Below, piece after piece: positions 1-32,132 of a stretch of 32,132 nt of DNA (the first letter of the stretch is position 1; every line of letters begins with the position of its first letter). Source of the DNA: an uncultured Granulicatella sp. (GTDB taxonomy: Bacteria; Bacillota; Bacilli; Lactobacillales; Aerococcaceae); NCBI GenBank assembly GCA_947254045.1, contig CAMYBO010000001.1:1-32132 (forward strand). Reading direction: 5' to 3'. The notes below the pieces were generated by a model. It was not told the origin of the DNA, ran no database searches, and saw only the letters and a list, made by a program, of their open reading frames with translations. The position numbers and the translations under genes were made by a program.

Positions 1-95
1 CATGTCTGTGGCTTTTATGTAAGGAAAAATTGAGAATTTAGGCTCAATTTTTAGCCATGAGACCGAAGGCCTGCTGGCGTCCTTTTACTACTATA
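1..95 (-). repeat. Structured intergenic repeat, family A (partial, cut by window edge)
   Basis: Reverse complement TATAGTAGTAAAAGGACGCCAGCAGGCCTTCGGTCTCATGGCTAAAAATTGAGCC... aligns with the copy inside 11379-11520 (TATAGTAGCATAGGACGGCAGCAGACCTTTGGTCTCATGCCTAAATTTCGAGCC...). Confidence 0.8.
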
Positions 96-116
96 AAATA
101 ACGTTTTAAAATAATT

Positions 117-397
117 TTATAGTTCTTCCGCTTTATAGATTGTATATCCTTCGTAATAATAACTATAATCAATTCCTTTCATATAAAGAACTCGATTATG
201 AATATCATTCGTTAAAGCTTGTTTTAATAGATGCTTAATTTCGACATCCTTAATAGAGCTTCGTTCCATAGCAAGTAAATAATCATCCTTATCTACCTTA
301 CTCTAGTCAATGACTTGTTGTAATTCCTTCTAATCTTCTCTTCAATTCTGGCAAGTTCTACAGAATCAGTTAAATGCAGTTTGTTTTCTACAACCAT
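117..397 (-). pseudogene. fic: Fic-family adenylyltransferase remnant (class III, NmFic-like), internally deleted
   Basis: Manual translation: MVVENKLHLTDSVELARIEEKI, then a frameshift into KELQQVID*SKVDKDDYLLAMERSSIKDVEIKHLLKQALTNDIHNRVLYMKGIDYSYYYEGYTIYKAEEL*. The C-terminal SYYYEG inhibitory motif is present and the HPFxxGNGR core is absent. Confidence 0.85.
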
Positions 398-407
398 AGA
401 TACTTCC

Positions 408-1268
408 TTACCCTTTCTTCGCTAATAATGTCGCAAATCTGAAACGTAGACGATTGCCGTTTTCGTCTGTTTTGTGGAGTTCGCCAAAGTCTTCATTATA
501 TTTTAAAATTTCCCAACCAGCATAATACTCTAGTAATTCGCCTTCTTTAAAAGTAAATGGGAAATTCACAGGACAAGGTGCATCTTCAGTTGACATCGCA
601 GCGACGATTAAATTATAGCCACCAGAAGCTGTGTGAGATTGCATATTTTCAATAACATCTGGAATGACTTCTTCATGTAAGAACATCAATATAACCGTTG
701 ATACAATCCAATCATATTGTCCGCCAGGAATATCCGCACATTCAATGTCGTATGGCTCCACTTCAAGTAAAAGTCCTTCTTGAGCAGCTACTTCTTGTAA
801 TTTTTGTAAGCTTGGAACATTCCAATCCAATGAAGTGACGTCATATCCTAATGAAGCAAGGTATAAGCTATTACGACCTTCTCCACTTCCTAAGTCAAGT
901 ACACGTCCTTTTGGAATCAGCGGTTGAGCAGCTAATACTTCAGAGTGAGTCTTAGTATAGCCATATTTTTTTGCAAAATAATCTTCTTTTTTACAGAAAA
1001 ATTCTAAATAACATTCGATATCGTCACTTGCTTTAGCGATTCGATGCCACTGTTGTGGTTCCACCAATGGAATAGGAGTAGTCGCATTTAGTAGTACAGT
1101 ATCACTAACGCTACCATCCTCGTTTAAAAATTCAAACGTGATTTCTCCTTTTAAAATATGTAGTTGTGCCCATGTGCCCACCTTTGTATTATGCATTTTT
1201 TTAAACGGTTCAGGCAAAGTCTCCGCCGTCCACAGGGGCATTTTTTTATAAGAAATTAAATTGTTCAT
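408..1268 (-). CDS. tehB: SAM-dependent methyltransferase TehB (N-terminal cupin-like domain plus methyltransferase)
   Basis: MHNTKVGTWAQL and VEPQQWHRI in the N-domain, VLDLGSGEGRNSLYL motif I, and C-terminal RFRFATLLAKK. Start placed at ATG 1268 after the GAGGTG RBS. Confidence 0.9.
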   Translation of the reverse strand: MNNLISYKKMPLWTAETLPEPFKKMHNTKVGTWAQLHILKGEITFEFLNEDGSVSDTVLLNATTPIPLVEPQQWHRIAKASDDIECYLEFFCKKEDYFAKKYGYTKTHSEVLAAQPLIPKGRVLDLGSGEGRNSLYLASLGYDVTSLDWNVPSLQKLQEVAAQEGLLLEVEPYDIECADIPGGQYDWIVSTVILMFLHEEVIPDVIENMQSHTASGGYNLIVAAMSTEDAPCPVNFPFTFKEGELLEYYAGWEILKYNEDFGELHKTDENGNRLRFRFATLLAKKG

Positions 1269-1326
1269 GTATATCACCTCGTAAGTTCATTGTAGAAAAA
1301 AGAAGAGGGATATGCAAGGAAAATTA

Positions 1327-1343
1327 TATAGGCAAAACTTATA
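1327..1343 (+). promoter_or_regulatory. Putative MetR/MtaR (LysR-type) binding box
   Basis: TATAGGCAAAACTTATA resembles TATAGTTTnAAACTATA. It ends 22 bp before the -35 and is followed by TGATAG. Confidence 0.5.
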
Positions 1344-1365
1344 ACAAGTGATAGTAATCTAGAAA

Positions 1366-1394
1366 TTGACTGCAATGGAGTTTGTTGGTATTCT
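1366..1394 (+). promoter_or_regulatory. Sigma-A promoter of met operon 1
   Basis: TTGACT-N17-TATTCT with extended TG. Confidence 0.7.
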
Positions 1395-1404
1395 AGTTTC
1401 ATAG

Positions 1405-1672
1405 TCATAATGCACTGTGACAAGGAGAGTAAAAGTGAATCTATTTTAGAGAGTCTCGGTTGGGTGAAAAGAGATAATAGTTGAAGCTTTGAAGATGGCC
1501 TTTGAGTGCTAATCGTTGAATCATTAAACGATTACGGGAAAGCCCGATATAGCTTTTCAGTTTAAATGAACTGAATGAGGCAGAATTTGTGAGAATTCTG
1601 TAAATAAAGGTGGTAACACGAGAGAACTCGTCCTTTGGTTGGTTAGTAAGACCAAAGAGCGGGCTTTTTATT
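1405..1672 (+). promoter_or_regulatory. T-box riboswitch (Met specifier)
   Basis: AGAGAG...GGTGAAA stem I, specifier ATG at 1495-1497, T-box AAGGTGGTAACACG at 1607-1620, and terminator hairpin plus T-run at ~1627-1669. Confidence 0.92.
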
Positions 1673-1691
1673 TGCTTGAAAGGAGAAACAA

Positions 1692-2738
1692 ATGATTGAA
1701 TTAAAAAATATTGATGTAACATTTCAGCAATCAGGCAAAACTGTTGAAGCTGTGAAGCAAGTAAATATTACGATTGAAGATGGCGATATTTATGGAATTA
1801 TCGGTTATAGTGGTGCTGGGAAAAGTACATTAGTACGTACCATCAATTTATTACAACGTCCAACAAATGGAACAGTAACGGTTTCAGGAGTGGAGTTAAC
1901 AAGTTTAAAAGAGGCTCAATTAAGAGATGCTCGTAAAAAAATCGGAATGATTTTCCAACATTTCAATTTGATGAATACTTTATCGGTATTTGACAATGTT
2001 GCCTTTCCATTAAAACGCTCAGGATTATCTAAAGCGGAAATTAAGGAAAAAGTTGAGTCACTTCTACACTTAGTAGGATTGGAAGATAAAATTACAAGTT
2101 ATCCAAAACAATTATCTGGGGGACAAAAACAAAGGGTTGCGATTGCGAGAGCATTAGCGAATGATCCAGATGTTCTATTATGTGACGAAGCGACAAGTGC
2201 ATTAGACCCTAAAACAACCGAATCTATTTTAGAACTTTTGAAAAAAGTAAACGAACAGTTAGGCATTACAATCGTGATTATCACTCACGAAATGCAAGTT
2301 GTAAAAGAGATTTGTAATAAAGTTGCCGTAATGGAACAAGGTTTAATTATTGAACAAGGATCAGTATTAGAAATCTTTACGAATCCACAAAAACCATTAA
2401 CGAAAGATTTCATCGATACAGCAACACATATTAACAAAGGAATTGAAACAGTTCTACAACATGAACATTTACTAAACTTAAATCCTGGAGATGTTCTTGC
2501 GAAAATTTCATTTGTGGGTGTTTCAACAGGAGAACCACTGATTACGAAATTATCAACTCAATTCCAAGTAGCAGCGAATATTTTATTTGCCAATGTGGAA
2601 GTCATTCAAGAGACTGCTGTTGGAACTTTACTAGTAGGTTTATCTGGTGAAGCTGAAAAAATTCAACAAGCCATCGAATATATTCACCAATCAGGTGTTC
2701 AAACAGAAATTCTAGATGAACCAAAGGAGGTTGAATAA
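1692..2738 (+). CDS. metN: Methionine ABC transporter ATP-binding protein
   Basis: GYSGAGKS Walker [10 protein letters not shown] signature, [12 protein letters not shown], and NIL-like C-terminus. Confidence 0.93.
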
Positions 2739-2739
2739 G

Positions 2740-3417
2740 ATGAACTTACACCAATTATTTCCAAATATTGATGCTCGTGTAACTCAAGAAATTATTAAAA
2801 GTACGATTGATACATTATTAATGGTAGGAATTACAGGCTTAATTGCTGGAGTATTAGGGATTGCTTTAGGAGTTGTGTTAGTCGTTACTCGTGAAGGCAA
2901 TATTTTAGAAAATAAAATTCTATATGTGACTTTTGATAAAGTGGTGAACCTATTCCGTTCGATTCCATTTATCATTTTAGCGATGTTATTAATCCCATTA
3001 ACAAGATTAATTGTTGGGACTACAATAGGAATTCCTGGTGCGATTGTGCCACTAGTCATTGCAACTGTTCCATTCTTCTCACGACAAGTACAATTAGCTT
3101 TGTTAGAAGTGGATAAAGGAGTGATCGAAGCTTCAATCGCTATGGGATGTACACCATTGGAAATTATTTTCCGTGTGTACTTAAAAGAAGGATTGCCAAG
3201 TTTAATTCGTGCTTCTTCTCTAACAACAATCAGCTTAATTGGGTTAACAACAATGGCTGGTGCGTTTGGAGCTGGTGGAATTGGTAACTTAGCAATTTCA
3301 AGAGGATACAATCGATTCCAAGGAGACGTAATCGTAGTAGCAACGATTATTATGTTGATTATTGTATTTATCAGCCAAGCAGTCGGGGACTTCCTAGAAA
3401 AAAGAGCTACTAAATAA
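2740..3417 (+). CDS. metI: Methionine ABC transporter permease
   Basis: RSIPFIIL, VDKGVIEASIAMG EAA loop and GAGGIG. Start placed at ATG 2740 after AAGGAGG. Confidence 0.92.
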   Translation: MNLHQLFPNIDARVTQEIIKSTIDTLLMVGITGLIAGVLGIALGVVLVVTREGNILENKILYVTFDKVVNLFRSIPFIILAMLLIPLTRLIVGTTIGIPGAIVPLVIATVPFFSRQVQLALLEVDKGVIEASIAMGCTPLEIIFRVYLKEGLPSLIRASSLTTISLIGLTTMAGAFGAGGIGNLAISRGYNRFQGDVIVVATIIMLIIVFISQAVGDFLEKRATK

Positions 3418-3601
3418 AAGGATACGAGATTGAGCGTTTTGAAACGAAACACTGGAGCGACGCACACAAAGCAACGTAGTTGTGTGGGGGTGGCGTGAAG
3501 TGGACGTCGTTTCAGCGAAATCGAGTTCAACTAAAAAAGGATACGAGATTGAGCGTTTTGAAACGAATCGCTGGAGTGAGAAACTCACAATAAAAAGGAT
3601 A
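3416..3601. repeat. Tandem structured intergenic repeat, family B
   Basis: 33-bp identical AAAAGGATACGAGATTGAGCGTTTTGAAACGAA at 3416 and 3535 (period 119). Unit 1 folds as a long imperfect hairpin (TGAAACGA/TCGTTTCA, CACACAA/TTGTGTG). Confidence 0.8.
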
Positions 3602-3640
3602 TTGAAATAAATTTAAACACAAAAAAAGAGGGATTTATAG

Positions 3641-4501
3641 ATGAACATTAAAAAATTATTTGTAACAGCATTAGCAGGATTAACATTAGCAGCATGTGGA
3701 CAAGGAGCTCAAACTTCTTCAAGCTCAACCCAAGCAGCAGATGCTAAAAAAGAAGCAAAAACAGTTAAATTAGGAGTTAACGCAGGAAATCAAGATGTAT
3801 GGGATGACGTTATTAAACGCTTAAAAGAAAAAGAAAACATCAATGTTGAATTAGTAGAATTTACTGACTATGTTCAACCAAACCAAGCTTTAGAAAATGG
3901 AGATGTTGACTTAAACTCATTCCAAACAATTATTTACTTAGAACGTTTCAACAAAGAACAAAATACTCACATCAAACCAATTGGATATACTGTAATTGCG
4001 CCAATGGGTGTGTACTCTAAAAAAATTAAAAACGTTAGCGAGTTAAAAGAAGGAGATACAATCGCAATCCCAGAAGATACTTCTAATAACTCTCGTGCAT
4101 TACGCTTACTACACGCAGCTGGCGTCATCAAATTAAAAGATCCAAGTAACACATTAGTGACTAAAGATGATATCGTAGAAAATCCTAAGAAAATTGACAT
4201 TAAAGAATTACCAGCTGGACAAACAGCTCGTGCTTTAGACGATGTAGCAGCTTCATTAATCAACAATGGTTTTGCAGTTGAAGCAGGATTCCAACCAACT
4301 AAAGATTCAATCTTTATTGAAGAAATCACAGATTCATCTCAACCATACTACAATGTCATTGCTGCTAAAGAAGGTAACGAAAACAACGAAGTTTACAAAA
4401 CAATCGTTAAATACTACCAATCACCAGAAACAGCTAAGAAAATTGAAGAAGTTTCAAAAGGTGCAAACGTACCAGTTTGGGAAAAAGCTTCCTTAAAATA
4501 A
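3641..4501 (+). CDS. metQ: MetQ/NlpA family ABC substrate-binding lipoprotein
   Basis: Lipobox LAAC, plus EFTDYVQPNQAL, DLNSFQ and PYYNVIA. Confidence 0.92.
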   Translation: MNIKKLFVTALAGLTLAACGQGAQTSSSSTQAADAKKEAKTVKLGVNAGNQDVWDDVIKRLKEKENINVELVEFTDYVQPNQALENGDVDLNSFQTIIYLERFNKEQNTHIKPIGYTVIAPMGVYSKKIKNVSELKEGDTIAIPEDTSNNSRALRLLHAAGVIKLKDPSNTLVTKDDIVENPKKIDIKELPAGQTARALDDVAASLINNGFAVEAGFQPTKDSIFIEEITDSSQPYYNVIAAKEGNENNEVYKTIVKYYQSPETAKKIEEVSKGANVPVWEKASLK

Positions 4502-4539
4502 TTCATAAGAATTAATCATTTTAATCATCATTCATCTCC

Positions 4540-4568
4540 AAAGAGGCATGCTCGTCATGCCTCTTTAT
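4540..4568 (+). terminator. Intrinsic terminator-like hairpin after metQ
   Basis: AAGAGGCATG-CTCGT-CATGCCTCTTT. Confidence 0.65.
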
Positions 4569-4591
4569 TACAATCGAAAGAAGGAATTTTA

Positions 4592-4790
4592 ATGAGCCAA
4601 ATTAAAGAAAAAGCACAAGCTTTAGCAGAAGAGTTAGTAGCACTTAGAAGACATTTTCATGAAAATCCAGAATCAAGCTTGAAAGAATATAAAACAGCAG
4701 AAAAAATTCAAGAAGAACTAACAAAATTAAAGATTCCATTTAAAAAAATTGCAGATACTGGAACATTAGCGATTATTAAAGGAGAAAAAC
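4592..4790 (+). pseudogene. N-terminal fragment of an M20 family amidohydrolase
   Basis: LVALRRHFHENPESSLKEYKTAEKI...TGTLAIIKG is the typical M20D N-terminus. The match stops after ~66 codons. Confidence 0.85.
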
Positions 4791-4937
4791 GTTGCAGTTG
4801 CAAATGCAGCAGCAAGCAAACAAGATGAATTACCAAGCACTGGTACAGCAGAATTAGGAGTATTCGCTCCAGCTGTATTATCAATCTTAGCAGGTCTAGG
4901 ATTAGTAGCACCACAAGATAAAATAGAAGACAAATAA
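4788..4937 (+). pseudogene. C-terminal fragment of an LPXTG cell-wall-anchored protein
   Basis: A different frame reads NVAVANAAASKQDELPSTGTAELGVFAPAVLSILAGLGLVAPQDKIEDK*. LPSTG (4830-4844) is followed by a hydrophobic stretch and a charged tail. Confidence 0.8.
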
Positions 4938-4956
4938 ACATTGAATTCTTAAATGA

Positions 4957-4992
4957 CAAAAGGATGACGGGCAATACCCATCATCCTTTTTG
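4957..4992. terminator. Bidirectional intrinsic terminator
   Basis: AAAAGGATGA-CGGGCAATACCCA-TCATCCTTTTT between convergent genes. Confidence 0.75.
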
Positions 4993-4997
4993 CGTTT

Positions 4998-5573
4998 CTA
5001 TAATCCTTTTAAGGCTTCCTCAATGGTTGCTTTATCTTTTACATCATCAATAACGTTTTTGATTTTTCCTTCTTGATCCACAAAAATCATTGTTGGGATT
5101 GAATGAATTTCTAAAGCTTTTTGGAAGTTTTTTTCTTTATCAGAATAGTAATTGAATTCTAATTGATTATCTTTTAAGTAAGCTTGTCCTTTTTCAGGCG
5201 TTTCTCCTTTAACGAGTAGGTTTACTGGAACGAATTCAATAGTATCTTGATAGTTTTTTCTTAATTCATTTAGAATTGGTAATTCTTGTTGGCAATCTGT
5301 ACACCAGCTAGCCCAAGCAACGTAAACAGTTTTCTTTCCTTTAAAATCAGCAGAAGTTTTTTCTTTTGAATCAGCTGTTACAATTGTTACAGATGGCATT
5401 GCTTCTCCGATTAAATCAGTCATTGATTTTTCTTTAGCGGTTGTTGTAGTGGCGGTAGTTGTAGCAGTGCTTGTTGTTGTATTTGATGTTGAAGGGGATT
5501 GGCACCCTGCAGCAAGTACGAGCATACTTCCGAATAAGATAGAACAAGATAGTATTTTTTTAGATTTTTTCAT
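4998..5573 (-). CDS. TlpA/ResA-like thioredoxin lipoprotein
   Basis: Lipobox AAGC, Thr-rich linker, WASWCTDC active site and IPT cis-Pro motif. Confidence 0.85.
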   Translation of the reverse strand: MKKSKKILSCSILFGSMLVLAAGCQSPSTSNTTTSTATTTATTTTAKEKSMTDLIGEAMPSVTIVTADSKEKTSADFKGKKTVYVAWASWCTDCQQELPILNELRKNYQDTIEFVPVNLLVKGETPEKGQAYLKDNQLEFNYYSDKEKNFQKALEIHSIPTMIFVDQEGKIKNVIDDVKDKATIEEALKGL

Positions 5574-5626
5574 AAAATATCTCTCCTTTAAAACGATACG
5601 TTCATTGTATCACATTCTTGGTGAGA

Positions 5627-5659
5627 AAAAAAGGAACCCACCAACGAGGATTCCTTTTC
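5627..5659 (-). terminator. Intrinsic terminator
   Basis: AAAAAAAGGAACC...GGATTCCTTTT hairpin downstream of 5670-6095. Confidence 0.6.
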
Positions 5660-5669
5660 TAGTTAGTCG

Positions 5670-6095
5670 TTAGCCTTGGATGCTGAATGTATATTTATGA
5701 CCTTGAGTTAAGCTATGGTAGAAGCCTTTTCCTTCATATAGTTGGAAAACTTGTACACCAGCACGTTGTTGATCATCAGGATAAACATTTTTAACAAATG
5801 GATTTCCTGCCAAGATTTCTTCTAATCCTTCTTTTTCTAGTTCACGTACTTTTCCTTCGATACGAATCACTTGAATTAAGTAATCATCGTGTGAAAATGC
5901 GGCAATTGCAACATTAGGGTTTTCTTGTAATTGTTTGTAGAAATGAGTTTCTGGGCTTGTCATAAAGAACACTCCATGCTCATTAGCAACGCTGATGTGA
6001 ATTGGACGTGAATGAGGTTTACCATCTTTATCCACTGTAGCAAAAATGGCTACTTCTAACTCTTCTAAAATGCGTAAAATTTCTTCTGTATTCAT
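5670..6095 (-). CDS. Pyridoxamine 5'-phosphate oxidase family (FMN split-barrel) protein
   Basis: FATVDKDGKPHSRPI, FYKQLQENPNVAI and IRIEGKV. Confidence 0.8.
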   Translation of the reverse strand: MNTEEILRILEELEVAIFATVDKDGKPHSRPIHISVANEHGVFFMTSPETHFYKQLQENPNVAIAAFSHDDYLIQVIRIEGKVRELEKEGLEEILAGNPFVKNVYPDDQQRAGVQVFQLYEGKGFYHSLTQGHKYTFSIQG

Positions 6096-6096
6096 A

Positions 6097-6579
6097 TTAA
6101 CACTCCTTTTTTAATAATTGTTTTATTTGTTTCTCAACGGATAATGGAGAAGTTGTTGGGGCAAATCTAGCAACGACTTTTCCGGATGCGTCTACAAGGA
6201 ATTTTGTAAAATTCCATTTGATTGAACTGCCAAATATTCCTTTTGTTTCTTCTTTTAATAATTGAAATAATGGATGAGTTTCTGGACCGTTAACGAGTAC
6301 TTTACCAAACATTGGAAAAGTGACTTGATAATTGAATTGGCAACTTGAAGCAGCTTCTTCAGCGGTTAATGGCTCTTGGTTGGCAAATTGATTACAAGGG
6401 AATCCTAGAACGCTAAATCCTTGTTCGTGGTATGTTTCGTATAAGTTTTGTAATTGGGCAAATTGTGGAGCTAATCCACATCCGCTAGCGGTATTGACAA
6501 TGAGTAATACTTGCCCTTTATAGTCTTCTAATGTGCCTGTTCCATCTAATGTAGGAACTTCTATTTCATAAAGTGACAT
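6097..6579 (-). CDS. gpo: Glutathione peroxidase family protein
   Basis: LIVNTASGCG, LGFPCNQFANQEP and IKWNFTKFLV. Confidence 0.92.
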   Translation of the reverse strand: MSLYEIEVPTLDGTGTLEDYKGQVLLIVNTASGCGLAPQFAQLQNLYETYHEQGFSVLGFPCNQFANQEPLTAEEAASSCQFNYQVTFPMFGKVLVNGPETHPLFQLLKEETKGIFGSSIKWNFTKFLVDASGKVVARFAPTTSPLSVEKQIKQLLKKEC

Positions 6580-6588
6580 GACTTCCTC

Positions 6589-7356
6589 CTATATTAAATG
6601 ATAATGTTTTAATCCTTGAATGACGCCACCTTTATCATTATCTGCACTGACATAGTCTGCTTTTTCTTTTAATAATGGGATGGCATTTCCCATGGCAATT
6701 GCAATATCGACTTCTTGGAACATTTCTAAATCATTAGCACCATCTCCAAAGGCATAGGTAGTGATAAACTTATTATTTAAGGTACGTATTAATGCTCGAA
6801 TGCCTGTTGCTTTAGAATTTCCAGCGGTAATGACGTCCATTGCATATGGGAAATTTCGAATAAATCTTAATTCTGGAAATGCTTGTTGGTAAGCTTCATC
6901 ATTATTGCCTTTTGAAAGTAAGAGCATCATATTCACAGCTTGTTCTTTATAAAATGCTGGAACAACATCTGGTGTTGGTGTATGAATATATCCATAGGCT
7001 TCTTGTGCAAATGGGACTGATTCAATGATTTTAAAGGCATCAACGTTATAACACGTCATACCATGTCCATTTTCTTTTGCAAATTGGAGTAGTTTTTCAA
7101 TCGTTTCTTTTGGGATTTCGTGATGAATTAAAATTTTACCTTTGAAAATCACGACTTGTCCATTCATAAAAACTCCAGAATGAATATTCGTAGACTGAAT
7201 GACTTTCGAAACTTCGATAGGAGATCTTCCTGTTGCTAGAAGTGGTTCATACCCGTTTTCCTTTAATTGTTGAATCGCTTCTATGACTTCAAGGTCGACA
7301 TGTCCTTTTTTATTTAAGAGTGTACCATCCAAGTCAAAAAATACTAAACCTTTCAT
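6589..7356 (-). CDS. Cof-type HAD-IIB hydrolase
   Basis: FFDLDGTLL, ATGR and AFGDGANDLEM. Confidence 0.9.
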   Translation of the reverse strand: MKGLVFFDLDGTLLNKKGHVDLEVIEAIQQLKENGYEPLLATGRSPIEVSKVIQSTNIHSGVFMNGQVVIFKGKILIHHEIPKETIEKLLQFAKENGHGMTCYNVDAFKIIESVPFAQEAYGYIHTPTPDVVPAFYKEQAVNMMLLLSKGNNDEAYQQAFPELRFIRNFPYAMDVITAGNSKATGIRALIRTLNNKFITTYAFGDGANDLEMFQEVDIAIAMGNAIPLLKEKADYVSADNDKGGVIQGLKHYHLI

Positions 7357-7523
7357 AAAAACCTCCTTTTCATATTGCGTTCATTATATCACGAAAGTGA
7401 TATGAATTGAGAATTGATGCTTAAAAAAATCATCTCCAAGAAAAGAATTTAAGGGCAATTGGTAGTAATTACACTATATTTATGGTAGAATTAAAAAGAA
7501 TATTAATAGAGGAGGAAGATCCT

Positions 7524-7757
7524 TTGTATCAAACAATTTTAACATTGATGATGATTATTAGTGTGTTACTAATTATTATTGTAGCTATGCAACCATCGAA
7601 AACAAATGCAGCAAATTCATTATCAGGCGGTGCTGAGCAATTATTCGGGAAAACAAAAGCACGTGGATTTGAAGCATTCTTAATTCGAGTGACTGTTGGA
7701 TTAGGAGCAATCTTTATGATTTTAGCAGTAGCCTTAGCGTACATCTCATCAAAATAA
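7524..7757 (+). CDS. secG: Preprotein translocase subunit SecG
   Basis: Two TM segments and LSGGAEQLFGKTKARG. TTG start after GAGGAGG, in canonical secG-est-rnr-smpB synteny. Confidence 0.92.
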   Translation: MYQTILTLMMIISVLLIIIVAMQPSKTNAANSLSGGAEQLFGKTKARGFEAFLIRVTVGLGAIFMILAVALAYISSK

Positions 7758-7836
7758 AAATGATTAAGCACAATGTTGAAGGAGTATCTCTAAGACATTG
7801 TGTTTTTCTATATAAAAATATTCGTTAAAGGTTGGA

Positions 7837-8565
7837 GTGGACAATTTGGAAGCAATTTGGTTAGAAGAAATAACAAATAAACGGGCGGTTATATTATTTC
7901 ATGCATATACTGGGAAACCAACAGATCTGAGAATGTTAGCTTCCTTTTTACATCGTCATGATTATGCAGTTTATGTACCAGCATTTAGTGGACATGAACA
8001 TTCAAATGCATGTGAAATTTTAAAAGAAACACCAGACAAATGGTATGAAGATGCAAAACAAGCGGTACAATTTGTAAGAAGTAAAGGGTATTCAACGATT
8101 GCTGCACTAGGATTATCGATGGGTGGTATTATGGCAGCAGCACTGGCAACTGATCAATTAGTGGAAATTGCGGGAACATTTTGTTCTCCTGTTTCAAAAA
8201 GAAATGCGCAATTGCCTGATTTGTTGAAGAGTTTTATAGCTTTTGCTACTCATTCCGGGATGTGTGAAGATGAAATGTTCACATTAGGAAAAAAAGCAAA
8301 GCAACAATTATTAGATTTACATAATTTTTCCGCTAAAGTGGCAGAAAAACTAGAACAAGTGACAGGTCCTTTTTATATTGCTCAAGGAGAATTAGATCGA
8401 TTAGTCGACCCAGAAGTATCGATTGAAATGAAAGAAGCATTAGTGAATGCAGCCGTTGATTTTCATTGGTTTGAAAAATCAGGGCATGTCATTACAGTAG
8501 GAAAAGAAAAAGCAGAATTTCAAGAATCTGTATTAGAATTTTTAAACCAACAAGAATGGAGGTAA
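7837..8565 (+). CDS. Carboxylesterase (alpha/beta hydrolase, YvaK/Est-like)
   Basis: GLSMGG nucleophile elbow, GELD acid and SGHVIT His, located between secG and rnr. Confidence 0.85.
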   Translation: MDNLEAIWLEEITNKRAVILFHAYTGKPTDLRMLASFLHRHDYAVYVPAFSGHEHSNACEILKETPDKWYEDAKQAVQFVRSKGYSTIAALGLSMGGIMAAALATDQLVEIAGTFCSPVSKRNAQLPDLLKSFIAFATHSGMCEDEMFTLGKKAKQQLLDLHNFSAKVAEKLEQVTGPFYIAQGELDRLVDPEVSIEMKEALVNAAVDFHWFEKSGHVITVGKEKAEFQESVLEFLNQQEWR

Positions 8566-8568
8566 GAA

Positions 8569-10896
8569 ATGAGAGAATCATTGAGAACCGTTTTGGTGTC
8601 CTTTTTTGAGGAATATGCACCAGAAAGTTTTTATGTAAAAGAAATTAGTGAACATTTTGGGATGAATCAATCTCAAGATTTTAAAATATTAGTAAAAGAA
8701 TTAGCCGCATTAGAAGAAGAGGGCGTCTTAGAATTAAATCGAAATGGGAAATTTGGATTGAATCCTTTAAATCAAACGTTAAAAGGAACGTATCGTGCCA
8801 ATGACAAAGGATTTGGATTTGTCACAGTAGTCGAAGGAGAACCAGATATTTTCATTCCTCGTGGAGATACAATGAGTGCAATGGATGGGGATGAAGTAGA
8901 ATTAGTGATTACAGAACCAGCCGATAGCTATCGTCAACGCTCTGCGACAGGGAAAATTGTCCAAATTATTCAACGAAATACGACTCAAGTGGTGGGAATT
9001 TATACTCGATTTAGTTCAGAAACTGCAGAAGATACAGGATATTGCGGTGAAGTAGTCGTTAAAGATAAAAAAATAGCAGGAACTCGTTGTTTAATCCGTC
9101 CAAATGGTTTGCACCCAGTAGATGGAACAGTGGTCATTGTAGAATTAACAAAATATACGAATGAAAACAATCGTTCTTCATTAGAAGGAATTGTTGTCAA
9201 AGAAATAGGGTATAAAGATGCCGTAGGAATGGATATTTTAATGATTTTACAACAATTACATATTCCAACAGAATTTCCACAAGAAGTGATCGACCAGGCT
9301 AATCTTGTTCCTGAAGTCATCACAGATGAAGATCGACAAGGACGTAAAGATTTACGTGAACAATTAACGGTGACAATTGACGGAGCAGATGCCAAAGACT
9401 TAGATGATGCCGTAGCATTAACAAAACGTGAAGATGGAACATTTGAATTAACGGTTTCGATTGCGGATGTATCGTATTATGTAACGGAAAATTCAGCTAT
9501 CGATAGAGAAGCTTTTGAACGTGGAACAAGTGTGTACTTAACGGACCGTGTTGTTCCAATGTTGCCACAACGATTATCAAATGGAATTTGTTCATTACAT
9601 CCACATGAAGAACGATTAACAATGTCTTGTCGTATGGAAATTGATCGAAGTGGAACGATTTATCAATATGAGATTTTTCCAAGTGTTATTCGCTCAGACA
9701 TGCGGTTAACATACAGTTTAGTGAATGAATTATATGAGAAAAAAGAAGTTGAAATTTCAGAAGAAATTCAGCAAATGTTGTTAGATATGAGAGAATTACA
9801 TCATATTTTAGAAAGACGAAGAAAAGAACGTGGAGCGATTGACTTTGAAACACATGAAGCAAAAATTATTGTGGATGAACAAGGAGCACCAATCGATATT
9901 CAAATTCGTGAACGTGGAGTAGCAGAACGATTAATTGAATCGTTTATGTTAGCAGCCAATGAAACAGTTGCGATGCATTATCAACGTAGAAATGTTCCAT
10001 TTATCTACCGTGTCCATGAACAACCACAACAAGAAAAGATGCAACGTTTCTTAGAATTTGTCACAGCATTTGGTATTAATATTAAAGGGACAAGCGACAC
10101 TATTAGCCCGAAAAAACTGCAAAAAGCTTTGGATGAAGTCAAAGGGGAAACATATGAAGCAGTGGTATCAACAATGATGCTACGTTCCATGAAACAAGCC
10201 AAATATGATATTACCCCTTCTGGACATTATGGATTAGCAGCAGAAGATTATACTCACTTTACTTCACCGATTCGTCGTTACCCAGACTTAATTGTCCACC
10301 GTATGATTCGTCAATATGAAGGCAGTGGAAGTTTCTTATCGAAGCAACAAGAGGAACTAAATGCATCTAAATTAGAGAGAATTGCGGATCAATCGAGCAA
10401 AATGGAACGTTTAGCGGTTCAAGCAGAACGTGAAGTAGATGCGATGAAAAAAGCTGAATTTATGGCAGATAAGATTGGACAAGAGTTTGAAGGAATTGTT
10501 AGCTCGGTTACTAAGTTCGGAATGTTTGTAGAATTGCCAAATACTGTTGAAGGTTTAGTGCATATTACGCATATGAATCAAGATTACTTTAACTTTATTG
10601 AAAGTCATATGGTTTTAATTGGTGAGAGAACAGGAGTAACTTATCGAATCGGAGATCGTGTGAAAGTAAAATTAATTAAAGTCGATGTAGAAGCACATGA
10701 AATTGATTTTATTTTAGCATCTGACAATGCAGAGTTGATTACTCAAAATAAACGTCCTTCTAAAGGTAAAGAATCGCCAAAGAAATCTGCGAAAAAAGAA
10801 AGTAGAAGTAAAAAATCGAAGAAGTCTTCTAAAGATAAAGGAAGACAACATTTTAAAGCGCAAGCAAAGCAAAAACGTAGAAAAAAACATTCGTAA
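8569..10896 (+). CDS. rnr: Ribonuclease R
   Basis: [26 protein letters not shown]1 domain and basic tail. Confidence 0.96.
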
Positions 10897-10907
10897 GGAG
10901 AATTCGG

Positions 10908-11372
10908 ATGCCAAAAGGAACAGATAATAAAGTTTTAGCGCAAAATCGTAAGGCGAATCATGATTATACGATTCTAGATACGATTGAAGCGGGTTTAGTG
11001 TTAACGGGAACGGAGATTAAATCGGTTCGTCAAGCTAGAATGAATTTGAAAGATGGTTATTGTAGTTTTAAAAATGGGGAAGCCTTTTTAGTTGGGGTTC
11101 ATATTAGTCCGTTTGAGCAGGGGAATATTTTCAATCATGATCCGCTTCGTACGAGAAAGTTATTATTGCATAAGAAGCAAATTCAAATGCTTGAGCAAGA
11201 GGTAAGACAGGCGGGAAATACGGTTGTTCCATTGAAGGTTTATATTAAAAATGGGGTTGCCAAGTTGTTGATTGGAATTGCGAAAGGTAAGAAAAACTAT
11301 GATAAGCGTGAAGCGTTAAAACAAAAAGATATCAAACGAGATGTACAGAGAGAGTTAAAAAACTATAAATAG
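10908..11372 (+). CDS. smpB: SsrA-binding protein
   Basis: [21 protein letters not shown] and [10 protein letters not shown]. Confidence 0.97.
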
Positions 11373-11378
11373 ACTACG

Positions 11379-11520
11379 AAAGACTTCTTAATATAGTAGC
11401 ATAGGACGGCAGCAGACCTTTGGTCTCATGCCTAAATTTCGAGCCTTGGTCTCGAAATTTCCTAATAATAGTAGCCGATGTTTCGGCTACTATTATGCAT
11501 GCTACTATGAGGAAGTCTTT
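11379..11520 (+). repeat. Structured intergenic repeat, family A (full multibranch copy)
   Basis: Outer stems AAAGACTTC/GAAGTCTTT and ATAGTAGCAT/ATGCTACTAT enclose three hairpins (AGACC/GGTCT, AAATTTCGAG/CTCGAAATTT, ATAATAGTAGCCGA/TCGGCTACTATTAT). Confidence 0.85.
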
Positions 11521-11591
11521 CTCCGTTTTTCTGTAAGGAAAAGTAGAGTAAATATTATCACTACCTGTCATGCAGAAAAATTATGGAATAT

Positions 11592-11608
11592 AATAGTTAA
11601 AAACTATA
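11592..11608 (+). promoter_or_regulatory. Putative MetR/MtaR binding box
   Basis: AATAGTTAAAAACTATA is a close match to TATAGTTTnAAACTATA and ends 21 bp before TTGACA. Confidence 0.65.
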
Positions 11609-11629
11609 TTAAATATTCATCTAAAGTCG

Positions 11630-11658
11630 TTGACAATATATTGAATATATATTATATT
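11630..11658 (+). promoter_or_regulatory. Sigma-A promoter of met operon 2
   Basis: TTGACA-N17-TATATT. Confidence 0.75.
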
Positions 11659-11679
11659 ATCTACAACAGATAAATAACT

Positions 11680-11928
11680 GATGCAATGAACAGATAAGTA
11701 AATAAAAGCGAACGTAAAAAGAGAGTCCGGTTGGTGAAAAAGGATGCAGGAACTTTATTGAAAATGGTCTGGGAGCAACAGGAGTGATAAAGCTTCTGCG
11801 AATGGTGCCCGATACCGTACTAGAGTATAAATATGTACTTATAGAGTAACAAGCTGTGAAGTTTGTTAAAAATAGAGTGGTAACGCGATCCTTCGCCTCT
11901 AGTCAAAAACTAAGGTGGAGTTTTTTTA
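11680..11928 (+). promoter_or_regulatory. T-box riboswitch (Met specifier)
   Basis: AGAGAG...GGTGAAA, specifier ATG at 11764-11766, T-box AGAGTGGTAACGCG at 11874-11887, and terminator plus T-run to ~11928. Confidence 0.9.
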
Positions 11929-12030
11929 TGTCTCAAATACTTATAACATCAATTATCTGATTCGACGATTGACGGAAATCGCGCCCGTTAATCATCATTA
12001 ATCAATGGAAAAGAAAAGGGGAATTTATTT

Positions 12031-12888
12031 ATGAACATTTCAAAATTAATTAAAACAGCAGCGTTAGGATTAGTAGCTACAACATTAGTAGCATGTGGAA
12101 ACGGAGCATCTCAATCAAAAGATACAGCAACAACGGCAGCTCCAAAAGTAGAAGATAAAAAGATTACAGTAGTATCTTCACCAGCACCACATGGTGAAAT
12201 TTTAGAAGCAGCTAAATCAATTCTTAAAAAAGATGGATATGATTTACAAATCAATATCGTAAACGACTACGTAACACCGAACCAAATCGTATTCGGAGGA
12301 GATGCAGATGCTAACTACTTCCAACATACACCTTACTTAGAAAAATTCAATAAAGAACACAACGAAGATTTAGTAAGTATTGGTAATGTACACATCGAAC
12401 CAATGGCTATTTACTCTAAAAAATATAAATCTTTAGCAGATTTACCAGAAAACGCAACAGTATATGCTTCAACAAACCCAGCTGAAGTTGGTCGTTTCTT
12501 ATCATTCTTCACTAAAGCAGGTTTAATTAAATTAAAAGATGGTGTTAAACCAGTTGACGCTCAATTAAGCGATATCGTTGAAAACAAAAAGAATATTCAA
12601 ATTAAAAATGAAATCGCTCCTGAATTATTAGTTTCAACATTTGAAGCTAACGAAGGAGATGCAGTAATTATCAACTCAAACTTTGCAATTGATGCAAAAT
12701 TATCTCCTAAAAAAGATTCAATAGCATTAGAAGATGAAAGTTCACCATATGCAAACTTAGTAGCAGTTAAACCAAAAGATAAAGATTCAGATAAAATCAA
12801 AGCTTTAATCAAAGCATTACAAAGTGATGAAATCCGTAAATTTATCTCTGATAAATATTCAAATGGGTCTGTAATTCCTGCAAAATAA
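12031..12888 (+). CDS. metQ: MetQ/NlpA family lipoprotein (second paralog)
   Basis: Lipobox LVAC, PHGEIL, DANYFQHTPYL, HIEPMAIYS and SPYANL. Confidence 0.92.
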   Translation: MNISKLIKTAALGLVATTLVACGNGASQSKDTATTAAPKVEDKKITVVSSPAPHGEILEAAKSILKKDGYDLQINIVNDYVTPNQIVFGGDADANYFQHTPYLEKFNKEHNEDLVSIGNVHIEPMAIYSKKYKSLADLPENATVYASTNPAEVGRFLSFFTKAGLIKLKDGVKPVDAQLSDIVENKKNIQIKNEIAPELLVSTFEANEGDAVIINSNFAIDAKLSPKKDSIALEDESSPYANLVAVKPKDKDSDKIKALIKALQSDEIRKFISDKYSNGSVIPAK

Positions 12889-12899
12889 TGGATAGAATA

Positions 12900-12936
12900 A
12901 AAGGTGTGGCACGCGCTATTTTGCCACATCTTTTTA
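12900..12936 (+). terminator. Intra-operon terminator/stabilising hairpin
   Basis: AGGTGTGGCA...TGCCACATCTTTTT between metQ and metN. Confidence 0.6.
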
Positions 12937-12952
12937 GAATATAAGGAGAAGA

Positions 12953-13981
12953 ATGATGATTAAAATACAAGAAGTTTCTAAAATTTATCATGGTAAACAA
13001 GGGACAGTTGAAGCAGTAAAAGATGTTTCGTTAGACATTAAAAAAGGTGAAATTTTTGGAATTATTGGTTTTTCAGGAGCAGGTAAAAGTACATTAATTC
13101 GTTTATTAAATGGTCTTGAATCTGTTACAACTGGTCATATTTTTGTCAATGATAAAGATATTACTACATTAAAGAAAAAAGAATTATTACAAGAACGTCG
13201 TAAAATTGCGATGATTTTCCAAAATTTCAATTTATTATGGTCACGTACAGTAGAAGAAAACATTGCTTTTTCATTAGAAATTGCAGGAGTAGCAAAAGAT
13301 GTTCGCCAGAAAAAAGTAGCTGAATTAATTGAAATTGTAGGATTAACAGGAAGAGAAAAATCTTATCCTTCTCAATTATCTGGTGGACAAAAACAAAGAG
13401 TCGGAATTGCTCGTGCATTAGCCAATGATCCAGAAGTACTATTATGTGATGAAGCAACAAGTGCATTAGATCCAAAAACAACAAAAGATATTTTGAACTT
13501 ATTAGTAGAAATTAATAAACGTCTAGGGTTGACGATTGTCTTAATTACACATGAAATGCATGTTGTTCGTCAAATTTGCCATCGTGTTGCTGTAATGGAA
13601 CAAGGTAGAGTGGTTGAAACTGGGGAAGTATTAGAAGTGTTCAAAAATCCTCAACAAACGATTACAAAACAATTTGTTGGTGAAGAACGTTCTGAACAAG
13701 ACTTAGCAGATGTTTTTGATCATTTATCAACTTTACTTCGTCCGGGAGTAGCTGTTCGTATTCAATATTTAGGAGATACTACTGCAGAAGGAATTTTATC
13801 AGAAGTGATTCGTAAACTAGATGTTTCGATTTCGATTTTACAAGCGCATGTAAATGTAACGCAAAAAGGTGTGCTTGGAAGTATGATTATTTTAATTGAA
13901 GAAGAATCTGCTAAAGCTGAAGAAGTAATTGATTACTTAAGAAAAGCAGAAATTATTGTGGAGGTATTAGAAAATGTTTAA
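12953..13981 (+). CDS. metN: Methionine ABC transporter ATP-binding protein (second paralog)
   Basis: [17 protein letters not shown] and [12 protein letters not shown]. Confidence 0.92.
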   Translation: MMIKIQEVSKIYHGKQGTVEAVKDVSLDIKKGEIFGIIGFSGAGKSTLIRLLNGLESVTTGHIFVNDKDITTLKKKELLQERRKIAMIFQNFNLLWSRTVEENIAFSLEIAGVAKDVRQKKVAELIEIVGLTGREKSYPSQLSGGQKQRVGIARALANDPEVLLCDEATSALDPKTTKDILNLLVEINKRLGLTIVLITHEMHVVRQICHRVAVMEQGRVVETGEVLEVFKNPQQTITKQFVGEERSEQDLADVFDHLSTLLRPGVAVRIQYLGDTTAEGILSEVIRKLDVSISILQAHVNVTQKGVLGSMIILIEEESAKAEEVIDYLRKAEIIVEVLENV

Positions 13982-14687
13982 TGTGTTTTTAGCTCAAACG
14001 AGTTTTTCAGAATTATTCCAAGAGATGTTGAGTTTTAAAAATGTAGATTGGAATGAAGTGATTAAAGCAACAAATGAAACAGTTTATATGAGTTTTCTAT
14101 CTACTTTCTACGTATTTATTATTGGTTTAGCACTCGGTTTATTTTTATATTTAACAAGTCCAGGCAGAAGTTTAGAAAATAAATGGGTGAATTTATTCCT
14201 TTCTGGAATTATTAATATTTTCCGTTCGGTTCCATTTATTATTTTACTTGCTTTATTAATGCCTTTTACGAAAGCATTGATGGGGACTATTTTAGGACCT
14301 AAGGGTGCGATTCCAACTTTAGTGATTAGTGCAGCTCCTTTCTATGCTCGTTTAGTGTCTATTTCATTAAATGAGATTCCATCTGGGGTTGTTGAAGCGG
14401 CTGAATCCATGGGTGCTACGACTCGTCAGATTATTACGAAGGTGTTAATTCCTGAATCGCTTCCTGCGTTAGTGTCTGGTATTACGGTAACAACGATTGC
14501 GTTAGTGGGTTCTACTGCTGTTGCGGGCGTTATTGGTGCTGGTGGATTAGGGAACTTGGCTTATATGATTGGTTTTACTCGTAATAAGCAGGATATTATT
14601 TTTGTGGCTACGGTTGCGATTTTAATTCTTGTGTTCTTGATTCAATTCGTTGGAGACTATGCAGTGAAGAGAATCGACAAACGTTAA
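13974..14687 (+). CDS. metI: Methionine ABC transporter permease (second paralog)
   Basis: RSVPFIIL, GVVEAAESMG and GAGGLG. Confidence 0.92.
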   Translation: MFNVFLAQTSFSELFQEMLSFKNVDWNEVIKATNETVYMSFLSTFYVFIIGLALGLFLYLTSPGRSLENKWVNLFLSGIINIFRSVPFIILLALLMPFTKALMGTILGPKGAIPTLVISAAPFYARLVSISLNEIPSGVVEAAESMGATTRQIITKVLIPESLPALVSGITVTTIALVGSTAVAGVIGAGGLGNLAYMIGFTRNKQDIIFVATVAILILVFLIQFVGDYAVKRIDKR

Positions 14688-14700
14688 TATATTCGAAATA

Positions 14701-14780
14701 GACTTTGCGTGATAGTAGCAGAGGACGCCAAGAGACACCAAAGGTGGCTACTGGCGTCCTCTGCTACAGCCCCAAAAGTC
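14701..14780 (+). repeat. Structured intergenic repeat, family A (short copy)
   Basis: GACTTT/AAAGTC outer stem and a perfect 16-bp stem GTAGCAGAGGACGCCA/TGGCGTCCTCTGCTAC. Shares ATAGTAGYAnAGGACG with the other two copies. Confidence 0.75.
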
Positions 14781-14944
14781 CGTTGTAGTTTAATTTTGTT
14801 GAAAATGAAAATAACCTTTCCATGAAATTTACATGGATTACATTGCTAGAAGTGGTTGATATCTGTTAGGGTATCATACATTTTTATCCTAGAGTAAATA
14901 CACATAACACTTGCTTTCTAGTCGTTTTTTCGGTAGTATAATGC

Positions 14945-15156
14945 ATGGAATAGTAAGTTCTGAAATGGGTACAGAAAGTTCTTCATGGCTGAGAGAGAAC
15001 CCCCGCTTTTAGAATTGAACCTACCAGAATATTGATTATGAAAATAATCCGGTTCACGTACCGTTATCACGTTCCAAGAGACATTTAACATGAAATGTAA
15101 TTAAAGGTGGTACCGCGAGTCATTCGTCCTTTTTATAGGGAGAATGGCTCTTTTTG
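14945..15156 (+). promoter_or_regulatory. T-box riboswitch (Pro specifier)
   Basis: AGAAAG...GGCTGAGA stem I, specifier CCT at 15020-15022, T-box AAGGTGGTACCGCG at 15104-15117, and terminator GAGTCATTC...GAATGGCTC-TTTTT. Confidence 0.9.
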
Positions 15157-15186
15157 TTCCACGATATTTAGAAAAGGAGTGCTAAT

Positions 15187-16635
15187 ATGGCAGAAAAAAC
15201 AAACTTACAAAGAGAAGATTTCTCAAAATGGTATATCCAAACGATTCAAAAAGCTGATTTAATGGATTATTCACCAGTGCGTGGATGTATGATTTTCAAA
15301 CCAGATGGTTATGAAATTTGGGAACATATTCAAGAAGAATTTAACCGTCGTTTTAAAGAAGAAGGAATTCGTAATGCATACTTTCCAATGTTAATTCCAG
15401 AAAGCTTCTTCACAAAAGAAGCAGATCATATTGAAGGATTTGCTCCAGAATTACCATGGGTAACAGAAGCAGCAGGTGAAAAATTAGAAGAACGTTTAGC
15501 ATTACGTCCAACAAGTGAAACAATGATTGGAACTGCGTTCTCAAACTGGATTAATTCATACCGTGATTTACCATATGAAGTAAACCAATGGGCAAATGTA
15601 TTCCGTTGGGAAAAGAAAACTTTACCATTCTTACGTACGTCTGAATTTTTATGGCAAGAAGGACATACTGCTCACGCAGATGAAGAAGATGCACGTCGTC
15701 GTACAATGAAAATGTTAGACATTTATAAAGAAGTAGTAGAAGGCGTATTAGCTGTTCCTGTTTATGAAGGACAAAAAACTCCATCAGAACGTTTTGCGGG
15801 TGCGGTAGATACTTACTCAATCGAAGCAATGATGAAAGATGGAAAAGCTGTACAAGCTGGAACTTCTCATTATATGGGTACAAAATTTGCGGAAGCATTT
15901 GATATTAAATATTTAACAAAAGAAAATGAACACGTACATGCTCATACAACTTCATGGGGAGTTTCAACTCGTTTAATCGGTTCATTAATTATGACACATG
16001 GAGACGAACAAGGATTAGTATTACCTCCAAAAGTAGCTCCAACACAAGTAGTTTTAATTCCAGTTGGACCATGGAAGAAAAATCCAGCTATCTTAGAAAA
16101 ATTAGAAGAATTACAACAACAATTAAAAGCAGCAGGCTTACGTGTGAAAATCGATGACACAGACAACTCACCAGGATTCAAATTCAATGAATGGGAATTA
16201 CGTGGGGTACCAATGCGTATTGAATGTGGACCACGTGATTTAGAAAATAATCAAGTCATGACAAAAATGCGTGATTTAGATGAAAAAGTTGCGGTAGGTT
16301 TTGATGTGTTTGTAGAAACGATTCAATCTGAATTAGAGAAAATGCAAGGACGTTTATTAGAAACTGCTCGTGCAATGCGTGCTTCTAATGAATATACAAA
16401 CATTGATACTTTAGATGAATTAAAAGCTCATATTGAAGCAAAACGTGAAGCTGGCGAAGTACCTGGTTGGGTATTAGTTGGTTGGGATGGAACAGAAGAA
16501 ACAGAGGCGAAAATCAAAGAAGAAACTGGATTTACGACTCGTAATATTCCATTCAACCCACCAGTTAAAAAAGAAACATGTATCGTATCAGGCAAACCAG
16601 CAACACAAACAGTGTGGATTGCAAGAGCGTACTAA
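15187..16635 (+). CDS. proS: Proline--tRNA ligase, archaeal/eukaryote-like type (no INS editing domain)
   Basis: 482 aa with LRPTSET, FLRTSEFLWQEGHTAH, QAGTSHY, SWGVSTR and C-terminal ARAY. A Pro T-box lies upstream. Confidence 0.95.
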   Translation: MAEKTNLQREDFSKWYIQTIQKADLMDYSPVRGCMIFKPDGYEIWEHIQEEFNRRFKEEGIRNAYFPMLIPESFFTKEADHIEGFAPELPWVTEAAGEKLEERLALRPTSETMIGTAFSNWINSYRDLPYEVNQWANVFRWEKKTLPFLRTSEFLWQEGHTAHADEEDARRRTMKMLDIYKEVVEGVLAVPVYEGQKTPSERFAGAVDTYSIEAMMKDGKAVQAGTSHYMGTKFAEAFDIKYLTKENEHVHAHTTSWGVSTRLIGSLIMTHGDEQGLVLPPKVAPTQVVLIPVGPWKKNPAILEKLEELQQQLKAAGLRVKIDDTDNSPGFKFNEWELRGVPMRIECGPRDLENNQVMTKMRDLDEKVAVGFDVFVETIQSELEKMQGRLLETARAMRASNEYTNIDTLDELKAHIEAKREAGEVPGWVLVGWDGTEETEAKIKEETGFTTRNIPFNPPVKKETCIVSGKPATQTVWIARAY

Positions 16636-16639
16636 TAAC

Positions 16640-16770
16640 AAGGTGCGAGGAAAGATGTTCTGAATCAAAACGAAACGTATGTTGATTCAATCTTTTTGAG
16701 TCGGATTAAATAAAGTGCGAAGAAAGATGCTCTGAATCGAACCAAAAAGCACGTCGATTCCATCTTTCCA
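16640..16770. repeat. Two tandem degenerate hairpin units (period 72 bp), family C
   Basis: GTGCGA(G/A)GAAAGATG(T/C)TCTGAATC(A/G)A...T(T/C)GATTC(A/C)ATCTTT at 16643 and 16715. Confidence 0.75.
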
Positions 16771-16884
16771 ATGTAAAAAGAAATAACATTTGAATAAAGG
16801 ATGGAAGAGGGTAAAAGTGCAAAAAGTAGCACAACTTGCCCTCCTTCACACTTTTTAAATAAAAAACTAGAAAGGAAGTGCTCT

Positions 16885-17616
16885 ATGTCCGTATTGGCTA
16901 TTGATACCTCAAGCAAAACTTTATCGGTTGCCATTGTCAAAGATGAGGGAACGATTGTTGAACAAACAGTTCCAGACACGTTACAACATAGCGTCAAACT
17001 AATGCCGGCAATTCAAGAAGTACTTCAAGAAAGTCAAGTCAGTATGCAAGAACTAACAGGTGTGATTGTTGCCAAAGGACCAGGTTCGTATACTGGACTT
17101 AGAATTGGAGTAACAGTTGCGAAAACTCTTGCGAAGACATTGCATATTCCGCTAAAATCTGTCTCAAGTTTACAAGCGATTGTTGCAAATGTTGCAGAAG
17201 TTGTTCCTGAGGGAGCTTATGTTGTTCCATTTTTTGATGCTCGTAGAGAGAATATTTTTACGGGTCTTTATCAAGTGAATCAACAATTTCCACAATTGGT
17301 AGCCCCAGAACGTCATATTTCTTGGATTGATTGGCTGGAAGAGTTAGTGACTTATGAAGCTCCTCTTTATTTTGTTGGACAATTGACAGATACACAAAAA
17401 GAGCTAGTTCTAGAGAAATTAGGAAATAAAGCAGTGTTTACTCAAGAAAGTGATGCTATTGCTCATGCAGGATTCTTTGGTAAATTAGCACAAAATGCAC
17501 CCGAAGAAGATGCAGATGTTTTTGTTCCGACATATTTAAAATTAGCAGAAGCAGAAGAAAATTGGAAAGCGAGCCATAAAGAAGAACAGGAGACAAACTA
17601 TGTGGAGCGCATGTAA
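16885..17616 (+). CDS. tsaB: tRNA threonylcarbamoyladenosine biosynthesis protein TsaB
   Basis: LAIDTSS, GPGSYTGLRIG and DARRE. Start placed at ATG 16885 after GAAAGGAAG. Confidence 0.93.
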   Translation: MSVLAIDTSSKTLSVAIVKDEGTIVEQTVPDTLQHSVKLMPAIQEVLQESQVSMQELTGVIVAKGPGSYTGLRIGVTVAKTLAKTLHIPLKSVSSLQAIVANVAEVVPEGAYVVPFFDARRENIFTGLYQVNQQFPQLVAPERHISWIDWLEELVTYEAPLYFVGQLTDTQKELVLEKLGNKAVFTQESDAIAHAGFFGKLAQNAPEEDADVFVPTYLKLAEAEENWKASHKEEQETNYVERM

Positions 17617-18688
17617 AGATTGGACACAATCTTTATGGCAACAATTAGGAAGATTAGCAGATCAAGCAATTTCTGTAGGAGACTTTGTCGTAACTCAATT
17701 GCCTCAGCAATTCAAACGAACTCCGTTATCGAATGGATTAATTGCGACGATTCGTTTGGCGACAATCGAAGACATTGATGCGATTGCTTATGTAGAAGAA
17801 GAAGCGTATATAGACAATCCTCCTTGGCAAAGAGATGCTTTTGCAGAAGATTTAACCTATAATACAAAAGCTATTTATATCGTTCTTGAAATAGATAAGG
17901 AAATACAAGCGTTTATCGGTGCGAGAGTGACACCAGAGGATCTTCATATTACGAATATTGCGGTTCATTCAGATGTACGATTTTTAGGATGTGCGACTTT
18001 ATTAATGAAGCAATTAGAAAAGTATGCACGATTTTTAGCAAAAGATTCCATTTCCCTAGAAGTCAGAGTTTCCAATAAAAAGGCGATTCGTTTATATGAA
18101 AAGTTTGGATTTATTCAAACAGGATATAAAGAAAAATATTATAAAAATGAAGTAGAGGATGCGGTACTGATGACTTATCTATTACCCCCTAAAACACCAG
18201 AGTCTTTCTCCTCATCAGAGTTCTCGTTTAAACGATTAACGGTTGAGGATGATGTGGCAGAACAGTTATACCAATTAGTGCAACAACATTATGAACATCC
18301 AGGACATTGGAGTGCAAAAGCTTTCCAAGAAGATATTGCTTCTGAACATGGAGCGTATTATGGCGTGTATCATGTGGATACCTTAATTGGATTTGCCGGG
18401 ATGCAAGTCGTCTTAGATGAAGCAACGATAACGAATATTGTCATTCATACGGGATTCCAAGGAAAAGGACTTGCCCAACGGTTATGGCAAATGGCTTGTT
18501 ATGATTTAGGGATGCAAGAAGTCGCAACAGTATTTTTAGAAGTACGAGAATTTAACCATCGTGCTCAGCAATTATATGAAATTTTAGGATTTGAGTGTTA
18601 TCACAGAAGACGTGATTACTATACAGATCCATTAGAAGATGCCTTACTCTATCGATTAGAACTCAAGAAAGGAGCATGTGAACAATGA
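17600..18688 (+). CDS. rimI: Tandem double RimI-like GNAT acetyltransferase (fusion)
   Basis: Two copies of ITNI..H...G / LEVR..N..A..LYE..GF....R/K..YY....EDA, joined by a [11 protein letters not shown] linker. Confidence 0.85.
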
Positions 18689-19704
18689 CAAAAGAAGTCG
18701 TTATTTTAGCAATAGAAAGTAGCTGTGATGAAACGAGTGCAGCAGTTGTTGTCAATGGTCGAACGTTATTATCAAATATTGTCGCTTCTCAAATCAAAAG
18801 TCATATGCGATTTGGAGGAGTTGTACCAGAAATTGCCAGTCGCCACCATGTAGAACAAATTACGCAAGTAATAGAAGAAGCATTAGTACAATCTGGCAAA
18901 ACAATGGAAGAAATTGATGCAGTAGCGGTAACGATTGGACCAGGATTAGTCGGAGCTTTACTCATTGGAATTTCAGCTGCAAAAGCAGTAGCCTTAGCAG
19001 CGAATAAACCATTAATTGCTGTTAACCATATGGCAGGACATATTTATGCAAACCAATTAATGGAACCTTTACAATTTCCATTAATGGCATTAGTGGTGAG
19101 TGGTGGACATACAGAGTTAGTGTATATGCCACGGGATGGACAGTTTGAAATTATCGGGGAAACTCGAGATGATGCAGCTGGAGAAGCCTATGATAAGATT
19201 GGAAGAATTCTAAATTTACCTTATCCAGGTGGTAAGAAAATGGATGAATTAGCGCATATTGGAGAAGATGTGTATGATTTTCCAAGAGCGATGATTCATG
19301 AAGAACATTATGACTTTAGTTTTAGTGGATTAAAGTCAGCGGTTATTAATCGTATTCATAATGCGAAACAAAAAGGTGAAGAAATTGTGCCAGAAAATGT
19401 TGCGGCAAGTTTCCAAGCAAGTGTTGTAGAAGTGTTAGTCGAAAAAAGTAAACGTGCACTAGAAGAATATCCTGTGAAACAATTTGTATTAGCAGGAGGA
19501 GTCGCAGCAAACCGTGGACTTAGAACAGGATTACAAGAGATGATGCAAAGTCATTATCCAACGGTGACCTTCTCCATTCCGCCAATGAATTTATGTGGCG
19601 ATAATGCTGCAATGATTGGTGCAGCTGCATATTCAAAATGGTTAGAACAAGATTTTGCAGCGATGGATGTGAATGCAATGCCTGGTTTAGAACTAGGGGA
19701 TTAA
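18685..19704 (+). CDS. tsaD: tRNA N6-threonylcarbamoyltransferase TsaD
   Basis: [29 protein letters not shown] and CGDNAAMI. Confidence 0.96.
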
Positions 19705-19760
19705 GGAGAGTTAGGTTGAACATTTACACTAAGAAAATTCAATTCACCTAATAAAAATAG

Positions 19761-19789
19761 TTGCAATCTATGTCCAAGCATGCTAATAT
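19761..19789 (+). promoter_or_regulatory. Sigma-A promoter of rpmE2
   Basis: TTGCAA-N17-TAATAT with extended TG. Confidence 0.7.
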
Positions 19790-19821
19790 ACTTGTGTTGC
19801 TTTATGCATAAAAATAAATAA

Positions 19822-19846
19822 CTCTGGATTAGGCAATAATTCAGGG
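19822..19846 (+). promoter_or_regulatory. Hairpin in the L31 5' UTR (possible ribosomal-protein leader)
   Basis: CTCTGGATT/AATTCAGGG stem immediately before the AGGAGG RBS. Confidence 0.45.
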
Positions 19847-19861
19847 CAGGAGGAATAGAAA

Positions 19862-20107
19862 ATGAAACAAGGAATTCACCCAGAATATCGTCCAGTTGTT
19901 TTCATGGATACAACTACTGGATTCAAATTCTTATCAGGTTCAACAAAATCTTCAAACGAAACTGTACAATGGGAAGATGGTAACGAATACCCATTATTAC
20001 GTGTTGAGATCACTTCAGATTCTCACCCATTCTATACAGGTCGTCAAAAATTCACACAAGCAGACGGACGTGTGGATCGTTTCAACAAAAAATACGGTCT
20101 CAAATAA
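19862..20107 (+). CDS. rpmE2: 50S ribosomal protein L31 type B (no Zn cysteines)
   Basis: [18 protein letters not shown] and [10 protein letters not shown]. Confidence 0.96.
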
Positions 20108-20119
20108 GAAGACAATTAA

Positions 20120-20153
20120 CAAACCTTTCTCGATTTCGAGAAAGGTTTTTTTT
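20120..20153 (+). terminator. Intrinsic terminator
   Basis: AAACCTTTCTCGA-TT-TCGAGAAAGGTTTTTTTT. Confidence 0.85.
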
Positions 20154-20155
20154 GC

Positions 20156-20451
20156 ATGCAAAAAGTGGATAAATTATTAGACTTTGACGAGATTTTATCA
20201 CTAGCTTATGATTTCATACAAGACCTAATGAAAGCTCATAAAAAACGAGATTTTAATGGATTTATGGCATGCTTAAAAGATATCCCAAATATGAATTTAA
20301 TAAAAAATTCAAAGTGTTTAAAAAGTTTGAAAATGGAGTTAAAGCAGCATTTGAATTACTATACTCTAACGGTGTTATTGAGGGGACAAATAATTTAATT
20401 AAACGAGTGGCGTATGGGTATCGTAACGTCGAATTTATGAATATTGTATGA
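20156..20451 (+). mobile_element. ISL3-family transposase C-terminal remnant (frameshifted)
   Basis: Two overlapping short frames. YSNGVIEGTNNLIKRVAYGYRN matches the ISL3 C-terminal SNG..EG.NN.IK..KR.A.G.RN motif. Confidence 0.8.
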
Positions 20452-20570
20452 ATTATTTATAAAAAAAATAAATGCTCCGAGATTCATCCGTAAAAGAAGA
20501 GGTACTTATGATAAGATGAAATTAAGTATTAAAAATAATACTTTAGTTATTTTGGAAAGGGGTTTGTAAA

Positions 20571-21629
20571 ATGAAAAAGAAAACGATAATAGCAGGAGCT
20601 GCATTACTAGGAACTGTGGGGACAGTAACAAGAATATCTCATGAAGTAGAAGCAGAAGAAGTTTTGAAATCTGTTGTAGAAAATAGTGTATCAACTAAAG
20701 AGCAATTAGAGTCTGATATTGTAAAAACTGAAAAATATGTTCAGGATTTGACAAAACAGACGGAAGAAGCGGATAAACAAGTAAAAAAAGTGCAATCTGA
20801 AAAAACTTTAAAAGAAGCTGAAGTGAATAAAACGAAAGAAGAAGTAAACCGTGTTGAAAAGGTTGAAAAAGATCTTCCTAATAAGAAAAATGAACAAGCA
20901 ATTGCGACATTAAATGATTTGAAGTCAAAATTAGTTCAAGAACAAACAGCATTAACAAAATTAGAAGCCGATTTACAAAATAAACAACAAGATGCACGTG
21001 AAAAACACGAAGGATTAAAGAAAGTTTCTGAAAAGTTGAATGATTTGAAAGAGAAATTAGCTAATTTGAATCGTGTGGATGATATCGTTGATAAGCCTGC
21101 TCAAGACGTAGAAAAAGTTGTGGAAACAGAAAAAACTTCTAAACCATCAACTTGGGTTAAAAATGATAAAGGCGAATGGACATATATTGTAGACGATAAA
21201 GGAACGAAAGCTACAGGTTGGATACAAGATAATGGAACATGGTATCACTTAAATGATTCAGGAACAATGCAAACAGGTTGGATACAAGACAAAGGTACAT
21301 GGTATTATTTAAACCATTCAGGCTCAATGCAAACAGGCTGGGTTCAAGATAATGGAACATGGTATTATTTAAATCCTACAGGTTCAATGCAAATAGGTTG
21401 GGTTCAAGCTAATGGTGCATGGTACTATTTAAGTCGTTCAGGCTCAATGCAAACAGGTTGGGTACAAACTAATGGAACATGGTACTACTTAAGTGGAACA
21501 GGCTCAATGCAGACATGTTGGTTTGAAGTAAATGGTAAATGGTACTATGCAGATAAGTCTGGAGCTTTGTTAACGAATACAACAACACCAGATGGTTATC
21601 AAGTTAATGAAGATGGCGAATGGGTGTAA
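20571..21629 (+). CDS. Secreted coiled-coil choline-binding (cell-wall-binding repeat) surface protein
   Basis: Signal peptide, K/E-rich coiled coil, ~6 TGWxQxNGTWYYLxxSGSMQ repeats, and terminal NTTTPDGYQVNEDGEWV. Confidence 0.88.
   Translation: MKKKTIIAGAALLGTVGTVTRISHEVEAEEVLKSVVENSVSTKEQLESDIVKTEKYVQDLTKQTEEADKQVKKVQSEKTLKEAEVNKTKEEVNRVEKVEKDLPNKKNEQAIATLNDLKSKLVQEQTALTKLEADLQNKQQDAREKHEGLKKVSEKLNDLKEKLANLNRVDDIVDKPAQDVEKVVETEKTSKPSTWVKNDKGEWTYIVDDKGTKATGWIQDNGTWYHLNDSGTMQTGWIQDKGTWYYLNHSGSMQTGWVQDNGTWYYLNPTGSMQIGWVQANGAWYYLSRSGSMQTGWVQTNGTWYYLSGTGSMQTCWFEVNGKWYYADKSGALLTNTTTPDGYQVNEDGEWV
21211..21570 (+). repeat. 60-bp tandem repeats encoding choline-binding repeats
   Basis: ACAGGTTGG...AATGG..CATGGTA.TA.TT recurs every 60 bp, about 6 times. 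Confidence 0.9.
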
Positions 21630-21679
21630 TTACAAAAAATGAAAATTTTTAGTAATATAAGTACTAAAGATTATTCGAT

Positions 21680-21717
21680 AAATCCTGTTGGTGAGAAAAC
21701 ACCGACAGGATTTTTTT
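21680..21717 (+). terminator. Intrinsic terminator
   Basis: AATCCTGTTGGTG-AGAAAA-CACCGACAGGATTTTTTT. Confidence 0.85.
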
Positions 21718-21833
21718 CGTGTAAATAATTCAAACGTTCATTACAAACGTCAAATTTAATTCACTCCTTTAAATTTTAGCTTAATTATGGTAATATAAAA
21801 AAGCAGAATCTCTATAAAAGATAGGAGATTTAT

Positions 21834-22067
21834 ATGACGGAATATATTCAGATCGTACGGTTAATGCTGACATTAGGGATGATTGTTATTGCCTATTGGT
21901 CTCTTCAATGCATTAATTTAGAAAAAATTATATTAAAAAATCGAATTGAACAAGCTAGACTATTTATCATGTTAGTCGCACTATTTTTAGGAGTAGGAGC
22001 GGCTAATGCCATTTTCACGATATCAGACACAATTAATTCAATTGTTCAATTCATTACGAGTAAGTAA
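21834..22067 (+). CDS. Small membrane protein, DUF1146/YwzB-like
   Basis: IAYWSLQ...[10 protein letters not shown] with two TM segments, in the conserved position before murA. Confidence 0.75.
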
Positions 22068-22084
22068 CCTTGGAGGTTTGTAAC

Positions 22085-23398
22085 ATGGAAAAGATGATTG
22101 TACAAGGTGGTACACGTCTAAATGGAACAGTAAAAGTAGAGGGAGCAAAAAATGCTGTGCTTCCAATTTTAGCAGCAAGTATTTTAGCAGAGTATGGAGT
22201 AACACATTTAACAAATGTACCGAATTTATCGGATGTTCATGTAATGCTAGCAGTATTAAATAGTTTAAATGTCACAAGTACATTTGATGAAGAAGAAAAA
22301 GCAATTACGTTGAATGCTACAAAAAATATTCAAACAACGGCAGCGTTTGAATTTGTAAGTAAGATGCGTGCGTCAATTGTTGTAATGGGGCCGCTTTTAG
22401 CAAGATTTGGTCATGCTCGTGTTGCAATGCCAGGTGGATGTGCGATTGGGACTCGTCCGATTGATTTGCACTTAAAAGGGTTTGAAGCAATGGGGGCAAC
22501 CGTTACCCAAGCAGATGGCTATGTAGAAGCACATGCGGAACAATTAGTGGGTGCAAGAATTTATATGGATTTCCCATCAGTTGGAGCGACTCAAAACTTA
22601 ATGATGGCAGCTACTCTAGCAAAAGGAACGACTTTATTAGAAAATGTTGCAAGAGAGCCTGAAATTGTCGATTTAGCAAACATTTTAAATAAAATGGGTG
22701 CTAAAATTATTGGTGCAGGTACAGCCAACATTCGTATCGAAGGTGTAGACCACTTAGAAGGAACAATTCACTCCATTATCCCTGATAGAATTGAAGCAGG
22801 AACATTTATGGTTGCTGCAGCAGTAACAAGGGGAGATGTTTTTGTAGAAGATGCGATTGCAGAACACAATCAACCATTAATTTCTAAACTATCTGAAATG
22901 GGTGTTCAGTTCATTGAAGAAGAGAATGGAATTCGAGTGATTGGACCAGAAACATTAAAACCAACAGATGTGAAGACATTACCACATCCAGGATTCCCAA
23001 CAGATATGCAAGCACAAATGACAATTGTTCAGCTGCTAGCTTCAGGTGTAAGTACAATGACAGAAACAGTATTCGAAAATCGTTTCAATCATTTAGAAGA
23101 ATTACGCCGTATGAATGCGCAATTCATGATTGAAGGTAGAACTGCAGTAATGAATCAAGAGTCACAATTACAAGGTGCACAAGTGAAAGCGACAGACTTA
23201 CGTGCAGCAGCTGCTTTAATTATTGCGGGTATGGTGGCAAAAGGATACACACGTGTCACTGAGTTAAAATACTTAGATCGTGGATATTATCAATTCCATC
23301 ATAAACTACGTGCATTAGGAGCAAATATTGAACGTGTTCATGAAGATGAAGCTACACCGTTCACACAAGTAGAATTAGAAAAAATGTTAAATCATTAA
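22085..23398 (+). CDS. murA: UDP-N-acetylglucosamine 1-carboxyvinyltransferase
   Basis: [27 protein letters not shown] and TDLRA. Confidence 0.96.
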
Positions 23399-23466
23399 GA
23401 AAAATTAGCCGAATGATTCGTATAAGAATGGTCGGCTAATTTTCATTTTATGGTACAAGCTTTTGC

Positions 23467-23495
23467 TTGACTTAGTTAGAAATCTCTGTTAAACT
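23467..23495 (+). promoter_or_regulatory. Sigma-A promoter of the rplU operon
   Basis: TTGACT-N17-TAAACT with extended TG. Confidence 0.7.
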
Positions 23496-23504
23496 ATTCA
23501 TGTT

Positions 23505-23590
23505 GTAATTGTGAAGCACCACAGCTACAACCGCTCGGATTAGAGTACAAAAGACCGGAATCGGCACTTTAAACTGGCGAGTCTTAGTCT
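23505..23590 (+). promoter_or_regulatory. L21 leader
   Basis: GCACCACAGCTACAACCGC...CTGGCGAGTCT in the rplU 5' UTR resembles the Firmicutes L21 leader. Confidence 0.7.
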
Positions 23591-23609
23591 AAAATATAGG
23601 AGGTGCAAT

Positions 23610-23918
23610 ATGTACGCAATCGTAAAAACTGGTGGTAAACAAGTTAAAGTTGAAGTTGGTCAAGCAATCTACGTTGAAAAATTAAACGCAGAAGCTGGCG
23701 ACAAAGTGACTTTCGAAGAAGTAGTATTTGTAGGTGGAGAAAACGTTAAAGTTGGTGCTCCATTCGTAGCAGGTGCAACTGTTGAAGGAACTGTTGAAAA
23801 ACAAGGCCGTCAAAAGAAAGTTGTAACTTTCAAATACAAACGTCGTAAAGACTCTCACCGTAAACAAGGTCACCGTCAACCTTATACAAAAGTTGTGATT
23901 AACGCAATCAACGCTTAA
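23610..23918 (+). CDS. rplU: 50S ribosomal protein L21
   Basis: [11 protein letters not shown]...GHRQPYT. Confidence 0.98.
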
Positions 23919-23926
23919 TTTTGACG

Positions 23927-24259
23927 ATGATACAAGTAACGTTTCATAAAAGAGACCACGAATTAGTTTCTTTTGAAATGACAGGACATGCAGGTTTTAG
24001 CGAGCATGGAAGTGATATTGTTTGTGCAGGCGTTTCTGCATTAGCGATTACGACTGTCAATAGTATCGAGAAACTAGCAGGCTATCAACCGATTGTTGAT
24101 GTTGATGAAGTCGAAGGTGGGTATTTATATGTCGAAGTTGTACGAGATGTAACGAAAGTTCAAGCTCACACAACACAAATTTTATTAAATAGTCTATTAC
24201 TAGGGTTAGAAGGAATTCAAGAAGAATATCCTAACTATCTAACCGTTCAAGTTGATTAA
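23927..24259 (+). CDS. prp: Ribosomal-processing cysteine protease Prp
   Basis: [18 protein letters not shown], located between rplU and rpmA. Confidence 0.93.
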
Positions 24260-24281
24260 CCTATCAAGGAGGTGCACTCTC

Positions 24282-24572
24282 ATGTTAAAAGTGAATTTAC
24301 AATTATTCGCCCACAAAAAAGGGGGCGGTTCTACATCAAACGGACGTGACTCAGAGTCTAAACGTTTAGGTGCTAAACGTGCTGATGGACAATTTGTTAC
24401 AGGTGGTTCAATTTTATTCCGCCAACGTGGAACTAAAATCCATCCAGGTCACAATGTAGGAATCGGTGGAGATGACACATTATTCGCTAAAGTTGATGGC
24501 GTAGTACGTTTCGAACGTAAAGGCCGTGACAAAAAACAAGTATCTGTTTACCCAGTAGCAGCTGCTGAATAA
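24282..24572 (+). CDS. rpmA: 50S ribosomal protein L27 with Prp-cleaved N-terminal extension
   Basis: [24 protein letters not shown]. Confidence 0.98.
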
Positions 24573-24636
24573 TATGGAATTTGCGGAGGCAGGACTTTGT
24601 CCTGTCTCTTATTTTTTATCTGAAAGGAGGAATTTG

Positions 24637-25644
24637 ATGGAACAGGAAAATAAAGAAATTCATAGTTTTGAAAAATTATGGGAGGCTGTTCAAGTACTCC
24701 AAAAAGCGATAGAGTATTCGTATGTAGAGGCATTAGGGGAAACATTGCAAAATATTGCTTCAGAAAATCAAGCTCAACAAGTAGAAGGACAACCAGATGC
24801 AGCAACGCTTGAACAATTAAATGCAGCTTATCAAGAACTAGCGTTACAAAACTTTTCAAAAGAACAAATTCGTCGCATGATTCAATATACTTTCTTAAAA
24901 GCTGCAAAAGAAGATGGCTTACAAACCAATCACCAAATGACCCCTGATTCAATTGGGTTATTAGTAGCCTTTATGGTGGAACGTTTAACAGAGAATAAAG
25001 GAACACTAGTACTAGCTGATTTTGCATGCGGTAGTGGGAATTTATTAAGTACCGTTCAACTTTTTTTACAAGAAAGTGGTAAAACCATTCAAACGACTGC
25101 CATTGATAATGATGAAGTATTAGTTCATTTAGCGTTGCAATCATTTGCCTTGGAAAGTTTGGATGTACGAGTGATGTTGCAAGATGGATTAAGTGATCTA
25201 TTAGTGGATCCAATTGATGTTGCATTATCCGACTTACCAGTAGGTTATTATCCAGTCGATGAACGTGCGAAAGAGTTTAAGACTCACGCAAAAGAAGGGC
25301 ATTCTTATGCACATCATTTATTAATTGAACAACATTTGAATTATTTAAAACCAGGCGGCTTTGGATTGATGATTGTACCAACGAATTTATTTGAAACAGA
25401 AGAAAGCGTGTCATTATTAGAACATTTACAAAAGGAATCGTTTGTTCAAGCAATGCTAGCTTTCCCTAAAACATTATTCAAAAACCAACAATATAGCAAG
25501 TCGTTGCTCATTTTCCAGAAAAAAGGAAAAGGCGCAAAACAAGCACGTCAAGTCTTATTAGGCGATATTCCGGATATGAAAAACATCGATAAGTTCAGAC
25601 AATTTACACAAACCTTTGAAAAATGGGCGAAAGAACTTTCGTAA
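24637..25644 (+). CDS. ytxK: YtxK-like class I SAM-dependent (putative adenine) methyltransferase
   Basis: NHQMTPDSIG, DFACGSGNL, SDLPVGYYP and HSYAHHL, directly upstream of ackA. Confidence 0.85.
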   Translation: MEQENKEIHSFEKLWEAVQVLQKAIEYSYVEALGETLQNIASENQAQQVEGQPDAATLEQLNAAYQELALQNFSKEQIRRMIQYTFLKAAKEDGLQTNHQMTPDSIGLLVAFMVERLTENKGTLVLADFACGSGNLLSTVQLFLQESGKTIQTTAIDNDEVLVHLALQSFALESLDVRVMLQDGLSDLLVDPIDVALSDLPVGYYPVDERAKEFKTHAKEGHSYAHHLLIEQHLNYLKPGGFGLMIVPTNLFETEESVSLLEHLQKESFVQAMLAFPKTLFKNQQYSKSLLIFQKKGKGAKQARQVLLGDIPDMKNIDKFRQFTQTFEKWAKELS

Positions 25645-25845
25645 GAAGTATAGAACTGAAAAGATAAAAGTAGACGTATTTTCTAGAAAAAGAAAGCAGA
25701 ACCAAGGATTTATTATTTCAATCTGTACTTAGTTATGCTAAAATGAATGAGGTGCGAGAAATACTGAAACATGAAACTTTTTTAAAGAAAGATTGTACAG
25801 TGTTTTTCACAAAAGAAGAACATTATCACACAAAGGAGACAGACC

Positions 25846-27036
25846 ATGTCAAAATCAATCGCGATTAATGCCGGAAGTTCAAGCTTGAAATTCCAATTAT
25901 TTAACATGCCTCAAGAAGAAGTTGTGGCAAAAGGATTAGTAGAACGTATTGGATTAGAAAATTCAATCTTCTCAATCAGCTACGGAGATGATCAAAAATA
26001 TGAAGTGGTAGAAGATATTCCAAACCACGAAGTAGCCGTAGAAAAATTATTAGAACAATTAGTAGCATTAAACATTATTGCTTCATTCGATGAAATTACT
26101 GGTGTTGGACACCGTGTAGTTGCTGGGGGAGAAATCTTCAAAGATTCAGCTTTAGTAGATGATACAGTAATCCAACAAGTAGAAGATTTAGCAGAATTTG
26201 CTCCATTACACAACAAAGCAGAAGCTATCGGAATGCGTGCATTCAAACATATCTTACCTGATATTACAAGTGTTGCTGTATTCGATACTTCATTCCATAC
26301 AACAATGCCTAAAAAAGCATACTTATACAGTATTCCATTAGAATACTACAAACAATTCAAAGCACGTAAATACGGAGCACACGGAACTAGCCACCGTTAT
26401 GTTTCACACCGTGCAGCTGAATTATTAGGTAAACCCATTGAAGAATTAAAAATCATTACATGTCACTTAGGAAACGGTGCTTCAATTACAGCCGTTGATG
26501 GTGGTAAATCAGTAGATACATCTATGGGATTCACTCCATTAGCAGGGGTTACAATGGGTACTCGTTCTGGAGACATTGATGCTTCATTAGTAGCATTCTT
26601 AATGAACAAATTAAACATTACAGATATCAATGAAATGGTTGATATTTTAAACAAAAAATCTGGTTTATTAGGATTATCAGGTTTATCAAGCGATATGCGT
26701 GATATTGACAATGCTTCAGCAACGAATGAAGATGCTAAAGTAGCAATGGATATTTTTGTGGATCGTGTTCAAAAATACATTGGACAATACATTGCAGTAA
26801 TGAATGGTGTAGATGCGATTGTATTTACAGCAGGTATCGGTGAAAACTCAATTAAAATCCGTGACTTAATCATCAGCGGAATTACATGGTTCGGATGTGA
26901 TATTGACAAAGAACGTAACAACACTCGTTCAGAAGCAATTATTTCATCAGACAATGCGAAAGTAACAGTATTAAATATTCCAACAAATGAAGAAGTAGAA
27001 ATCGCAAGAGACATCGAACGCTTACGTAAAAAATAA
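25846..27036 (+). CDS. ackA: Acetate kinase
   Basis: [31 protein letters not shown] and IPTNEE. Confidence 0.97.
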
Positions 27037-27086
27037 GATGTGAGAGCAAAGCTCGAACTCAGTTCCAATAATATGCGAGAAAAAGC

Positions 27087-27124
27087 GAAAAGAGGCTTAA
27101 CGGCAACGTTAAGCCTCTTTTTTG
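27087..27124. terminator. Bidirectional intrinsic terminator
   Basis: AAAAGAGGCTTAACG-GCAA-CGTTAAGCCTCTTTTTT. Confidence 0.88.
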
Positions 27125-27154
27125 TAATTACCTATTCCCTACGGTCGTTCATGT

Positions 27155-27823
27155 TTATTCCTCGAAATGTTTCAAGACTTCTTTTTGAGTTTGTGTATCC
27201 AAAGGATATGGAGAGATGCGATTAATTTCTTCCAAATAAATGGGTAGAAGTAATTGATTAATCTGAGTGATGGATAGTTCTGTTGGATGAGAGGAATCAA
27301 TCGCTAGATTTTGTTTGATTTGCTTGGTGGTTTGTAAAAGAGAGTCATAAGATTTTAGAGTTGAAATGGCAGTTGCATATTGATAGGGGAAAATAATTTC
27401 TAGCGATTGATCATAATAAAGATGGATAGTGTTTCCTACTTTTTTATGATGAATGCAATGATGGTAGGCGCACCAGTGATGATGGGGAGTAGAAGTATAG
27501 ACAGGGAAGTATAGGAAGTCTCCGAAACAATAAGGAATCTTTTTATGAATTTTGGAAAAATGTTTTATGATTTTCTTGATTAGAATATAGGAAATAGGAT
27601 AATTAGCTTCTAATAAATGAAATAACTGAGTAGTCGTTTGATGAGTGATATACCATTGTCCATTCTTGGTAATAACAATGCTGTTAAAATCCGTTAGAGG
27701 AATATCGCTGATATCAAGTAATAGAACAGCATCGCTTATAAATTTCGGCAAACGATGCTGAATACAGCGATCTAACAGCTTTGGATCAAAAGGATGATTG
27801 AAATCTATAACGATGTTTGACAT
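27155..27823 (-). CDS. Divergent ComK-family-like putative transcription factor
   Basis: NSIVI...TTTQL...SY...IHKKIPY...LYFP...HWCAYHH parallels the ComK pattern (HKxP...YFFP...W...H). Has an AGGAGG RBS. Recognition by eye only. Confidence 0.55.
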   Translation of the reverse strand: MSNIVIDFNHPFDPKLLDRCIQHRLPKFISDAVLLLDISDIPLTDFNSIVITKNGQWYITHQTTTQLFHLLEANYPISYILIKKIIKHFSKIHKKIPYCFGDFLYFPVYTSTPHHHWCAYHHCIHHKKVGNTIHLYYDQSLEIIFPYQYATAISTLKSYDSLLQTTKQIKQNLAIDSSHPTELSITQINQLLLPIYLEEINRISPYPLDTQTQKEVLKHFEE

Positions 27824-27835
27824 AAGAATTCCTCC

Positions 27836-27849
27836 TGTAAACGTTTTAT
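27836..27849. promoter_or_regulatory. Putative CcpA cre site
   Basis: TGTAAACGTTTTAT differs from TGWAARCGYTWNCW at one position. It sits between the promoter and RBS of the ComK-like gene. Confidence 0.45.
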
Positions 27850-27861
27850 TATTTCAACTAT

Positions 27862-27890
27862 ATTTTATTCCTAATTCATTAAAATTACAA
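27862..27890 (-). promoter_or_regulatory. Sigma-A promoter of the ComK-like gene
   Basis: Minus strand TTGTAA-N17-TAAAAT. Confidence 0.6.
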
Positions 27891-28065
27891 GCAAAAAGTG
27901 AAAAAAGTCGCAAAAATTACAGAAAAATATCTCATTAATAAGAAATTAGGTGGAATAATATCAGTTTATCGATGAAAATGTCAAAAACGATTTTTGCCTT
28001 TCTATACCATTTATTATACAGTTTAAGCAACAAGATCTTGTAAAAACAATAAAGGAGAGAGGAGT

Positions 28066-28623
28066 ATGGAGTATTGGGAAATGCCAGCAGATTGGAGCGA
28101 AGAATATCTTCAAACATTTGAACCAGTTTTATATTCTGTATTAAGAGGTTACCATGTGTCAAATACGAACTCAGAATATCAAGACTTACTTCAGTTAGGA
28201 AGGATTCTAATATTAGAAACATTTCAGAAATTAGGAGGAAATCCTCTGGAAGAACAACGATATATTTACGCTGCTTATATCAAACGAGGGTTTACATGGA
28301 TTTGTTTGCGAGAATTTTCAAAAGAAAATCAGCAAAAGATGCGAGAATGTAGTGATGAGCGTCTGGAGTTTATGTTAGGAAGCAACAATGATATTCAAGG
28401 GCAATTGGAGACGAGTGAAGAATTAGGCAAATTGTACACACTACTAACCCCAAGACAGAAGAAAACACTGGAGTTGTTCCTAGAACAATCAGATTCTATA
28501 AAGGAATTAGCTGAGCTTGAGGGACGCTGTAAGAGTAAATATTATCGGGACAGACAAGCGATTCAAAAGAAATATCAAGCATATATACAAGGAGGAGAGT
28601 CAAATGGTCGAAAAAATCAATGA
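28066..28623 (+). CDS. Alternative sigma-70-family-like factor (regions 2 and 4 only)
   Basis: EYQDLLQLGRILILE resembles region 2.2 (DLxQEG). LTPRQKKTLEL...SIKELAELEG...YYRDRQAIQKK resembles the region 4 HTH. 185 aa. Confidence 0.7.
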   Translation: MEYWEMPADWSEEYLQTFEPVLYSVLRGYHVSNTNSEYQDLLQLGRILILETFQKLGGNPLEEQRYIYAAYIKRGFTWICLREFSKENQQKMRECSDERLEFMLGSNNDIQGQLETSEELGKLYTLLTPRQKKTLELFLEQSDSIKELAELEGRCKSKYYRDRQAIQKKYQAYIQGGESNGRKNQ

Positions 28624-29344
28624 AACATTAATGGAAAACAGTGGACGTTTAGTAGGAGTGGAATTTGTGGTGATTCATAATGATGCAGGTTCTATGACAC
28701 CAGAGCAGTATATCGAATGGCTAAGATACCGTGAAAAATCACTGGGAATTGCGCATTATTATTGTAATCGTAACACGATTGTGCGAGTAGTGGATACGTA
28801 TAATATTGCCTATCACACTGGAGATTGGTGGAGTAATACTCGATCCATTGGATATGAAGTCTGTGAAAGTATGAAAGTCTCAGACGAAGAATTTATAGAA
28901 AATGAAGACATCACTTTAATGCAAGCGACGGAAGATTTACTCTATTATGGATTACCTATTACGAAGGAAACCGTGAGACTTCATCATGAATTTGTGCCAA
29001 CTTCTTGCCCTCATAGAAGTTTAGCGTTGCATGGAGGAACAACCGAAAGTGTGAAAGAATATTTTGTCATCCGAATGAATGAATTCGCACAGTTAGGGAG
29101 CACAGTAGAAGAAATGCTTTCTGGAATTGGAAATGGGACAGAAGATAATGAGGATACGTCTAATAATGAAGAACCCACACCTGATGAAGAGAAGGCAGTA
29201 CATGAGAAAACGAATGAAGATATCGCAGATGAAGTCATTCTTGGATTGTGGGGAAATGGAGCCGAACGACAACAACGCCTGGAAGAAGAAGGCTATGATT
29301 ATGATGCCATTCAAGAAATCGTAAATAAAAAAATCAGTGAATAG
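28604..29344 (+). CDS. N-acetylmuramoyl-L-alanine amidase (Amidase_2) with acidic linker and Cpl-7/CW_7-type binding repeat
   Basis: VVIHNDAGS, AHYY, IGYEVC and RLHHEFVPTSCP, then C-terminal KTNEDIADEVILGLWGNGAERQQRLEEEGYDYDAIQEIVN. No signal peptide. ATG 28604 follows GGAGG. Confidence 0.88.
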   Translation: MVEKINETLMENSGRLVGVEFVVIHNDAGSMTPEQYIEWLRYREKSLGIAHYYCNRNTIVRVVDTYNIAYHTGDWWSNTRSIGYEVCESMKVSDEEFIENEDITLMQATEDLLYYGLPITKETVRLHHEFVPTSCPHRSLALHGGTTESVKEYFVIRMNEFAQLGSTVEEMLSGIGNGTEDNEDTSNNEEPTPDEEKAVHEKTNEDIADEVILGLWGNGAERQQRLEEEGYDYDAIQEIVNKKISE

Positions 29345-29424
29345 GGGTAAAATTTATCTGTCTTCTTATATTTATAGTGTAGGAAGTCATGACACTACAA
29401 AAAATAAACAGGAGGAAAAAGAAA

Positions 29425-29634
29425 ATGGCAAAAGTATTTCAAAAAGCAACATTAGAAGTGTTTCATATGGACGAAGAAAGAGGAAAGGTAAAACGAATCA
29501 AAAGCTTACCAAATCTAGTTGAAACAGCCGATGAAGAAGCGGTGAAAGAAATCGGTGAAGCGTTGAAAACATTGATGAAAGATACTGTAAACTATGTAAC
29601 AGTAGTATCACATTACCGTCATACAATTGGTTAA
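29425..29634 (+). CDS. Small protein, DUF1659-like
   Basis: 69 aa with a strong GGAGG RBS. KATLEV...GKVKRIKSLPNLVETADEEAVKEIGEALKTL, in the typical position before a DUF2922 gene. Confidence 0.65.
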   Translation: MAKVFQKATLEVFHMDEERGKVKRIKSLPNLVETADEEAVKEIGEALKTLMKDTVNYVTVVSHYRHTIG

Positions 29635-29655
29635 TAAGAAAAGGAGTGAAATAAT

Positions 29656-29889
29656 ATGACAACAACAAAAGAATTAAAATTAGTCTTTAAAAAAGCAGAT
29701 GGAAAGCATAAAAACTTAGTCATTGCTAAACCGGTAGAAAACTTAGATGAAGCAACGGTCAAAGGGGCAATGCAGAAAATCGTTAATACATATGCTTTTG
29801 AAAAAGCAGGGAAGAAAGAGTTTGAAGGAGTCGTATCTGCAGCATATGTCGATCGTACCGTAACTCAAGTATTCAAAGAAGAAAAATAG
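29656..29889 (+). CDS. Small protein, DUF2922-like
   Basis: KELKLVFKKADGKHKNLVIAKPVENLDEATVKGAMQKIV...SAAYVDRTVTQVF, with an AAGGAG RBS. Confidence 0.75.
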   Translation: MTTTKELKLVFKKADGKHKNLVIAKPVENLDEATVKGAMQKIVNTYAFEKAGKKEFEGVVSAAYVDRTVTQVFKEEK

Positions 29890-29907
29890 TTGCAAGCAAA
29901 ATTCGAG

Positions 29908-29938
29908 AAAGTCGAAGGGGAAACTCTTCGGCTTTTTT
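29908..29938 (+). terminator. Intrinsic terminator
   Basis: AAAGTCGAAGGG-GAAA-CTCTTCGGCTTTTTT. Confidence 0.85.
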
Positions 29939-30044
29939 GTGTAATTAGGAAAATTAAAAAAATTATCATAAAAAATAGTTTTCTTCCAATTTTTTCGTAT
30001 CTATAGGTGAAGAGACAATAGTCGCCTTCAAATAACTATAGGAA

Positions 30045-30687
30045 ATGGTAAAAATGAAAGAACGAATCAAAGATGCAAGACCTATGATGGATTTAATGGC
30101 AAAGAAAATTTTTAGGAATACTGAAATCACAGCACAATTCATTAGCGATATTCTAGACTTACCTGTACACCCTGTAAAAATACTCGATGAAACTCAAATA
30201 CACAATCATCAATTCGAAAATATAAAAACCTATGTCACTAGTATTGATGTATTAGCAGCATTAAACGATGGTACACAGGTTATGATTGAAATTCAAGTAG
30301 CCTACCAATTTGATTTTATCAAACGTTTATGGTTCTATCAATGTAATCAAGTCACCAAAAATGCAGATGAACATAAAAAAGAAAGTGTCAAAACACATAG
30401 ACTCTCAGAAGAAATGTTACCTGTGTATACCATTGCCATTATGCAAAAAAGATATTTTAATGATGAGGAAATGGTTCATGTATACTGCCTCAAAGAAAGA
30501 AAAAGAAAAGAAAGATGCAATAAGTCAGGCTTGGAAAGAAGGAAAAGAAGAAGGCATTGAGCACGGTAAGAAAATGATGATTATCAGTTTGATTAAAGAT
30601 GACCTTCTCTCTAAAGAAGAAGGCGCAAAACGATGAAGTATCTCTGTCATTGAATTAGACGAGGATATGAGCAATAATCAAAAATAG
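30045..30687 (+). pseudogene. Rpn/YhgA-like PD-(D/E)XK nuclease ('putative transposase'), internally deleted and frameshifted
   Basis: N-part DLMAKKIF...IDVLAALNDGTQVMIEIQ...RLWFY. Near 30495 it switches frame to the C-terminal tail KEGKEEGIEHGKKMMIISLIKDDLLSKEEGAKR*SISVIELD. Confidence 0.8.
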
Positions 30688-30719
30688 AATAAGCAAATTA
30701 AACCATTTAGGTACTAAAT

Positions 30720-30925
30720 GACTAAAGACTACATGAAAAACTAACACCTCATATGTTTAGACATAGTTTTGCAACAATGCTACTATATAAAAATGTAGAT
30801 ATCCGTTATATTCAGCAGGCTAGGACATAGTTCCATTAGTGTTACACAGATATATACCCATGTATCACATTCAAAACAAAAGAAATACTTAGTTCTTGCA
30901 ATTCTATTTCAGTTATTAAATCGTA
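30720..30925 (+). pseudogene. Tyrosine recombinase/integrase C-terminal remnant
   Basis: Manual translation: LTPHMFRHSFATMLLYKNVDIRYIQQ, frameshift, LGHSSISVTQIYTHVS. This contains the HxxR, LGH and catalytic Y motifs. Confidence 0.88.
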
Positions 30926-31100
30926 GATGGGAGTACCTGGATTAGTCATTCATAATAAAAATGGCATGAAGGTTTACAGCTGCGATAAATCTATTAATGA
31001 CATATTAGGATTAGGGATAGCTCAATACAGAATCATAAAATTACTAATTTTTGTAATAAGCGGACAAAACATTTGTAAAAAAACCGTAATATAAAACCCC

Positions 31101-31129
31101 TTGCACAAACTATAGGGAAGTGTTATCAT
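31101..31129 (+). promoter_or_regulatory. Distal sigma-A promoter
   Basis: TTGCAC-N17-TATCAT with extended TG. Confidence 0.6.
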
Positions 31130-31257
31130 GTTGTTGTTTGAAAAACAATATTATAAATAATGATAGCAAGCAAAAAGCTAGTTAAGTTGTAAACTGATTA
31201 CCATCATAACCATTAACCCAAAAAAGTGAATTAAACTACTTTTTTTAGTAAAACAAC

Positions 31258-31286
31258 TTGACAATGAACTTTTAGTGAGTTAGCAT
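31258..31286 (+). promoter_or_regulatory. Proximal sigma-A promoter
   Basis: TTGACA-N17-TAGCAT. Confidence 0.6.
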
Positions 31287-31333
31287 ATACTTATAATATA
31301 AAAACCAAAAAAAATAAAGAGAGGTAAAATATT

Positions 31334-32132
31334 ATGAAGAAAAAATTATTATTATCAAGCGTTGCAGCTTTAACTTTATTTGCAGCTTATAATACTGCTT
31401 CAGCTCAAGATACATACGGAGTTGACAGTACAGCTGTAGAAAACTTGTTGAGAGCTCTTGACATTACAGCTCCAACTACTGTAGACGAAGTTGAAGAAAC
31501 AACAGATAACTTTAAACAACGTCAAGAGGCAGCTGAATCTGTTCGTGAAGCAAATGATAATTTAACAGAAGCGAAAGAAGCTGAAGTTAATGCAGAAGCA
31601 GAATTCCAAAAAGCTCAAGAAGATTACTTTACTGCTTCAAAAAATTATAAATTAGCAAAAGATACTTCAGTTGCAGCTGCAAACAAAAAGGCAGCTTTAG
31701 AGGAAACTAAAAAATCAATTGAAGCTGAAAATAAAAAAGCAAAAGATGAATTAGACGCTAAAAAAGATGCTTTAGGAACTAAAGCTGAAGAAGGTAAACC
31801 AGCAACAAAAGCTTATTCAGACCAAGAAACAGCAAATAAAAACTTAGAAAAAGCTAAAAAAGACGTAAAAGAAGTATATAGAAAAAAACCAGTTTCAACT
31901 ACTAATGTTGAAGCACATAAAAAATATCAAGCTGAAAAACTTGCAGCAGAAGAAGCTGTAAAAACAGCAGAAAAAGCTAAAAAAGAAGCAGATGAAAAAG
32001 TTGCTAAACTTGAAAAAGAAATTTCTAAATTAGAAGAAGCTGGTAAAAAGGCTAAGAAAGAATTAGAAGTTTTAACTGATGCAATTGCAGCATTAGAAAA
32101 AGTAACAGGCGATGATGCCATTGTGAACGGAG
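31334..32132 (+). CDS. Secreted Ala/Lys/Glu-rich coiled-coil surface protein (5' part, runs off window)
   Basis: Not in the ORF track because no stop falls in the window. MKKKLLLSSVAALTLFAAYNTASA|QDTY signal peptide, then an open heptad-like AEK-rich frame to the end. GAGAGG RBS. Confidence 0.88.
   Translation, partial: MKKKLLLSSVAALTLFAAYNTASAQDTYGVDSTAVENLLRALDITAPTTVDEVEETTDNFKQRQEAAESVREANDNLTEAKEAEVNAEAEFQKAQEDYFTASKNYKLAKDTSVAAANKKAALEETKKSIEAENKKAKDELDAKKDALGTKAEEGKPATKAYSDQETANKNLEKAKKDVKEVYRKKPVSTTNVEAHKKYQAEKLAAEEAVKTAEKAKKEADEKVAKLEKEISKLEEAGKKAKKELEVLTDAIAALEKVTGDDAIVNG

Follow-up and report, generated by a model that had tools for sequence, protein, structure and literature searches.

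A Granulicatella gene block uniting a ComK-like regulator, a SigS-like sigma factor, an endolysin-type amidase and a DUF1659/DUF2922 pair

What might a bacterium do with a ComK-like regulator, a small sigma factor, a phage-type wall hydrolase and a pair of very small proteins, when all of these parts lie in one place within 2.8 kb? The question is raised by positions 27155..29938 of a 32,132-nt stretch of Granulicatella DNA (the window, by which we mean the whole stretch that was analysed), where five intact genes are bounded by two strong intrinsic terminators. The ComK-like gene is divergent from the sigma gene, which is followed on the forward strand by the amidase gene, DUF1659 and DUF2922 (Table 1). 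The first-pass annotation had described a terminator-bounded block after ackA, and folding confirms both terminators, the distal one having been absent from the terminator scan list and found by reading the sequence and folding it. Its account of the genes also holds: all five frames are present and open, the ComK-like gene diverges from a sigma gene that overlaps the amidase start (by 20 nt), and the two genes of about 70 codons form a tandem in which each has its own ribosome-binding site (RBS). For the amidase, the ORF list opens the frame at a TTG (28517), and the RBS-backed start is the ATG at 28604, with GGAGGAG upstream; likewise, the DUF1659 frame is listed from 29389 and its RBS-backed ATG lies at 29425.

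Table 1. Features of the block and its boundaries, in window coordinates.
Feature	Position	Strand	Basis or remark
Bidirectional intrinsic terminator, ackA/ComK-like gap	27088..27121	.	15-bp stem; -21.4 kcal/mol, z -8.8, 0/200 shuffles as good
ComK-like regulator, 222 aa	27155..27823	-	ORF; homology by profile, without direct Pfam match
Conserved A-rich block, divergent intergenic region	27893..27911	.	AAAAAG.GAA core
Sigma-A-type promoter-like site facing ComK-like gene	27955..27984	-	TTGACA-18-TATTAT with TG; 11/12 consensus matches
Perfect 12-nt palindrome ACAAGATCTTGT	28030..28041	+	25 nt before sigma start codon
Small sigma-70-family factor (SigS-like), 185 aa	28066..28623	+	ORF; family-alignment profile evidence
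Endolysin-type N-acetylmuramoyl-L-alanine amidase, 246 aa	28604..29344	+	Amidase_2 and one CW_7 repeat
Predicted ECF-like promoter of DUF1659-DUF2922 operon	29344..29377	+	Alignment across genera
-35-like element GGGGTAAAA	29344-29352	+	Part of predicted ECF-like promoter
-10-like element TATTTATAG	29369-29377	+	Part of predicted ECF-like promoter
Dyad-symmetric element TGTAGGAAGTCATGACACTACA at predicted transcript start	29378..29399	+	Cross-genus comparison
DUF1659 protein (SroA-like), 69 aa	29425..29634	+	Pfam 2.7e-8; AGGAGG RBS
DUF2922 protein (SroB-like), 77 aa	29656..29889	+	Pfam 3.7e-20
Intrinsic terminator closing block	29905..29938	+	-19.6 kcal/mol, z -5.3; U-run after

The flanking genes are housekeeping rather than phage genes, with ackA upstream (Acetate_kinase 1e-156 in a Pfam/NCBIfam profile search), and family profile searches gave no anti-sigma match among the neighbours of the sigma gene, which adjoins the ComK-like gene and the amidase; this agrees with the earlier remark that no phage structural or anti-sigma gene is visible. 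A neighbouring accessory gene had been called decayed, and the adjacent Rpn/PDDEXK_2 gene indeed looks truncated or frameshifted, its 171-aa ORF matching profile positions 1-141 of 229 and being overlapped by a 108-aa ORF. The five genes of the block, meanwhile, are collinear in all 10 close relatives, among which a single amidase match spans only residues 49-246. The dN/dS check that had been proposed gave median pairwise values of 0.07-0.15 for the five genes, with one DUF1659 pair at 1.30, and purifying selection acts on all five (10-11 genomes).

The names of the two regulators needed profile evidence, because direct family matches are absent or below cut-off. For the ComK-like ORF there is no Pfam or NCBIfam match at E<=0.1, the protein lying below the curated cut-off of PF06338, and the alignment scan against PF06338 gave it no match at E<=1. 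That family does match eight of 13 aligned relatives (best 1.3e-8) and none of five members of the protein's own subfamily, in which a His/Cys-rich stretch, HHHWC.YHH, is invariant. A same-genus homologue (BLASTP E 1e-21, 29% over 177 aa) matches PF06338 at 5.8e-7; hhalign against a ComK set with a listeria-like member (PF06338 1.6e-54) at its head reaches 97.3% (E 2.4e-11, 137 columns); and the ESM Atlas yields feature scores of 0.92 and 0.91 to clusters with ComK in 15% and 22% of their members, together with a ComK cluster that is a structural neighbour at a TM of 0.80 (by target). These comparisons indicate a homology to bona fide ComK that is real but remote.

The sigma ORF alone reaches TIGR02937 at E 6.7e-4 (19.3 bits, where the cut-off is 42.9). 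Across its family alignment, TIGR02937 matches 11 of 11 members at E<=1 (best 2.8e-18), Sigma70_r2 eight and Sigma70_r4 four, while the family profile matches PDB sigma factors from 1.3e-9, and the protein of the block carries region-2-like and region-4-like parts in one chain. On this family evidence we accept it as a probable sigma factor, again through a real but remote homology. The ComK and sigma similarities anticipated for 27155-27823 and 28066-28623 were thus found by profile, at a distance, and not by direct Pfam match. Aligned with five staphylococcus-like small sigmas, the family scores 97.9% in hhalign (E 3.2e-13, 150 columns), and its profile ranks the small sigma first in two of five staphylococcus-like genomes and misses it at E<=0.01 in three; orthology with SigS or BC5251 is tentative, its basis being synteny and a profile similarity that any sigma partly shares.

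The third gene has a phage-like character. Its product combines a catalytic amidase domain (Amidase_2, Pfam 7.5e-11) with a wall-binding repeat (CW_7, 2.7e-17), as in phage endolysins, and its counterparts include PDB entries 8c4d_A (1.3e-29), the endolysin 4ols_A (3e-27) and the Cpl-7-type CW_7 of 5i8l_A (5e-20). From end to end it shares 49-51% identity with the post-holin amidase of sister Granulicatella, in which a holin and then an amidase follow DUF2922 (G007 and G010) or a holin stands at the contig end (G011). The block had been called holin-less, and the 93%-complete assembly to which it belongs has no Phage_holin_4_1 match; nor was a signal peptide seen by eye in the amidase.

Such a gene invites the explanation that the block is a prophage remnant, whose sigma factor, an activator of phage late genes, would have outlasted the decay of the rest of the prophage together with its lysis cassette, with no host function for the block beyond occasional lysis. 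The amidase (PHROG endolysin 8e-41) and the sister-clade holin (Phage_holin_4_1; PHROG holin 1e-26) are phage-type, the sister-clade sigma matches a PHROG sigma family at 7.6e-10, and the module is scattered through the genus (a sigma match in eight of 24 other genus genomes) and sits at differing chromosomal places in different clades. However, the flanks of the block hold no phage structural, integrase or terminase genes; the ComK-like, DUF1659, DUF2922 and sigma proteins of the block have no PHROG match; a tblastn search of 50,697 phage records found nothing for DUF2922; and the purifying selection noted above covers every gene. Moreover, the core of ComK-like gene, sigma gene and DUF pair recurs across eight families while the lysis genes change, which is consistent with a host module having captured phage lysis genes and not with the reverse. 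We therefore regard the remnant explanation as quite unlikely.

This recurrence emerges from neighbourhood surveys, which the first-pass annotation had suggested and which reveal wide co-occurrence. The sigma query matched 15 of 41 related genomes, and 12 of these 15 have the sigma gene immediately ahead of DUF1659-DUF2922, in the same orientation; five related genomes have a PF06338 match within 1.3 kb of that sigma. Across 23 sigma-bearing loci, a set partly chosen because the loci had matches, the order sigma, DUF1659, DUF2922 is direct in 18, and a ComK-like gene adjoins the sigma in 14, an adjacency spanning eight GTDB families, staphylococcus-like genomes included. A holin and/or a peptidoglycan hydrolase is present in 15 of the 23, its family varying among Amidase_2, Amidase_3, Amidase_5, GH25 and Phage_holin_4_1. 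Since nine of the 23 loci have no ComK-like gene beside the sigma (sister Granulicatella G004, G007, G010 and G014 among them), that gene is not obligatory. When 40 class-level loci were picked by DUF2922 alone, a sigma was nearby in only nine, and most had the pair without a lysis gene. Of 58 DUF2922 loci examined, 54 have DUF1659 as the gene immediately before DUF2922; neither family has a match in the B. subtilis control genome. A YvrJ gene directly follows DUF2922 in six of the 40 class-level loci, three of which have a sigma just upstream, so that YvrJ, the DUF pair and a dedicated small sigma form one neighbourhood; no YvrJ gene was seen in the Granulicatella block.

Could the DUF pair itself be the product, a small assembly or effector released by amidase and holin from a lysing subpopulation? 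The pair adjoins holin and hydrolase genes, the BotR model TIGR03209 matches two of 11 family sigmas (best 5.4e-7; the block's own sigma has no match), and there is an analogy with the TcdR-TcdE-type toxin release that occurs in clostridia. Nevertheless, the two proteins are small and soluble, inspection by eye shows a signal peptide in neither, and most class-level loci lack the lysis gene. The AF2 model of DUF2922 (pLDDT 86.9) is a beta-beta-alpha-beta fold with no informative structural neighbour (best Z 4.4), unlike known toxin or assembly folds. The S. aureus counterparts exert their effects intracellularly, on sigS mRNA and about 200 transcripts, as reported in the available parts of two texts (bioRxiv 10.1101/2022.10.19.512975; PMC13192611). 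Release of a cargo is consequently very improbable, and the released protein assembly suggested at first finds no support. The accompanying statement that these families have no assigned function is likewise superseded, as they are named SroA and SroB in S. aureus, with a role in sigS mRNA feedback (bioRxiv 10.1101/2022.10.19.512975).

The intergenic DNA offers candidate control sites. At the position of the predicted ECF-like promoter, other Lactobacillales loci have GTGACAC or GTAACAC, a spacer of about 15 nt and then CGTTTATATAG, and Bacillales loci have (A/G)TGTCC(C/T)TTT ... TATATAG(A/G)GG ahead of DUF1659; the -10-like element of this block is without the CGT present in other genera. Promoter and dyad are also found in two genomes (G028 and G025) whose DUF pair is away from the sigma gene. 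The dyad element TGTAGGAAGTCATGACACTACA is unique in the 1.36-Mb genome, its outer arms co-vary between genera, and all 15 loci have a perfect palindrome of at least 6 nt at its centre (with a chance probability of 16-42% per locus). As an RNA hairpin it is weak (-3.8 kcal/mol, z -0.94), and Rfam has no family for it. In the divergent region, where mean identity is 76%, all 11 G. elegans-clade loci preserve the AAAAAG.GAA core. The palindrome ACAAGATCTTGT is invariant in all 11 clade loci, unique in the window and only weakly folded as RNA (-0.6 kcal/mol, z 0.28); other genera have different short perfect palindromes at the same place. For the promoter-like site that faces the ComK-like gene, the basis is its match to the consensus. 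Three RNA runs gave no reads over the locus, an outcome with no bearing on its expression. A further DUF1659-type promoter was found ahead of neither the sigma nor the amidase gene, and autoregulation of the sigma is therefore unsupported here.

We favour, at a rough probability of 0.6, reading the block as the Granulicatella version of a module, common to many Bacilli, of ComK2-type regulator, SigS-type sigma and SroA/SroB, here carrying a phage-derived endolysin, in which a cascade would run from the ComK-like protein to the sigma (with the amidase) and on to an SroAB-like feedback pair, wall hydrolysis being its output. Such a cascade had been proposed in the first-pass annotation, and it is favoured because the genes co-occur widely and each arrow has experimental precedent in another species; the programmed lysis or fratricide attached to it is a possibility to which the recurrence of holin and hydrolase cargo lends weight. 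Made from its own sigma-A-type promoter, the ComK-like protein would switch on the divergent sigma-amidase transcript, by analogy with B. cereus ATCC 14579, in which overexpression of ComK2 (BC5250) raises the adjacent sigma BC5251 more than 1000-fold, and ComK1 and ComKBsu raise it 1.9-2.6-fold (PMC3128618, available part). The sigma would then direct RNA polymerase to the ECF-like promoter, making both DUF proteins, a step suggested by the conservation of that promoter even where the pair is unlinked and by S. aureus SigS, which directly drives sroAB, the DUF1659/DUF2922 pair (induced 1000-fold), and transcribes it in vitro (bioRxiv 10.1101/2022.10.19.512975, available part). If S. aureus, the sole precedent, is a guide, the two proteins would form a pair and act back on the amount of sigma, which one would raise while its partner counteracts it; there, a two-hybrid assay shows interaction between SroA and SroB, sigS mRNA is stabilised by SroA, and both are assigned feedback control of that mRNA (bioRxiv 10.1101/2022.10.19.512975). 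Because hydrolase and holin cargo recurs, the amidase, translationally coupled to the sigma, would be the physiological output, namely wall hydrolysis (autolysis or wall remodelling) when the switch fires. A cytoplasmic amidase with neither holin nor signal peptide may also lie idle until cells lyse for other reasons.

Competence-linked fratricide would assign the same parts differently, the ComK-like protein being a competence regulator, the sigma ComX-like and the amidase a fratricin that lyses non-competent siblings for their DNA. The ComK homology fits this idea, as do an intact ComEC in a genome with no canonical ComK match and the predicted co-expression of the amidase with an alternative sigma; in pneumococcus, CbpD and LytA are under the control of ComX. 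In S. aureus, ComK2 is part of the competence programme, yet it is dispensable for transformation genes (PMC10182052) and represses comG (PMC12491500), and B. cereus ComK2 lowers comG expression (PMC3128618), so that the studied ComK2-type paralogues, in the available parts of these reports, do not activate DNA-uptake genes. The dyad-marked promoter is, moreover, unique in the genome, no immunity gene is evident, and a second, weak sigma-like gene on contig C161 could be the ComX/SigH equivalent. We consider fratricide unlikely.

A broader version of the favoured module is tentative, and we hold it to be conceivable rather than probable: ComK2-type regulator, SigS-type sigma and SroA/SroB might constitute one ancient Bacilli switch, whose original output was programmed wall hydrolysis through captured phage lysis genes (autolysis of a subpopulation in response to stress or DNA damage, setting DNA free). 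If so, the cryptic SigS, the 'competence' paralogue ComK2 of S. aureus and B. cereus, and DUF1659/DUF2922 would be three pieces of one device that Granulicatella and other Lactobacillales still carry in one piece, and the two conserved dyad elements would be action sites of the small proteins or of the ComK-like protein.

Among known systems, sigma-controlled lysis and release cassettes include TcdR/TcdE of C. difficile, Xpf with XhlB/XlyA of PBSX, and pneumococcal ComX with CbpD/LytA. What the Granulicatella block shares with these is an alternative sigma located or regulated together with a phage-type murein hydrolase and/or, as in sister Granulicatella, a holin; unlike them, it contains no toxin, phage particle or DNA-uptake genes, and they are without ComK-like and DUF1659/DUF2922 partners. 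A closer likeness exists elsewhere, and the block is not the undescribed system it was first thought to be, its parts resembling SigS-SroAB, already known from S. aureus (bioRxiv 10.1101/2022.10.19.512975), and ComK2-BC5251.

With S. aureus SigS-SroAB the block shares a small ECF-like sigma and a tandem DUF1659-DUF2922 operon with an RBS for each gene. A ComK-family gene also adjoins the sigma (154-178 aa) as a second ComK Pfam match in 5 of 5 staphylococcus-like genomes, matching sigS/SACOL1828, and the Granulicatella ComK-like protein has a His/Cys-rich motif as does SACOL1828 (PMC2585143). We infer that SACOL1828 is ComK2, an identity not stated in the literature searched. In staphylococci, by contrast, the pair is unlinked from sigS and lies beside a short integrase-like gene, whereas the Granulicatella parts form one block; the Granulicatella ComK-like gene is divergent, not downstream, and encodes 222 rather than about 145 aa; and an endolysin is predicted to be joined into the sigma transcript.

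The B. cereus BC5250/BC5251 locus likewise places a ComK paralogue gene beside a small sigma gene, and ComK2 induces that adjoining sigma strongly and specifically (PMC3128618). ComK2 overexpression raises BC5247 too (PMC3128618), which we read as the probable DUF1659 gene from the gene order in a B. cereus-like genome, where DUF1659, DUF2922, ComK (4.4e-31) and sigma lie within about 2.3 kb. The locus differs in being convergent rather than divergent, in having a DUF4359 gene between its parts and in carrying no hydrolase cargo. The available part of the B. cereus paper does not connect the sigma to DUF1659/DUF2922 (PMC3128618), and no link between the SigS-to-sroAB and ComK2-to-sigma results was found in the published literature; the genome surveys presented here join the two.

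The block that runs from the ComK-like gene to the DUF2922 gene is a real, conserved module set in a Granulicatella chromosome. The window belongs to the G. elegans clade, and in a single-protein scan with the sigma the nine closest loci among named records were all from Granulicatella, G. elegans ATCC 700633 among them. Its chromosomal setting is one of housekeeping genes, including methionine ABC transporters, RNase R, SmpB, ProRS, TsaB/D, MurA, L21-Prp-L27, a YtxK-like methyltransferase and AckA. Five open frames lie between two terminators, and the anatomy described in the first-pass annotation is therefore confirmed; a gap of 80 nt separates the amidase from DUF1659.

Coordinates of features of the module and of neighbouring genes in the window
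Feature	Position	Length	Remarks
Choline-binding-repeat protein	20571-21629	352 aa	
Bidirectional terminator, strong	27088-27121		after ackA
ComK-like ORF	27155-27823	222 aa	minus strand
Palindrome ACAAGATCTTGT	28030-28041		upstream of sigma start
Sigma-like ORF	28066-28623	185 aa	
Amidase	start 28604		RBS-backed start; 20-nt overlap with sigma gene
Predicted promoter and dyad copy	29344-29399		weaker -10 match
DUF1659	29425-29634		
DUF2922	29656-29889		
Terminator, strong	29905-29938		end of block
Rpn/PDDEXK_2 'transposase' gene	30045-30636		appears broken
Surface-protein start	31334-32131		continues past window end

Several neighbours of the block deserve mention in their own right. In the Rpn/PDDEXK_2 gene, a 171-aa ORF aligns with positions 1-141 of a 229-position profile and no further, and a 108-aa ORF overlaps it in a different frame; in another genome (G009) a family member of 286 aa stands intact on the corresponding side of the module. 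The protein built from choline-binding repeats hints that the wall polymers of the organism are choline-decorated, in contrast to which the module amidase has a CW_7 repeat. The surface-protein start (signal peptide, Ala/Lys/Glu-rich, coiled-coil-like) matched no Pfam family at E<=0.01, and PADLOC returned no defence-system match.

The amidase, DUF1659 and DUF2922 all pass their Pfam cut-offs. Among the PDB relatives of the amidase the best are an N-acetylmuramoyl-L-alanine amidase (1.3e-29), an endolysin (3e-27) and Cpl-7-type CW_7 repeats, and a PHROG endolysin family also matches it (8e-41); judged by sequence, the enzyme is of the endolysin type. The names ComK-like and sigma were upheld by family profiles, the single ORFs being without an above-threshold direct match: the ComK-like ORF gave no direct family-model match, and the sigma ORF on its own fell below the threshold of the sigma family model. 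A protein of the same genus that matches PF06338 shares 29% identity with the ComK-like ORF (E 1e-21); a profile of the ORF's family aligns with a set of ComK sequences led by a listeria-like one (97.3%, E 2.4e-11), and the ORF's neighbours in the ESM Atlas carry ComK. The predicted family of the sigma ORF is plainly sigma-70/ECF-like. In the same genome, sigma-like matches comprise SigA (contig C11), the sigma of the window and a further weak full-length one (contig C161, 2620-3174; TIGR02937, E 4.3e-4), which could be a ComX/SigH-type factor.

Structural comparison was less informative. For the ComK-like protein, AF2 gave an unusable model (pLDDT 46.5). For DUF2922 the model was good (pLDDT 86.9); it found no PDB match at E<=1e-3 with Foldseek, and its top hit in a wide VIA-align search (PurS, Z 4.4) indicated no informative fold. 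The DUF2922 profile matched no PDB sequence below E 0.16, and the ESM Atlas offered neither a model nor a usable match. Paralogy of DUF1659 and DUF2922 was dropped as too weak for a claim (hhalign 42.6%, E 2.6e-4, 46 columns). Within the ComK-like subfamily, residues about 114-123 form an invariant His/Cys-rich stretch (HHHWC.YHH, usually with C next) that suggests a possible role in metal or redox sensing; it recalls the H-x4-C-x3-C motif of SACOL1828, an unexplained S. aureus gene just downstream of sigS, the gene of the small sigma SigS (Shaw 2008, PMC2585143).

All five genes are collinear in 10/10 close relatives, one amidase match being partial. The dN/dS check proposed in the first-pass annotation gave medians of 0.07-0.15 across the five genes, and the ComK-like protein is diverging much faster than the sigma (52-82% vs 84-95% identity among close relatives). 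Beyond these relatives, the sigma query matched in 15 of 41 related genomes, in 12 of which the sigma lies just upstream of DUF1659-DUF2922; PF06338 matches fall within 1.3 kb of the sigma (<=1.3 kb) in five of the 41. Of the 251 genomes sampled from the class, 149 have DUF2922, mostly as a single copy. Sixty loci were mapped with local HMMs and Pfam, 40 taken from the DUF2922 list with one or a few for each family and 20 picked for having been flagged by earlier searches, so that the sampling behind the counts that follow was not random. In 54/58 loci the gene immediately upstream of DUF2922 is DUF1659. Among the 23 sigma-bearing loci, 18 keep the order sigma, DUF1659, DUF2922, a ComK-like gene adjoins the sigma in 14, and 15 include a holin and/or peptidoglycan hydrolase within the cluster. 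Where loci were chosen by DUF2922 alone, a sigma was nearby in just 9 of 40 and a YvrJ gene came directly after DUF2922 in six. Some sister species lack the ComK-like gene in their module. The genes thus travel together well outside the genus. That the block is a prophage remnant would accord poorly with these results: its core genes gave no match in the phage collections searched and are conserved across families, both of which speak against it.

The survey also yielded several side observations. In genome G235 (locus L024, 5529-6028) the sigma gene is apparently split into 48-aa and 131-aa ORFs, possibly by a frameshift, and the surrounding ComK-like, DUF1659, DUF2922 and GH25 genes are intact. 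DUF2922 genes of another kind (about 77-86 aa), unpaired with DUF1659 and placed after a small HTH_3 (XRE-type) gene, are present in many Granulicatella genomes; they are found in G023 (L071 4977-5237; L072 4980-5213) and in most other genomes of the genus, one copy sits just upstream of rpsL-rpsG, and the window's genome has the paired kind only. The canonical comK of a listeria-like genome (G038, contig C10) is split into two segments separated by about 40 kb (335652-335825 and 375672-375965), consistent with the known insertion of a prophage into comK. Finally, in two Bacillales-type loci Asp23-family genes (L029 5704-6090; L044 6496-6894) lie just past the sigma-DUF1659-DUF2922(-YvrJ) cluster, in agreement with the Asp23 neighbourhood known for ECF286/ECF292 (PMC7826278).

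The hydrolase family changes repeatedly between module loci. Granulicatella has Amidase_2+CW_7; GH25 was counted in five genomes from two families, Amidase_3 in two, and Amidase_5 and Amidase_2+LysM in one each; four genomes have Phage_holin_4_1. Two sister Granulicatella genomes (G007, G010) have the order sigma-DUF1659-DUF2922-holin-amidase, and their amidases are 49-51% identical to the window's over the full length, so the G. elegans clade carries the same enzyme relocated beside the sigma, with one CW_7 repeat less and the Phage_holin_4_1-type holin absent.

Candidate control elements are conserved as well. Lactobacillales loci have in common, ahead of DUF1659, a predicted ECF-like promoter (GTGACAC/GTAACAC, a spacer of about 15 nt, then CGTTTATATAG) with a dyad directly 3' of it. 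The outer arms of the dyad co-vary among genera (TGTAG/CTACA, TGTAAG/CTTACA, TGTAGG/CCTGCA), and its centre varies in sequence while always remaining a perfect palindrome; the window's dyad is unique in its genome. This Lactobacillales-type promoter also precedes DUF1659-DUF2922 in two genomes with the sigma located elsewhere, and Bacillales loci have a separate common version of it, a distribution that fits a dedicated sigma predicted to act in trans. Before the sigma, palindrome ACAAGATCTTGT is invariant in 11/11 clade loci vs 76% background identity, and other genera have different palindromes at the same place. As RNA, both window elements form weak folds; no Rfam match rose above threshold or chance level, and RNAalifold found no consensus structure in MAFFT-aligned DUF1659 leaders. 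A stabilising 5' hairpin was accordingly dropped in favour of DNA dyad sites, since the dyads fold weakly as RNA, and we read the dyad and ACAAGATCTTGT as putative DNA sites. A K-box-like AAAA-N5-TTTT seen by eye near 27975-27990 was dropped as not conserved in the closest relatives.

Most likely, the ComK-like protein would activate the sigma-amidase transcript, the sigma would drive sigma-dependent expression of DUF1659/DUF2922, and these in turn would feed back on the sigma, the output of the switch being wall hydrolysis by an amidase with neither signal peptide nor holin. Gene content, homology, linkage, selection and conserved promoter elements are established here; both regulatory arrows and the feedback were demonstrated elsewhere, in one other species each, and we infer that they would hold here, together with the amidase as output and the trigger of the switch. 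A competence or fratricide module is possible, but activation of uptake genes is not what the ComK2 paralogues studied (second ComKs of S. aureus and B. cereus) do; a system that releases the small proteins as cargo finds no support. Such a wall-hydrolysing switch may be relevant to autolysis and to the release of DNA by bacteria of oral biofilms.

The first-pass annotation had listed the system as a candidate undescribed one, which did not hold: SigS-sroAB and ComK2-BC5251 are already in print. According to a 2022 preprint (10.1101/2022.10.19.512975), S. aureus sroAB is induced 1000-fold by SigS and transcribed by it in vitro; a two-hybrid assay showed an interaction between SroA (DUF1659) and SroB (DUF2922), and sigS mRNA is stabilised by SroA, with SroB opposing. 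A 2026 preprint extends the reach of SroA to about 200 transcripts (PMC13192611). For B. cereus, Mironczuk 2011 (PMC3128618) reports that overexpressing ComK2 increases expression of BC5251, the sigma gene next to it, more than 1000-fold and that of hypothetical gene BC5247 too, BC5251 being barely raised by ComK1 or B. subtilis ComK. By term counts across the searchable literature, ComK goes unmentioned in the SigS papers and SigS in the ComK2 papers. In staphylococcus-like genomes (5/5), a second ComK Pfam match (145-162 aa) directly adjoins a 154-178-aa sigma, and the profiles match those of the window families (sigma 97.9%, E 3.2e-13; ComK-like 89.9%, E 1.7e-6); in a B. cereus-like genome, a stretch of about 2.3 kb contains DUF1659, DUF2922, ComK and sigma. 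We infer that SACOL1828 is ComK2 and BC5247 a DUF1659 gene. Three separate lines of work, on SigS and its SroAB targets, on a second ComK and on two widespread DUF domains, would thereby converge, the compact Granulicatella-type locus and the genome survey suggesting that they concern one module. S. aureus SigS has been hard to induce and the second ComK puzzling in S. aureus and B. cereus; the locus gives the proposed module a concrete candidate output, wall hydrolysis, and testable cis-elements, namely two dyad sites and a promoter common to its loci, and makes the upstream signal and purpose of SigS-type sigmas approachable in simpler, cis-linked systems. What is new here is a cis-linked, lysis-armed variant of an already described module, which appears to unite pieces studied separately in S. 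aureus and B. cereus.
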